Shown in pieces: positions 1 to 56,677 of a stretch of 56,677 nucleotides of DNA; position 1 is the first letter of the stretch, and each line of letters begins with the position of its first letter. The notes under the pieces were generated by a model, which was given only the letters and a program-made list of their open reading frames with translations, ran no database searches and was not told the DNA's origin. A program made the position numbers and the translations under genes. Source of the stretch: Pseudomonadota bacterium (lineage in GTDB: Bacteria; Pseudomonadota; Alphaproteobacteria; RF32; CAG-239); NCBI GenBank assembly GCA_030536665.1, contig JAUNPO010000002.1, forward strand, positions 1-56,677, written 5' to 3'.

Positions 1-401
1 CGGTTAAGGTTGACGCGAAGTGTTTTACTCAGGATGTCCGGCTGAAAACTTTGTCAGAAAAAGAGGCGGTTTATTATCTGGATGAAGATATTCGCAAAAA
101 ACGCAATTTGCAGGATGTTGACGTGCCGCAGCTGCTTGAGGTTATGACGGAAATCGGCGAGGCCAATCTGCTTAATGACGAGATGAACGAGCGTTTAGAG
201 AATCGGCAGAATGAAGAGAGCGCGGTTTTGGCGGAAACGGAAACTGCAGCGGAATCTGATTATGCCGAAGAGAATGAGGCGGCAGCAGACCGTACGGCCG
301 ACGGAGAACTTGAAACGGGCAAAAGCTGGTGGATGGAAGAGGATGCTTTCAGCCTGCGGGATGAGAAAGAAGAAAATTTGCCGGGAAAGCAGGAAAAATG
401 A
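1..401 (+). CDS. hypothetical protein, C-terminal fragment (gene begins upstream of the window); Glu/Asp-rich tail
   Basis: Frame 3 is open from nt 3 to the TGA at 399-401, so the TTG at 51 in the ORF track is probably internal. The stop overlaps the rarA ATG as ATGA (398-401), a typical operon junction. No recognisable domain in the roughly 130 visible residues. Confidence 0.5.
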   Translation, partial: VKVDAKCFTQDVRLKTLSEKEAVYYLDEDIRKKRNLQDVDVPQLLEVMTEIGEANLLNDEMNERLENRQNEESAVLAETETAAESDYAEENEAAADRTADGELETGKSWWMEEDAFSLRDEKEENLPGKQEK

Positions 402-1714
402 TGGAAGAAACTTTATTTTCAAGCAATGTGAAAAAACCTTTGGCAGACAGGCTGCGGCCGCGGTCTTTGGACGAAGTTGTCGGGCAGGATAATGTCATCG
501 GCGAGAATGCGCCTTTGGGGCGGATGCTGAAAGCAAAAAAGATTTCGTCCTTTATTTTGTGGGGGCCTCCGGGGTGCGGCAAGACGACAATTGCCCGCTT
601 GATTGCCGAGCATACGAATTTGTATTTTGAACAAATTTCGGCGGTTTTTTCCGGCGTGGCGGATTTGAAGCGGGTGTTCCAGTATGCGCAGGACCGCCGG
701 GCGACTCAGGGCAAGGGGACTTTGCTGTTTGTTGATGAAATTCATCGTTTTAACAAATCCCAGCAGGACGGTTTTTTGCCCTATGTGGAAGACGGAACGG
801 TTATTCTGGTCGGGGCGACGACGGAGAATCCGTCTTTTGAGCTGAATGCGGCTTTGCTTTCCCGGTGTCAGGTTTTTGTTTTGAATCGTCTGAATGAGCC
901 GGAATTTGAGGTTTTGCTGCAACGTGCAGAGAAGGAAACAGGCAGAAAGCTGCCGGTGGATGATGAAGCGCGGGAATTTTTGAAGACTATTGCCGACGGT
1001 GACGGGCGTTATATTTTGAATCTGGCGGAAAGCATCTGGAATTATGCGCAGCCGGGAGAGATTTTTGATAAGGAATCGATTGTTAAAATTATCCGTTCAC
1101 GGGCGCCGGTTTATGATAAGGGGCGGGACGGGCACTATAACCTGATTTCCGCGGTGCACAAATCTTTGCGCGGTTCTGATGTCGATGCGGCGTTATACTG
1201 GGTCGCGCGGATGATTGAGGGCGGAGAAGACCCGAAATATCTGTTGCGGCGGTTGACGCGTTTTGCGGTGGAGGATGTTTCCATGGCTGATCCGAATGCG
1301 GTTAATCAGGCAATTTCCTGCTGGGACACTTATGAACGTCTGGGTTCTCCGGAGGGAGATTTGGCGGTGTTTCAACTGGCGGCGTATCTGGCGACAGCGC
1401 CGAAGTCTGCCGGTGTGTACAAGGCGATGCACGCCGCCCGGGATGCTGCGCGGCGGACAGGCTCTCTTATGCCGCCGAAGAATATTCTGAATGCGCCGAC
1501 AAAGCTGATGAAACAGTTGGGATATAACGAGGGATATGAATATGACCCGGATTGTGAAGACGGTTTTTCAGGGGCGAATTATTTTCCGGACGGGATGAAG
1601 CGTATGAAGTTGTATTATCCGGTTGACCGCGGTTTTGAGCGGGAAGTCAAAAAGCGGATTGAGTATTTTGACAAGCTTCGGGCGGAAAAGCAGGCGCGGA
1701 AAAAGCAGGAATAA
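398..1714 (+). CDS. rarA: replication-associated recombination protein A (RarA/MgsA AAA+ ATPase)
   Basis: 438 aa. Walker A GPPGCGKTT, Walker B LLFVDEIHRFNK, ATTENPSFELNAALLSRC segment, and a C-terminal MgsA-type helical domain (HYNLISAVHKSLRGSD, ALYWVARM). Confidence 0.95.
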   Translation: MMEETLFSSNVKKPLADRLRPRSLDEVVGQDNVIGENAPLGRMLKAKKISSFILWGPPGCGKTTIARLIAEHTNLYFEQISAVFSGVADLKRVFQYAQDRRATQGKGTLLFVDEIHRFNKSQQDGFLPYVEDGTVILVGATTENPSFELNAALLSRCQVFVLNRLNEPEFEVLLQRAEKETGRKLPVDDEAREFLKTIADGDGRYILNLAESIWNYAQPGEIFDKESIVKIIRSRAPVYDKGRDGHYNLISAVHKSLRGSDVDAALYWVARMIEGGEDPKYLLRRLTRFAVEDVSMADPNAVNQAISCWDTYERLGSPEGDLAVFQLAAYLATAPKSAGVYKAMHAARDAARRTGSLMPPKNILNAPTKLMKQLGYNEGYEYDPDCEDGFSGANYFPDGMKRMKLYYPVDRGFEREVKKRIEYFDKLRAEKQARKKQE

Positions 1715-1721
1715 TCTTTTA

Positions 1722-1749
1722 TTGACATTTTTAGACAAAATTATATAAT
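1722..1749 (+). promoter_or_regulatory. near-consensus sigma70-type promoter (TTGACA-16 nt-TATAAT)
   Basis: TTGACA at 1722-1727, a 16-nt spacer, TATAAT at 1744-1749, about 34 nt upstream of the ATG at 1783. Confidence 0.6.
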
Positions 1750-1782
1750 CGGTTTAGTGTTATATTATTAAAAAATCGATTT

Positions 1783-2154
1783 ATGAAAATTATTAAATCT
1801 TTAGAAATTATTTTGTATGGTGCCAGCGATTATCTTACCCTTATAGAGAATAACGGAAAGATGTTTGCTGTTTGGTTTGACGCGGAATCCGGTGATGCTT
1901 TATGTATTTTTGAGGAGCAGGCGGATGAATTTGAAAAGCGGTTGAGAGAGATGGAAAAAGCCGGCATGAGAATCGGGGTTTGTATCATGTTTGATATGCC
2001 GCGGGTTGATGTTGAAAGGGTTTATGAAATCAGCAAACCGCCAGTTTTGGAGTCATTGGTTGTTTTGCCGAAGCAAACCGAAAAGAAGAGGCGGTATTAT
2101 GTGCCTAAGCAGATGGGCAAGAACAGGTTGAATGCCAAGCCGCGGCGAAGGTAA
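1783..2154 (+). CDS. hypothetical protein (123 aa, basic C-terminal tail)
   Basis: ATG ORF sitting between a consensus promoter and a hairpin terminator. No obvious Shine-Dalgarno sequence and no recognisable motif. Confidence 0.5.
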   Translation: MKIIKSLEIILYGASDYLTLIENNGKMFAVWFDAESGDALCIFEEQADEFEKRLREMEKAGMRIGVCIMFDMPRVDVERVYEISKPPVLESLVVLPKQTEKKRRYYVPKQMGKNRLNAKPRRR

Positions 2155-2160
2155 ATTTTT

Positions 2161-2194
2161 AAGCGCAAATCTCTTAGCGAGGCTGCGCTTTTTT
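2161..2194 (+). terminator. putative intrinsic terminator
   Basis: AAGCGCA (2161-2167) pairs with TGCGCTT (2184-2190), followed by a T-run. The 16-nt loop is large. Confidence 0.5.
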
Positions 2195-2260
2195 AGTGCT
2201 TGTAAAGTATGAAAATCTAAAGTAAAATCCGCAATGTAATTTTGACAGGAAGGGCAGGTT

Positions 2261-3193
2261 ATGGCTGGCGTTAAAATCGTGAAAATAAAGCAGGAAGATG
2301 ACGGAATGCGTCTGAACCGTTGGTTTTTGAAGTATTATCCGGGGCTGAGCCTGGGGCGTTTGAATAAGCTGCTGCGCACGAAACAGATAAAAGTCAACGG
2401 CGGCCGGGTTGAGGCGGCAACCAAACTGGAAGCCGGGCAGGAAATGCGGCTTCCGCCTTTGGACAATGAACAGCAGACGGAAGGCAAAAAAGATTTTGTG
2501 TCGGCGCGTGACACTGCATTTATGCAATCCTTGGTTATTTTTAAAGACAAGAATATTTTGGTTTTGAACAAGCCGTCCGGGCTGGCCGTTCAAGGCGGAA
2601 CAAATACGGACAGACATGTGGACGGTATGCTGGACGCTTTGAAATTTGAAGCAGAAGAAAAGCCGCGCCTGGTTCACCGTATTGACAAGAATACCAGCGG
2701 GCTGCTGGTTTTGGCGAGAAACCGCAAGTATGCGGAATTGCTGACGAAGGCTTTTCGTGAACATCAATTGCAGAAAACTTATCTGGCTTTTTGTATCGGC
2801 GTGCCCCGGCAGCATGAGGGCGAAATAAAAGGGCGTTTGCTCAAAGTCGGCGAGAAAAGCGTGATTGACAGGGACGGCAAGGAAGCCGTGACTCTTTACA
2901 AAGTTTTGGATACGGCGGGGAACAAATTTTCTCTGATTGCCGCCTCGCCGCTGACCGGCCGGACGCACCAAATCAGGGCGCATTTGGAATCCATCGGTTG
3001 TCCGATTGCCGGAGATGACAGGTATTATGGCGAAGCTCGTCAAAAATTCAGTATTTTTGCAGATAAACTTTATCTGCACGCATACAAAATTAACTTATCC
3101 GCGTTATATAATAAGAAGCTGGAAATTACGGCAGGGCTTCCCGATTATTTTAAGGAAAGCCTGAAAGCTGCCGGTATTATCTTTAAGGAGTAA
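2261..3193 (+). CDS. RluA-family 23S rRNA pseudouridine synthase (RluC/RluD-like) with N-terminal S4 domain
   Basis: S4-like N-terminus (RLNRWFLKYYPGLSLGRLNKLLRTKQIKVNG). Catalytic motif HRIDKNTSGLLVLA, then GRTHQIRAHL. Confidence 0.9.
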   Translation: MAGVKIVKIKQEDDGMRLNRWFLKYYPGLSLGRLNKLLRTKQIKVNGGRVEAATKLEAGQEMRLPPLDNEQQTEGKKDFVSARDTAFMQSLVIFKDKNILVLNKPSGLAVQGGTNTDRHVDGMLDALKFEAEEKPRLVHRIDKNTSGLLVLARNRKYAELLTKAFREHQLQKTYLAFCIGVPRQHEGEIKGRLLKVGEKSVIDRDGKEAVTLYKVLDTAGNKFSLIAASPLTGRTHQIRAHLESIGCPIAGDDRYYGEARQKFSIFADKLYLHAYKINLSALYNKKLEITAGLPDYFKESLKAAGIIFKE

Positions 3194-3197
3194 AAGC

Positions 3198-5405
3198 ATG
3201 AGATTTATAAAAGTTTTGATAAAAGTGATTATCGGACTGATTATTGTTGCCGCCATTGCCGGATATTTGTTCATCCGCAATTTTGATTTGAACAAATATA
3301 AGTCGGAGATTTCGACTCTGGCCGAAGAACAGCTGGGACGAAAACTGGCAATCAACGGCGAGGCAAAACTCGGTATTTCCTTTACTCCGACACTGATTAT
3401 CGAGGATGTTGAACTGGCAAATGCAGAAGGGGCTTCCCAGCCACAGATGGTTACCGTCGGAAGCCTGGAAGTGAAGCTGGCTTTGCTGCCTTTGTTGAAA
3501 CGTCAGGTAGTTATTGACAATGTTATTTTGCAGAATCCGGTTATTAATCTGGAAGTTGCCGCTGACGGGACGCCGAACTGGGTGTTCAAGAAAAGCGGCG
3601 GGCAGGTTTCTCCGCAGCAAATCGAGCTGATGAAAGACCAGGCGATTGCGACCGGTTTGGTTGATATGAAAACAGCGGACAAGGCTGCGGAAATTGTTCA
3701 GAAGAATCCGGTAGCCGCGGCATTGGCCGGTTTTGCCGCCAAGAAGGTTTTGATTGAGAACGGTCAGTTTAATATGGTGAATTATCAAAACGGTTCGGCA
3801 TTTAATGTGGAGCTGGTTCGTTTTGCCATGACGGCGCCGAGTATGGATGCTGCCATTCAGACGGAATTTGAGGTTTTGTTTAACGACCAGAACATTAAGG
3901 GCAAGGCGACATTGGGCGCTTTAAATATCCTTCTGGCCGGGACGGACGCTTATCCGGTGGAGGCTGATCTCAGCGCTTACGGCGTCAGTTTGAACGCAGC
4001 TGTCAATCTGCATGATGTTTTGACGAAGCCATCCTTTGCGGCTAATGTTAACCTGCATAATCCGCAGGGCAATTTCGGTGCGCCGGACGTAAAGCTGCTG
4101 GCTGAGGTCAGCGGCAATCAGCAGGCCGTTTCCGCCAATATTCAAAGCCTGAATGTTAACGGAAATATTATCAGCGGCGAAGTCAGCGCCAATATTTCGG
4201 AAGTTACGCCGTATGTTGTAGCAAATTTGAACAGCGATTTAATCAATCTTGCTTCTCTTGCGCCGGCTCAGACAACGGCTTGGCAGATGCCGTCTTTGAT
4301 TGCTTCCGCCGAGGCCAGCCAGTTTGTGCCGGACACGGCGATTCCCTTCTCTTTGATGAAGCAGCTTAATGCCAAAGCCGCACTGAATATTAAGACTTTG
4401 CAGGTCAGCCCGGATATGGTTTTGAACAATGTTTCAATGAATGCGGTTTTGCTTAACGGGATTTTGAATGTTAATTCCCTGAAAGCTGATTTAGGCGGCG
4501 GGACGCTTAATGCTGTTATTACGGCTAATTCTTCATTGAAGAATATTACTGTTACGGCCGTCAGCAAAGGCGTTGTTTTGCAGCAGTTATACAGCAAGTT
4601 GCAGAGTACGCCGAACAGCAACGCTTTCGGAATTGTCGAAGGGGGTAATACGGATTTGAACATTAATCTGTCCGGCAGCGGCGACACATATCGCCAGCTG
4701 GTCGACTCTATGAACGGCAGTGCCGTGGTTATTGTTGACAAGTCTGTTGTTCATCCGGGGTCGCTGGATATTCTGACCGGTAATTTTATCATGCAGATTT
4801 TGCATACTTTAAAGCTGGATACAGCCAAGGTGCAGAATTTGGATTTGACCTGCGCGGTTGTTCGGGCGGATGTTACGAACGGCGTTGTTAATTTTCCGAA
4901 AGGAATCGCCATTAATTCAAAGCAGCTTAATCTGGTCAGCAGCGGTAAATATAATCTGAACAATGACGGAATTGATTTTACGGTCAGACCTTATTCGGGG
5001 CAGATTATTGATGCAAATCTGGCGCAGGCTCTGAGCTCGTTTATTAAAATCAAAGGGACGGCGCAGGATCCGAAGATTGTTTTGGATGACGCGCAGGCTT
5101 TGAAGGCTTTGGTCGGCATTGCCGCGACGGGCGGAACGGCTTATCTCGGATCGCAGCTGGTTCTTGATGCCGACAGTACGCCTTGTTATACGGCTTTGAA
5201 AGGAACCCAGTATCAATCCCGTTTCCCGGGGCCGGGCGTTGTGACGAAGACCGGACAGGATATTTATCAGGGGACGGACGATGCGGTCAAGGGGAGTGTC
5301 GATGCCGTGAAATCGACGGTCAAAGACTCTTCAAAAGAGGTTAAAAAATCTCTGAAAGATTTGGAGAGCGCGGCTAAAGGCTTTTTGAAATCTTTGCAGC
5401 AGTGA
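3198..5405 (+). CDS. AsmA-family outer-membrane biogenesis protein
   Basis: 735 aa. N-terminal membrane anchor (VIIGLIIVAAIAGYLFI), then a long Asn/Val/Leu-rich beta-type repeat region typical of AsmA/TamB-like proteins. The Shine-Dalgarno AGGAG overlaps the end of the preceding gene. Confidence 0.8.
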   Translation: MRFIKVLIKVIIGLIIVAAIAGYLFIRNFDLNKYKSEISTLAEEQLGRKLAINGEAKLGISFTPTLIIEDVELANAEGASQPQMVTVGSLEVKLALLPLLKRQVVIDNVILQNPVINLEVAADGTPNWVFKKSGGQVSPQQIELMKDQAIATGLVDMKTADKAAEIVQKNPVAAALAGFAAKKVLIENGQFNMVNYQNGSAFNVELVRFAMTAPSMDAAIQTEFEVLFNDQNIKGKATLGALNILLAGTDAYPVEADLSAYGVSLNAAVNLHDVLTKPSFAANVNLHNPQGNFGAPDVKLLAEVSGNQQAVSANIQSLNVNGNIISGEVSANISEVTPYVVANLNSDLINLASLAPAQTTAWQMPSLIASAEASQFVPDTAIPFSLMKQLNAKAALNIKTLQVSPDMVLNNVSMNAVLLNGILNVNSLKADLGGGTLNAVITANSSLKNITVTAVSKGVVLQQLYSKLQSTPNSNAFGIVEGGNTDLNINLSGSGDTYRQLVDSMNGSAVVIVDKSVVHPGSLDILTGNFIMQILHTLKLDTAKVQNLDLTCAVVRADVTNGVVNFPKGIAINSKQLNLVSSGKYNLNNDGIDFTVRPYSGQIIDANLAQALSSFIKIKGTAQDPKIVLDDAQALKALVGIAATGGTAYLGSQLVLDADSTPCYTALKGTQYQSRFPGPGVVTKTGQDIYQGTDDAVKGSVDAVKSTVKDSSKEVKKSLKDLESAAKGFLKSLQQ

Positions 5406-5412
5406 GGTGTTT

Positions 5413-5913
5413 ATGAGCGATAAGTTTACTGAGGCGCAGAGAGAGATTTCCGCAAACCGCAAGGAAATTATTGAAAAGCTGGTTCGTTTTGCTTTGACGG
5501 ATGCCTTGCTCTTCTGGTCGCATAACGATGAATTGTCGCAGCGCCAGGAAAAATTGTGGACGCCGGTGATTATTTGGGCGCGGAAGCTGTTGCATACGGA
5601 AATTGTAACGACAGACGGTCTTGACGTTCCAAAGGAAAATGAAAAAATTGTCGATGAACTGAAGGTTTTTCTGGAGAAATTGTCCGACAAGAAGCTGACT
5701 GCGTTGTATCTGGCGGCATTGGACATGCGTTCGGTTATTTTGGCGATGGCCTTGGTGCAAGGGCGTCTGGATGCCGAGGAAGCTTACAAGGCTGCCTGGC
5801 TTGAGGAGTTGTGGCAGGCCGAAAAATGGGGAATTGACCCGGAAGCCGAAAGCAAACGTCTGGAACAGAAAAAGGAACTTCAGGAGATTGAGGCCTTTTT
5901 AAAACGGGACTGA
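5413..5913 (+). CDS. ATP12-family F1-ATPase assembly chaperone, short form (C-terminal helical part only)
   Basis: 166 aa from the ATG at 5413 (Shine-Dalgarno GAGGTG). ATP12-like C-terminal signature AAWLEELWQAEKWGIDPEA. The expected N-terminal beta-domain is absent. Confidence 0.65.
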   Translation: MSDKFTEAQREISANRKEIIEKLVRFALTDALLFWSHNDELSQRQEKLWTPVIIWARKLLHTEIVTTDGLDVPKENEKIVDELKVFLEKLSDKKLTALYLAALDMRSVILAMALVQGRLDAEEAYKAAWLEELWQAEKWGIDPEAESKRLEQKKELQEIEAFLKRD

Positions 5914-5916
5914 TTT

Positions 5917-6207
5917 ATGAATAAAGAGGTCTATATTAAAATCCGCGGCCGGGTTCAGGGTATTGGCTTTCGCTGGTGGGCTGTGAAAAAAGCCCGGGAG
6001 ATCGGCGGCATTTCCGGCTGGGTCAGGAATGTGGAAGACGGCAGCGTGGAAATTATGATGTCGGCGGAAGAGGACAGGCTTGACGAAATGTTGCTTGCCT
6101 GTCACAAAGGCCCGCCGTTATCCCGTGTCGACAGCGTGGATTTTGTCGTCGGGCGGTGGAGCAGTTTTTTGCCGCCGATTGAGCCCGGTATTTTTAAAAG
6201 GGCATGA
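5917..6207 (+). CDS. acyP: acylphosphatase
   Basis: 96 aa. VYIKIRGRVQGIGFRWW...GWVRNVEDGSVEI matches the acylphosphatase signature (V.G.VQGVGFR ... G.V.N..DG.V). Confidence 0.9.
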   Translation: MNKEVYIKIRGRVQGIGFRWWAVKKAREIGGISGWVRNVEDGSVEIMMSAEEDRLDEMLLACHKGPPLSRVDSVDFVVGRWSSFLPPIEPGIFKRA

Positions 6208-6272
6208 GTCGGGCTTGATATTTTGTTAAAAAGGCATATCTAAAAGCTGTAAGAGGCATAAGGATATAATCA

Positions 6273-6938
6273 ATGATAAGGGCGGTTCCCAAAAATATTG
6301 TACAGGCTTATCGGCTGGCAACTGAAGAGATTGACGATTCCGACGATCTGGAGCAGAAAATTGACGCGGCTTCCAAAGTAATTGACTTTTGTGCGGAAAC
6401 GGATTCCTGCCGGCTTGACGACAGTATTAAGAAAAATCAGATTATGTATTGGTCATATATCAACCGGGCAAGGGCTTATCTGGATAAAAACGACGAAGAG
6501 TCCGATTATGAATATTTCCGCAAGAATTATATCCGAGCCCTGAAAAATTATAATGAAGCGCTGGCTTTTGCCGTCAATGAAAATGATGTTCGGGACGTTT
6601 TGAGAAATATGGCCGCTCTTTGCCGCAAACTTGGAGATGAAGAAAGTTATATTCAGCTCAAGCTGGAGGAAATTGACGGTTTGCCGGACAGCGAGAAATT
6701 TCAGGAATATTGTTCTCTGGTAAATGAACTGTCAGGAAATGCCGATAAAATCAATATTCTGGAAAAGGCTTTGTTTGCGGTGACGGATGAGGATGTTTCC
6801 TTTGTAACGAAGTGCCGGAATACTATAGAAGTGTGCCGTTATTTGGAAAAGAGCTATTTGCGCGGCGGTGATGAGGCGAATGCGGCGCGGGTGGCGAATT
6901 TGCGCCGGAATGCCGAGGAACTGTTGTCACGCGGCTAA
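6273..6938 (+). CDS. hypothetical protein (221 aa, all-helical, acidic, TPR-like by eye)
   Basis: ATG with AAGGA about 10 nt upstream. No recognisable motif. Confidence 0.55.
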   Translation: MIRAVPKNIVQAYRLATEEIDDSDDLEQKIDAASKVIDFCAETDSCRLDDSIKKNQIMYWSYINRARAYLDKNDEESDYEYFRKNYIRALKNYNEALAFAVNENDVRDVLRNMAALCRKLGDEESYIQLKLEEIDGLPDSEKFQEYCSLVNELSGNADKINILEKALFAVTDEDVSFVTKCRNTIEVCRYLEKSYLRGGDEANAARVANLRRNAEELLSRG

Positions 6939-6950
6939 TCTGCTGTACGG

Positions 6951-6996
6951 AAAAAAAAGAAAAACCGGGGTTGCTGCGGCACCTCGGTTTTCTTAA
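6951..6996. terminator. bidirectional intrinsic terminator between convergent genes
   Basis: A-run, then stem AAACCGGGG (6962-6970) pairing with CCTCGGTTT (6982-6990), then a T-run. Confidence 0.6.
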
Positions 6997-7602
6997 TTAA
7001 TAATTTTTAAGAGAGAGTTCATTTTGAAATTCTTTAAGATGTTCCTGTATCAGTTCAGTGTATTTTTCTTCTTCTAAAATATGGCAGTTCAGAAGAATTA
7101 TGCCTTCAAACAGGTACCTTAGGGAATTTAGCTCCTCTTGATTTATTGTTTTTAAATTTGAGATAATGAAATTTGTGTAGTCATATACCAATTCTTCATT
7201 ATCATCCCGTTCCCATAATTCCTGTTCGGTTATATCTGTTTTTTCATGAAGTTTGAGTTCATGGAGCAGATACTTTTGAACGGTTGGGTTAAGCGGGTAG
7301 TTTTCAGCAATGTAATGAACATGAAATAATGAGAAATCTTTCCATTCTGTCAACAGGCTTTCGTTTTTGCAAAACAGTTTGAGGCTGTTGATGAGCGGAT
7401 TGGATCCCGGTGCGTCATATTCACTGTCATCGCTGGCGTTGCGTACGGCCAACATTTTGAAAATCAGGTTGCTGACAAGCAAGTCCAGCAAAATGTCGGT
7501 ATAAGAGAGATTGTTGCTTCTCTCTTCATAAATTTTGATTTCTTCCTCATCCGGCATTATTGTTGAAATAATGTCACAGATGTCTTCAAGTATTGTTTTC
7601 AT
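6997..7602 (-). CDS. hypothetical protein (201 aa, acidic, helical)
   Basis: ATG ORF in DNA that looks AT-rich by eye. No Shine-Dalgarno sequence and no motif. Confidence 0.5.
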   Translation of the reverse strand: MKTILEDICDIISTIMPDEEEIKIYEERSNNLSYTDILLDLLVSNLIFKMLAVRNASDDSEYDAPGSNPLINSLKLFCKNESLLTEWKDFSLFHVHYIAENYPLNPTVQKYLLHELKLHEKTDITEQELWERDDNEELVYDYTNFIISNLKTINQEELNSLRYLFEGIILLNCHILEEEKYTELIQEHLKEFQNELSLKNY

Positions 7603-7734
7603 AATATCTTATAATTATAGTTTTCCAGTCGTGAATATACACTATGGACAAAATTTGTCAATAGAAAAAGGCAGCTTGATTAAAAAAAATTCAATGCTAT
7701 ATTAGAGATAGTTTTTATTATTAAATTATGTATT

Positions 7735-8010
7735 ATGAGATTTAAAGTTAAAATTGCGGCATGGCTGTTTTATCTGACGGTTCTGCTGATGTTGTTGCGA
7801 CTTTTGGCAGGCGAAAAATATCTTTTGGCTGTGGGTATAGTGTTTTGCGCGTGTTTGTTTACCCTTTTATTGCGAGAGTATAAAAAACACCGGTATACAT
7901 TCTACAGTGGGTTGGGGCGTATAGATAATTTTAAGGCAGAAGATTATTATGCGCGCAAACATTGGAAAAAATATTGGCAATGCCTTTGCAGAATTTTTAA
8001 GCCTGATTGA
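7735..8010 (+). CDS. hypothetical small membrane protein (91 aa, two hydrophobic helices)
   Basis: ATG ORF with two hydrophobic stretches. No clear Shine-Dalgarno sequence. It ends 2 nt from the stop of the convergent U32 gene. Confidence 0.4.
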   Translation: MRFKVKIAAWLFYLTVLLMLLRLLAGEKYLLAVGIVFCACLFTLLLREYKKHRYTFYSGLGRIDNFKAEDYYARKHWKKYWQCLCRIFKPD

Positions 8011-8012
8011 TA

Positions 8013-9416
8013 TCAGGCTTTTTTGTTTGTCAGCATATCAAACTCTTCTTTTTTACGGTTGAGCATGGTTTGATTTTCTTCCGTAAGCAGGGCAGGTTTG
8101 CGGGCAATGACGTATTGCGGCAGAAGTTTTTTGATTTCGCTGATGTCTTTGTTCCAGGCCTGAGGGCGGATGCGGATTTTTTTGCCTTGGCCGGCGGAAA
8201 CTTTCGGCGTAATCTCGCCGGTTTCGGCGTCTTCAAATTCCGGCAGGGTCAGGCGCAGGTTGTCCAAAGTGCCGGGAATGAGAAATTCAATAAATTCGCC
8301 GCTGTTGATATAGTTGCGGATTTCAAAGATGGCGTCATCGTTTTGCCATTCGACAATGGAACCGGCAAAGAGCCAGTCGCCGAGTGTCCGGGTATATTCA
8401 TAGTTTTGGCTGATATTGGTGAGTTTTCCGTCATGGAAGCCCAGACAGTAGCCGCGATTTTGCAGGGTGTTGAGGTCGTCCATGTATTTTGTATAATCCC
8501 AGCTGTCGGGGGCGTTATACCAGTCATCAATCGCCTGACGGTAGGTGCGGGCAACAATACCGGCGTAATATTCGGTTTTATTGCGGCCTTCGACCTTCAG
8601 GGAATCCATGCCGATACTCAGCAAATCCGGCAGGCGGGGCATGAGGCACATGTCTTTTGAGTTGAGCATATAACCGCCGTGGTCGTCTTCAACAACTTCG
8701 TAATACTCACCCGGACGGAACTCTTCTTCAAGGAGAAATTCAAAGGAATCCTTGTTGTTTTCATCAATAACCAGCTCTTTTATCGTGCCGTCTTTCAGGC
8801 GCAGGTGGAGTTTATAATGCCAGCGGCAGCAGTGGGCGCATTTGCCCTGATTGGCGCTGCGGTCCGCCAGATAGTTTGAAATCAGGCAGCGGCCGGAATA
8901 TGACATGCACATGGCGCCGTGCATGAAACATTCAAGCAGGATGTCCGGGCATTTTTCGCGAATTTCCTTCATTTCGGCATAGGTTACTTCCCGGCCGAGA
9001 ACGCAGAGTTTTGCTCCCTGATTTTGCCAGAATCTGACGGCAGGCCAGGAACAGATATTTGCCTGTGTGGAAACGAAGAGGTTCAAATCCGGGGCATTGT
9101 CCTTGACAAACTGAAAAACGCCGGGGTCGGCAATGAGTACGCCGTCCGGTTTTAAGTGGCTGAGCGTTTCGACAAAGACCGGCAATTTTTCAACATCGCG
9201 GTTGTGCATGAACAGATTCAGAGTCAGGTAGATTTTTTTGCCTTTGCTATGGACGAACTCTATGCCTTCTTTCAGTTCTTCAAGAGAAAATTTTGACTGG
9301 GAACGCAGGCACAGATCCGGTGTTCCGGCATAAACGGCATCAGCGCCGTAGAGGATGGCGGTTTTTAGTTTTGTCAGTGAACCGGCGGGCAATAAAAGTT
9401 CTGCTTTGTCTAACAT
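8013..9416 (-). CDS. peptidase U32 family protein (YegQ/TrhP-like)
   Basis: 467 aa. N-terminus ELLLPAGSLTKLKTAILYGADAVY, a Cys-rich core (CMSYSGRCLISNY, GKCAHCCRW) and a C-terminal beta domain, as in long U32 proteins. Confidence 0.85.
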   Translation of the reverse strand: MLDKAELLLPAGSLTKLKTAILYGADAVYAGTPDLCLRSQSKFSLEELKEGIEFVHSKGKKIYLTLNLFMHNRDVEKLPVFVETLSHLKPDGVLIADPGVFQFVKDNAPDLNLFVSTQANICSWPAVRFWQNQGAKLCVLGREVTYAEMKEIREKCPDILLECFMHGAMCMSYSGRCLISNYLADRSANQGKCAHCCRWHYKLHLRLKDGTIKELVIDENNKDSFEFLLEEEFRPGEYYEVVEDDHGGYMLNSKDMCLMPRLPDLLSIGMDSLKVEGRNKTEYYAGIVARTYRQAIDDWYNAPDSWDYTKYMDDLNTLQNRGYCLGFHDGKLTNISQNYEYTRTLGDWLFAGSIVEWQNDDAIFEIRNYINSGEFIEFLIPGTLDNLRLTLPEFEDAETGEITPKVSAGQGKKIRIRPQAWNKDISEIKKLLPQYVIARKPALLTEENQTMLNRKKEEFDMLTNKKA

Positions 9417-9418
9417 TT

Positions 9419-10201
9419 TTAATCCTTAACAGTAATTTGGCTGGTATAAACGTTTAGTTCGCCAAGCGGCGTATCCTCAATATGGGCTTTGGCGATGAAA
9501 GGAAGTTTAGTCTTTTTTTCTTCCAAAATCCAGAAATAAATCGGGCGGTCAGAAGTAATCTGCCACAACAGGTCATCTCCTTTGGTGTCGAGCTTGTCGA
9601 TATAGAGAGAGCATTTGCGCGCCGTTCCGCCGTAGGGAGAATATTCTCCGGGGATCAGCTCTTCGTCGCCTTCATCTTTGAAGATAACGTCAAAACGGCG
9701 TTTGCCGTCAAAAACTTCCATGCGGGAATCGCAAAAGCGAAGTTCGGCGTATTGTTTTGATATTTCGGCAAAGACGGTTTGGAGGTCGGTTGTTCCCGCA
9801 TTTTTGGGATCCTGCGTGATGTCAACTTTTTTGCTCTTGTCGTTTTTGGAGCTGATGCGGTAGACGGGCAGTCCCTCTTTGTTGTAAAACATTTCTTTGG
9901 TGCGGCGGTTGCTGCGGGTTTTTGATTTGTAGCGGTAAACCTGTGTTTTGAAAGAGCCGTTCGGCATGATGTCGCCGGAGGTATAATATTCGGCGGTAAA
10001 CGGATACACCGTGTCAAAAAAGCCGTTGGTTTTGACTTCTGATTTGGTCAGATAGCGTTTTTTATCAAGATTGTATTCAAAAGAGGTGCGGCTGGCGTCA
10101 AAAATGCCGATATGGACAATGAAGTCGTGTTTAATGCCGGCAGCGTGCAGCGGTTGGCTCGACAGGAGGAAAAGCGATAAAAAAAGCGTTTTTTTGAACA
10201 T
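9419..10201 (-). CDS. secreted DUF3108-like protein
   Basis: Signal peptide MFKKTLFLSLFLLSSQPLHA. Beta-rich 260-aa protein. Its stop lies 2 nt upstream of the U32 ATG, so the two are probably co-transcribed. The family call is from memory. Confidence 0.5.
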   Translation of the reverse strand: MFKKTLFLSLFLLSSQPLHAAGIKHDFIVHIGIFDASRTSFEYNLDKKRYLTKSEVKTNGFFDTVYPFTAEYYTSGDIMPNGSFKTQVYRYKSKTRSNRRTKEMFYNKEGLPVYRISSKNDKSKKVDITQDPKNAGTTDLQTVFAEISKQYAELRFCDSRMEVFDGKRRFDVIFKDEGDEELIPGEYSPYGGTARKCSLYIDKLDTKGDDLLWQITSDRPIYFWILEEKKTKLPFIAKAHIEDTPLGELNVYTSQITVKD

Positions 10202-10270
10202 GGGTTTTAGTCTTTCTTAAATCTTTTGCAGCATACTAACATAAAAAAATATATTTTAAAGGAATTTAAC

Positions 10271-11179
10271 GTGAAAAAGGTTATGGTTTTGAAAGGCGGC
10301 TTTTCCGCGGAAAGGGAAGTCAGCCTGGTCAGCGGCGCCGGGGTGGAGCAGGCGCTGCGGCAAAAAGGGTATGACGTTGCCGGTTTTGATTTGAAAGACA
10401 GCGGCGCGCTGATTGACGCGCTTCGTCGGGAGAAGCCGGACGTTGTTTTTAACGCTTTGCACGGCAACTGGGGTGAAGACGGTGCGGTACAGGCTTTTTT
10501 GGATATGATGCAAATTCCCTATACGCATTCGGGCATGAAAGCGTCTTTGCTGGGGATGGACAAGGAATTGTCCCGCCAGGCTGCCGCCGAGAACGGGGTT
10601 CGCGTTGCTGAGGCCGAGCGTTTGCGCTATGGTGATTATAAAAGCCGGGGGACGAAAATTCCTTATCCTTATGTTTTAAAACCGGTGTGCGACGGTTCAA
10701 GCGTCGGTGTGTTTATTGTCAGAAACGATGCGGATAGGCAGGCTGTTTCTTATGAACGGGATGACGCGGAACTGTTGTGCGAAAAGTATATTGCCGGCAA
10801 AGAACTGACGGTTATGGTTTGGAAAGGCAAGGCTTATGCGGTTACTGAACTGCGGCCGGAAGTTGCGTTTTATGATTACAAGGCCAAGTATACCGAGGGC
10901 ATGACCCGGCACATTCTGCCGGCGGAAATTCCCGAAGAGGCGGCGGCAACGGCGCGGCGTTATGCGGAAACGGTTCACCGGGCCTTGGGCTGCCGGATGG
11001 TTTCGCGTTCTGATTTTCGTTATAATGCCGAGGACGGTGTCGTCTTTTTGGAAATCAACACCAACCCCGGTTTGACGCCGTTGTCCTTGGTGCCGGAACA
11101 GGCGCGTTTTGCCGGAATCAGTTATGAAGATTTGTGCGCCGAACTGGTGGAAAACGCGCAATGCAGAAGCAGAAAGTAA
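10271..11179 (+). CDS. ddl: D-alanine--D-alanine ligase
   Basis: VKKVMVLKGGFSAEREVSL, LHGNWGEDGAVQAFLDMMQIPYTHSG, and an ATP-grasp C-terminus (LEINTNPGLT). GTG at 10271 with AAGGAA 6 nt upstream is preferred over the TTG at 10226 in the ORF track. Confidence 0.92.
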   Translation: MKKVMVLKGGFSAEREVSLVSGAGVEQALRQKGYDVAGFDLKDSGALIDALRREKPDVVFNALHGNWGEDGAVQAFLDMMQIPYTHSGMKASLLGMDKELSRQAAAENGVRVAEAERLRYGDYKSRGTKIPYPYVLKPVCDGSSVGVFIVRNDADRQAVSYERDDAELLCEKYIAGKELTVMVWKGKAYAVTELRPEVAFYDYKAKYTEGMTRHILPAEIPEEAAATARRYAETVHRALGCRMVSRSDFRYNAEDGVVFLEINTNPGLTPLSLVPEQARFAGISYEDLCAELVENAQCRSRK

Positions 11180-12093
11180 TTGTTATTGCCGGGCCGACGG
11201 CTTCGGGAAAGTCGCAGCTGGCCATTGATGCGGCGCTTGCAGTCGGCGGTGTGGTGGTGAATGCCGACTCTATGCAGGTTTACCGGAATACGCCGATTAT
11301 TTCCGCTTGTCCGAGTGCGGAAGACAAAGCGCTTGTCGCGCACCGGCTGTATGAAATCTGGGATGCGGAAAAAAACGGCTCGGTTGTCGATTGGCTGAAT
11401 TTGGCGGTTGCCGAGATTAAAAACATTTGGCGGGACGGAAAAATTCCGGTTGTCGTCGGCGGGACGGGGCTGTATTTGGATAATCTGATTAACGGAACGA
11501 CGCCAATTCCCGAAACAAGTCCGGAAGTCAGGGACAAAGTAAAAAAAATGCTGGAAGATAACGGCGTTCGGCGGTTGCATGATATGCTGGCGGAATTTGA
11601 TCCGCCGTCTGCGGCAAAACTGAATCCTAATGATACGACCCGGGTGCGCCGGGCTTTGGAAGTTTATTTTGATACGGGGAAAGCTTTGAGCGCCTGGCAT
11701 AAGCTGCCGATGATAAAGAAGCTTCCCGATGCGGCATTTTGGATTGTCAAGATTGTGCCAATGGCGGAAGAGCTGGATGGGCGCTGTTTTCGGCGTTTTG
11801 ACCAAATGATTTCCGGCGGTGCGCCAGACGAGGCTGCCGCGTTGTCCGCCCGTCACCTGGACCGCCGGCTGCCGGCCATGCGCGCGCTCGGCGTTCCCGA
11901 ACTGATGGATTATGCAGAGGGAAAAACGACGCTGGAGGAGGCGGTTATGCTCGGAAAACTGCACACGCGGCAATATGCCAAGCGCCAGCGAACCTGGTTT
12001 AATAATAAACTCAAGGCTGATTTAGTGCTGAATCAATGTTATAGCGGGCAAAAAGAAGTTATAGAAAATATAATTAAGTTTGTGAAAAGTTAA
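11161..12093 (+). CDS. miaA: tRNA dimethylallyltransferase
   Basis: P-loop VIVIAGPTASGKS, VVVGGTGLY, and the TRQYAKRQRTWF motif. The ATG at 11161 overlaps the end of ddl by 19 nt. Confidence 0.93.
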   Translation: MQKQKVIVIAGPTASGKSQLAIDAALAVGGVVVNADSMQVYRNTPIISACPSAEDKALVAHRLYEIWDAEKNGSVVDWLNLAVAEIKNIWRDGKIPVVVGGTGLYLDNLINGTTPIPETSPEVRDKVKKMLEDNGVRRLHDMLAEFDPPSAAKLNPNDTTRVRRALEVYFDTGKALSAWHKLPMIKKLPDAAFWIVKIVPMAEELDGRCFRRFDQMISGGAPDEAAALSARHLDRRLPAMRALGVPELMDYAEGKTTLEEAVMLGKLHTRQYAKRQRTWFNNKLKADLVLNQCYSGQKEVIENIIKFVKS

Positions 12094-12153
12094 TTAATAG
12101 TGTTGCACAATAGGCGAGATGGTTATAAAAAGAATTAATAATTAATGAACTGA

Positions 12154-13212
<1,059 letters not shown>

Positions 13213-13330
13213 ATTGTTTTGGGCGTGTTTCCGAGCCGGCATAAGATTTTCTCCGGAATGTTTTATGGCGGCTTGGGGAACACGCTCTTTCTGCTTTATG
13301 TAAACCTTTCGTTTCCGAGTTACAGACGTT

Positions 13331-14209
13331 ATGAAGCACAGACGAGTTTTATTTATGCAATTAAGCCAGATCAGGCTGCTGATTAAAAAGTTTGCTTTAG
13401 TCATTCTTTTTTTGGCGGCTTTTATTATGATGCTGGTCAATAAAACCGATACGGTGCTGATTGACAAGACGTCTTCGGTGGCAACGGACGTTATCAGTCC
13501 GGTTATTGACGTGCTGATTATTCCGGCGCGGCTGGTTGCCAATGTTTATGATTATTTTAAGGGAATGAGCCTGGCTTATGAGGAAAATAAGCAGTTGAAG
13601 ATGGAAAACCGCAAGCTGCGTCTTATCGGCGAGCGGGCCCGGGCTTTGGAAATCGAAAACAAACTGTTGTCGCGTATTTTGAATTATACAAAACCGCCGG
13701 CGGAAAAAATGGTGACGGCCCGTATTGTGGCTGAGGAAGGGGATGCCTTTTCCCATTCTCTGATTGCTTATGTCGGCAAGGATAACGCTTCTGTCGAGGA
13801 AGGGCAGATTGTTTTGAACGAACGCGGCATTATCGGGCGAATCGACAATATCGGAGATGCTTATGCAAAAATCTTGCTGTTGACGGACATCAATTCCAGG
13901 ATTCCGGTCGTTATCGAAAAAAGCAGAACCCGAGGGATGATGGCCGGCGACAATACGCAAAGCCCGAAACTTGTCTTTTTGCCGTTGTCTGCGGAAATCA
14001 GCGTCGGCGACAGAATCGTTACCTCCGGTGTTGCCGGTGTTTTTCCTCCCGGTTTGCCGGTCGGCGTCGTCAGCAAAGTTGACAAGCGGGATATCCGTAT
14101 TACGCCTTATGCGAATCTGGACAGCCTTGAATATGTTAAAATCGTTTCTTTTGCCGAAGAGGCTGCGCCGGAAAGCGATTTGGCCTCGCCGGAAAACAGC
14201 GGGATTTAG
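13331..14209 (+). CDS. mreC: rod shape-determining protein MreC
   Basis: N-terminal TM segment, coiled coil (ENKQLKMENRKLR), and a C-terminal beta domain with IVTSGVAGVFPPGLPVGVV. Lies between mreB and mreD. An ATG at 13355 is an alternative start. Confidence 0.88.
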   Translation: MKHRRVLFMQLSQIRLLIKKFALVILFLAAFIMMLVNKTDTVLIDKTSSVATDVISPVIDVLIIPARLVANVYDYFKGMSLAYEENKQLKMENRKLRLIGERARALEIENKLLSRILNYTKPPAEKMVTARIVAEEGDAFSHSLIAYVGKDNASVEEGQIVLNERGIIGRIDNIGDAYAKILLLTDINSRIPVVIEKSRTRGMMAGDNTQSPKLVFLPLSAEISVGDRIVTSGVAGVFPPGLPVGVVSKVDKRDIRITPYANLDSLEYVKIVSFAEEAAPESDLASPENSGI

Positions 14210-14214
14210 TTTCG

Positions 14215-14724
14215 ATGAACGATGACTGGAAGGAAACATTGACATTATATCTGCAACGGCTGCTGCCGCTTTTGTCGTCGGTTTTGCTGCTGTTGCTTTC
14301 CTGTATGCCTTTTGTTCCGGCAATTTTTCATCCTTCTGTTGCCTTGATTTGCGTGTATTACTGGATGTTGCATCGGTCGGATGTTTTTAACCTGTTTTCG
14401 GTTTTTATTCTGGGCGTCGTGGCTGACTTGATTTCTGCATCGCCGTGGGGGGCAAATGTTTTTGAATTGTTGATTTTGTTTGTTTTAATCAGTAATTTTT
14501 TGAAATATTTCAACGGAAAGCCTTTTGAGGTTATGTGGGCGGGATTTATTCCGGCAGCTTTTATTTCCATGTTTGCCAAGTGGTTCGTGCTTTCGGTTTA
14601 TTACAGCCAGTTTTTGCCATTGGGAATGTTGATGTTTTCTTTGCTGATTACGGTTGCGTCTTATCCGATTGTCAGCCTGGTTAATGTTTTTGTGCAGAAC
14701 AAACTTATGACGGACGAGGTTTGA
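14215..14724 (+). CDS. mreD: rod shape-determining protein MreD
   Basis: 169-aa polytopic hydrophobic protein lying between mreC and mrdA. Confidence 0.8.
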   Translation: MNDDWKETLTLYLQRLLPLLSSVLLLLLSCMPFVPAIFHPSVALICVYYWMLHRSDVFNLFSVFILGVVADLISASPWGANVFELLILFVLISNFLKYFNGKPFEVMWAGFIPAAFISMFAKWFVLSVYYSQFLPLGMLMFSLLITVASYPIVSLVNVFVQNKLMTDEV

Positions 14725-14725
14725 G

Positions 14726-16558
14726 ATGAATCGCGACAATGACAAGGGCAAGGTTCTGATTAAACGCTCCATGATTATGGCGGGATGCAAGGTGTTTGTT
14801 TTGCTGTGTATCATTGCCCGTCTGTATTATCTGCAGGTTTATCAGGCAGACAGGTTTAAGACTTTGGCTGACGAAAACCGCATATCCACCCGCCTTTTGA
14901 TTCCGCAGCGCGGTATTATTTATGACCGTAACCATAAGGTTTTGGCAACGAATGAGCAGAATTTTCAGGCGTTGATTGTGGCTGAGCAAACGACAAATGT
15001 TCAGGAAACGCTGGATGCTTTTAAGAAAATCATGCCCTTGAGTGACAGCGAAGAAGAGCGAATTAAGCGGGATTTGAAGCGCAACCGCAGTTTTGTGCCG
15101 ATAAAAATCAAAGATAACCTGACGTGGGAAGAAGTTTCAAGGATTCAACTGAACGCTTCCGATTTGCCCGGCATTATCATAGACGAGGGGTTGAACCGCT
15201 ATTATCCTTACGGTGAAAAAATGGCGCCGGTTATCGGTTATGTGGCGGCGGTTTCCGAGAAAGACGTTAAAGACGATCCCTTGCTGGAAGTTCCGGGATT
15301 TAAAATCGGAAAGTCCGGTATTGAGAAATATTTGGAACAGCGGTTGCGCGGCAAAGGCGGTATTTTGAAGCTTGAAGTCAATGCTTACGGCCGGGTTATG
15401 AAAGAGATTGAAGAAACCGAAGGCGTTCACGGCGAAAACATTACTTTGACGCTTGATGTCCGGTTGCAGGAAAAAGCCTATGATGCGTTTGGCGAAGAGA
15501 GCGGCGCGGCAATTTTGCTGGATGTCCACAGCGGCGAAATTCTGGCTTTTGTTTCAACGCCGTCTTTTGATCCCAATGCTTTTACGCAGGGGTTGAGCAC
15601 GGAGCAGTGGAATGCGCTTTTGAATAACGAACGCCATCCGCTGACAAATAAGGCCATTCAGGGGCAGTATTCTCCCGGTTCGGTTTTCAAACCGCTGGTG
15701 GCGATTGCCGGGTTGGAAGCCGGAGCAATAAAAACAGATACGCGGCATTTCTGTGCCGGAAAAATGCTGTTGGGCGATCATCCTTTTCATTGCTGGAAGA
15801 AAATCGGCCATGGGTATCTTGACGTGGTTGAGGCTCTGAAGCATTCCTGCGATATCTTTTTTTATGAAACGGCACAGCGGACGGGGATTGATAAGATTGC
15901 TGAAGTTGCCCGGCGTTTTGGTTTGGGCAAGGCGGTGAATATCGGTTTGGAAAATGAAAAGTCCGGATTGGTTCCCGATAAAGAATGGAAGCTGAAACGT
16001 TATGGCGAGCCGTGGCAGGTCGGCGAAAGCCTTATTTCCGGCATTGGGCAGGGATATCTTTTGGTGACGCCGCTGCAGTTGGCAACGATGACTGCCCGTT
16101 TGGCTAACGGCGGTTATGAAGTGACGCCGACGTTTTTTCCGGTTAAAGATAAAAACCATTTTAACAAGATTAATGTTTCCAAGGCGCATTTGGATATTGT
16201 CAAACAAGGGATGTTTGAGGTTGTCAATGCTCCCGGAGGAACGGCCTGGGCTTCTCAGTTTGTTTATAACGGCCAGCGGATGAGCGGGAAGACCGGCTCG
16301 GTTCAAGTGCGCCGTATCAGTTTGAAGGAGCGCCAGACGGGTATTATCAAACAAAAAGACCTGCCTTGGAAATATCGCGACCATGCGATTTTTATCGCTT
16401 ATGCGCCGGCGGATAATCCTAAATATGCCTTGGCCGTTTTGGTTGAGCACGGCGGCGGCGGTTCGTCCGTGGCGGCGCCGATTGCGGCAAAGATTTTGAA
16501 GGAAAGTTTGATTCTTGACCCCGTCGGAAAAGAAGCGGCGGCTCAGCAGCAGGAATAA
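14726..16558 (+). CDS. mrdA: penicillin-binding protein 2 (elongasome transpeptidase)
   Basis: 610 aa. N-terminal anchor, SxxK (SPGSVFKP), a KTG triad (SGKTGS), and the HGGGGS region. The ATG lies 1 nt after the mreD stop. Confidence 0.93.
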   Translation: MNRDNDKGKVLIKRSMIMAGCKVFVLLCIIARLYYLQVYQADRFKTLADENRISTRLLIPQRGIIYDRNHKVLATNEQNFQALIVAEQTTNVQETLDAFKKIMPLSDSEEERIKRDLKRNRSFVPIKIKDNLTWEEVSRIQLNASDLPGIIIDEGLNRYYPYGEKMAPVIGYVAAVSEKDVKDDPLLEVPGFKIGKSGIEKYLEQRLRGKGGILKLEVNAYGRVMKEIEETEGVHGENITLTLDVRLQEKAYDAFGEESGAAILLDVHSGEILAFVSTPSFDPNAFTQGLSTEQWNALLNNERHPLTNKAIQGQYSPGSVFKPLVAIAGLEAGAIKTDTRHFCAGKMLLGDHPFHCWKKIGHGYLDVVEALKHSCDIFFYETAQRTGIDKIAEVARRFGLGKAVNIGLENEKSGLVPDKEWKLKRYGEPWQVGESLISGIGQGYLLVTPLQLATMTARLANGGYEVTPTFFPVKDKNHFNKINVSKAHLDIVKQGMFEVVNAPGGTAWASQFVYNGQRMSGKTGSVQVRRISLKERQTGIIKQKDLPWKYRDHAIFIAYAPADNPKYALAVLVEHGGGGSSVAAPIAAKILKESLILDPVGKEAAAQQQE

Positions 16559-16563
16559 AAGAT

Positions 16564-17703
16564 ATGTACAAACCTTATGAAACGACGTTTAAAAGTCAGA
16601 AGCTGACAATCAGGGAAAAGCTGATGAATATCAGTTTTTGCTATGTTTTGTTTATTTGCATTTTGGCGGCAATCGGCATTACGATGTTGTATTCTGCCGC
16701 GAACGGCAGCTGGCGGCCGTGGGCGTTGAACCAGCTTGTCCGTTTTGGCGTCGGCTTTGGCGTTATGCTGTTTTTTGCTCTGATTGATATTCGCGTTTTA
16801 ATGCGCTATGCTTATGTGTTTTATTTCTTTACGCTTATTCTGCTGGTGATTGTTGAAGTCGGCGGGCATGTCGGCATGGGGGCTCAGCGCTGGATTAATT
16901 TTGGCTTTTTTAAGTTACAGCCGTCGGAGTTGATGAAAATTGCCCTTGTGTTGGCTTTGGCCAGGTTTTTTCACACGTCTTCATTGCAGTCGATTGAAAG
17001 TATCAAGGGGATTATTCCCGCGCTGCTGCTGGCGTTGGTTCCGGCCGGGCTGATTATTATTCAGCCGGATTTGGGAACGGGTTTAATGCTGCTTTTTACG
17101 ACAACGGCCATCTTTTTTGCCATTGGGGTACAGTTGTGGAAGTTTGCGATTGTTGCCGTTTGCGGTATTGTGCTGATGCCGATTGCCTGGATGTTTTTGC
17201 ATGATTATCAACGCGACCGCGTTTTAACGTTTCTCAATCCGGAAAGGGATCCGCTTGGCGCGGGCTATCATATTATTCAATCCAAAATTGCTCTGGGATC
17301 AGGCGGCGTTTTCGGCAAAGGTTTTTTGAAAGGGACGCAGAGCCATTTGAATTTTTTGCCGGAAAAACATACCGATTTTATTTTTACCATGCTTTCCGAA
17401 GAATGGGGCATGATTGGCGCCGTTTTTGTCATCTTGGTTAATTTTTGCATTATTGCCTACGGTTATTCCTTTGCCATGAAAAGCACCAGCTATTTCGGCA
17501 AGGTTGTTGCCATCGGCTTGACAACCAACTATTTTCTCTACGTTTCAATTAACACCGCCATGGTTTTAGGTCTTATTCCCGTTGTCGGTATTCCCCTTCC
17601 GCTGATTTCCTATGGCGGAACAGTCATGCTCTCCATCATGGCGAGTTTCGGAATCCTTTTATCGGTATATATTAATCGTCACATTCAATTCGGCAAAGAA
17701 TAA
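16564..17703 (+). CDS. rodA: SEDS-family peptidoglycan polymerase RodA
   Basis: QPSELMK, PEKHTDFIF and IPLPLISYGGT motifs, about 10 TM segments, directly downstream of mrdA. Confidence 0.94.
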   Translation: MYKPYETTFKSQKLTIREKLMNISFCYVLFICILAAIGITMLYSAANGSWRPWALNQLVRFGVGFGVMLFFALIDIRVLMRYAYVFYFFTLILLVIVEVGGHVGMGAQRWINFGFFKLQPSELMKIALVLALARFFHTSSLQSIESIKGIIPALLLALVPAGLIIIQPDLGTGLMLLFTTTAIFFAIGVQLWKFAIVAVCGIVLMPIAWMFLHDYQRDRVLTFLNPERDPLGAGYHIIQSKIALGSGGVFGKGFLKGTQSHLNFLPEKHTDFIFTMLSEEWGMIGAVFVILVNFCIIAYGYSFAMKSTSYFGKVVAIGLTTNYFLYVSINTAMVLGLIPVVGIPLPLISYGGTVMLSIMASFGILLSVYINRHIQFGKE

Positions 17704-17723
17704 AAAGCGTATAGCACGTCATC

Positions 17724-17804
17724 TAGAGCGATTTTACGGTGGCTCGAAAAATCCATGTACTAATGTGTACACTAGGATTTTTCTCACACCTAGAAATCAC
17801 TCTA
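17724..17804. repeat. long imperfect hairpin (about 81 nt) downstream of rodA
   Basis: Hand-paired arms: TAGAG/CTCTA, GATTTT/GAAATC, GGTG/CACC, AAAAATCC/GGATTTTT and TGTAC/GTACA around the loop TAATGT. About 29 bp including one G-U pair. Confidence 0.6.
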
Positions 17805-17842
17805 TCTAACGCACTCTCCGCTTTTTCTTTAGCGGAGAATGA
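17794..17842. repeat. 49-bp direct repeat, copy 1 (contains hairpin CTCCGCT-8 nt-AGCGGAG)
   Basis: AAATCACTCTATCTAACGCACTCTCCGCTTTTTCTTTAGCGGAGAATGA is 46/49 identical to 17934-17982. Confidence 0.85.
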
Positions 17843-17933
17843 ATGTGGGAGGTGCTTTTTTGCCCTTAAATCTTATTATCTGACTCACATAATCCCTTTT
17901 CTTATCCTGTTCTAAGAGGTGCTTCCGCCGTTA

Positions 17934-17982
17934 AAATCACTCTATCTAACGCATTCTCCGCTTTTTCTTTAGCAGAAAATGA
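17934..17982. repeat. 49-bp direct repeat, copy 2 (hairpin degenerate)
   Basis: 46/49 identical to 17794-17842, offset 140 bp. Confidence 0.85.
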
Positions 17983-18012
17983 GAGAGTTTGAGAATATAA
18001 GAGTAAGAGAAA

Positions 18013-19227
18013 TTATTCGTGTTCCCGCTGGCGGGGAAGATTTCTTGAAGAACGGGAGGATGGATTCCGCGGCGGTTGTTTATGTAAGTTATTTTTACGT
18101 TCGATGACGCGCTGCGTTGTTTCCGTTACTTTTTCACCCTTGATTGTTCTTTGGCGGCTTTTATTATAACGACGCAGATGTTTTTTGGCTTCATTAGGCA
18201 GAGCGATGGCGTATTCTGACGTTAAGTCTATTCCTTCCGGTGCATTTTTTATGTCGAGATTCAGGCTTAAAGCGGCAGCCAGAAGCCCGGTGCGGAAGGC
18301 TTCGGTTTTAATATCGTCAAAGACAACGCTTTCCAAGCCGTTTTCCTTGGCTGTTTTTAGGAGTTGGTAGAAATATTCATAAGACAGAGGCTGGTTATTT
18401 TGTGCGCCGATTTTTACGTTCGCGCTTTCCGAATCCGGTTCCGCTTCAATGGAGATGACGGCGCCGCTGTCGCCTTTTTCTTCCTGTTCCGGCGATGGGG
18501 TTATCGTGATGTCCAGCTTGTTTTCCTGCGGCGCTTCATAGCTGATTGTTCTTTTAGGTTCGTTATTCTCATCCAAATCACTGTTGACCCATTCTTCCAA
18601 TGGCTCTGCATATTGTTCAATCAGGGATTTGTTTTCCCCCGTTTTTACGGGAGCCTGTTGTGCCGTTTCTTCTTTTTCAGGCTGTTGCGGGATGTTTTTT
18701 TCTTCTTCGACAGAAACCGGAACTTGCCGTTCTTTTTTCTTTTCGGCTTTTTGAGCCTGCGGTTGCTTTGTTTGTTCAGGTGCTTTTTGCGGAGCTTCTT
18801 TGAGGATGAACACTCTTTTGTTGGGAATAATTAAAACCCGTTTGTCAGTGTCTTTATATTTTTCTTTATAGAAGGCCAGTTCTTCGTCGTAAGTCATTTC
18901 TTGTTTTTCTTCGACGGGTGCCGCCGGCGTTTTTTTCTTTTTTCTTTTTTTACGTTTTGGGGCTGGTGGAGGCGTTTGTTCTTCTCCGGCAGTTTCAATA
19001 ATTTTGTTCAAGTCAGCAAAATCGTGGATAATCTGAGGTTTTTCTGTGGTTGTTTGAGGGGTGTTTTCTTTTTTCCGGCTCGTATATTTTTCAAGAATGT
19101 TGTCTTTCAGCCGCCGGCCTTGATTGGCCCGCAGCGCAAATTTCAGGCCATTGGGATTGGTTATCTCAAATCCCTGTTGTTCCAGCTCTTTGCGGTATTC
19201 TTCATATGTGACAATATCTTTGGCCAT
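18013..19227 (-). CDS. hypothetical protein (404 aa), mostly low-complexity Lys/Glu/Pro/Gln-rich
   Basis: ATG with AAGG upstream. Short ordered-looking N-terminal (about 50 aa) and C-terminal (about 100 aa) parts flank KRKKRKKKK and PQ/EK-rich stretches. Confidence 0.6.
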   Translation of the reverse strand: MAKDIVTYEEYRKELEQQGFEITNPNGLKFALRANQGRRLKDNILEKYTSRKKENTPQTTTEKPQIIHDFADLNKIIETAGEEQTPPPAPKRKKRKKKKTPAAPVEEKQEMTYDEELAFYKEKYKDTDKRVLIIPNKRVFILKEAPQKAPEQTKQPQAQKAEKKKERQVPVSVEEEKNIPQQPEKEETAQQAPVKTGENKSLIEQYAEPLEEWVNSDLDENNEPKRTISYEAPQENKLDITITPSPEQEEKGDSGAVISIEAEPDSESANVKIGAQNNQPLSYEYFYQLLKTAKENGLESVVFDDIKTEAFRTGLLAAALSLNLDIKNAPEGIDLTSEYAIALPNEAKKHLRRYNKSRQRTIKGEKVTETTQRVIERKNNLHKQPPRNPSSRSSRNLPRQREHE

Positions 19228-19290
19228 TTGTTTTACCTTACTGAAAAATATATGTTTAATGTAGCATATAAATAAGGCGGCGTCCAGTCC

Positions 19291-20010
19291 TTATCGCCTG
19301 AGGACGCTGGCAAACTCTTCTTTGGTTTGAGCACGAAGGTAGGGGTTGCAGCGTTTTTCAATGCCCAGCGGTGTCGGCGCAACGGGAAGTCCGCGCTGCA
19401 GACGATTTTGCGCGTTTTGCAGATAAGCAATGACATCCGGGTTGCTGTTGGCAAAATACAGGGCATCGTTGGCGCTGGCCATGGTGTATTCGTGTCCGGG
19501 ATAAAAAACAACGTCATCCGGAAGATTTTTCACCTTTTGCACCGAAGCCCACATTTGGTCGATGTTTCCTTCAAATAAGCCGCCGATGCAGAGGTTGAAC
19601 AGCATATCGCCGGTAAAGACGATTTTATCTTCGGGAAAATACCACAGGATATGGCCGATTGTGTGGCCGTCAACACCGATGATTTCAGCGCGCGATTTTC
19701 CCAGCATGAATGTATCTCCCGGGTTTACGCCGCGGTCGAAGCCCGGAATTCTTTTGGCGTCGGCATTGTTGCCGATGATTTCGGCATGAAATATTTGTTT
19801 CATGTCCAGATTGCTGTCCGTGTGGTCAAAATGGTGATGGGTATTAAGCACAAAAGAGGGTTTTATCGCCAGTTCTTTGCAGGCAGCGACAATCGGCGCT
19901 GTTTCTGAGGGGTCGATAACGGCGCTGATGCCTGTTTCCTTATCGGTTATCAGATAGGAATAGTTATCCATGGAGCCGGCGCGGCAGAGGACGGTATTGA
20001 CCTTTATCAT
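19291..20010 (-). CDS. gloB: hydroxyacylglutathione hydrolase (glyoxalase II), MBL fold
   Basis: NTHHHFDHTDSN metal-binding motif, 239 aa, PGHEYT. The ATG overlaps the upstream stop as ATGA. Confidence 0.85.
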   Translation of the reverse strand: MIKVNTVLCRAGSMDNYSYLITDKETGISAVIDPSETAPIVAACKELAIKPSFVLNTHHHFDHTDSNLDMKQIFHAEIIGNNADAKRIPGFDRGVNPGDTFMLGKSRAEIIGVDGHTIGHILWYFPEDKIVFTGDMLFNLCIGGLFEGNIDQMWASVQKVKNLPDDVVFYPGHEYTMASANDALYFANSNPDVIAYLQNAQNRLQRGLPVAPTPLGIEKRCNPYLRAQTKEEFASVLRR

Positions 20011-21134
20011 AAATAATCCTCCGGATGGACTTCGTCAATCTGTTCCGGGGAAACATACTGTTCGGCGTATTCTTTGTAGACTTCGTTGGAAATGAAGACA
20101 CGATATAAGTCAGGGTCAATATGGCCGGTATCTTTCATGTTTTTCATAATTGTCAGGACTTCGCTCAATTTTTTCGGTTCTTTATACGGGCGGTCGTTGG
20201 AGGTCAGAGCCTCAAAAATATCAGCGATGGCCATGATTTTGGCCGGGATGGACATCTGGTCACCGGTCAGGCCGTAAGGATAGCCTTTGCCGTCGATGCG
20301 TTCATGGTGAGCCCCGGCATATTCAACAACGTTGGCGAGTTCTTTGGGGAAGTGGATGGCCTTGAGCATGTCTATTGTCACAACAATGTGTTCGTTAATC
20401 TTGGCGCGTTCTTCCTTATTGATTGTACCGCTGCGAATTTCAAGATTATACAGCTCGCCGTGGTTATATCCTTTGAAGATATGGTCTTCACGGTCTTGGA
20501 GCAGGTTTTCAACGCCCGGTTTCTGATAGAGGTCAAGATTGGTGATATTATCTCTTTCAGCCCAGGACAAGCCTTTGGTTCTGTCAAAATAACGGGTGAA
20601 CTTGATTTTTGCGATTTTTTCAAGGCGGATAATGTCGGCGTCGGTAATCGGAATATCTCCGGTGTTGCAACGGGCGATAAAGTCAAAATCACTTTCCAAA
20701 TCTTTTACTTTGTTAACGAATTCGCTTTGCAGGTTTTGTTGCGTATCGACGTTTGCCAGACGCTTTTTCAGATATTCAATATGCGCGTCGCGGCGCAGAA
20801 TTTCAAAGCGGTCGCGAATTTCGTGAATGCGGTTGTAGATGGTTTCCAGTTTGGTGGCTTTGTCAACGATGTATTCCGGTGTGGTAACTTTTCCGCAGTC
20901 GTGCAGCCAAGAGGCAATATTGAGAGAATACCAGTCGTCACGGCTCATTTCAAAGTCTTTTAACGGTCCGGTTTCTTCCTGAACGGCGGCGGTGGTCAAC
21001 ATTCTGGCGATTACCGGGACGCGCTGGCAATGGGCGCCGGTATAAGGAGATTTGGCGTCAATGGCGCGCGCCAGAACTTCAATGAATGATTCCAAAAGCT
21101 GGTTATAGGCTGCGCTGTATTTGCGATTTTCCAA
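20007..21134 (-). CDS. HD-GYP domain phosphohydrolase, C-terminal part of a frameshifted GAF/HD-GYP gene
   Basis: HDCGK and HHERIDGKGYPYGL motifs. The TTG at 21134 is an internal Leu: this frame stays open up to 21416 and reads GAF-like sequence there (IYASTDFDNSISKWFDQEYNYRIVSCLTLPILN). Confidence 0.85.
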   Translation of the reverse strand: MENRKYSAAYNQLLESFIEVLARAIDAKSPYTGAHCQRVPVIARMLTTAAVQEETGPLKDFEMSRDDWYSLNIASWLHDCGKVTTPEYIVDKATKLETIYNRIHEIRDRFEILRRDAHIEYLKKRLANVDTQQNLQSEFVNKVKDLESDFDFIARCNTGDIPITDADIIRLEKIAKIKFTRYFDRTKGLSWAERDNITNLDLYQKPGVENLLQDREDHIFKGYNHGELYNLEIRSGTINKEERAKINEHIVVTIDMLKAIHFPKELANVVEYAGAHHERIDGKGYPYGLTGDQMSIPAKIMAIADIFEALTSNDRPYKEPKKLSEVLTIMKNMKDTGHIDPDLYRVFISNEVYKEYAEQYVSPEQIDEVHPEDYL

Positions 21135-21277
21135 GACGAGGCCGGCTAGGCTGCAGATAGCTTGTGTGAATCTTTGGACTTCCGGTGTGAAAGAGATGGT
21201 TTTGCCGTTGTCGTCTTTGGCATTGAAAAACTGGGCAATACTGATGATATTTTTTTTGCGGTTTAAAATCGGCAGAG

Positions 21278-21685
21278 TCAGGCAGGAAACGATACGGTAG
21301 TTGTATTCCTGGTCAAACCATTTGGAAATGGAATTGTCAAAGTCAGTGGAGGCATAAATGTGTTTATCAGTTCGTGATTGAGGGCGCTGGTTTCCGCCAG
21401 TGATTTGAGTTCTTTGTTACGCAGATCAGGTATATAAACGGTGGGATAAATCGTCATGTTGTCACTGCCGCTTTTATCAAAGCCCAAGCTGTCAACGTGC
21501 GTGTATTCCAAGCTCAGGAAGTCGTCATCATTGATGATGTACAGGAGATAGCCGTCCGCATTGCAGACAGACTGAGCAAACTCAATAATCCTTTTTACGG
21601 CGACTTTGTAGTCTTTCTCCGCAAGAATAAAATTATTAAGCTCCAAAAGATTTGTCAGCGTTGAACTACTATTAATACCAGCCAA
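21278..21685 (-). pseudogene. N-terminal GAF-domain fragment of the same gene, in a different frame
   Basis: The first 113 or so residues read like the N-terminal half of a GAF domain (ADGYLLYIINDDDFLSLEY...). The tail after ALNHELIN is junk (TFMPPLTLTIPFPNGLTRNTTTVSFPA). Confidence 0.7.
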
Positions 21686-21778
21686 TTTTTTTCTTCCTCA
21701 TAACTTAATTATGCCCGTCAGCTTAACTTAATTTTATTAATATTTAATCAACAAAACGAACAACGGAAGAAATTTTAA

Positions 21779-22888
21779 TCAGTTGATTTTTGAGATTAAA
21801 TATTCAATATCTCGCGGATCCAATTCTTCTTCGGCGTTTCCGTATGACAAAATCCGCTCAATAACTTTATGTGCAAAAGTTTGGTTACTGTTGTTTTTCA
21901 AGTCAAAACGGATGTCTTTAATAACATTTAGGGCGCTGAACACCGCAGGGAAAAGGTTTTTGGGGATGAAAGCCTTTCTGAGCAGATTGCGAATGACAAA
22001 GTCGACCTGTGTGTTGAACAGGATTTTTCTGACTTCTGTTATCGGGGTGTTTGACAAGTAAACAATCGCGTATTCGAAAAATTTCAAATCGCCCATGCAG
22101 ATGGAACGAACGACCAAAGATGGTGTCAATTTGTTTGACGTATATAATTCGTGCACAAGCTCTTCAATCTGTTTGTCCGAACTGTATTCGGCAGAAACGC
22201 GCAGGGTTGCTTTTTCTTTTACCTGTTCGACAATATCCGAGGCGATGTTATTCGGCAGGTTATGTGTCATAATCAGGCGTTTTTGCAATTCCTCGGACAG
22301 GGAATTGATGATTTTACTGATAACGGTTACCGGAAGTTCGGAGCGATATACCAGGCAGCGCTTGACGTTTTCGCTTTCAGAATATTTGTTGACGATATTT
22401 TGATATGTGTTTTCATAAATATTGGCCGAGTTGTTGGAAATGAGGGTGACAACAACGTCTTCGGGGCATTTGTCAACAATATAAGCTGAAATTTCGTTAG
22501 ACAGGTTGTGGCGCTGGGCGACGGCTTTTTGTTTGTCGATGTTTTGGGCATTTAAGATATCTATCAGCTCTTTATTAGTCAGCCCCTGATAATATTTGAT
22601 GAACGGAATGGAAATGCTGTTTTCGTCGTTAATCAGTTTGATGACCAAATCCTGAGGTACTTCTTTGGTGTTTTTCAGGCATTCGGCAAGAATTTGGCGT
22701 ACTTTGACTTCAACGTCTTCCACCATAATACGGAAGATGTCCTCGGCCAGTTTTCTTTCGCGCAGGGTAATGTTAGGCGAACTGTATAAGGAAGATAATT
22801 TTTGCACCGTAGAAATTTTATTTTCGGCAGAACGGCTGGCTGAAAGTCTGACAACATCTTCCCTTGATAATTGTTTATTATTCTGCAT
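21779..22888 (-). CDS. DUF2336 domain-containing protein
   Basis: 369-aa helical-repeat protein. LAEDIFRIMVEDVEVKVRQILAECLK resembles the DUF2336 signature recalled from alphaproteobacteria. Confidence 0.65.
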   Translation of the reverse strand: MQNNKQLSREDVVRLSASRSAENKISTVQKLSSLYSSPNITLRERKLAEDIFRIMVEDVEVKVRQILAECLKNTKEVPQDLVIKLINDENSISIPFIKYYQGLTNKELIDILNAQNIDKQKAVAQRHNLSNEISAYIVDKCPEDVVVTLISNNSANIYENTYQNIVNKYSESENVKRCLVYRSELPVTVISKIINSLSEELQKRLIMTHNLPNNIASDIVEQVKEKATLRVSAEYSSDKQIEELVHELYTSNKLTPSLVVRSICMGDLKFFEYAIVYLSNTPITEVRKILFNTQVDFVIRNLLRKAFIPKNLFPAVFSALNVIKDIRFDLKNNSNQTFAHKVIERILSYGNAEEELDPRDIEYLISKIN

Positions 22889-22991
22889 TTTTTTATTCCG
22901 CTTGTTATCCTGTTTCTATAATATAATAAATTTGTTATAATGTTTCATTAATTTTTTGTGACAATTACAAAAATTGTGGATTCCAGGGCGT

Positions 22992-23864
22992 TTAATGGGC
23001 TAAAGCAGCGTTTCTGTCGAGTTGATCCAGTTGGGAAAAAGTTATCGTATAGTCAAGAAGACCGGTAAAATTGGGTAAATCGGAGGCAAAAATCAGATAA
23101 GGCGCCAGAAATTTGCCGTTGGGTTGCTGGTTTTTATCAAGCAGCATTTGGCGCATTTCCCTGAATTCCTGATAATCGACATTGGAATTCAGCTTTAAGG
23201 CATAGTCCGCCATGGCGGTGTAGAGCGAGGGGTAAATTCTGATACGGTAAGAATCGTCTTCTTTTTCGTCCTCGGGTTTTAGTCCTTCATCGCTGTACCA
23301 GTTTAATTCGCGGTAGAGGTTGTTGGAGGGCGGCAGGAACTTTGCCTGTCCCCAGTTGGTGTTTATGGCGGCAATCGCCAGAAACAGCGAAGGGGGAACG
23401 GCGTTTATCCGCAGTTTGAGCTGCTTGAGGAGTATGGCGTAGCGGCGGTGTCCCTGCATCGGGGTGGAAACGTCATATTTAAGCGCCAGTTTTTCGATGA
23501 TTGCTTCGTCTGCGGCGTCAAGGCTGTCCTCAGCGAATTTGTGCAGCAGGTAAATGACGACTTTTCGTTCTTTTTCAAGTTCTGCGTTGACCTTCAGAGC
23601 CAGCGGCGCCAAAATTCTGAAAAAGAGGTCTTGTTTTTGTTTTTCAGGCAAATCCGCGCCGAATTTTTCGGGGATGTTTTGAATGAAAATCTGTGGAAAA
23701 TTCTCTCCTGAAGGCAGAAGGTAAGTCTTGTAGTTTTGTTTTTGGAAGATTTTTTCGATTTGCGCCGTGTTGTCCGCTTTTATAAATGTTTCAGCCTGAA
23801 CCGCCGCCGGCCAGAAGGCGGCAGCCGCCAGAAAAAACAATTTGACAAGCGCTTTATTCTTCAT
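22992..23864 (-). CDS. secreted Bax-like / glucosaminidase-domain protein
   Basis: Signal peptide ending AVQA. LAIAAINTNWGQAKFLPPSNNLYRE resembles the glucosaminidase/Bax core (..ESGWG.S.....NNLFG). The match is divergent. Confidence 0.5.
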   Translation of the reverse strand: MKNKALVKLFFLAAAAFWPAAVQAETFIKADNTAQIEKIFQKQNYKTYLLPSGENFPQIFIQNIPEKFGADLPEKQKQDLFFRILAPLALKVNAELEKERKVVIYLLHKFAEDSLDAADEAIIEKLALKYDVSTPMQGHRRYAILLKQLKLRINAVPPSLFLAIAAINTNWGQAKFLPPSNNLYRELNWYSDEGLKPEDEKEDDSYRIRIYPSLYTAMADYALKLNSNVDYQEFREMRQMLLDKNQQPNGKFLAPYLIFASDLPNFTGLLDYTITFSQLDQLDRNAALAH

Positions 23865-24393
23865 AGTTTTCGACAGATTTGACTTCCGGTATGTAGGTTT
23901 TTATGACTTTTTCGACGCCTTCTTTCAGGGTGCGCAGCGCATAAGGGCAACCGGCGCAGGCGCCGCACATTTCGACATAAACAATGCCGTCAACATATTT
24001 TCTGAATACGATGTCGCCGCCGTCCTGTTTTACAGCCGGGCGAATGCGGGCGTCAAGCAGACCGTGAATTTTTTGAATGATTTCTTCATCAGTCGTTGTT
24101 TCATTGTTGTCAATGACCGCTTCTTCTCCGGTGGCCAGATAATCCATGATTTCCGCCAGAATCAGCGGTTTTAAGTCTTCCCATGAGGCTGTGGCGTCTT
24201 TGGTGACTGACACCATATCCGCAGTGATGAAAACGGATTTTATGCTGCCGAGGTCGAAAATCTGTTCCGCCAGCGGGGATTTGCGGATGGTTTTGGCATC
24301 GGCAAATTCGGCCTGGCTTTTTTTCATCAGCGGTTTGTCCGGGAAAAAATTGATGACGTCGGCATCCGGCGTGTTTTGAGTTTCAATGAGCAT
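23854..24393 (-). CDS. NifU/Nfu-type Fe-S cluster scaffold (Nfu_N plus NifU C-terminal domain)
   Basis: 179 aa. CGACAGCPYALRTLKEGVE CxxC motif, with an N-terminal Nfu_N-like domain (TPDADVINFFPD). Confidence 0.85.
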   Translation of the reverse strand: MLIETQNTPDADVINFFPDKPLMKKSQAEFADAKTIRKSPLAEQIFDLGSIKSVFITADMVSVTKDATASWEDLKPLILAEIMDYLATGEEAVIDNNETTTDEEIIQKIHGLLDARIRPAVKQDGGDIVFRKYVDGIVYVEMCGACAGCPYALRTLKEGVEKVIKTYIPEVKSVENYEE

Positions 24394-24395
24394 TT

Positions 24396-25418
24396 TTAAT
24401 CCTTGTCTTGCGGGAGTTGGTTAGATATTTTGAGCATCAGCAGCCTGGCTTTCAGAATATGACCGTTCAGGTAAGCCAGGTGGTTGGGGGCAGTCAGACT
24501 GTCCGGTTCGCCGTTGCGGACAATCAGGGGTGCAATGTGCGCGGCTTCCTGCAAGGCCGAAAGCATGACGGTCCAGTTTTCGTATTGTCCGGCGGCGACG
24601 ATGATTTCCTTATAATCGCGGCCGATGGCCTGCAATTCCAAAAATGCGGCGTAGGCTTTTCCCCGGTTGAAGTAAAAGACGTTGTCTGCTTTGCCGTCAA
24701 ACCAGCTTGAGCTGAATTCGCGAATCTGCTTTTCAAGGTCGAGGTTGGCGCGTTTCAGATTGCCGCCGGTCAAGGCCAATATGGTTTTTAAATCGCCGGC
24801 GCGGGGCGTGAAAACGATGATTCCGGCCGACAGCGCCTGATTGTATTTGTTCAGCTGACGGATGGCCCGGCGGTATTGTTTGGTTGAAGAGGGCGCAGGG
24901 ACGAGATTGTTTTCAAGAGAGAACAGCCAGACCGTTCCCGGATATTGCAGCATTTCCACGGCGGTATCAAGGCGGTTGGGCTTGTTTTCGCCGGCTGGCA
25001 GCGGCGGCATGACGCGGCTGAGCGCCAGAGCCGTGTTGGCGGCAGTATTTATCATTCCGAGCTGAAAGCTGGGCATATTGTCAAGAAAATATGAAGGGAA
25101 AAAGAACGGCAGGTTGGGGGTCCACAGTTTGTCGTTGACTTCCCTGTTGACAATATATGACGTTGTGGCGATTGTTGCGGATTGTTTTGGGTCGGACAAA
25201 GGGATTTCATAGTCGGTATTGGTATCAATATCGTTGATTATCCAGCCGCCGAGAGGATAATAGAGGCAGATGACGGTAATTGCCGTCACGGTGACGATAT
25301 GCCACCAGGATTTTAAAAAGAAAACCAAGGCGTTGATGGGCTTAATCTTCATCAACGAACTGTTTTTCAGCCATTTTTTTAGTTTTGAAAACAGGGCGGA
25401 CAGCGGCTTGTCAAACAT
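24396..25418 (-). CDS. DUF2333-like membrane-anchored protein
   Basis: One N-terminal TM segment. FLDNMPSFQLG, ADNVFYFNRGKAYA and NHLAYLNGHILKA resemble DUF2333 as I recall it. The ATG at 25418 (AAGGA upstream) is preferred over the TTG at 25439. Confidence 0.55.
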   Translation of the reverse strand: MFDKPLSALFSKLKKWLKNSSLMKIKPINALVFFLKSWWHIVTVTAITVICLYYPLGGWIINDIDTNTDYEIPLSDPKQSATIATTSYIVNREVNDKLWTPNLPFFFPSYFLDNMPSFQLGMINTAANTALALSRVMPPLPAGENKPNRLDTAVEMLQYPGTVWLFSLENNLVPAPSSTKQYRRAIRQLNKYNQALSAGIIVFTPRAGDLKTILALTGGNLKRANLDLEKQIREFSSSWFDGKADNVFYFNRGKAYAAFLELQAIGRDYKEIIVAAGQYENWTVMLSALQEAAHIAPLIVRNGEPDSLTAPNHLAYLNGHILKARLLMLKISNQLPQDKD

Positions 25419-26994
25419 TCTTTTTTCCTTTTTTGGCAAAAACTTTAAGGATTTCGTTATAATCCACGGCTCCTGTTAGTTTAGCCATAATGCCGAAAGT
25501 TGCAACACCCAAAATGCATAATCCGCTTAAAAGGGCGATTTTTTTCATGAAAGCGAGATGCAGCCAGTTGCCGTAACGGGCATTCAGCGCCGTTTCTCCC
25601 AGGTAAATAGCCGCGGCCATAACCAGAGAGGACAGGGTTATCATCAGAAGCCGGCGTTTCAGCGCGGGACTGAACGTCCAGTAACCGCGTTTTTTCAGGC
25701 CATAGACATATTGTCCGTAGGAAACAAAGGCGGCAATGGTGGTCGCCGAAGCCACGCCGACGTGTCCGAAAGGCTTCATCAGCAGCAGGGAGAAGCCGAT
25801 ATTGGCGGCAAAAACGACGATACTGTATTTTACCGGCGTCCGGGTGTCGCCGCGGGCAAAAAAGTTTGGCGTCAAAGCCTTAACCAGCACATAGACGGGG
25901 AGGCCGACCGAATAGGCGATGACGGCGCGTGCGGTCATGGTTGTTTCCAATGCGCCGAATTTGCCGTGTTGAAACAGGATGTTGATTACCGGGACCGCCA
26001 GAACAATCAGGGCAAAAGCCGCGGGAATTGCAAAGAGGGCGCCGTACTCGACGGCATTGTCCTGTACGCGGCGAGCCTCGCTTGAATTTCCGGCCTTTAT
26101 CTGTTTGGACAGTATCGGCAGGAGGGCAACGCTTATGGCGGCGCCGATGACGCCCAGCGGGAGCTGTTGCAGACGGTTGGCATAGTAAAGCCAGGAAATG
26201 GCGCCGGTTCCGACGAGAGAAACGATAATTGTGTCGACCATCATGTTTATCTGGTAAATTCCGGCGCCGAGCACGCCGGGGGCAATGCGCCGGAACAGGG
26301 TTTTTATTTCGGCAGAGCGGCATAACGTCAGGATGTTGAAATGGGCGCGGACGGCGGCGCCGGCTTTCTTTAAAAACCAGCCGAGCCAGATGATTTCAAT
26401 CAGCCCGGCGAGGGTGACGCTGACCGAGAGGTTGTAGGCCGGGGTGTTGATAAACGGGAAATAAACAAAAACCGCGCCGGCCATCATCAGGTTGAGGATT
26501 ACCGGAGCGGCGGCAGGAGCGGCGAAACGGTTCAGGGCATTTAAAATTCCCGACTGGAAGGACACAACGGAAACAAAAAGCAGAAAGGGAAAAGTTATGC
26601 GGGACAGGTCGACCGTCAGGCTGAATTTTTCGGGATCGCTCATGAAGCCCGGCGCCATAAGGGCGACCAGCTGCGGCATGAAGATTTCAACAACAAGGAC
26701 AAAGAAGAGCAGGAAAAAGACCAGCACGGAAATGGCCTTGGAAGCAAAGTCAAAAGCCGAATCTTCTCCCTCCGCAACCATTTTTTGAGAGAGGAGAGGG
26801 ACAAAAGCGCTGGTAAACGCCCCTTCGGCAAACAGGCTGCGGAACAGGTTGGGGAGTTTGAAAGCAACAAAAAAGGCATCGGCAACTGCGCCGGCGCCCA
26901 GAAAACCGGCAAGCAGCATATCTCTGACGAAACCGGTGATTCTGCTGACCAGCGTAAAACCGCCGAATGTGGCTACGGATTTGAACAATGACAT
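25411..26994 (-). CDS. murJ: lipid II flippase MurJ
   Basis: N-terminus SRITGFVRDMLLAGFLGAGAVADAFFVAFKLPNLFRSLFAEGAF, 527 aa, about 14 TM segments. Confidence 0.95.
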   Translation of the reverse strand: MSLFKSVATFGGFTLVSRITGFVRDMLLAGFLGAGAVADAFFVAFKLPNLFRSLFAEGAFTSAFVPLLSQKMVAEGEDSAFDFASKAISVLVFFLLFFVLVVEIFMPQLVALMAPGFMSDPEKFSLTVDLSRITFPFLLFVSVVSFQSGILNALNRFAAPAAAPVILNLMMAGAVFVYFPFINTPAYNLSVSVTLAGLIEIIWLGWFLKKAGAAVRAHFNILTLCRSAEIKTLFRRIAPGVLGAGIYQINMMVDTIIVSLVGTGAISWLYYANRLQQLPLGVIGAAISVALLPILSKQIKAGNSSEARRVQDNAVEYGALFAIPAAFALIVLAVPVINILFQHGKFGALETTMTARAVIAYSVGLPVYVLVKALTPNFFARGDTRTPVKYSIVVFAANIGFSLLLMKPFGHVGVASATTIAAFVSYGQYVYGLKKRGYWTFSPALKRRLLMITLSSLVMAAAIYLGETALNARYGNWLHLAFMKKIALLSGLCILGVATFGIMAKLTGAVDYNEILKVFAKKGKKNV

Positions 26995-27127
26995 GTTTTA
27001 TTCCACAAATTTGCTTTTTTTTCGATAAATTAATTTTTCTTTATTGAATTAATCATATAATGCAATATAAATAAACACAATAAGTTAAAATATTTATGAA
27101 TTTGTTATCTTTTTGCGCTTTTATATG

Positions 27128-27156
27128 TTGACAAAGGTAATTTTTGTTGCGATAAT
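27128..27156 (+). promoter_or_regulatory. near-consensus sigma70-type promoter (TTGACA-17 nt-GATAAT)
   Basis: TTGACA at 27128-27133, a 17-nt spacer, GATAAT at 27151-27156, in an AT-rich intergenic region. Confidence 0.6.
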
Positions 27157-27202
27157 AGACAAAAGAAAGAAAAATAATAAAAATAAATTTAGGAGAAGCG
27201 TT

Positions 27203-27562
27203 ATGTCTAATTTAACAAAAGAAAATACCGGCAAGGTATTCAGACGGGGGGAAGCGCGAAAGTTCTTTTCTGCCGGCGGAACGTCAATTTTGGCAACACA
27301 GAATGTAAAGGCAGCACAGGCTCAACGAGAATATATCTCTAATAAAGTTTTGTCGACTAACGGCAAAGGCTGGATTGGTGAGTTGCGTCTTGCTGATGAG
27401 AGCAAGTCTTTAATTACAAACAAGGCTATTTCCAAAAATCAGCATCTGAGCAGCGGCGAAATGTCTTATGTTGCTCAGGAAGATGCAGAGCGTGCAGTTA
27501 AAGCTGCTGATTTTGAAGTTCAGCAGGCTGCTATTTTGGCAAGAACCGGAAAGGAAATGTAA
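27203..27562 (+). CDS. hypothetical protein (119 aa)
   Basis: ATG at 27203 preceded by AGGAGAAG. It has its own promoter and terminator. The TTG start at 27113 in the ORF track lies upstream of the promoter. No motif recognised. Confidence 0.65.
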   Translation: MSNLTKENTGKVFRRGEARKFFSAGGTSILATQNVKAAQAQREYISNKVLSTNGKGWIGELRLADESKSLITNKAISKNQHLSSGEMSYVAQEDAERAVKAADFEVQQAAILARTGKEM

Positions 27563-27611
27563 CCGCCAAAAAACAAAAGTTATTTATTAGGGCATAACTT
27601 CTTGATTTTAT

Positions 27612-27645
27612 AAAACGGGATGTGGAAAAACATTCCGTTTTTTTG
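27612..27645 (+). terminator. intrinsic terminator
   Basis: AACGGGATG (27614-27622) pairs with CATTCCGTT (27631-27639) with one G-U pair, then a T-run. Confidence 0.75.
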
Positions 27646-27686
27646 TTTCTGTTATGCGCAGGGGGAAGTTGACGGCGGATTTTTTA

Positions 27687-27714
27687 TTGAAATTTGAAAA
27701 AGAGGCTGTATACT
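27687..27714 (+). promoter_or_regulatory. sigma70-type promoter (TTGAAA-16 nt-TATACT)
   Basis: TTGAAA at 27687-27692, a 16-nt spacer, TATACT at 27709-27714. Confidence 0.55.
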
Positions 27715-27720
27715 CTGTTT

Positions 27721-27989
27721 CAGACAACGGGATTTCCCATTGTTTAGCGCCATGTGGCGCGGGGGTGTCATAGCCCTTTTGTAACACGGTGTCTGATATA
27801 AACACCGACAACGATGCTCTTGTTGAAAGAAGTCGTTTTATATCCCCGGCCTATGGTCGGGGAGCTTTCAGCGTATGTTCAGAAACTTCTCGGCTTGCCG
27901 TTGCGGTTTTAAAGGCTGAAATATCATTTTTGTTACAAATGATCTATGACCTTCCCGACCACCTAGTGCTGTCACTGGTGGTTTTTTTT
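27721..27989 (+). ncRNA. candidate structured RNA of about 270 nt (sRNA or 5' leader/attenuator of the XRE gene)
   Basis: Bounded by the promoter above and an intrinsic terminator. Contains several hand-foldable stem-loops. No convincing protein-coding frame. No family assignment possible by eye. Confidence 0.4.
27959..27989 (+). terminator. intrinsic terminator 23 nt upstream of the XRE start codon
   Basis: CCACC(T)AGTG (27959-27968), loop CTGT, CACTGGTGG (27973-27981), then T8 (27982-27989). Confidence 0.7.
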
Positions 27990-28012
27990 ATCTTAAATAC
28001 AGAGGAAAGAGC

Positions 28013-28510
28013 ATGAAACAGGAAGGGCAAAAATCTAAAATAACCAAGATGAAAACCGGCAGTTCCCGTGGGCGGACACCTGAGGGCAAGCCGAATCCGA
28101 TAGATGTTTTTGTCGGCAAGAAACTGCGGCAGCGGCGTCTGTCGCTGGGAATAAGCCTGGAACAGCTGGCAGCGCAGATGGGTATGACGTTTCAGCAGCT
28201 GCGGAAATATGAATGCGGCGCCAATCGTATCAGCGCCAGCAGGTTGTGGGATTTGGCCGGGGAATTGGACGTGTCCATTGATTTCTTTTTTGAGGGAATG
28301 GATGCGGAAACCGCCAGCCTGTCGCCGCGGCGTTTTAGCCCATGGTATGAACGGGCGGCGGAATTTGAACGTTTTTTGGAAAATATACACGACCCGATGT
28401 TGAAAAAAGAAACGGGGGAACTGGTGCAGGCATATTATGAAATTAATGATCGCGATGTTGCCTTGTCGCTGCGGGAATTGATCTCGGCAATGGCGCGGGC
28501 GACGGCGTAA
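28013..28510 (+). CDS. XRE-family helix-turn-helix transcriptional regulator
   Basis: PNPIDVFVGKKLRQRRLSLGISLEQLAAQMGMTFQQLRKYECGANRISASRLWDLAGELDVSIDFFF is a Cro/C1-type HTH of the form common in alphaproteobacteria. Shine-Dalgarno GAGGAAAG. Confidence 0.9.
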   Translation: MKQEGQKSKITKMKTGSSRGRTPEGKPNPIDVFVGKKLRQRRLSLGISLEQLAAQMGMTFQQLRKYECGANRISASRLWDLAGELDVSIDFFFEGMDAETASLSPRRFSPWYERAAEFERFLENIHDPMLKKETGELVQAYYEINDRDVALSLRELISAMARATA

Positions 28511-28529
28511 AAGAAAATTAGGCAAAAAA

Positions 28530-28567
28530 ACAAGTGCGGGCTTTGTCGGCCGGCACTTGTTTTTTTT
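28530..28567. terminator. bidirectional intrinsic terminator
   Basis: A-run, ACAAGTGC (28530-28537) pairing with GCACTTGT (28553-28560), then T7. Sits between convergent genes. Confidence 0.7.
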
Positions 28568-28570
28568 AGG

Positions 28571-28828
28571 TTATCCGTTGACGTGGGCGGCAGTTTTCAT
28601 GGAATAGAAGATAAACAGCCAGATTGCCGTGTATATTGCGCCAAACCATATGTTTAACAAAAAGGTCAGGGCACAGACGCCGAGGATTGTTACGGCGAAG
28701 AAAATTTCCCTGTAGTGTCTGACTAATCGTTCAAAAAGGATAGCCACGGTCAGGACAAAGTTTCTCAAGCTTTTTTTGCAACGGATGACTGATTTCAGCC
28801 ATGCACGTTTTACAACGTTTTTTTTCAT
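28571..28828 (-). CDS. hypothetical small membrane protein (85 aa)
   Basis: ATG ORF with two hydrophobic helices. No Shine-Dalgarno sequence seen. Confidence 0.4.
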   Translation of the reverse strand: MKKNVVKRAWLKSVIRCKKSLRNFVLTVAILFERLVRHYREIFFAVTILGVCALTFLLNIWFGAIYTAIWLFIFYSMKTAAHVNG

Positions 28829-28895
28829 AATGATTTATTTATAATAAGTTTATGAACCATATCATATTATAAAATAGACAAAAAAACAAGCTTTT

Positions 28896-29543
28896 TTAAA
28901 TTAAAGACGCGATTTCGGCACGGAGCAAATCCAAACCCTGATTTTTGACGGAGCTGGTGGCGATAACGTCAGTGTAGGCTGCCGCGTGTTTTTTGATTTC
29001 GGCATGGAGCGCTTCTTCCTGTTTTTGCAGTTCTCTGGCGCTGACTTTGTCGGCTTTGGTCAGGACAATCTGGTAAGTGACGGCGGCTTTATCAAGCATT
29101 TCCATGACTTCTTTATCAACTTTTTTCAGCCCGTGGCGGGAGTCTATCAGCAAAAAGACGCGTTTGAGATTTACACGGCCGCGCAGGTAGTCAAAAATGA
29201 GTTTCTGCCATTGTTTGACCAGTTTTTCCGGGGCTTCGGCATAGCCGTAACCGGGGAGGTCGACAACATGGAGCATATCATTGAGGTTGAAGTAGTTTAA
29301 CTGCTGGGTGCGGCCCGGCGTGTTTGAGGTTTTTGCCAGTTTCTTTTGGTTGAACAAGGCATTGATAATGCTGGATTTCCCGACATTGGAACGCCCGGCA
29401 AAGGCAATCTCTCCCATTTCGGTCAACGGCAGCTGCGGCAAGGCGGCGACGCTGAGTACAAAATTTACCGGCTGGCGGAAGAGGTCTTCCGCCGCCTGAA
29501 GTTCAGCAGTGGTAAATTTGCCGTTGTCGGTATTTTCCGCCAT
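28896..29543 (-). CDS. yihA: ribosome biogenesis GTP-binding protein YihA/EngB
   Basis: G1 GRSNVGKSS, G3 DLPGYG, G4 TKADK. Immediately downstream of yidC. Confidence 0.93.
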   Translation of the reverse strand: MAENTDNGKFTTAELQAAEDLFRQPVNFVLSVAALPQLPLTEMGEIAFAGRSNVGKSSIINALFNQKKLAKTSNTPGRTQQLNYFNLNDMLHVVDLPGYGYAEAPEKLVKQWQKLIFDYLRGRVNLKRVFLLIDSRHGLKKVDKEVMEMLDKAAVTYQIVLTKADKVSARELQKQEEALHAEIKKHAAAYTDVIATSSVKNQGLDLLRAEIASLI

Positions 29544-29546
29544 TTT

Positions 29547-31232
29547 TTAGACTCCGTTCTTTCTCATGATGGCTTTTTGCTGGATGATGGACAGGATATT
29601 GCTGAGCGTCCAGTAGATAACCAAACCGGAAGCAAAATGTCCGAGCATGAAGGTAAAGATTACCGGCAGCATGGCGAACATTCGCGCCTGATCTTTGCTG
29701 GTCGGCGCCGGGTTCAGCTTTTGCTGGATGTACATGGTGATACCCATGATAATCGGCCAGACGCCGATATCCAGCAGGCCGGGAACCGGCAGATGCGTGA
29801 TGACGGAAAGCGTCAAGGGGTCGGGTGCGGAAAGGTCTTTAATCCAGCCGATAAACGGTGCGTGGCGAATTTCGATGGCGATGTTCAAAACCTTATACAG
29901 GGAGAAGAAGACCGGAATTTGAATCAGCAGCGGCAGACAACCGGCGGCAGGGTTGATTTTTTCCTTGCGGTAGAGCGCCATGGTTTCCTGCTGTAATTTC
30001 ATTTTGTCGTCTTTGTAACGTTCCTGCAGGGTTTTCAGCTTGGGCTGCAGTTTCTTCATCTTAGACATGCTTTCGTATGATTTTCCGGCAACCGGATACA
30101 TTACCAGGCGCAGCAGGGCAGCGAAGAGCAGAATTGCCCAGCCCATGTTGCCAATCAGGTTGTAAAGAAAGTCAAGAATGTAGAAGAACGGTTTGGTCAG
30201 GAAATAATACCAGCCAAAGTCAACGGCCAAGTCAAATTTTGGAATGTTATATTGTGTGGTGTAGCGGTCAAGGAGCTTGATTTCCTTTGCGCCGGCAAAC
30301 ATACGGATGTTGTTGGTTCCGGCTGTTCCCGCCGTGATGACAACCGGCTGGCCGAGGTAGTCAATCTGGTAGGTTGTACCGTCAGTGTTGCGGTATTTGA
30401 CGGTTGTTTCCTGGAGATTGTTTAAGATAACGGCGCTGAACCAATAGCGGTCGGAGAATCCGGCCCAGCCGCCTTTGGTTTTGAACTCTTTGCTTTCGCC
30501 TTTGTCGAGGCTTTTGTATTTGACTTCATGGAGTGTATTGTCAAAGACGCCGGTCATGCCCTCGTGTACAACCGAGGCGGAAGAAGCTTCCAAGTCGGGT
30601 GTGCGGCTAATCAGGCCGTAGGGGTAAAGCGTTATGTTCCGGCCAGTATTGTTTTCAACCGTGTCGTCGATGGTGAACATGTAGTTGTTATCAAGAGATA
30701 CTTTGCGGATGAATTTTAAACCCTGACCGTTGTTCCATTCCAGAATAAGCGGGGTTTCCGGTGTCAGTTCTTTGGTTTTTACGGTCCAGAGGGTGTCTTT
30801 GGTTGGCAGTTTGACGGCGGGAGAGTTTGACAGCCAACCGAACTCGGCATAGTAGGGGCGGGCTGTTTGCGCAGGCGTCAGCAGTTCGACGTCTTTGCTG
30901 TCCGGAGCTAAAGTTTGTTTGTATTTATCCAGCATGATGTCATCAAAACGCGCGCCCTGAACCCGGATACTTCCGGAAAGGGCATCGTTTTTCAGCGATA
31001 CGCGGGGATTTTGTTTTAAGGCTTCGTCAATACCGATAACGGTTTCTTCGGCCATAACGGGCGCCGAAGCGCTGTCCGGCCGGGGTGTCTGCGCCGTTTC
31101 CGCGGCGGGGACGGCTACCGACGTTTGCTCGGCGGCAGGCTTTGGGGCAGAAGGGAAAATCATGTTGGTGACGAATATGATGACTAGTGACAATATAACG
31201 GCAAGGTACAGGCCTTTGGTATCTTCTTTCAT
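29547..31232 (-). CDS. yidC: membrane protein insertase YidC
   Basis: N-terminal TM segment, a large periplasmic domain, and a conserved C-terminal core (NPAAGCLPLLIQIPVFFSLY, GLVIYWTLSN). ATG at 31232 with AGGAG upstream. Confidence 0.95.
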   Translation of the reverse strand: MKEDTKGLYLAVILSLVIIFVTNMIFPSAPKPAAEQTSVAVPAAETAQTPRPDSASAPVMAEETVIGIDEALKQNPRVSLKNDALSGSIRVQGARFDDIMLDKYKQTLAPDSKDVELLTPAQTARPYYAEFGWLSNSPAVKLPTKDTLWTVKTKELTPETPLILEWNNGQGLKFIRKVSLDNNYMFTIDDTVENNTGRNITLYPYGLISRTPDLEASSASVVHEGMTGVFDNTLHEVKYKSLDKGESKEFKTKGGWAGFSDRYWFSAVILNNLQETTVKYRNTDGTTYQIDYLGQPVVITAGTAGTNNIRMFAGAKEIKLLDRYTTQYNIPKFDLAVDFGWYYFLTKPFFYILDFLYNLIGNMGWAILLFAALLRLVMYPVAGKSYESMSKMKKLQPKLKTLQERYKDDKMKLQQETMALYRKEKINPAAGCLPLLIQIPVFFSLYKVLNIAIEIRHAPFIGWIKDLSAPDPLTLSVITHLPVPGLLDIGVWPIIMGITMYIQQKLNPAPTSKDQARMFAMLPVIFTFMLGHFASGLVIYWTLSNILSIIQQKAIMRKNGV

Positions 31233-31325
31233 AATTTCTCCTCTGAACAAATCTGTGGTGATTTGAGATGTTTAATAAGCTTATTTTTGCAAAATTTAAT
31301 CTATATTTGTCGGAAACGCAAGGGG

Positions 31326-31595
31326 TTATGTCGGGTTATGCTTATCTTTGTGGCGGTTTTTATCTTTTGAAAGCGGCGGAACCGGGTCATAGCCCGAGCC
31401 GCCCCAAGGATGACAACGGAGGATTCTCTTGGCGCCGAGGCAGAGGCCTTTTATCAGGCCGTGGGTTTGGACGGCTTCTATCATGTATTGAGAACAGGTC
31501 GGGCGATAGCGGCAGACGCCGGGAAACAGCGGGGAAATAAAACGCTGGTAAAACTTAATCAGCAGGATGAGCAGAGTTTTCAACGGGTTGGTCAT
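31326..31595 (-). CDS. yidD: membrane protein insertion efficiency factor YidD
   Basis: [31 protein letters not shown]...[13 protein letters not shown]. Confidence 0.93.
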
Positions 31596-31959
31596 GAGGT
31601 GCCGCCGTGTCGTTGTTGATGGTGCGTTTGATTTTTTTCAGTCCCCAGCCAAGGTCTTTGACCAACTGGCGATAAGCGCAGTCCGCAGTATTGTAACGGC
31701 CGATGAGGACATAGGCATAGCCCGGCCGGGCGTATTTGGCAAAAGTTTCTCTCACCGCCGCGCGCAGGCGCCGCCGGGAACGGTTTCTGACCGTTGCTTT
31801 GCCGATTTTTTTGGTTGTGGTGTAGCCGACGTAAACGTTTGTGTCTTCGGCACATAAATTTTGAGCCGCCTGCAAAATGACCGTCGACGTTATCATCTTA
31901 AGTCCTTTTTGGGCGACTCTTACGAAATCTTTACGTTTTTTAAGAGTTAAAATTTCCAT
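31555..31959 (-). CDS. rnpA: ribonuclease P protein component
   Basis: [10 protein letters not shown], the RNR motif [15 protein letters not shown], and its position between rpmH and yidD. Confidence 0.9.
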
Positions 31960-31974
31960 GAGCTAAACGAGCTG

Positions 31975-32109
31975 TTATGCAGAAATTTTAGCGCGTCCTC
32001 TGGCACGGCGTGCGGCCAAAACCTTGCGGCCGTTTTTGGTTGCCATACGAGCGCGGAAGCCATGACGGCGGGCTCTTACCAATTTGCTTGGCTGATAAGT
32101 ACGTTTCAT
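31975..32109 (-). CDS. rpmH: 50S ribosomal protein L34
   Basis: Not in the ORF track because it is under 60 aa. Hand translation: [44 protein letters not shown]. Shine-Dalgarno GGAG upstream. Confidence 0.95.
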
Positions 32110-32233
32110 TTCATTTCTCCGGTTAAATGTGAATCTTGATGATTCTGGTTATTATTAGTTATTTTAGCCTCCGAACAGTGCGGAAGCCTCGGAACAAGCT
32201 GTTTATAACGGCAAATTGCCAAGCTGTCAAGCG

Positions 32234-32270
32234 GAAAAAAACAGCTCCGGGCGAAAGGCGCGGAGCTGTG
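32234..32270 (-). terminator. intrinsic terminator of the BI-1 gene
   Basis: ACAGCTCCG (32241-32249) pairs with CGGAGCTGT (32261-32269). A T-run follows on the minus strand. Confidence 0.7.
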
Positions 32271-32285
32271 TTTGAACTGGGGAGG

Positions 32286-33020
32286 CTATTTTCTGTCGCC
32301 AAACAGGCGGAGCAGAGCCAGAAACATGTTGATGAAATCAAGATACAATTCCAAAGCGCCGATGAGCGCGGTTTTGTTCATGGTTTCCATATCGCCGCTG
32401 CTTAAATACATCTGGCGGAGCTTTTGCGTGTCATAGGCGGTCAGGCCGGTGAAGACCAAAACAACCAGGACGGACAACGCCATGTCAAGGCCGGTGCTGC
32501 CCATGAAGATGTTGACTATGGAAGCAATGATGATTCCCCACAGAGCCATTATGCAGAAGTTGCCGATACCGCTTAAGTCTTTTTTGGTGGTGTAGCCGTA
32601 AATGCTCATACCGCCAAACATGGCTGCGGTAATCAGGAAAATACGGGCGATGCTGGCGCCGGTGTAGAGCATGACCGTCGGGGTGAGGGAAGCGCCCATC
32701 AGAGCCGAGAAAATCCAGAAAACGCCCTGCAGTTTGGAAGCGCTGCCGTTGCGCGCTACGGAATTAAAATAAAAAACCATGGCTAACGGCGCAAAAAGAA
32801 TCAGCCAGCCTAAAACGGAAAGGCTTACCATATTGCCGCTGACGCTGAAAAACAGCCGGAAAAGGGGCGGAATGCTCATGATGATGTATGAGGTCAGAGC
32901 GGTGACTACCAGTCCGCCGGCCATAAAATTGTAGACTTTACGCAAATATTCCCGCAGGTCGGCTTCAACAATGACGGTCTGTGCCGGGCGGGAAGGGGTT
33001 TGAACTTCGTTTTCGATCAT
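32286..33020 (-). CDS. Bax inhibitor-1/YccA family membrane protein
   Basis: 244 aa, 7 TM segments, GLTAYDTQKLRQMY motif. Confidence 0.88.
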   Translation of the reverse strand: MIENEVQTPSRPAQTVIVEADLREYLRKVYNFMAGGLVVTALTSYIIMSIPPLFRLFFSVSGNMVSLSVLGWLILFAPLAMVFYFNSVARNGSASKLQGVFWIFSALMGASLTPTVMLYTGASIARIFLITAAMFGGMSIYGYTTKKDLSGIGNFCIMALWGIIIASIVNIFMGSTGLDMALSVLVVLVFTGLTAYDTQKLRQMYLSSGDMETMNKTALIGALELYLDFINMFLALLRLFGDRK

Positions 33021-33189
33021 TATCGACTCTCCTTTATGATGTAACTAAAGATAATATAGGGAGGATTGTGCTGAAAATCAACATAATAATCCGCGGTGTG
33101 AAAAGGTGCTTTTTTGTTGACTTTTGTCCAATAGTGTGCTTATCTTTAGGTTATATTGGAATTATTGTATCATTAAAAAAATTATAATT

Positions 33190-33723
33190 ATGGAAAAAGA
33201 TGCTTTATGCGCGACTAAAGACGCTTGTTTGTTGGAAGATGTCCGGTTTTGGCAAAGGCGTTTTCTGATACAGTTTCGGGAACGCTCTCAGCTTTGTTTT
33301 GATTTTAAAGTAGCTTATAGTGACGGTTTGGTCAGCCGTTTGGTTAAAGACCGCAAAAACCGGACACCGGTCGGAATTGTTGTAAAAGGATGGCTGATTT
33401 TGGGGAAAGAAGCTCCGGAGGCAATGACTTGGTATGACGGTACCAGATATTGCGCGAATATCAAAGTCAGCGGCAAAGGCTGTCAGTTGTGTCCTGAAGA
33501 TTTGCGTTATTTCTTAGTTCAGCATGACGGAGAAATTAACAGTTTATTGTGCGATTTGGGATTTGAACCGTTTGACAATAATGAATTTTATTTCTGTCAG
33601 GAAACGGCGGGAAATTATCGGGATCAGGCTGAGGTTTTTTGTCAAAGCAAGGGATGGAATTATCGTACCGCTAAAAGTAATGCTAGGCGGGTTCGTCCGA
33701 TGGTTCGGTTGTTTCAAGAGTAA
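33190..33723 (+). CDS. hypothetical Cys-containing protein, possibly DUF1566/Lcl-C-like
   Basis: MTWYDGTRYCANI ... RRVRPMVRL loosely resembles DUF1566 (MTW..A..YC ... VRCVR). ATG at 33190 is preferred over the TTG at 33124. Weak call. Confidence 0.4.
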   Translation: MEKDALCATKDACLLEDVRFWQRRFLIQFRERSQLCFDFKVAYSDGLVSRLVKDRKNRTPVGIVVKGWLILGKEAPEAMTWYDGTRYCANIKVSGKGCQLCPEDLRYFLVQHDGEINSLLCDLGFEPFDNNEFYFCQETAGNYRDQAEVFCQSKGWNYRTAKSNARRVRPMVRLFQE

Positions 33724-33757
33724 AATACTGCCCGGAAAACAAATCCGGGCAGTATTT

Positions 33758-34468
33758 CTATTCATAAAGGTACAGGTCTTTGCCGTGTTCTTTGAGCCAT
33801 TGTTCCCCTTGTTCGTATTCGGGGTAAAGGTTTGCGACGCAATCCCAGAAACAGCGCGAGTGATTGGGGTGGCGGAGGTGTGCCACTTCGTGCGCCATCA
33901 GGTAGTTGATAACGAAATCAGGCGCCAGAGCAATGCGCCAGCTGTAGTTGATGTTTTGCAGGGTTGAGCAGCTGCCCCAGCGTGATTTGGTATCTTTTAT
34001 GGTGACGCCGTTGATGGTTTCTCCGAGTTTTTTGGCGTATTTGTTGGAGCGCTTGTAAAATTCGTTTTGCGCTTTCTTTTTGATGAAATCTTTTACCCGG
34101 CGGTGCAGAAATTCGATTTCTCCGGAAACAAGGAGTTGGTCTGTTTCCAGTTTAGCGCCGAGGCGGCGTTCCGGGGCGTGAATGATAGTTACTTCTTTGC
34201 CGAAGAGGCTGATTGTATCGCCGTTTTCAAAAGGTTTGCTGCGCGGCAGGCGGTTCAGCGAATCGTTGATCCACTGTTTGTGTGCCAAGACAAACTCAAC
34301 CGCTTTTTTTTGCGGGCAGTAGCGGGGAATCGACAATACCGGGAGGTGTTCCCTGGTGTCAATCCGCAGAGTCAGCTTTTTGGCGCGAGGAGATTTGACG
34401 ATTTTTATCGGAAAGTCAATCTGCTGCTCGATATTATAAGTCTTGCCAGTCAACAATGTAATCTTCAT
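33758..34468 (-). CDS. DUF45/YgjP-like (M48/SprT-type) metal-dependent hydrolase
   Basis: HEVAHLRHPNHSRCFW matches the DUF45 HExxH...NHs..FW signature. 236 aa. Confidence 0.85.
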   Translation of the reverse strand: MKITLLTGKTYNIEQQIDFPIKIVKSPRAKKLTLRIDTREHLPVLSIPRYCPQKKAVEFVLAHKQWINDSLNRLPRSKPFENGDTISLFGKEVTIIHAPERRLGAKLETDQLLVSGEIEFLHRRVKDFIKKKAQNEFYKRSNKYAKKLGETINGVTIKDTKSRWGSCSTLQNINYSWRIALAPDFVINYLMAHEVAHLRHPNHSRCFWDCVANLYPEYEQGEQWLKEHGKDLYLYE

Positions 34469-34940
34469 AGTTTTTTATTCCGGTTTCAGAAACGACAGGG
34501 CGGTTTTGCAGGGACATTCCGGCCGAGTGGACAGAGGCGGCGGTTCCGGTTATGAGCGGGTGCCATTCCGGCAGGTCGTAACCGTTGTCCAACAGCCAGT
34601 AGGCGCAGGTTTTGGGCAGCCAGCGCGGTTTTTCACGGATGGCGGCTAAGTCGATGTCGCGGCAGTCGTCAACTTTTTCAAAACGGTGCGGGTAGATTTT
34701 ACAGAGGCAGGTTTTGCAATCCAAAAAGCGGCAGTGCGTGTTGGTGAACTTGATTCTTCCTTTGATTTCCAGTTTGTTCAGGCAGCATTTGCCGCAGCCG
34801 TCGCAGAGCAGTTCCCATTCGGTTTTGTTCATATCTTCAAGCTTTTTTTTGCGCCAGAATTCCGGTTCTACTTTTTTATATTCGGCAAAACGGGATTCCG
34901 GGTCGTATTCCGGCTCTATGGCATAATCTTTTGTCGTCAT
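34434..34940 (-). CDS. ycgN: YcgN (UPF0260) cysteine-cluster protein
   Basis: FWRKKKLEDMNKTEWELLCDGCGKCCLNKL, CAYWLL and LPEWHPLITG are collinear with E. coli YcgN as I recall it. Confidence 0.85.
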   Translation of the reverse strand: MTTKDYAIEPEYDPESRFAEYKKVEPEFWRKKKLEDMNKTEWELLCDGCGKCCLNKLEIKGRIKFTNTHCRFLDCKTCLCKIYPHRFEKVDDCRDIDLAAIREKPRWLPKTCAYWLLDNGYDLPEWHPLITGTAASVHSAGMSLQNRPVVSETGIKNYEDYIVDWQDL

Positions 34941-35320
34941 TATAAGTCATCCCAGTCAACGATATGGTCTTCCAACTCATCTTCAGGCACGAGCTGTTCC
35001 GAGATGCAACGGCCTTTAATGGTGGTTTTTGATGCCGGCGGGCGGTTTTCGAAGAGGCGGCGGTATGCGCAGCTGTCCGGCATCCAAGAGATTTTATCGA
35101 CGTTGTCTTTTGTCAGCTTGATACATTCCGGAACAAGTTCGCAGCGGCGGTCATATACTGTGCAGAGGCAGTTTTCCGAATCGAAATATTGGCAGACAAC
35201 GTTGGTATAATAAATATCGCCGCTGTCTTCGTCCTGCAATTTAATCAGGCAGCATTTGCCGCAGTTGGTACAGATGTTTTCCCATTCGGTTTCGCTGTAA
35301 TCTTCTAATTTTTTTTTCAA
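34940..35320 (-). CDS. YcgN-like paralog (shorter, lacks the LPxWHPL segment)
   Basis: TEWENICTNCGKCCLIKLQDEDSGDIYYTNVVCQYFDSENCLCTVYDRR...CIKLTKDN...CAYR. Its stop overlaps the downstream ycgN ATG as TAATG. Confidence 0.8.
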   Translation of the reverse strand: MKKKLEDYSETEWENICTNCGKCCLIKLQDEDSGDIYYTNVVCQYFDSENCLCTVYDRRCELVPECIKLTKDNVDKISWMPDSCAYRRLFENRPPASKTTIKGRCISEQLVPEDELEDHIVDWDDL

Positions 35321-35394
35321 AATCGCACCCTTGTTTATTCTTTTGTAATGATGTCCGACTAAAATAACACTAAATTAGTTAAGGAGAAACAAAA

Positions 35395-35808
35395 ATGTTT
35401 AAATGGCTGGCAGATATGATTGTGAAAACCCCGGTACAAGGGACTTGCAGCTGTTGCGAGGGAAAAAAGGAACAGCTGAAAAAGATGCAGAAAGCTATTC
35501 TTGACGGCAGCGAATCGGAAAATTTGGATTTTTCGGGAGAAGATTCCTGTGGTTGCTGCGGAAATTGTGGACATGACGAAGGGCATGAGTGTTCGTGCAA
35601 AAATGGCGGAAAATGCGAGCATGGAGCAAAGCAGGGCGGAATTCCTTTTGGGGCGACTTTTGCCTCAGCGTCTTATTCCGTTTCCTATCATTTTGATCAG
35701 GCGTCGGGACAGTACAACCGCATGGTGCGCTATCATGCCGAGCATACGGCTGAAGATGACACAAAGCATGGCGCCGGCAGTGCCGAGCATGATGACGAAA
35801 ACCACTAA
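35395..35808 (+). CDS. Cys/His-rich hypothetical protein (137 aa), possible metal-binding protein
   Basis: Strong Shine-Dalgarno AAGGAG 8 nt upstream. 10 Cys within residues 18-73 (TCSCC, SCGCCGNCGHDEGHECSCKNGGKCEHG) and 9 His, with a His/Asp/Glu-rich tail. Confidence 0.65.
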   Translation: MFKWLADMIVKTPVQGTCSCCEGKKEQLKKMQKAILDGSESENLDFSGEDSCGCCGNCGHDEGHECSCKNGGKCEHGAKQGGIPFGATFASASYSVSYHFDQASGQYNRMVRYHAEHTAEDDTKHGAGSAEHDDENH

Positions 35809-35842
35809 GGTGTTGGCGGCGTTGGTAAGAAATTTCATCAGG

Positions 35843-37318
35843 TTATCCGATTTGGTCGGGGAGGTTTTCTTCACGGACAAGGTTGCCGAACTGGGTGAAT
35901 TCGCCGTTCCAGAATAGCTGTACGGTTCCGGTCGGGCCGTGGCGTTGTTTACCGATGATGACTTCGCCGATGTTTTCGGTTTGGCGAATCCGGGTTTCCC
36001 ATTCTTCCATGCGGTTTTGGAAGTGTTCGGGCGTTTCTCCGGCGTGCTGTTTGGGTTCTTCGTTCTTAATATAATAGTTTTCGCGGAAAACGAACATGAC
36101 GATATCGGCGTCTTGCTCGATAGAACCGGATTCACGCAAGTCTGACATAATCGGGCGTTTATCGTCGCGCTGCTCAACGCCGCGGCTTAATTGTGACAGG
36201 GCAATAACCGGAATGTTCAATTCTTTGGCCAGCATTTTCAGGCCACGGGAAATTTCCGACAGCTCCTGAACGCGGTTGCCTTCGGAACGTTTGCTGCCGG
36301 TGCCGCTGATGAGTTGGATATAGTCGATGACTATCAGGCCTAAGCCTTTGTTGCGTTTCAATCGGCGGGCGCGGGTGCGGATTGTGTTGATGTTGACGCC
36401 TGGCGAATCGTCAATGTAAAGGGGAATGCTTTCAAGTTCGCGGACGCCGGCGGCAATGCGGATGAATTCGGATTCATCCAGTTCACCGGTACGCATTTTG
36501 TGGCTCGGCGTCTGGGTAACGGTTGACAGGATACGGCTGGCCAGCTGGTCAGCGGACATTTCCAGAGAAAAGAATGCAACGCCGCGGCTTTTGTCATCAA
36601 GGTTTTTATCGCGCCCCATAAATTCGGCGACGTTATAGGCAATGTTGGTTGCCAGAGCCGTTTTACCCATGGCGGGACGTCCGGCGAGAATAATCAGGTC
36701 GGAGTTGTTCAGGCCGCCGGTTTTGTTGTCCAGGGCATCCAGTCCCGTGGGGAGGCCGGAGAGTTTGCCTTCTTTTTGGTAGGCTTGCTCAATCAAGCTG
36801 AGTGATGTGGTTAAGGCGTCGCCGAAAGAAACAAATCCGCCTTGGATGTCGCCTTGGTTCGAGAGTTCAAACAAGCGTTTTTCTGCCATTTCAATTTGGG
36901 AGTTGGCGTCTGCATCAACGTCTTCTTTCATGGCGGAGTTGACAATTTCATAGCCGGTGGCAATCAGTTCGCGGCGCAGATATTTGTCATAAATAAACTG
37001 CCCGTAATATTCGACATTGGTCAGCGGCGAGGCGCTGTCGGCCAGTTTTATCAGATATTTGTGGCCGCCGACTTCGTTTAAGGTGCCTTCCTGTTCAAAG
37101 TAGTTTTTCAGGGTGATGACATCGGCAATATGGCCGCGCTGGATGAGTTTGGAGATGACTTCAAAGATTTTTACATGGATAGAATCGGCAAAGTGAAAGG
37201 GGCGGAGGTATTCCGAAACCTTTTCAAATGCTTTGTTGTTTACGAGAATCGCTCCCAGAAGAGCCTGTTCAGCTTCAAGGTTTTGCGGAAGGAGCGATGG
37301 GTCGATGTTGTTGTCCAT
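35843..37318 (-). CDS. dnaB: replicative DNA helicase DnaB
   Basis: PQNLEAEQALLGAIL N-terminus, Walker A GRPAMGKTA, LIVIDYIQL, SQLSR, and GKQRHGPTG near the C-terminus. Confidence 0.96.
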   Translation of the reverse strand: MDNNIDPSLLPQNLEAEQALLGAILVNNKAFEKVSEYLRPFHFADSIHVKIFEVISKLIQRGHIADVITLKNYFEQEGTLNEVGGHKYLIKLADSASPLTNVEYYGQFIYDKYLRRELIATGYEIVNSAMKEDVDADANSQIEMAEKRLFELSNQGDIQGGFVSFGDALTTSLSLIEQAYQKEGKLSGLPTGLDALDNKTGGLNNSDLIILAGRPAMGKTALATNIAYNVAEFMGRDKNLDDKSRGVAFFSLEMSADQLASRILSTVTQTPSHKMRTGELDESEFIRIAAGVRELESIPLYIDDSPGVNINTIRTRARRLKRNKGLGLIVIDYIQLISGTGSKRSEGNRVQELSEISRGLKMLAKELNIPVIALSQLSRGVEQRDDKRPIMSDLRESGSIEQDADIVMFVFRENYYIKNEEPKQHAGETPEHFQNRMEEWETRIRQTENIGEVIIGKQRHGPTGTVQLFWNGEFTQFGNLVREENLPDQIG

Positions 37319-37547
37319 GATTCAAAATCCCTGTCTTAGTTCAGGCTATTTATAGCTTATTTATTTTCAAATACAAGGCAAAAGTGGTTGAAGTGTCTGA
37401 GGTAAGGCGGCGGTTTGTGGATAATGGGGATAAACTGGGCGTTGGAAGGGAGCAATGGGAGGGGCGGCGTATCCATTTCCTCATGGCTTCGAATCTCAGG
37501 GCTTGCAACATCAAAAAAAACCACTCGCAAGGAGTGGCTTTTTTTGA

Positions 37548-37566
37548 TGGCGTACCCGAAGGGATT
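37548..37566 (-). other. orphan copy of the tRNA-Arg 3' end (19 nt)
   Basis: TGGCGTACCCGAAGGGATT is identical to 37723-37741, then diverges. The flanking sequence gives no cloverleaf. Confidence 0.8.
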
Positions 37567-37687
37567 GGCTCTTTTTGTCGCCGCTTCGTCGTCGTTCGGC
37601 CAGCGCCTCAGCGGCATACTTCCGTCTGCCTCTCCTCCTAGTCGAACCCATTTCCTCATGTGTTCGAATCCCGGGGTTTGCAACATC

Positions 37688-37720
37688 AAAAAAAACCACT
37701 CGCAAGGAGTGGCTTTTTTT
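37688..37720 (-). terminator. intrinsic terminator of tRNA-Arg (bidirectional shape)
   Basis: A8, CCACTC (37696-37701), loop GCAAG, GAGTGG (37707-37712), then C and T7. Confidence 0.7.
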
Positions 37721-37722
37721 AA

Positions 37723-37799
37723 TGGCGTACCCGAAGGGATTCGAACCCATGACCCTCGGCGTCGGAGGCCGATACTCTATCCAACTGAGCTACGGGTAC
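37723..37799 (-). tRNA. tRNA-Arg (anticodon CCG), CCA encoded
   Basis: Hand-folded cloverleaf: acceptor stem GTACCCG/CGGGTAC, anticodon stem TCGGC/GCCGA with loop CTCCGAC, T-loop TTCGAAT (one U-U mismatch in the T-stem), 3' GCCA. Confidence 0.9.
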
Positions 37800-37945
37800 A
37801 TTGACTGCTAAGTTATTTAGCTTATTTTCTGCCAAGACTCAAGTAAAATTTCAAATTCATACCAAATTTCTGTGCCCGTTTATCTATATCTATGTATTAT
37901 TTGTATAAATTCTGTCTTGAAATGTGGTGTTGAGCATTTTTTTGC

Positions 37946-37974
37946 TTGACTTTTGTTGAATCTGTGGCTATTAA
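37946..37974 (+). promoter_or_regulatory. putative rpmB promoter (TTGACT-17 nt-TATTAA)
   Basis: TTGACT at 37946-37951, a 17-nt spacer, TATTAA at 37969-37974, about 47 nt upstream of the rpmB ATG. Confidence 0.5.
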
Positions 37975-38020
37975 GTCATCAACAAGTTTATGTTTTGATT
38001 GAAATATAGGATGATTTGAT

Positions 38021-38296
38021 ATGTCTAAAAAATGTGATATCACCGGCACCGGCGTTATGAGCGGCAACAATGTGAGCCATGCCAATAACAAAACACGCCG
38101 TCGTTTTTTGCCGAATCTTCAGGTTGTTTCACTGTTGAGTGAAAAGCTTGGAAAAGTATTCAAACTTAAAGTTTGCTCCAAAACTTTGCGTTCAATTGAA
38201 CACAATGGCGGTTTGGACGCTTATCTGGCTTCTACTTCCAACACAAAATTGTCAGAAGAAGCTATTAAGATTAAAAAGCAGATTGCTAAAGCATAA
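38021..38296 (+). CDS. rpmB: 50S ribosomal protein L28
   Basis: MSKKCDITGTGVMSGNNVSHANNKTRRRFLPNLQ is the canonical L28 N-terminus. Confidence 0.95.
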   Translation: MSKKCDITGTGVMSGNNVSHANNKTRRRFLPNLQVVSLLSEKLGKVFKLKVCSKTLRSIEHNGGLDAYLASTSNTKLSEEAIKIKKQIAKA

Positions 38297-38321
38297 TTAT
38301 TGTTTCTGATTTGCATAAAGG

Positions 38322-38349
38322 AGCCCTGATTTTTGTCAGGGCTTTTTTG
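38322..38349 (+). terminator. intrinsic terminator of rpmB
   Basis: AGCCCTGA (38322-38329) pairs with TCAGGGCT (38336-38343), then a T-run. Confidence 0.8.
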
Positions 38350-38379
38350 TTTGTAAAAATGTTGGGCAGGGTGGCGGAT

Positions 38380-38733
38380 TTATTTAAAATTCGGATAGAA
38401 AATTATCTGTTCAAGTAAGAGGAATATCATAAAAAATATTGGGGCGCACAGGATGAGGCGGAATCTTTTGGGATGTTCGTCTTTGTGTTTAAAGCCGAAA
38501 AACAGCAGGTATGAAAATGAAATTAAAAGGGTGAGGCAGTATAAAAAGTGGCGGACTCTGGAGATTAAATACCAAGGCGTGTCAGGAGTTGTCTTCCATA
38601 CGGGGGTTGTTATGGTGTCATATAGGAGGCATATATAAAGCGCGAGAAAGCAAAAGTAAAAAGCACAGAGGCAGATATTGATGAAAGAATCCGGTGCGGG
38701 TGCTTTTTTTCTTACGATATGGTGCTTTTTCAT
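38380..38733 (-). CDS. hypothetical membrane protein (117 aa, 3-4 TM segments)
   Basis: ATG with AAGGAAA upstream. Hydrophobic. No motif. Confidence 0.5.
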   Translation of the reverse strand: MKKHHIVRKKAPAPDSFINICLCAFYFCFLALYICLLYDTITTPVWKTTPDTPWYLISRVRHFLYCLTLLISFSYLLFFGFKHKDEHPKRFRLILCAPIFFMIFLLLEQIIFYPNFK

Positions 38734-38828
38734 GTTTATTTCCTTATTTTATTTCTGACAACAGTTTGGGGAAGGGTGTATGTAGGGATATTATATTGGC
38801 ATTTGTCTAAGAAATTACTAATTGTTTT

Positions 38829-39260
38829 TTAGCAGAAAGGGAGGGCGAGGATTGCATAGCGCAGGAATTTTCCGCAGAACATGGCCGATATGGTTATGAC
38901 GGCATTAGCGCGCATCAGTCCTAAGGCGATTGCCAACGGATCCCCGATGAACGGCAGAAAGCTGAAAAAGGCAAGGGCGGCGCTTTTGCCTTGCAGTTTT
39001 TGTTTGAGGCTTTTTGCTTCCTGTGGGGGTACCCGGAGGTATTTTTCAATCCATTCGGTTTTTCCCATTCGTCCCAGAATATAATTTGTCATTCCGCCTA
39101 AGGTATTGCCGACGGAAGCGATTGCCAGACACAGGGCGGGATTGAAGCCCAGGGAGAGGAGGCCGATAAAAATTATTTCCGATCCCAGAGGCAGAATTGT
39201 AGCGGCGAGAAAGCTTCCGGCAAAAAGCCCGAAATAACCGTATTGTATAAACTGTTCCAT
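38829..39260 (-). CDS. yqaA: YqaA-family (DedA/SNARE-associated superfamily) membrane protein
   Basis: GYFGLFAGSFLAATILPLGSEIIFIGLL...VGNTLGGMTNYILGR. The ATG at 39260 (AAGGA upstream, 143 aa) is preferred over the TTG at 39407. Confidence 0.8.
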   Translation of the reverse strand: MEQFIQYGYFGLFAGSFLAATILPLGSEIIFIGLLSLGFNPALCLAIASVGNTLGGMTNYILGRMGKTEWIEKYLRVPPQEAKSLKQKLQGKSAALAFFSFLPFIGDPLAIALGLMRANAVITISAMFCGKFLRYAILALPFC

Positions 39261-39485
39261 TTGTTTTTCCTTTGATGCTGTGCAGTATAACGTCAGCAGA
39301 GAATTTGTAAAGAGACGGCGCTTGTCCGTCAGACGCATGATGAAAAGACACAGCTCTTTAGGAAGGCCGGTATGTTCGGAAAAATAAGCCGTTTCGCTTA
39401 TTTTCAACAGTCGTGTTATTTTGAGTGATTTATTAACGTTCTTGGTGTATATTGATGAATGTAATTTAATTAGGGAGTGATCGCT

Positions 39486-41426
39486 ATGAAAGTGTTTTTC
39501 ACGTTTTTAGTGGCTCTGGGATTTATGGCATCTTCGGCGGGGGCGGCAGATGTCGTCACGCAAGAGGAGATGGTTTCCGGGTTTTGGAGCTATTTTGAAG
39601 GCATGAACGCATTGACGCTGGTCTTTGTTTCATTGCTGGTTTTTGCTATTGCTTATCGTTTTTATGGGGTTTTTATTGCCAACAAGGTTTTGCGGCTGGA
39701 TGCGAATCGTGTTACGCCGGCTGTTAAATATGCTGACGGGCATGACTATGTTGCCACAAACAAAAATGTTTTGTTTGGTCACCATTTTGCGGCGATTGCC
39801 GCAGCCGGGCCTTTGGTCGGGCCGGTTTTGGCAGCGCAGTTCGGTTATCTGCCCGGCGCGTTGTGGATTTTAATCGGTTGTGTTTTAGGCGGTGCGGTTC
39901 ATGATATGGTGGTGTTGTTTGCCTCCGTTCGTCATAAAGCGCAAAGTCTGGCGACGATTACGGAACGCGAGGTCGGCCCCTTTACCGGGACTGTTGCCGG
40001 TTTTGCGGTTTTGTTCATTTTGATTCTGACTTTGGCCGGGTTGTCTTTGGCCTGTGTCAGTGCCATGCATAATGCGCCGTGGTCTTTGTTTATTGTTGCC
40101 ATCACAATGCCTATTGCCATTTTGATGGGCTTGATTATGCGGTTTCGCAGGAACAGTGTCGGATTGGCCAGCCTTATCGGTATCGGTTTGCTGCTGATTG
40201 GCATTATTTCAGGACACTCCCTTATGCAGCAAGACGTTTTGGGGTGGATGTTTGACTGGGACAGAACGACGGTTTCACTGGCTATTCCCGCTTATGGTTT
40301 TGTCGCTTCGGTTTTGCCGATCTGGTTTTTGCTGGTGCCGCGGGATTATTTGTCCACTTATTTGAAAATCGGCACGATTTTGATGCTGGCACTCGGTATT
40401 GTTTTTGTTCGTCCCGATTTGATGATGCACACGTTTACGCCGTTTATTTATGGCGGCGGTCCGGTTATTAACGGTCCGGTTCTGCCGTTTATTTTTATTA
40501 CCATTGCCTGCGGCGCAATTTCCGGTTTCCATGCGATTATCGGCACCGGTACGACGCCGAAGATGATCGGCAACGAGCGTGAAATTTTGTTTGTCGGTTA
40601 TGGAGCAATGTTGACGGAAGGTTTTGTGGCGATTATGGCTTTGATTGCAGCCTGCACGATGATGCCGGGCGATTATTTTGCCATTAACTCAAGCCCCGAG
40701 GCTTATGCCGCGTTAATTCAGGCACATCCGAACTTTAACGTTGTCGATTTGCCGTTCTTTGAAGAACATATCGGTATTGATTTGCACGGACGTACCGGCG
40801 GCGCCGTTTCTTTGGCGGTCGGTATGGCGCATATTTTCCGTAACATTCCGTATATGGATCATCTGATGGCTTATTGGTATAATTTTGCGGTTATGTTTGA
40901 AGCCGTGTTTATTTTGACGGCTATTGACGCCGGAACCCGTGTCGGCCGTTTCTTCCTGCAGGAAATGCTGGGTAAAGTTCATCCGAAATTTGCCGAGAAG
41001 GAATGGATGCCGGGTGTGGTTATTACCAGTGCAATCTTTACGTTTCTGTGGGGATATCTGGTATATACCGGAAACATCAGCAGCATTTGGCCGTTGTTCG
41101 GCTTGAGCAATCAGCTGCTGGCGACCTGCGCGTTGATTGTCTGCACGACAATGCTGCTCAGACTTGACCGTAAGAAATATGCCTTGGCGGTTTCTATTCC
41201 GGGATTGTTTATGGTTGTCGTAACATTCTGGGCCGGGTATCTGCAGGTCTTTACGCAGTATATTCCGAACAAGCAGTATCTGCTGGCCGTTTTAGGTTCA
41301 ACGGTTATGGTCTTGATGGTATTCGTTTTGTATGGCTCGTTTAAGAAATGGTATGAGCTGATGAGAATCAAAACGACGGTCAAAGACGCGTATGGCGAGG
41401 AAGTTCGCCAGTTGGCCGTTGAGTAA
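39486..41426 (+). CDS. cstA: carbon starvation protein A (CstA-family peptide/pyruvate transporter)
   Basis: YRFYGVFIANKVL, HHFAAIAAAGPLVGPVLAAQFGYLPG and GAISGFH motifs. ATG at 39486 after GGGAG. Carries an N-terminal signal-peptide-like extension. Confidence 0.92.
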   Translation: MKVFFTFLVALGFMASSAGAADVVTQEEMVSGFWSYFEGMNALTLVFVSLLVFAIAYRFYGVFIANKVLRLDANRVTPAVKYADGHDYVATNKNVLFGHHFAAIAAAGPLVGPVLAAQFGYLPGALWILIGCVLGGAVHDMVVLFASVRHKAQSLATITEREVGPFTGTVAGFAVLFILILTLAGLSLACVSAMHNAPWSLFIVAITMPIAILMGLIMRFRRNSVGLASLIGIGLLLIGIISGHSLMQQDVLGWMFDWDRTTVSLAIPAYGFVASVLPIWFLLVPRDYLSTYLKIGTILMLALGIVFVRPDLMMHTFTPFIYGGGPVINGPVLPFIFITIACGAISGFHAIIGTGTTPKMIGNEREILFVGYGAMLTEGFVAIMALIAACTMMPGDYFAINSSPEAYAALIQAHPNFNVVDLPFFEEHIGIDLHGRTGGAVSLAVGMAHIFRNIPYMDHLMAYWYNFAVMFEAVFILTAIDAGTRVGRFFLQEMLGKVHPKFAEKEWMPGVVITSAIFTFLWGYLVYTGNISSIWPLFGLSNQLLATCALIVCTTMLLRLDRKKYALAVSIPGLFMVVVTFWAGYLQVFTQYIPNKQYLLAVLGSTVMVLMVFVLYGSFKKWYELMRIKTTVKDAYGEEVRQLAVE

Positions 41427-41446
41427 AACGACAGGCAAAGTAAAAG

Positions 41447-41478
41447 AGAAAGGGCTGATATGTTTATCAGCCCTTTCT
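41447..41478. terminator. perfect 14-bp hairpin between convergent cstA and the porin gene (bidirectional terminator)
   Basis: AGAAAGGGCTGATA, loop TGTT, TATCAGCCCTTTCT. Confidence 0.75.
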
Positions 41479-41548
41479 TTGTCAGGTATTTACCGCGGAC
41501 AAAAAACAGCCGTTCCTTTTCTGGAGCGGCTGTTCGGAATACTTTGGT

Positions 41549-42694
41549 TTAGAATTTAAGGCCGATACCGGTAACCACGGCATAGCCTTTGCTGTTATCG
41601 TCAGCGTATTTTTCGGCGCCTTTGGCGTTAAGGTAAGCACCGACGAGGAACAAATCAATATATTTGTTGGCGGAGTAGACGTTTGACCAGATATATAAGT
41701 CGTCGCTGTTCCGGGTGTTGGACGCTTCCGTGTGCAGATAGGCCAGGTTGGTTTTGAAATTTTCAAACTGGTAGCCCATGCTGACGTTATAGGCATTGGA
41801 TTCACGGTAGTTGTCGAACAAAGCCGGCAGGTAAGAACTTTTGGCTTTATAGGTGATGGGGTTTTTATTGCCTTTAATCCAGGCGTTTTTATAACCGGCA
41901 GCAATGTTGAAGTTATCTTTGACCCAGGTTACGCCGAAAGACATTTCGTTATCTGTCCGGTTGAATATACCGTAGCCCATTGATGTGTATAAGGTGGAGT
42001 TATCCGGCAGTTCCCAGCGGTTTTGCATGGCTGCGGTATAGCCGTCTTCTTCCAGTTCATAATGAGCATAACGGCTGACAAAACCGCGGCGGTTTTCATT
42101 TTTCGGCGTGTAAGAAAAACCGAATTTGGTATTGCCGATTTCCGGTGAAATATATTTGATTTTGGCGGCGCGGCCGTCATCCATAATCGCCGTTGATTTT
42201 GGTGTGGCGAATTTTACGGAATGTTTGCCGTTACCCCAGTTGGGATTGCTCAGATAATAAATCATGTTGGTATCGTCGATACCGAAAAATGTGATTTCCT
42301 TTGCCCCTTTGTGCAGTTCATGGGCTGCCCCATAAACATAACCGACAGTGATGTCACCGTATTTGGATTTATCCGTTACAAAAGGATAAAAGCGCCAGTC
42401 GCCGTCGCGATAGTCTTTATCATGTTCCCGGTAAACTAATGTGAAGTTGCCGAAGACGCCGAGTCGGTGGTCGGGAGAAAAGTGGTAGTTTGCGCCAAAG
42501 AGGGCATCGGTACGGTAGACCCAGCGGTTAGGCATGGAGTTTACAGCGTATTGTTTTTTTGTTTCCGAGATACCGTAGTAGCCGCCCATCAGGCCGGATG
42601 CCGTAAAATCCCAGTTGTCTTTAGTGAGGGTTGCAGCATGGGCAGATGCCGATACGGCGGAAAGCACGGTTGTCAGTAAAAGCAATTTTTTCAT
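41549..42694 (-). CDS. outer-membrane porin (beta-barrel)
   Basis: Signal peptide ending SASAHA. Alternating Tyr/Gly-rich beta-strand pattern. C-terminal GIGLKF with a terminal Phe. Confidence 0.75.
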   Translation of the reverse strand: MKKLLLLTTVLSAVSASAHAATLTKDNWDFTASGLMGGYYGISETKKQYAVNSMPNRWVYRTDALFGANYHFSPDHRLGVFGNFTLVYREHDKDYRDGDWRFYPFVTDKSKYGDITVGYVYGAAHELHKGAKEITFFGIDDTNMIYYLSNPNWGNGKHSVKFATPKSTAIMDDGRAAKIKYISPEIGNTKFGFSYTPKNENRRGFVSRYAHYELEEDGYTAAMQNRWELPDNSTLYTSMGYGIFNRTDNEMSFGVTWVKDNFNIAAGYKNAWIKGNKNPITYKAKSSYLPALFDNYRESNAYNVSMGYQFENFKTNLAYLHTEASNTRNSDDLYIWSNVYSANKYIDLFLVGAYLNAKGAEKYADDNSKGYAVVTGIGLKF

Positions 42695-42833
42695 AGTCCG
42701 CGTCCTTTGTTATTTGTCTGAATTGTTAGCGTCTTTATTATAAACTTAAAATTGTTAACTTAGATTTAACCGGGGTTGAATGGCTCGAATGAGTGTTTAT
42801 ATAGATTTTGAACAGCTATTTAAGGAGGCTTTT

Positions 42834-43793
42834 ATGAATAAAATTGTTTTGATGCCGGAAATTCAGGCATTTATTGATGATGTGGAAAAAAATACCGAAA
42901 CACCGCTGTATGAATTGTCGTATGAAGAAGCGCGCGCCGTGCTGCGCGGCGCTCAGGATATGCCGGTTCGTCAGGAAGAGGCGGATATTGAAGATACGAC
43001 ATTTATGGTTTATGACAATCATGAAATTCCGGTCAGAATTGTTCGCCCGTCGGGTGCTGAAGGCGTTTTGCCGGTTATCTTTTATATTCACGGCGGCGGC
43101 TGGGTTATGGGGGATGCCAATACGCACGAGCGCCTTATCCGGGAGCTGGCCGCAAAGACCGGTGCCGCGGTTATTTTTCCGGTATATACGCCGTCGCCAG
43201 AGGCACAGTATCCGCAGCCGATTGAAGAATTGTACGGAGCGTTGGAATATGTGGTTAAAAATGCAGCCAAACTGCGTGTCGATTTGAAAAATCTGGTTGT
43301 TGCCGGCGACAGTGTCGGCGGAAATATGGCCGCAGTTATGACTTTGATGGCAAAAGAGAAAAAACTGCCGGCGAAAATTAAGTTTCAGTTGTTGTTTTAT
43401 CCGGTGACCGATGATGATTTTGACAATGAATCTTATTTGCGTTTTCAAAATGGCCCATGGTTGTCCCGCGAGGCGATGAAATGGTTTTGGAATGCTTACG
43501 CGCCGGATAAGGCAGACAGAAAGAAAATTTATGCCTGCCCGTTAAAGGCGACGGAGGAGGAATTGAAAAATTTGCCTGAGGCTTTGGTGATTACTGATGA
43601 AAATGACGTTTTGCGCGATGAGGGCGAAGCTTATGCCCGTAAGTTGGCTAATGCCGGCGTAAAAGTTACGGCGGTGCGTTTTAACGGAACGATTCATGAT
43701 TTTGTCATGTTGAATGCCATTGCCGATACTTTACCGACGCGTTCGGCTCTTTTGTTGGCAACGGCAAAGTTGAAGGAAGTTTTTGAAAACTGA
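42834..43793 (+). CDS. alpha/beta hydrolase, hormone-sensitive-lipase-type esterase
   Basis: HGGGW oxyanion motif, nucleophile elbow GDSVGG, HDF near the C-terminus. ATG at 42834 after AAGGAGG. Confidence 0.88.
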   Translation: MNKIVLMPEIQAFIDDVEKNTETPLYELSYEEARAVLRGAQDMPVRQEEADIEDTTFMVYDNHEIPVRIVRPSGAEGVLPVIFYIHGGGWVMGDANTHERLIRELAAKTGAAVIFPVYTPSPEAQYPQPIEELYGALEYVVKNAAKLRVDLKNLVVAGDSVGGNMAAVMTLMAKEKKLPAKIKFQLLFYPVTDDDFDNESYLRFQNGPWLSREAMKWFWNAYAPDKADRKKIYACPLKATEEELKNLPEALVITDENDVLRDEGEAYARKLANAGVKVTAVRFNGTIHDFVMLNAIADTLPTRSALLLATAKLKEVFEN

Positions 43794-43841
43794 TTGGGAT
43801 GTGTTAAAAAGAAAGGCGGAGAATATTCTCCGCCTTTTGCG

Positions 43842-44225
43842 TTATTTTTTCATTCTGGCAAGATAGCTGTCAAATTGGATGCCGGCATTCTTCGACCAGC
43901 CGAGGATGTAGTTGTTGCCCATACAGATGAGCGGCGTTCCCAGTTCCCGTTTGTCAATGTTGAATTTTTCAGCGCATTTTTCAAAGAGTTTGCGGCTTTC
44001 GGGATTTTGTTGAATGTTTTCCATACGGATGCTGATATCAGGATGTTTGCGGGCGATATAGCCTGATGCCGTGTGGCAGTGCGGACAGGTGGGCTGATAG
44101 AACATATAAATTTCGTTTTCATTTATATGATAGGCGTCTTTTCCGCCGTAAATATTGTAGCCGATGAATGACAAAAGGCCGATTATGGCAAGAATAACAA
44201 GATTTTTGGTGTTGAAAACGGTCAT
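43842..44225 (-). CDS. membrane-anchored thioredoxin-fold protein with a CPHC active site
   Basis: N-terminal TM segment, YQPTCPHCH motif, 127 aa. Confidence 0.65.
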   Translation of the reverse strand: MTVFNTKNLVILAIIGLLSFIGYNIYGGKDAYHINENEIYMFYQPTCPHCHTASGYIARKHPDISIRMENIQQNPESRKLFEKCAEKFNIDKRELGTPLICMGNNYILGWSKNAGIQFDSYLARMKK

Positions 44226-44253
44226 AATTGTTCCTTTTTGTTGGAGGTTGTTA

Positions 44254-44285
44254 TAAAAAAGCCCGCCGTGACGCAGCGGGCTTTA
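44254..44285 (-). terminator. intrinsic terminator downstream of the DUF805 gene
   Basis: GCCCGC (44261-44266) pairs with GCGGGC (44276-44281). The A6 run on the plus strand gives a T-run on the minus strand. Confidence 0.65.
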
Positions 44286-44301
44286 TATTGTTTTATGATG
44301 A

Positions 44302-44664
44302 TTATTTCTCGCTGTCAGCGCAGAGCAAAGTCATAACATAAATTGCTCCGACAACCGGGATAAGAATGAACAGCAGGTACCAAGGGTTGATTTTGGCATC
44401 ACGCATGCGACGAATCATAATTGCGATTGTCGGGAGAAGCAATCCCAAAGCGACGACGCGGGAAAGAATTACCCAGATTGCTGCTAAAAACGGTAAAAGA
44501 GCTGTTAAAACGGCAAAGATTGAATAAATTGCAGAATAAATTACAATGTATTTTGCAAAGTCGGCAAAGTTTGTTTTACCGTTGAAGTCAACGTATTGAT
44601 TTTTGATAACATCAACGAAATTTTTATTGATAATTGATTTTACTTTATCCAAATATAATTCCAT
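44302..44664 (-). CDS. DUF805 (YhaH/YhaI-like) inner-membrane protein
   Basis: IRRMRDAKINPWYLLFILIPVVGAIYVMTLL resembles the DUF805 signature RRLHD.G.SGWW.LL..IP..G. Confidence 0.7.
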   Translation of the reverse strand: MELYLDKVKSIINKNFVDVIKNQYVDFNGKTNFADFAKYIVIYSAIYSIFAVLTALLPFLAAIWVILSRVVALGLLLPTIAIMIRRMRDAKINPWYLLFILIPVVGAIYVMTLLCADSEK

Positions 44665-44783
44665 AAGTTTTCTCCTAATTAAATTTTATAAAAAATACAA
44701 TGTCTTATATTCTTTATTTGTTTTTATCTAATACTGTATCCGCCTAAAAAGCAATATAAAAATACAGATATGCACGATAATTG

Positions 44784-46154
44784 TTAATGCCAAGGCAGTT
44801 CGACCTGATGATGGCAGAAAAGGTATTTGCGGCCGATGCGGCGGATGACCATATAATATCCGACACTGACGACAGCGGCTCCGCCAATCCAGGCAATCGG
44901 GCTGGCGTAGCAAACGCCGATAAAGCCGAAGCGGTAGGCCAGAACGATGGCGGCAAATGAGCGCATTCCCAGTTCAACTATGCTTGATATAAGCGGAATT
45001 ACCGGTTTTCCAAGCCCTTGCAACGCGTTTCTGTAAACAAATATCTGTCCGAGGAAGAAATAAAACAAAACGCTGATGTTGAGATACATTTTGGCAGTGT
45101 CAATAACGATTTCGTTGCGTTCTTTGGTGAAGATTTCAACCAGGTTTTCGCCGGCCGTAAAAATAATTACGGCCATAAAAATACTGACTCCTAAAGAAAT
45201 CATGGAACAGTTGAAGACGCCGCGGCGGACACGGCCGATTAAGCCGGCACCATAATTTTGTGCGGTATAGGTTGCCATGGCGACGCCGAAGGAAACCATC
45301 GGCTGGGCAGCCAGCTGTTCAATGCGCATGGCAGAGGTAAAGGCGGCAATCGTCAGCGGGCCGAAAGAGTTGCAGACGCTCTGAATAACCATGGAACTCA
45401 GGGCAATGATTGAAAACTGCACGGCCATGGGGATGGCTAATGCCAGGTGTTCTTTGCTGAAATTCCAGTCAAGTTTCCAATCGCTTTTTTTGAGGTGCAG
45501 AATGGGGAATTTTCTGACGATGTAAAAGTAACAGCAGATAACGGAAATGCTTAATGCCAAGACCGTGCCGAGAGCGGAGCCCTCAACGCCCATGCCGCAG
45601 ACGTATATCAGAAACAGGTTGAGGCCGATGTTGATGATTGAGGCAAAAATGAGAAAATACAATGGTGTCCGGCTGTCGCCCAAGGCGCGGATGATACCGG
45701 ACAGAAGATTGTAGAAGACAATCATGACCAGGCCGTAGGCGATGATGGAAATAAACGCCAAAGCCTCGCCGAAGATTTCTTCCGGGACATTCATCAGGCG
45801 TAATATGGGGCGGAGAAAAGCTATCAGAATCAGGCTGAAAATGAGCGTGAACGCGGTGCTGATGACTGTTGCCGTTGCCGCAGAACGGCGCATGGCGTTG
45901 AAGTCGTTGGCGCCGAAACGCTGTGCGGTAATGACTGTCAGGCCGCTGGTAAAGCCGATGGTGACGGCAAGCAGCAGAAAAAACAGCGGTCCGGTTGCTC
46001 CGACGGCAGCCAGAGAATTTACGCCAAGCAGGCGGCCGACGATGATGATGTCGGAAATGCTGTAAAGTTGTTGGAAGACGTTGCCGATTAATAACGGAAT
46101 TGTAAATTGGATGATTAGTTTTACCGGATTTCCGGAGGTCATATTTTGAATCAT
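44784..46154 (-). CDS. MATE-family efflux transporter
   Basis: 456 aa, 12 TM segments. N-terminus GNPVKLIIQFTIPLLIGNVFQQLYSISDIIIVGRLLG is typical of MATE proteins. Confidence 0.9.
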   Translation of the reverse strand: MIQNMTSGNPVKLIIQFTIPLLIGNVFQQLYSISDIIIVGRLLGVNSLAAVGATGPLFFLLLAVTIGFTSGLTVITAQRFGANDFNAMRRSAATATVISTAFTLIFSLILIAFLRPILRLMNVPEEIFGEALAFISIIAYGLVMIVFYNLLSGIIRALGDSRTPLYFLIFASIINIGLNLFLIYVCGMGVEGSALGTVLALSISVICCYFYIVRKFPILHLKKSDWKLDWNFSKEHLALAIPMAVQFSIIALSSMVIQSVCNSFGPLTIAAFTSAMRIEQLAAQPMVSFGVAMATYTAQNYGAGLIGRVRRGVFNCSMISLGVSIFMAVIIFTAGENLVEIFTKERNEIVIDTAKMYLNISVLFYFFLGQIFVYRNALQGLGKPVIPLISSIVELGMRSFAAIVLAYRFGFIGVCYASPIAWIGGAAVVSVGYYMVIRRIGRKYLFCHHQVELPWH

Positions 46155-46230
46155 TGTATACTTCTCTTCATTTTTTTGTCATGGGATATATACAACCGTT
46201 ATTTTTTTATTACAAGACCTTAATTATATG

Positions 46231-47340
46231 TCAGCCAAGTTTCTTTTTAAATGTCCAGGCAGCGATGGAAAGCGTTCCCAAGGCGATGAAAAACAGGGGA
46301 ATCATATTTTGCCAGATGTCTGCGGGCGCCATGTCTTTTAAGAGAATCCCCTTGGCGATTATCAGATAGTAACGCACGGGATTGATTAAGGTTATGTTTT
46401 GAAGAAACTGCGGCATATCCGCAATGGGCGAAACATAGCCGGAAATCAGAATTGACGGCATGAGAAAAGAAAATGCGCCGAGAATCGCCTGTTGCTGGGT
46501 TTTGCAGATTGAGGAAACAAACAGGCCGATGCCGACAATGGACATCAGGTAAACCAGAAGAGAGAGGATGAACCAGAAGACAGAACCTTTGAACGGGAGG
46601 TCAAAAATAAGAACGGCGCAGAACGTGATGATAATGGCGACAGCCATGGCGATGATAACCGGCGGAATGGTTTTGCCGAGGAGTATTTCAAAAGAACTCA
46701 GCGGCGATACGATGATTTGGTCGAATGTTCCCAGTTCGTGTTCCCGGGCGATGGACATGGCGGTCAGGACAAGCGCCGAGATGGCGCTGAGAATGGCAAT
46801 CATGGAAGATACGGTGTACCATTGGTAAGAAAGGTTGGGGTTAAACCAGTGGCGGACTTCAATCGTGATTGAGGGAACCGAGCGATAGCGTTCGGGGTGG
46901 ATGCGCTGTTCATAGGCGGCGATTATCTTTGAGGCGTAACCGCTGATTATGGCGGCGGAATTGGTTTGTCTGCCGTCAACAATAACCTGTATCTCAGCAG
47001 GCGTCCGCGATTTTATTTTGGCGGCGAAGTCATTGTTGATGATGATACCCAGTTGCGCCTGTTCTGCGGCGATGAGATTTTCCATCTGCCGGCGGTTGTC
47101 AGTGAAGATGATCTTTTTGAACCAGGGCGAGCCTTCAAAGCCGGATATAAGCTCCCGGGATTCATAACTTTTGCTATCGTCGAAAACGACGGCGGATATG
47201 TTTTTGACTTCCATTGTGGCGGCATTGGCGAAGATTATCAACTGGACAATCGGCGGGACGATAATGAGAATCCGGCTTTTGGGGTCGCGCCAGGCGGCCA
47301 GAAATTCTTTGATAATCAGTGACCAGACACGTTTCAGCAT
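46231..47340 (-). CDS. ABC-2 type transporter permease (YbhR-like)
   Basis: Start MLKRVWSLIIKEFLAAWRDPKSR at 47340 overlaps the upstream stop (ATGCTGA). Large periplasmic loop plus 5 C-terminal TM segments. The ORF-track start at 47682 lies inside the upstream gene. Confidence 0.88.
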   Translation of the reverse strand: MLKRVWSLIIKEFLAAWRDPKSRILIIVPPIVQLIIFANAATMEVKNISAVVFDDSKSYESRELISGFEGSPWFKKIIFTDNRRQMENLIAAEQAQLGIIINNDFAAKIKSRTPAEIQVIVDGRQTNSAAIISGYASKIIAAYEQRIHPERYRSVPSITIEVRHWFNPNLSYQWYTVSSMIAILSAISALVLTAMSIAREHELGTFDQIIVSPLSSFEILLGKTIPPVIIAMAVAIIITFCAVLIFDLPFKGSVFWFILSLLVYLMSIVGIGLFVSSICKTQQQAILGAFSFLMPSILISGYVSPIADMPQFLQNITLINPVRYYLIIAKGILLKDMAPADIWQNMIPLFFIALGTLSIAAWTFKKKLG

Positions 47341-48449
47341 TTTTCCAACCTCATATCTGTTTTGCGATAAACGGCAATCATCAGCACAATGCTGAAACAA
47401 AGCATGGCGAAGCTGTTGGGGAGGATGACATCCCAGATTGTCCCGGCCAGAAATTCGCTTTGGGCACAAGGCAGATAATAGCGCGCGGGAATCAGCCAGG
47501 TAACATATTGAACGAGTTTGGGCATGGATTGAATCGGAAAGACCAGTCCCGAGAGAATCAGCGAGGGCATGAAGCCGCCGACGAGCGCTGCCTGGCTGGC
47601 GGTGAACTGATTCTTTAAAGCTGAGGAGATGAACAGTCCCTGGCCGAGCGCCGCGAAAAGGAACAGTGATGACGTCAGCCACAGAACCGCGTAACTGCCG
47701 CGAAAGGGAATGTCAAAAATATGCACGCAGACCATGACGTTAAAGATAACGGAAGCAAAGCCCAGAATGAAGTATGAGATGTATTTGCTGAGGACGATGT
47801 CTATTTTGCGGGCGCGCGTGGTGATGAGCGTTTCCATTGTGCCGCGTTCCCATTCCCGGGAAACGACCAGAGCAGTCAGCAGCATGCCGATGAGCGTCAG
47901 GGTGATGGACAGGGTTCCGGGCAGGATAAAGTAATGGCTGTTTAATTCCTGATTATACCAGACGCGGTTTTGCGGCACGACCAGCGGTTCGGGATTGGAA
48001 AAGCGGTATTTGCTCAGTCCGGTCAGCCAGTGGGCGGCTATGGCGGTTATGTAGTTTTCAACATAATTTGCGGTATTGGTTTCCGAGCCGTCAGTAATGA
48101 TTTGAAGCGGCGCTGAGGTTGATTTTGACAGGTTTTGGGAGAAGTTCTCCGGGATTATCATCAGGCCGCGGAGTTTTGACTTGTTTATGTCATCATACAT
48201 TTGCCGGCGGCTGTCGTAGGCAACGGCATTGATAAAACGGTTATTGCCGACGGAATCCGCCAGGCTTTGACTCTCAACTGACATATCTTCATTTTTAATG
48301 CCAACCGTCAGCCGGGTGGTGTCAAGGTTAATGCCGTACATATATATGGGCAGCAAAATCGCCGGGAGGATGAAGGCAATTAAAATGCTGCTCGGATCCC
48401 GGATGATTTGATAAAATTCTTTAATGATAAGGGCTTTCAGTATTCTCAT
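47334..48449 (-). CDS. ABC-2 type transporter permease (YbhS-like)
   Basis: MRILKALIIKEFYQIIRDPSS, with the same architecture as its paralog downstream. Confidence 0.88.
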   Translation of the reverse strand: MRILKALIIKEFYQIIRDPSSILIAFILPAILLPIYMYGINLDTTRLTVGIKNEDMSVESQSLADSVGNNRFINAVAYDSRRQMYDDINKSKLRGLMIIPENFSQNLSKSTSAPLQIITDGSETNTANYVENYITAIAAHWLTGLSKYRFSNPEPLVVPQNRVWYNQELNSHYFILPGTLSITLTLIGMLLTALVVSREWERGTMETLITTRARKIDIVLSKYISYFILGFASVIFNVMVCVHIFDIPFRGSYAVLWLTSSLFLFAALGQGLFISSALKNQFTASQAALVGGFMPSLILSGLVFPIQSMPKLVQYVTWLIPARYYLPCAQSEFLAGTIWDVILPNSFAMLCFSIVLMIAVYRKTDMRLEKC

Positions 48450-50143
48450 GCCGCAGCCTTTGCGTCAAAGTTTTCGATGAGGCTGATAAAGGCGTCTTCC
48501 ATGGTTGCCGCAGCTGAAACACTGTGTTTTAATTCGTCGGGAGAGCCGGTGGCGATGGCCTGCCCCTGATAAAACAGGCTGATACGGTCGCAGTATTCCG
48601 CTTCATCCATAAAATGGGTCGTGACCATTATGGTGACGCCTTTTCCGGCCAGAACGTTGATATGATTCCAAAATTCGCGGCGGGTCAGCGGGTCGACGCC
48701 GGAGGTCGGTTCGTCAAGAAACAGTACTGCCGGGTTGTGCATAATGGCGCAGGATAAGGCTAAGCGTTGTTTGTATCCCAAAGGCAAATCGCCGGCGTTG
48801 GTTTTGAGGTGTTTGCCGAGGTGGAACATGTCAATCATTTCCGCGATTTTTTCTTTTTGCTCTGCACCTTTCAGGCCGTAAATTCCTGAGAAAAAGTTCA
48901 GATTTTGCAGGACATTCAAGTCGGCATAAAGTGAAAATTTCTGCGCCATATAGCCGAGGCGGGAACGGGCCAGCGCCGGTTTTTTGCGGACGTCTACGCC
49001 CATAATGCGGGCGGTGCCCGATGTCGGCGTTGTCAGGCCGCAGAGCATTTTGAACGAGGTTGATTTTCCGGCGCCGTTGGGGCCGAGGAGCCCGAATATT
49101 TCACCGCGGCGGATTTGAAAGGTATTGTTTTTAACCGCGTAAAAACTGCCGTATTTTTTGACCAGATTCTGCGCTTCCACCGGGTATTCGACGTTTGCCG
49201 CCGTTTGCGGGTATGAACGGTTTAACGGAGAAACGCCGTGAGGAATGCCGCCGAGGATGTCGATGACGGCGTCTTCAAAACGCGGTGCGGCAATTTGGGA
49301 AACGGTTCCTTCCATTTGGCGGATTTTGTCTTTGAAAACAACGCGCACGGCTGTTCCCTGAATGACGGCATCGACAATATTTTGTTCTTTGCCGCTGATT
49401 CTTTTGAGCAGGTCGCGGTTGCTGCCGGAAGTATTTTGTAACAGGGCGACCCGGTTTTGCAGTTTTTGAGTTAAGGCTTCAGGTTTTCCCTGATAGAGGA
49501 TTTTTCCCTCATTCAGCAGCAGGCAGTCGTCAAAGTTTTCGGCTTCGTCAAGATATGCCGTTGACCAGAGGATTGTTGTGCCGCTGTCAGCCAGTTCGTT
49601 GACCATTTTTATCAGTTCGCGGCGGGAGATGGGATCAACACCGACGGAGGGTTCGTCCAGAAGCAGGAGTTTGGGCGCAGAGAGCAGCGCGCAGGCCAGG
49701 CCGAGTTTTTGTTTCATGCCGCCGGAGAGTTCTCCGGCCAGGCGGGTGGTGAAGTTTTGGAGGTTGGTAAATTTGAGGAGGCGGTTGAAGACATTTGCCT
49801 GATCCTGCGGCGGGATGGCTTTTAATTCGGCGTAAAGCTTAAGGTTTTCGCTAATGCTTAAGTCTTCATATAAGCCGAATTTCTGCGGCATATACCCCAG
49901 GGACAGGTTTAATTCTTCTTTGTCCGTCAGGGGATTGAGGCCATTGACGTCTATGGTTCCTTTTGAAGGGAGGAGAAGGCCGATGATCGTGCGTATAAGC
50001 GTTGTCTTTCCGGCGCCGTCAGGACCGATAAGCCCGGTTATTTTTCCCCGGGCGATGGTGCAGGAAATGTCGTCAAGAGCGGTAATGCCGCTGTCCGGGA
50101 AGCACTTGGTCAGGTTTTTTATGGTGATGAAATCAGAGGTCAT
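48446..50143 (-). CDS. fused two-domain ABC transporter ATPase (YbhF-like)
   Basis: Two Walker A motifs (GPDGAGKTT, GPNGAGKST), two signature motifs (LSGGMKQK, LPLGYKQR) and two Walker B motifs (LLLDEP, LFLDEP). Confidence 0.93.
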   Translation of the reverse strand: MTSDFITIKNLTKCFPDSGITALDDISCTIARGKITGLIGPDGAGKTTLIRTIIGLLLPSKGTIDVNGLNPLTDKEELNLSLGYMPQKFGLYEDLSISENLKLYAELKAIPPQDQANVFNRLLKFTNLQNFTTRLAGELSGGMKQKLGLACALLSAPKLLLLDEPSVGVDPISRRELIKMVNELADSGTTILWSTAYLDEAENFDDCLLLNEGKILYQGKPEALTQKLQNRVALLQNTSGSNRDLLKRISGKEQNIVDAVIQGTAVRVVFKDKIRQMEGTVSQIAAPRFEDAVIDILGGIPHGVSPLNRSYPQTAANVEYPVEAQNLVKKYGSFYAVKNNTFQIRRGEIFGLLGPNGAGKSTSFKMLCGLTTPTSGTARIMGVDVRKKPALARSRLGYMAQKFSLYADLNVLQNLNFFSGIYGLKGAEQKEKIAEMIDMFHLGKHLKTNAGDLPLGYKQRLALSCAIMHNPAVLFLDEPTSGVDPLTRREFWNHINVLAGKGVTIMVTTHFMDEAEYCDRISLFYQGQAIATGSPDELKHSVSAAATMEDAFISLIENFDAKAAA

Positions 50144-51006
50144 TCCTGCGCCTTTGCTGCTGCCGAGGCAAGGTCTATTTTTATGGTGACGGGCATGCCC
50201 TGTTTGAGATACTCGTCAGGGGTGCCGACATAGACGCGGATGCGGTATACCAAGTCTGTTCGCAAATCGGTTGTTTCCACGGTTTTGGGGGTGAATTCGG
50301 CAACCGGGGAGATGTAGCCGACATAGCCGTTATAGGCACGGGCTTGCCCGTTTTCGGGATTGACGCTGTCAGTTATGATTTGAGCGGCGGTGCCGTATTT
50401 GACGTTTGCGAGCTGTGTTTCGGGAATATAGGCGCGAATCCACAGCGGCGTTTCTTTGGACATGGTATAGACGGGTTGCGCGGCGCCGACGACGGCTCCC
50501 GGTTCCTGAATACGGGTCATAATCATGCCGTTGTCAGGGGCGTACATTTTGGTGTCGTTGAGGTTGTTGCGGGCGTGTTCGTCAGCCGCCAGAGCGGCAT
50601 CAAGCGCGGCTTTGGCGCCGTTCATGGCGTTCAACAGGTCGTCGCACTCCTGTTTGGACACGATGTTTTTGGTGCAAAGCGGGGCGTTGCGGTTGTATTT
50701 TGAAACGGCATTATTATAGGCTGCCTGGCTTTGCGCTATTTCAGCGGCAGTTTGTGCAGCGGTCGTTTTATAAGGAATATCGTCGAGGCTGGCCAGGAGG
50801 TCGTCTTTTTTGACGGAATCGCCTTCTTCAAAATACATGTTTTGAATCCGTCCTTCAACCCGGAAACTTAAATCTACCTGGCGGATTTCGACATTGCCAT
50901 AGAGTGTCAGGCTGTCCCGGGATTTGATTTCGTTTTCGTAAGACAGGTAGCAGAAAGCGGCGGCGCCCAAAAAGGCAATTAAGCCGAGAAGGAGAAGTTT
51001 TTTCAT
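50140..51006 (-). CDS. HlyD-family periplasmic adaptor (YbhG-like)
   Basis: N-terminal anchor, lipoyl/hairpin region (VEGRIQNMYFEEGDSVKKDDLLASLD), and a C-terminal beta-barrel (GMPVTIKID). First gene of the 4-gene exporter operon. Confidence 0.88.
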   Translation of the reverse strand: MKKLLLLGLIAFLGAAAFCYLSYENEIKSRDSLTLYGNVEIRQVDLSFRVEGRIQNMYFEEGDSVKKDDLLASLDDIPYKTTAAQTAAEIAQSQAAYNNAVSKYNRNAPLCTKNIVSKQECDDLLNAMNGAKAALDAALAADEHARNNLNDTKMYAPDNGMIMTRIQEPGAVVGAAQPVYTMSKETPLWIRAYIPETQLANVKYGTAAQIITDSVNPENGQARAYNGYVGYISPVAEFTPKTVETTDLRTDLVYRIRVYVGTPDEYLKQGMPVTIKIDLASAAAKAQE

Positions 51007-51163
51007 TATTATTTCCTTATAAAATACCGTTTACAGCCAGTTTACACCGGACAATCTTATTAAAGATTTAATAATCCTTATTATTATCTTCAATTAAGCG
51101 CTTGTATTTGTTTTTATCTTACGCTAATTTAAGCAGGGCACTAATTATTTAAAGGGCACGACT

Positions 51164-53041
51164 ATGAAATCTTATTTTATTCAGAGGCTTAAGCCGTTTT
51201 TTATCAGCTTTATTTTGCTGGAAATTTTGTTTCTGTGCGGAAAGATATACCAGAGTTTTTCGGGGTTTGATTTTGCGCCGTGGGAATTGGTCAAGGTTTT
51301 GGGAATTTTGCTCTTGACCGCGTCTATCGCTTTTTTATACATGATGCTGCCTTATGTGCTGTATCTGGTCTTTTTGCCGGCAAAGAAACAAAACGGCCGT
51401 TTGGATAAAATCGTGACCACCGGCGTTTATACGGTTTTTATTTATGCCACGTTGTTTCAGGGCGCCTCTACGCAGATTTTCTGGGATGAATTTCAGGCCG
51501 CCTTTAATTTTATCGCCGTTGATTATCTGGTTTATACAACCGAAGTGATTGACAATATTTATCAGTCTTATCCGGTGAACTGGATTTTGCTGGGGTTGCT
51601 GGCGGCGACGCTGGTTATTGTGAAGCTGTCTTATCGCAGTCTGTTTCCTGAAGTTCCGGCGCCGGCGTGGGGCAAGCGTTTGCTGCAGCTGGCTGTCTAT
51701 GTTCTCGTGCTTGTTGCTTCTTACTTTGCCGTTGATATGTCTCGTTTGGAAATATGCAAAAACTATTATAACAATGAGGCGGGCAAGGAAGGAACTTACA
51801 GTCTGTTCAGCGCCTTTTTGAAAAACGAACTGCCATACGACAAGTTTTATCTTACTCAGAATTCGGCGGAGAATCTGAAAATTCTGCAAGAGAAGCTTAA
51901 GGGTAAAAATGTTACTTTTCTTGAGCCTGATAAAAACATCCGCCGTCGGATTACTGCCGATAAACCGGAAAACAAGGCGAATGTCGTGATTGTGCTGATG
52001 GAAAGCATGAGCGCCAAATATATGAACGAGAATCTTCCCGAAGGACATATTCCCCTGACGCCGAATCTGGAAAAACTCTCCAAAGAGGGATTGTATTTCA
52101 GCAACACTTATGCCAACGGCACGCGTTCGGTTCGCGGCATTGAAGCTTTGACGCTCGGTGTGCCGCCGCTGCCGGGAATGTCTATCGTCCGTCGCCCGAA
52201 TAATGAGAATCTGTACAATATCGGTACGATTTTCAAAGAAAAAGGATATGACAACAAGTGGATTTACGGCGGGTACGGTTATTTTGACAATATGAATTAT
52301 TTCTTTGGGCATAACGGTTTTCAGATTGTTGACCGTGCGGTTTGGGACAAAGGCGAAGTTACTTTTGCCAATGCCTGGGGTGCGGCTGACGATGATACCT
52401 ACCGCAAGGTTATTAAGGAAGCGGACAAGTCTTATGCTGCCGGAAAGCCGTTCTTTACAATGTTGTTGTCGATTTCCAACCATCGGCCGTACACGTATCC
52501 GGAAGGGCGGATTCCGCTTGAACCGGAAAAGTGGGGGCGCTTGGGCGGCGTTATGTATGCCGATTATGCCATAGGCGAGTTTATTAAGGAAGCCAAGAGC
52601 AAGCCGTGGTTTGACAACACGTTGTTTGTCTTTATTGCCGATCATACGGCCGGCGCATCCGGCAAGGAGGAGATTAATCTTGAAGGTTATCATATTCCTT
52701 TTATTATCTATGCGCCGAAGCTGGTTAAAATGCAGAGAATTGACACGCCGATAAGCCAGATTGACGCTTTGCCGACGATTTTGGGAATTTTGAACTTTGA
52801 TTATGAATCACGCTTTTATGGGCAGGACGCATTGTCTGAAGATTATGAATCCCGTTTCTTCGTCAGCAATTATCAGAAAATCGGTTTTGTTAAGAACGGG
52901 ACGGATGTTATTTTGAAACCTGTCCGCCAGTATTCGGTTGAAGGGCCGAAAATTTCCGACAAGGCATTGGCCAAGCAGAAGAGTGAGGCAATCGCTTTTT
53001 ATCAGCAGGCCGATAACTGGGAGAAAAATCTGAAAGAGTAA
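51164..53041 (+). CDS. LTA synthase-family / sulfatase-domain membrane protein (phosphoglycerol-transferase-like)
   Basis: 5 N-terminal TM segments plus an extracytoplasmic alkaline-phosphatase-superfamily domain (VVIVLMESMSAKYM, GTRSVRG, ADHTAG). Confidence 0.85.
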   Translation: MKSYFIQRLKPFFISFILLEILFLCGKIYQSFSGFDFAPWELVKVLGILLLTASIAFLYMMLPYVLYLVFLPAKKQNGRLDKIVTTGVYTVFIYATLFQGASTQIFWDEFQAAFNFIAVDYLVYTTEVIDNIYQSYPVNWILLGLLAATLVIVKLSYRSLFPEVPAPAWGKRLLQLAVYVLVLVASYFAVDMSRLEICKNYYNNEAGKEGTYSLFSAFLKNELPYDKFYLTQNSAENLKILQEKLKGKNVTFLEPDKNIRRRITADKPENKANVVIVLMESMSAKYMNENLPEGHIPLTPNLEKLSKEGLYFSNTYANGTRSVRGIEALTLGVPPLPGMSIVRRPNNENLYNIGTIFKEKGYDNKWIYGGYGYFDNMNYFFGHNGFQIVDRAVWDKGEVTFANAWGAADDDTYRKVIKEADKSYAAGKPFFTMLLSISNHRPYTYPEGRIPLEPEKWGRLGGVMYADYAIGEFIKEAKSKPWFDNTLFVFIADHTAGASGKEEINLEGYHIPFIIYAPKLVKMQRIDTPISQIDALPTILGILNFDYESRFYGQDALSEDYESRFFVSNYQKIGFVKNGTDVILKPVRQYSVEGPKISDKALAKQKSEAIAFYQQADNWEKNLKE

Positions 53042-53057
53042 TGTTATATCTGAAAGA

Positions 53058-53088
53058 AAGCCCGGAATAAAAATTCCGGGCTTTTTTG
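53058..53088 (+). terminator. intrinsic terminator
   Basis: GCCCGGAAT (53060-53068), loop AAAA, ATTCCGGGC (53073-53081), then T6. Confidence 0.8.
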
Positions 53089-53242
53089 CGTGTTGCAGGC
53101 TTATTTTTTTGAATCATTTTAAAGAGTTAACCCAAAATTTAGAATCAGGAATCTATGATGACGGCATAATAAAAAGAATCACCTGTTTTTGAGGGTGGTT
53201 ATGTTTATTGAATTTTGGTTTAACAATTAAAGGAATTTAGGA

Positions 53243-55672
53243 ATGTCAGCTTTGAAAAGACTAAAATCTTTGGCTCTGGCCGTGTTTATGGCTGCAGCTG
53301 CCGGGATTTCTCAAGCTCAGGCTTCTGAAATCGATCTTAACATTCCGAGCCTTGATGTCGGGTATAATATTTTCGGTTTGTCCATGACCGGAAGCGAAAT
53401 CCTGATGTATGGCCTCGGTATTTGTATTTTGGGCATGTTGTTCGGTTTGTATGAATTTTTTAAAATTAAAAAAATTCCCGCGCACGAATCCATGCTGAAT
53501 GTTTCTCATACGATTTATGAAACATGCAAAACCTATATGAAACAGCAGTCAAAGCTTTTGGTGGTTTTGGAACTGTTCATTGCTGCCTGTATCTTTTATT
53601 ATTTCTATTATCTTAACGCAACACCGATGCCGAAAGTGCTGACTATTCTGATGTGGTCAGTTTTGGGTATTCTCGGTTCTTATACCGTTGCCTGGTTTGG
53701 CATGCGCATTAACACTTATGCCAACTCGCGCACGGCTTTCCTTTCTTTGCAGGGAAAAGCCTTTCCGGTTATGAGCCTGCCGCTGCGTTCGGGTATGTCT
53801 ATCGGCGTTTTGCTTATCTGCGTCGAACTGATTATGATGATTATCATTTTACTGTGGGTTCCGCGTGAGAGCGCCGGCGCTTGCTTTATCGGTTTTGCCA
53901 TCGGCGAATCCTTGGGTGCGGCCGCTTTGCGTATTTGCGGCGGTATTTTTACCAAGATTGCCGATATTGGCGCGGACTTGATGAAGATTATCTTCAAAAT
54001 TGATGAAGACGATGCCCGCAACCCGGGTGTGATTGCCGATTGTACCGGTGATAATGCCGGCGATTCAGTCGGGCCGACCGCTGATGGTTTTGAAACCTAC
54101 GGCGTAACCGGCGTGGCCCTTATCAGCTTTATTGTTCTCGGTGCAGGCATGATGTATACGCAAAACGGCGAGCTGGCTTTGATGAGCGGCGGGATTGACA
54201 TTCAGGCGCGTCTGATTGTCTGGATTTTCGCTATGCGCCTGTTGATGATCGTTACGTCTTTGGTATCTTATGCCCTGAATAACGGCTTGTCTAAATTGCT
54301 TTACGGCAATAAAGACGAATTTGATTTTGAAAAGCCTCTGACCAGTTTGATTTGGCTGACGTCCGTTATTTCCATTCTGGTTACTTTCGGCGTTTCTTAT
54401 GTGATGATCGGCGATATGGGAGCAGATTTGTGGTGGAAGCTTTCGGTTATCATTTCCTGCGGTACGTTGGCCGCGGCTTTGATTCCGGAATTTACCAAAA
54501 TCTTTACTTCTCCGAAGTCAAAACATGTTAACGAAATCGTTAATGCCAGCCGCGAAGCAGGCGCTTCCCTGAATATTATTTCAGGTATTGTCGCCGGTAA
54601 TTTCTCCGCTTTCTGGCAGGGAATTGTCATGGTTGCACTGATGGCGATTGCTTATGTTACCGCAAGTTCGGGACTGGATGCCTATATGGTTTATCCGTCA
54701 GTCTTTGCCTTTGGTCTGGTAGCATTTGGTATGTTGGGTATGGGGCCGGTCAACATTGCCGTTGACAGTTATGGGCCGGTTGCCGACAATGCTCAGTCTG
54801 TGTTTGAATTGTCACAGATTGAAAATATCAGAGGCATTAACAAGACCATTGAAAAAGATTTTGGCTTTAAGCCTGATTTTGAAAAAGGCAAGCACTATCT
54901 GGAAGCTAACGACGGCGCCGGAAACACCTTTAAGGCAACGGCAAAACCGGTGCTTATCGGTACGGCGGTTATCGGTGCGGCAACAATGATTTTCTCAATC
55001 ATTCTTTTGCTGAACCTGAAGTTGTCATTGCTTGATCCGGAAGTTTTGTTCGGCATCATTCTTGGCGGCGCGGTTATCTACTGGTTCTCCGGCGCTTCCA
55101 TGCAGGCGGTTTCGACCGGTGCTTATCGTGCGGTTGATTTCATCAAAAAGCACATTAAGCTGAATACTAAGAAAGCCGCTTCGGTTGAAGACAGCAAAGA
55201 GGTTGTTCGTATCTGCACGTTGTATGCGCAGAAAGGCATGTTTAACATTTTTGTTGCCATCTTCTCGTTTACGTTGGCTTTTGCCTGCTTTGATCCGAAC
55301 CTGTTTGCCAGCTATCTGATTTCAATTGCCGTCTTCGGTTTGTTTCAGGCGCTGTATATGGCTAATGCCGGCGGTGCATGGGATAACGCCAAGAAGGTTG
55401 TTGAAGTTGATCTTGGTGAAAAGGGAACAGAACTGCACGCAGCTTCGGTTGTCGGCGATACGGTCGGCGATCCCTATAAAGATACGTCATCCGTAGCTTT
55501 GAATCCGATTATTAAGTTTACGACTTTGTTCGGTTTGCTGGCTGTGGAAATTGCCGTTTCGGCGCCGCGCAATGTGTCTTTGACATTGGGTGCCGTCTTT
55601 ATGGCGATTGCGTTAATCTTTGTATGGCGTTCTTTCTATGCAATGCGCATCAAAGTCGAGGAGCAGGCGTAA
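53243..55672 (+). CDS. hppA: membrane-integral pyrophosphatase (H+/Na+-translocating PPase), long divergent form
   Basis: DDARNPGVIADCTGDNAGDSVGPTADGFETY, GGAWDNAKK and GDTVGDPYKDTSSVALNPIIKF motifs. 809 aa with a signal-peptide-like N-terminus. Confidence 0.9.
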   Translation: MSALKRLKSLALAVFMAAAAGISQAQASEIDLNIPSLDVGYNIFGLSMTGSEILMYGLGICILGMLFGLYEFFKIKKIPAHESMLNVSHTIYETCKTYMKQQSKLLVVLELFIAACIFYYFYYLNATPMPKVLTILMWSVLGILGSYTVAWFGMRINTYANSRTAFLSLQGKAFPVMSLPLRSGMSIGVLLICVELIMMIIILLWVPRESAGACFIGFAIGESLGAAALRICGGIFTKIADIGADLMKIIFKIDEDDARNPGVIADCTGDNAGDSVGPTADGFETYGVTGVALISFIVLGAGMMYTQNGELALMSGGIDIQARLIVWIFAMRLLMIVTSLVSYALNNGLSKLLYGNKDEFDFEKPLTSLIWLTSVISILVTFGVSYVMIGDMGADLWWKLSVIISCGTLAAALIPEFTKIFTSPKSKHVNEIVNASREAGASLNIISGIVAGNFSAFWQGIVMVALMAIAYVTASSGLDAYMVYPSVFAFGLVAFGMLGMGPVNIAVDSYGPVADNAQSVFELSQIENIRGINKTIEKDFGFKPDFEKGKHYLEANDGAGNTFKATAKPVLIGTAVIGAATMIFSIILLLNLKLSLLDPEVLFGIILGGAVIYWFSGASMQAVSTGAYRAVDFIKKHIKLNTKKAASVEDSKEVVRICTLYAQKGMFNIFVAIFSFTLAFACFDPNLFASYLISIAVFGLFQALYMANAGGAWDNAKKVVEVDLGEKGTELHAASVVGDTVGDPYKDTSSVALNPIIKFTTLFGLLAVEIAVSAPRNVSLTLGAVFMAIALIFVWRSFYAMRIKVEEQA

Positions 55673-55795
55673 TGGTCGGCTGCTAGAGAATTAGCGAGGC
55701 GGCGACATCTGTATGTCCTTTTGGCTTAGTCAGGTGTCGTCCCTCTGAATTCTTACAGTTTGATTCATTCTTTGCTCCCCTTTAGAGCAGCGAAT

Positions 55796-55830
55796 AAAAA
55801 AGGAAGAAATAAAAAGTCTTCCTTTTTTTG
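55796..55830 (+). terminator. intrinsic terminator of hppA
   Basis: AGGAAGA (55801-55807) pairs with TCTTCCT (55817-55823), then a T-run. Confidence 0.7.
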
Positions 55831-55851
55831 CGGCAAATTTGAAAAAAGTTC

Positions 55852-55880
55852 TTGATTTATTGTGCGGAGTTGTGTATCAA
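55852..55880 (+). promoter_or_regulatory. putative tRNA-Trp promoter (TTGATT-17 nt-TATCAA)
   Basis: TTGATT at 55852-55857, a 17-nt spacer, TATCAA at 55875-55880, about 33 nt upstream of the tRNA. Confidence 0.4.
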
Positions 55881-55912
55881 AGAAAGCGCAGTTTGGTTAA
55901 ACTGTTTTTTAT

Positions 55913-55988
55913 AGGGGTATAGCTCAGTTGGTAGAGCACCGGTCTCCAAAACCGGGTGTCGTGAGTTCGAATCTTACTGCCCCTGCCA
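55913..55988 (+). tRNA. tRNA-Trp (anticodon CCA), CCA encoded
   Basis: Acceptor stem AGGGGTA/TGCCCCT, D-arm GCTC-AGTTGGTA-GAGC, anticodon stem CCGGT/ACCGG with loop CTCCAAA, T-arm GTGAG-TTCGAAT-CTTAC, 3' GCCA. 76 nt. Confidence 0.93.
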
Positions 55989-55990
55989 AT

Positions 55991-56019
55991 AAAAAACCAC
56001 CTTTAGGGTGGTTTTTTTA
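55991..56019 (+). terminator. intrinsic terminator after tRNA-Trp
   Basis: A6, CCACC, loop TTTAG, GGTGG, then T7. Confidence 0.75.
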
Positions 56020-56147
56020 TTGGCAATTTGGGAAAGTTGACGAGAACTCACGGGGGAGTGAGTTTGACAAGGAGGATAAGGCGGGCGGAAGAACGCCGGT
56101 TGGCTTTAGCCAATATCCGACGCAGCAACTCAAGCAAAGCGCAGAGT

Positions 56148-56166
56148 AATCTTACTGTCCCTGCTA
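56148..56166 (+). other. degenerate copy of the tRNA-Trp 3' end
   Basis: AATCTTACTGTCCCTGCTA matches AATCTTACTGCCCCTGCCA (55970-55988) at 17/19 positions, offset 178 bp. The upstream GAGT also matches if a 3-nt gap is placed in the T-loop. No cloverleaf. Confidence 0.7.
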
Positions 56167-56175
56167 CTCAAGATA

Positions 56176-56200
56176 AAGTCGCTTTAAAGCGGCTTTTTTC
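56176..56200 (+). terminator. second hairpin plus T-run downstream of the pseudo-3' end
   Basis: AAGTCGCT, loop TTAA, AGCGGCTT (one G-U pair), then TTTTC. Confidence 0.55.
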
Positions 56201-56438
56201 TTTATAAATCAAGTATTTAAGCGAGTTCGTGTAAGGTTGTGTTGGTAAGCGCAATTTTGCGCCGCTACGAAAGCTGAAGCTTTCTACTTGCGCGAACAAC
56301 TAAGCTTTGCTGCGGTCGTTTCTCCCTAGCGAAGCTAAGAGAAGTTTCGGGGCGTTATACGGATTTTTATTCTCAAGTTTCGTTGTTTTACAATGGTCTA
56401 AGTCGATTGGAAGTTTGTGTCTTTTGGGGATTGTTGCC

Positions 56439-56654
56439 TTAGCGGTTGATTGTTTTTTCTTTTAATATATGTGAGTTAATCTTTATCTGCTGAGGTTTAT
56501 AGGGTGTTTGAGTTGAAGGATATAATCCTCTGAGTGAGGCAATTTTTGAGTTTATTTCCTCAGAAAGAGTTATTTCATTGTGTTTTATTTTTTTTAATTT
56601 GGGGAGATACCTATCAGTTAAGTCGAGCATCCTTTTTTTTATGATTTCTTGCAT
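56439..56654 (-). CDS. hypothetical small protein (71 aa) in AT-rich DNA at the window edge
   Basis: ATG ORF only. Lys/Ile-rich. No motif. Confidence 0.3.
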   Translation of the reverse strand: MQEIIKKRMLDLTDRYLPKLKKIKHNEITLSEEINSKIASLRGLYPSTQTPYKPQQIKINSHILKEKTINR

Positions 56655-56677
56655 TTTATCATTAACAGGAAGTGTTT

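Follow-up and report, generated by a model that had tools for sequence, protein, structure and literature searches.

A structured RNA with its own promoter and terminator directly ahead of an XRE regulator gene in an alphaproteobacterium

The stretch of alphaproteobacterial DNA analysed here (56,677 nt; the window) contains at positions 27720-27989 of the + strand an RNA of about 270 nt, whose promoter and intrinsic terminator are both its own. The feature is real: a promoter, a ~270-nt RNA and a strong terminator stand in front of the gene of an XRE-family regulator. We put the chances at about even that this RNA is a cis-acting, terminator-based attenuator leader of the XRE gene and represents a previously undescribed family. 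Its 5' end, its 3' end and the read-through into the gene are predicted from the DNA; that the read-through is regulated, and that an antiterminator formed by two strands, Y and Z, takes part in this, we infer from pairing potential.

Extent and predicted fold of the RNA

The terminator of the preceding gene, seen already in the first-pass annotation of this DNA, was found as a stem at 27612-27641 with a T run. Downstream of it, and just 3' of a T-rich stretch, the consensus scan confirms the promoter named in the same annotation, a near-consensus sigma-70-type TTGAAA-16-TATACT on the + strand (27687-27714; 10 of 12 positions match), from which transcription is predicted to start at about 27720-27722. 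The promoter region is kept in the seven strain variants with sequence reaching there, the exception being an A-to-G change in the spacer (L177, L182), and the 35 nt 5' of it are diverged among the strain variants. In each of the related RNAs a comparable promoter precedes the first hairpin by 5-8 nt.

The intrinsic terminator on the + strand at 27957-27989, found both by the terminator scan and in the minimum free energy (MFE) fold, consists of an 11-pair stem, a CUGU loop and U8, and ends, as had been claimed, 23 nt ahead of the XRE ATG at 28013. Of the eight strain variants only L085 departs from it, by one G-to-T change in the 3' arm, the other seven being identical, and its stem sequence GRCCACC/GGUGGYC is retained at two loci, L103 and L170, at which related RNAs were found (see below). 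The gene that follows (28013-28510, + strand) encodes an XRE-family HTH regulator of 165 aa (Pfam HTH_3, E = 4e-12), for which homologues were retrieved, and is preceded by a Shine-Dalgarno sequence of its own (GAGGAAAG). The consensus scan detected no promoter from 27715 to 28012.

The predicted fold of the RNA has an energy of -103.6 kcal/mol (z = -6.2), and none of 200 shuffled sequences was as stable. At the 5' end the MFE fold places a hairpin, H1 (27722-27745), which was not part of the earlier description and which in the variant L081 differs by one compensatory A-U to G-C pair and one A-U to G-U change; a 5' hairpin was found in all related RNAs. It is followed by H1b (GCGCC/GGCGC, 27747-27760), whose stem is invariant and whose variation is confined to the loop. 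Likewise new is a 22-bp long-range helix which closes the multi-stem core and is composed of P1 and P2: their 5' strands lie at 27761-27773 (P1, GGGGGUGUCAUAG) and 27776-27786 (P2), and their 3' strands, placed by the MFE fold and by covariation, at 27930-27940 (P2) and 27944-27956 (P1).

Within the core, whose four hairpins are all part of the MFE fold, Ha (CGGUGU/ACACCG, 27787-27807) shows one U-A to U-G change and carries the loop motif (C/U)GAUAUAA(G/A), and Hb (27810-27837) contains a G-C to C-G compensatory pair in L081. H3 (27843-27863) pairs the strands X and Y (CCCCGGCC / GGUCGGGG) and includes CCCCGG(CC)/(GG)TCGGGG at 27844-27862; Y, its 3' strand (GGUCGGGGAG, 27855-27864), is also complementary to Z. 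H4 (27866-27920), a long hairpin with internal loops which had not been reported before either, shows a G-C to A-U change in its outer stem in the variant L083. Z itself (CUUCCCGACC, 27951-27960) is an anti-Shine-Dalgarno-like candidate antiterminator strand with 10-nt complementarity to Y; it belongs both to P1, at its end, and to the terminator, at its base, and, as UUCCCGRCCACCU, is more strongly conserved than any other segment between the window type and L103/L170.

The first-pass hairpins GCGCC/GGCGC, CGGTGT/ACACCG and CCCCGG/TCGGGG are thus all present in the MFE fold. A further stem claimed there, AGAAGT/ACTTCT (27828-27880), does not hold up: AGAAGT pairs locally in Hb instead, and the G-to-C change in L081, which is compensated inside Hb, would disrupt the claimed stem. 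The MFE fold lacks the pairing ATCATTT/AAATGAT (27923-27943), which competes with P2 for its 3' strand; all three haplotypes (window, L081 and L083) retain the complementarity, and it may be an alternative fold.

Covariation and related RNAs

Independent folding of these three haplotypes gave the same architecture each time. In the alignment A8, 98.6% of the cells are paired, and 11 base pairs are changed on both sides, compared with a mean of 3.2 in shuffled alignments, none of 500 of which reached 11, and with 0-2 two-sided changes in slid controls. P1/P2 hold 8 of the 11, all in haplotype L083, where for example GUCAUAG/CUAUGAC has become UUCACAA/UUGUGAA, and about ten G-U pairs are consistent with the + strand alone. 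Since these compensatory substitutions join helix strands up to 180 nt apart, they are explained solely by RNA pairing.

A covariance model of the 3' half of the RNA (R2: H3, H4, Z and the terminal hairpin) scored 182 bits on the window itself. Its best non-self matches, L103:2217-2385 (E = 3.6e-4, 595 kb) and L170:1258-1421 (E = 2.9e-3, 221 kb), both lie 5' of genes for XRE paralogues that are only 45% identical. They add two-sided changes in 12 of 38 pairs, a number reached by none of 500 shuffles, with three compensatory pairs in H3 and four each in the outer and inner stems of H4. The covariation in relatives that the first-pass annotation proposed to look for is found, with 11 pairs in A8 and 12 against L103/L170.

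In several rumen and gut alphaproteobacterial MAGs an RNA of 150-170 nt, which we call the short form, stands ahead of XRE genes. This RNA is probably related to the window type, as judged from architecture, motifs and position: the two have in common the overall architecture, CGAUAUAAG (the Ha loop motif, found again in the short forms), GGGGAGCU, a CUYCCC followed by the terminator, and the place in front of the gene. The short forms contain conserved internal-loop motifs, GAUAUAAG/CGAAUAAG, which differ between subtypes. A single-sequence model seeded on L055 (R1: H1, P1, P2, H3, H4 with its GAUAUAAG/CGAAUAAG loop, and the terminator) matched L014 (1.8e-19), L078b (4e-13), L091a, L167a and L170(-). 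R1 gave no match to the window or L081 and R2 none to the short forms, so that long and short forms are without a statistical link. In a MAFFT alignment the short forms lined up too poorly across P2 and H3 to allow a joint model. Sequence searches had a narrow reach too: an nhmmer search of 86 loci, with the window RNA as query, returned the close relatives L081-L086 alone, and the regular expression GATATAA...GAATAAG matched L014, L055 and L078 alone. On viral contigs the pattern CGATATAAG-N-CGAATAAG occurs at 25 places, where R1 matched the motif itself alone and revealed no family members. All compared loci were collected via XRE genes, and the distribution of related loci is a lower bound, drawn from genome and metagenome scans among the matches listed.

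Some loci hold more than one copy. Tandem RNA copies with their own promoters and terminators occur in L078 and L091/L167, the decayed-looking copy being the one that does not adjoin the XRE gene (L078a, L167a). In L170 one copy lies on the opposite strand, and two RNAs flank the divergent control region of a mobile element. The RNA also adjoins XRE paralogues in recombinase-bearing elements.

Read-through into the XRE gene and its possible control

The RNA always lies on the strand of the XRE gene and directly 5' of it, and the upstream neighbour differs from locus to locus. In the window, L081/L083, L014, L055, L078b, L028, L004, L098 and L101 the terminator and the ATG are 21-39 nt apart. 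This gap, found in at least about nine lineages, leaves no room for a promoter, so that the XRE gene should be transcribed via terminator read-through; this arrangement, conserved in relatives, is that of a leader ended by an intrinsic terminator. In L091b, L167b, L103 and L170 the final hairpin has no U tract, so that the RNA at these loci is just the 5' UTR of XRE or a neighbour upstream of it. Where the RNA is missing, XRE loci carry their own promoter with a palindromic box.

We suggest that the strong, constitutive-type promoter would start transcription at about 27720 and that the nascent RNA would fold into the 5' hairpin, then the P1/P2 rod closing Ha, Hb, H3 and H4, and finally the terminator. 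By default most transcripts would stop at 27989 and yield a stable RNA of about 270 nt, and XRE would be made from read-through transcripts alone. How often the terminator is passed could be set by an alternative pairing of strand Y with Z: since Z takes in the final bases of P1 as well as the four lowest pairs of the terminator, Y:Z would free the hairpin from the U tract. Y would normally be locked up in H3 through its pairing with X, and Z in P1, and the switch would thus require a factor acting at the H3/H4 junction, for which a small ligand or a protein, perhaps XRE, would be candidates.

Y:Z pairing is predicted by RNAalifold on the alignment A7. Complementarity of 5-10 bp exists in every member, and Y and Z vary together, as in GGAGGAG:CUCCUCC, GGGGAG:CUCCCC, GGAGGGAG:CUCCCUCC and GGUCGGGAUG:CAU(U)CCCGGCC; column-wise counting of Y:Z on A6 gave no usable count because of register shifts. 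Forcing Y:Z produced structures 14-18 kcal/mol worse than the MFE fold, at which cost a purely thermodynamic Y:Z switch was rejected. This cost and the 22 bp of P1 and P2 together mean that an additional factor would be needed. In the short forms the terminator stayed mostly intact when Y:Z was forced. The complementarity could also have arisen as a side effect of P1 pairing, because P1 has a 5' strand similar to Y in sequence.

But does the terminator have to be opened by RNA pairing at all? The first-pass annotation had proposed that translation of a 25-codon uORF melts the terminator and passes ribosomes to XRE through an ATGA overlap. The ORF scan does find this frame (27939-28016, + strand; ATG at 27939, TGA at 28014-28016 overlapping the XRE ATG), its start codon occupies the same column in all three haplotypes (ATG, GTG, ATG), and the frame is open through the terminator. 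We nevertheless judge it not functional and the coupling highly improbable. There is no Shine-Dalgarno sequence upstream of the start, which falls within the 3'-strand stretch of P2/P1 and is buried in P2. A 1-nt indel after the terminator ends the frame in L081 and L083 at a TAG that precedes the XRE ATG by 14 nt, so that the ATGA junction, whose conservation was to be checked, is specific to the window haplotype. Substitutions in the uORF track RNA pairing and not the peptide (IYD to TCE, compensated on the other P1 strand), which is unconserved; frame and stop differ in relatives, with L103 and L170 having a different open frame over the region and most short forms no such ORF, and XRE with its own Shine-Dalgarno sequence has no need of coupling. 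What is found here is thus not a leader peptide of the trp type. A leader peptide encoded by the ORFs that end at the GAUAUAAG UAA in many members was considered as well and rejected, as it has no Shine-Dalgarno sequence and is unconserved; these ORFs are a by-product of the UAA-containing motif. From the earlier reading, the discrete ~270-nt RNA stands, with an attenuation-type leader as its best supported role, and the uORF coupling mechanism falls. Even less probable, to an extreme degree, is that the region has no function at the RNA level and consists of DNA operators, a degenerate mobile-element remnant or a small protein gene (75-aa and 15-aa frames). It does hold several short ORFs, one frame always ending in the UAA of the GAUAUAA motif, and its A/T-rich motifs could in principle bind protein as DNA. 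However, single-base indels between haplotypes disrupt the 75-aa frame, the long-range compensatory substitutions and the G-U pairs that fit the + strand alone speak for RNA, and nothing else in the window matches the RNA, a second + strand copy not having been found there with R2.

A weightier alternative, which we regard as possible if somewhat unlikely, is a free-standing gene for a trans-acting sRNA, whose functional product would be the stable terminated RNA of about 270 nt. Its C/U-rich, anti-Shine-Dalgarno-like segments might pair with Shine-Dalgarno regions of target mRNAs, or the RNA might sequester a protein, with XRE lying downstream under leaky read-through or acting as the transcriptional regulator of the RNA. 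The complete unit with strong promoter and strong terminator, the 5' hairpin and U-rich 3' tail typical of stable sRNAs, the conserved CUCCUCC-type motifs, and a conservation which spans exactly promoter to terminator and falls off on both sides all fit such a gene. Moreover, the tandem copies with their own promoters (L078, L091/L167) and the divergent, opposite-strand copy in L170 imply that the RNA can exist as an independent gene. On the other hand, the C-rich segments are paired in H3 and P1 and not exposed in loops, XRE has no room for a promoter of its own in terminator-bearing loci, members that lack a U tract would share a transcript with the sequence downstream, and the upstream tandem copies look degenerate. 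An sRNA role is compatible with the attenuator as a dual-function RNA, and the terminated product of an attenuator may also act as an sRNA.

Comparison with known RNAs and implications

At the gathering threshold Rfam 15 (4227 models) detected only two tRNAs in the whole window. A search of 27500-28100 at E <= 10 returned nothing within 27715-27990 and weak matches on the upstream terminator, and five related loci gave no match on their RNAs at E <= 1. The cmscan check suggested earlier thus bears out that the RNA matches no family. That it is no tmRNA is upheld as well: ARAGORN reported only tRNA-Arg and tRNA-Trp in the window, and the alpha_tmRNA model had no match. No description of the RNA was found in the literature, and its motifs are absent from the roughly 194 of the 3161 supplement alignments of Fremin and Bhatt (PMC8040213) that were compared.

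The RNA resembles terminator/antiterminator leaders in being promoter-proximal and structured, with an intrinsic terminator directly ahead of the presumed regulated gene, and in that its pairings exclude one another in a chain (X:Y, Y:Z, Z with the terminator). Such chains are familiar from the trp-type attenuator, which follows a 1:2, 2:3, 3:4 pairing logic, and from transcriptional OFF riboswitches, in which the P1 helix competes with an antiterminator. Like riboswitches, it has a closing helix P1 whose 3' strand overlaps the expression platform. It differs from the trp-type attenuator in lacking a conserved leader peptide with a Shine-Dalgarno sequence, from ligand-gated riboswitches in the 22 bp of P1/P2, far longer than a ligand-gated P1, from terminator/antiterminator leaders in that the gene behind it encodes a transcription factor and no biosynthetic or transport function, and from the riboswitches and leaders in Rfam in matching none of their models.

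Listeria SreA and SreB are sRNAs that arise from premature termination of a leader or riboswitch, and the window unit would similarly give an abundant terminated RNA and a read-through mRNA, the likeness being one of design only. With the anti-Shine-Dalgarno sRNAs of the alpha-r14 / NfeR1 type and the C-rich-motif sRNAs RsaE/RoxS it shares CUCCUCC-like motifs, tandem gene copies at some loci, a promoter of its own and a Rho-independent terminator, and with the alpha-r14 / NfeR1 type also alphaproteobacterial hosts. Yet their C-rich motifs lie in loops or single strands whereas those of the window RNA are paired (H3, P1), and it is two to three times larger and has a long-range closing helix. 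The RsaE model, with a gathering score of 79, reached only 15.3 bits, and its match covers the upstream gene's terminator on the opposite strand (27572-27644). A speculative likeness is that to cis-acting processive antitermination RNAs (put of HK022, and EAR), which are also structured and placed between a promoter, close behind it, and a terminator. The window RNA has neither sequence nor structure similarity to them and no Rfam match to EAR, and put consists of two short stem-loops.

More tentatively, and with well under an even chance, the family might constitute a novel kind of regulated attenuator, working either as a riboswitch or as a leader that responds to a protein, possibly XRE, with a terminated product that is maybe an sRNA. 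In its switch Y would mimic a Shine-Dalgarno sequence, and X and Z, the latter being the terminator base, would each mimic an anti-Shine-Dalgarno sequence; the attenuator would control a conserved XRE regulator in gut and rumen Alphaproteobacteria and their mobile elements.

If the attenuator reading is true, the gut and rumen Alphaproteobacteria concerned, an uncultured and almost unstudied group, would gain a large structured RNA family, and a conserved XRE regulator would prove to be expressed solely by way of an RNA gate. Structured-RNA candidates in human microbiomes that still lack an explanation have XRE genes among their most frequent neighbours (PMC8040213). One case worked out in detail, with a switch open to testing (X:Y, Y:Z, Z-terminator), would aid in interpreting such XRE-adjacent candidates, and the presence of the RNA beside XRE paralogues in elements that bear recombinases is a hint that it may act in mobile-element control regions.

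Architecture and covariation of the RNA

The RNA upstream of the XRE gene is a real, selected and structured RNA. As the first-pass annotation had it, the preceding 119-aa ORF has its own terminator (stem 27612-27641, then a T run), and a promoter, TTGAAA-16-TATACT at 27687-27714, matches the consensus at 10 of 12 positions. The ~270 nt that follow it hold no credible gene, and the region 27720-27995 folds with an energy of -103.6 kcal/mol (z = -6.2 against dinucleotide shuffles). The minus strand of this region folds almost equally well; we assign the RNA to the plus strand because of the promoter orientation, the U tract and about ten G-U pairs in supported helices, which would become A-C mismatches if read on the other strand.

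In the MFE fold, all on the plus strand, a 5' hairpin H1 (27722-27745) and hairpin H1b (27747-27760) precede a core of Ha (27787-27807, with UGAUAUAAA in its loop), Hb (27810-27837), H3 (27843-27863, CCCCGGCC/GGUCGGGG) and the long hairpin H4 (27866-27920). The core is closed jointly by two long-range helices, P1 (27761-27773 with 27944-27956) and P2 (27776-27786 with 27930-27940), and an intrinsic terminator of 11 pairs with a CUGU loop and U8 follows at 27957-27989. H1b, Ha, H3 and the terminator had been recognised correctly beforehand, whereas H1, P1, P2 and H4 had been overlooked. A proposed AGAAGT/ACTTCT stem finds no support: AGAAGT sits in Hb, where a G-to-C change in the sister-strain haplotype L081 is compensated. 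A proposed ATCATTT/AAATGAT hairpin (27923-27943) falls outside the MFE fold and competes with the P2 3' strand. Its two arms nevertheless stay complementary in each of the three haplotypes, with one A-U pair changed to G-C in L083, the second sister-strain haplotype. The hairpin may form during transcription or as an alternative fold.

The three RNA haplotypes (window, L081 and L083 types), folded independently, have identical architectures. Between the window and close relatives the conserved stretch runs from the promoter through the end of the U tract and falls off on either side. An RNA identity of ~90% is not exceptional in itself because genome identity to L081 is mosaic (99-100% at 24001-25600, ~88-95% elsewhere); the informative part is rather the pattern of change. 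In the alignment of the strain haplotypes 98.6% of the cells are paired and 11 pairs are changed on both sides, a number reached by 0 of 500 shuffles (mean 3.2), with slid controls giving 0-2. Eight of these 11 pairs fall in P1/P2, both strands of which, 170-180 nt apart, are rewritten in L083. We therefore conclude that the RNA structure is under selection. The 3' half of XRE (28301-28500) is only 63-65% identical to L081; judged by sequence comparison, the regulator's C-terminal half is either hypervariable or replaced between strains, while the RNA before XRE is kept.

Genomic setting and distant relatives

The RNA is preceded by the 119-aa ORF (27203-27562, no Pfam match) and followed by the gene for the 165-aa XRE/HTH_3 protein (28013-28510), whose ATG lies 23 nt after the terminator end. 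The 119-aa ORF, found in close relatives only, has its own strong promoter with a TG extension (TTGACA-17-GATAAT, 27128-27156) and a 3' UTR ~95% identical between strains with an extra hairpin, AAGUUAU/AUAACUU (window 27113-27645). Between XRE and yihA, on the minus strand (28571-28828), lies an ORF of 85 aa that has hydrophobic stretches and no Pfam match; gene calls in the relatives L082, L086 and L177 include it too. Contigs of the XRE protein clusters P0001 (99% identical) and P0002 (67% identical) share the gene order MurJ(-), 117- to 119-aa ORF, RNA, XRE, 85-aa ORF(-), YihA(-), YidC(-) and further genes.

Relatives were sought by an XRE-alignment scan of genomes and metagenomes and by contig look-up for individual XRE homologues. 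Among the matches listed, most alphaproteobacterial XRE orthologues stand behind a gene that, judged from its translation, resembles lnt (apolipoprotein N-acyltransferase); they are served by a promoter of their own and lack the RNA. In several host-associated MAGs and metagenome contigs a promoter, a structured RNA and a terminator precede XRE instead: L004 (roe-deer jejunum), L014 and L055 (RUG MAGs), L028, L078, L098 (a human-gut contig), L091, L101, L103, L167 and L170. R2, a covariance model built on the 3' half of the window RNA, finds as its top non-self match L103:2217-2385 (28.8 bits, E = 3.6e-4 in 595 kb), followed by L170:1258-1421 (E = 2.9e-3 in 221 kb), E-values from our quickly calibrated models being rough. 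Both matches lie 5' of XRE paralogues ~45% identical to the window protein, and in the resulting alignment 12 of 38 pairs are changed on both sides (three in H3, four each in the outer and inner stems of H4, one in the terminal hairpin); 0 of 500 shuffles reach 12 and slid controls at most 2.

A shorter form of 150-170 nt is laid out like the window RNA (H1, P1, P2, H3, H4, terminator), with GGUGUU at the start and GCUCCUCC at the end of P1, H3 as CCYCC-loop-GGRGGAG and an H4 internal loop of GAUAUAAG/CGAAUAAG. The model seeded on the short form of L055 (R1) matches L014 (1.8e-19), L078b (4e-13), L091a, L167a, and an opposite-strand copy in L170, and gives a weak hit to L004. Already between L055 and L014 alone there are compensatory pairs in P1 and H4; in the alignment made by the model, which is fitted to the structure, 37 of 53 pairs are changed on both sides (shuffle mean 17.8). 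R1 does not match the window type nor R2 the short form; the two are probably related subfamilies, since they share position, architecture and the motifs CGAUAUAAG, GGGGAGCU and CUYCCC beside the terminator. In many members frames of 15-28 codons stop at a UAA inside the GAUAUAAG-type motif (window 27759-27806; L055:110-169; L014:1236-1295; L091:1157-1243). Lacking a Shine-Dalgarno sequence and peptide conservation, they were judged a by-product of the motif.

Leader of XRE or independent sRNA gene

But does the RNA act on XRE in cis? We give about an even chance to its being a cis-acting, terminator-based leader of XRE. It always lies directly 5' of XRE on the same strand, and the gene further upstream differs between loci. 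From the end of the U tract to the XRE ATG there are 21-39 nt (window, L081/L083, L014, L055, L078b, L028, L004, L098, L101), space for a Shine-Dalgarno sequence only, and in the window the consensus scan gave no promoter from the transcription start to the ATG; XRE transcription would therefore have to pass through the terminator in these lineages. In L091b/L167b and L103/L170 the RNA would be a plain 5' region, because the last hairpin lacks a U tract. RNA-less XRE loci have their own promoter plus a palindromic box, TATAAAATATTATA, immediately upstream of a TTGAC -35 element and ~75-150 nt before the XRE ATG (L001:2893-2906; L087:333-346; L088:2417-2430; L110:1472-1485); this box, not present in RNA-bearing loci, is probably an XRE auto-operator.

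The main rival, a free-standing sRNA, we hold to be possible but rather unlikely. Tandem RNAs, each with its own promoter, stand before one XRE in L078 (455-614 and 681-838) and L091/L167 (1148-1314 and 1382-1641; 956-1090 and ~1160-1410), and a divergent copy in L170 faces a 61-aa ORF, DUF2924 and a serine recombinase, as an independent gene might; yet L078a and L167a, the upstream members of their tandem pairs, have lost the P1 and P2 5' strands. A dual function would be compatible with both readings. In L170, as in L172 and L103, the XRE paralogue lies in a mobile-element-like locus (large serine recombinase, DUF2924, DUF3489). There a short-form RNA on the opposite strand (866-1032) and a window-type RNA on the XRE strand (1258-1421) are divergently transcribed, a layout reminiscent of phage or ICE control regions; the last hairpins of both are without a U tract.

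In one of its two readings the first-pass annotation had a 25-codon uORF melt the terminator and deliver ribosomes to XRE, a mechanism that we consider very improbable. The frame does exist (27939-28016) and its start codon column is kept in all three haplotypes (ATG/GTG/ATG), but the start lies inside P2 without a Shine-Dalgarno sequence, XRE has a separate one, the substitutions are those that preserve P1 and P2 pairing, and L103 and L170 have another frame over the same region. Nor does the ATGA overlap with XRE persist: a 1-nt indel abolishes it in L081 and L083, where a TAG closes the frame 14 nt short of the XRE ATG.

A possible switch, and novelty

How, then, might a leader act? RNAalifold on the window type, L103 and L170 pairs Y (GGUCGGGGAG, 27855-27864), the 3' strand of H3, with Z (CUUCCCGACC, 27951-27960), which spans the end of P1 plus the bottom four terminator pairs. 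Intrinsic termination requires a stem that reaches the U tract; since Z includes the terminator base, Y:Z would act as an antiterminator. The pairing chain would run from X:Y (X being the 5' strand of H3) to Y:Z and then to Z with the terminator, with P1 as an additional lock on Z. In every member inspected by eye, Y and Z are complementary and their sequences co-vary (GGAGGAG:CUCCUCC; GGGGAG:CUCCCC; GGAGGGAG:CUCCCUCC; GGUCGGGAUG:CAU(U)CCCGGCC). Because forcing Y:Z costs 14-18 kcal/mol, such a switch would need a factor. Moreover, the P1 5' strand is similar to Y, and the complementarity may partly be a by-product of P1 pairing.

The window RNA proved absent from Rfam 15, and the related RNAs before XRE gave no Rfam match. 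Literature searches returned no description of it, and its motifs are absent from the roughly 194 alignments compared out of a catalogue of 3161 unnamed structured-RNA candidates (PMC8040213), 100 of which lie near HTH-XRE genes. The RNA is a new family of a kind of element that is itself already known.
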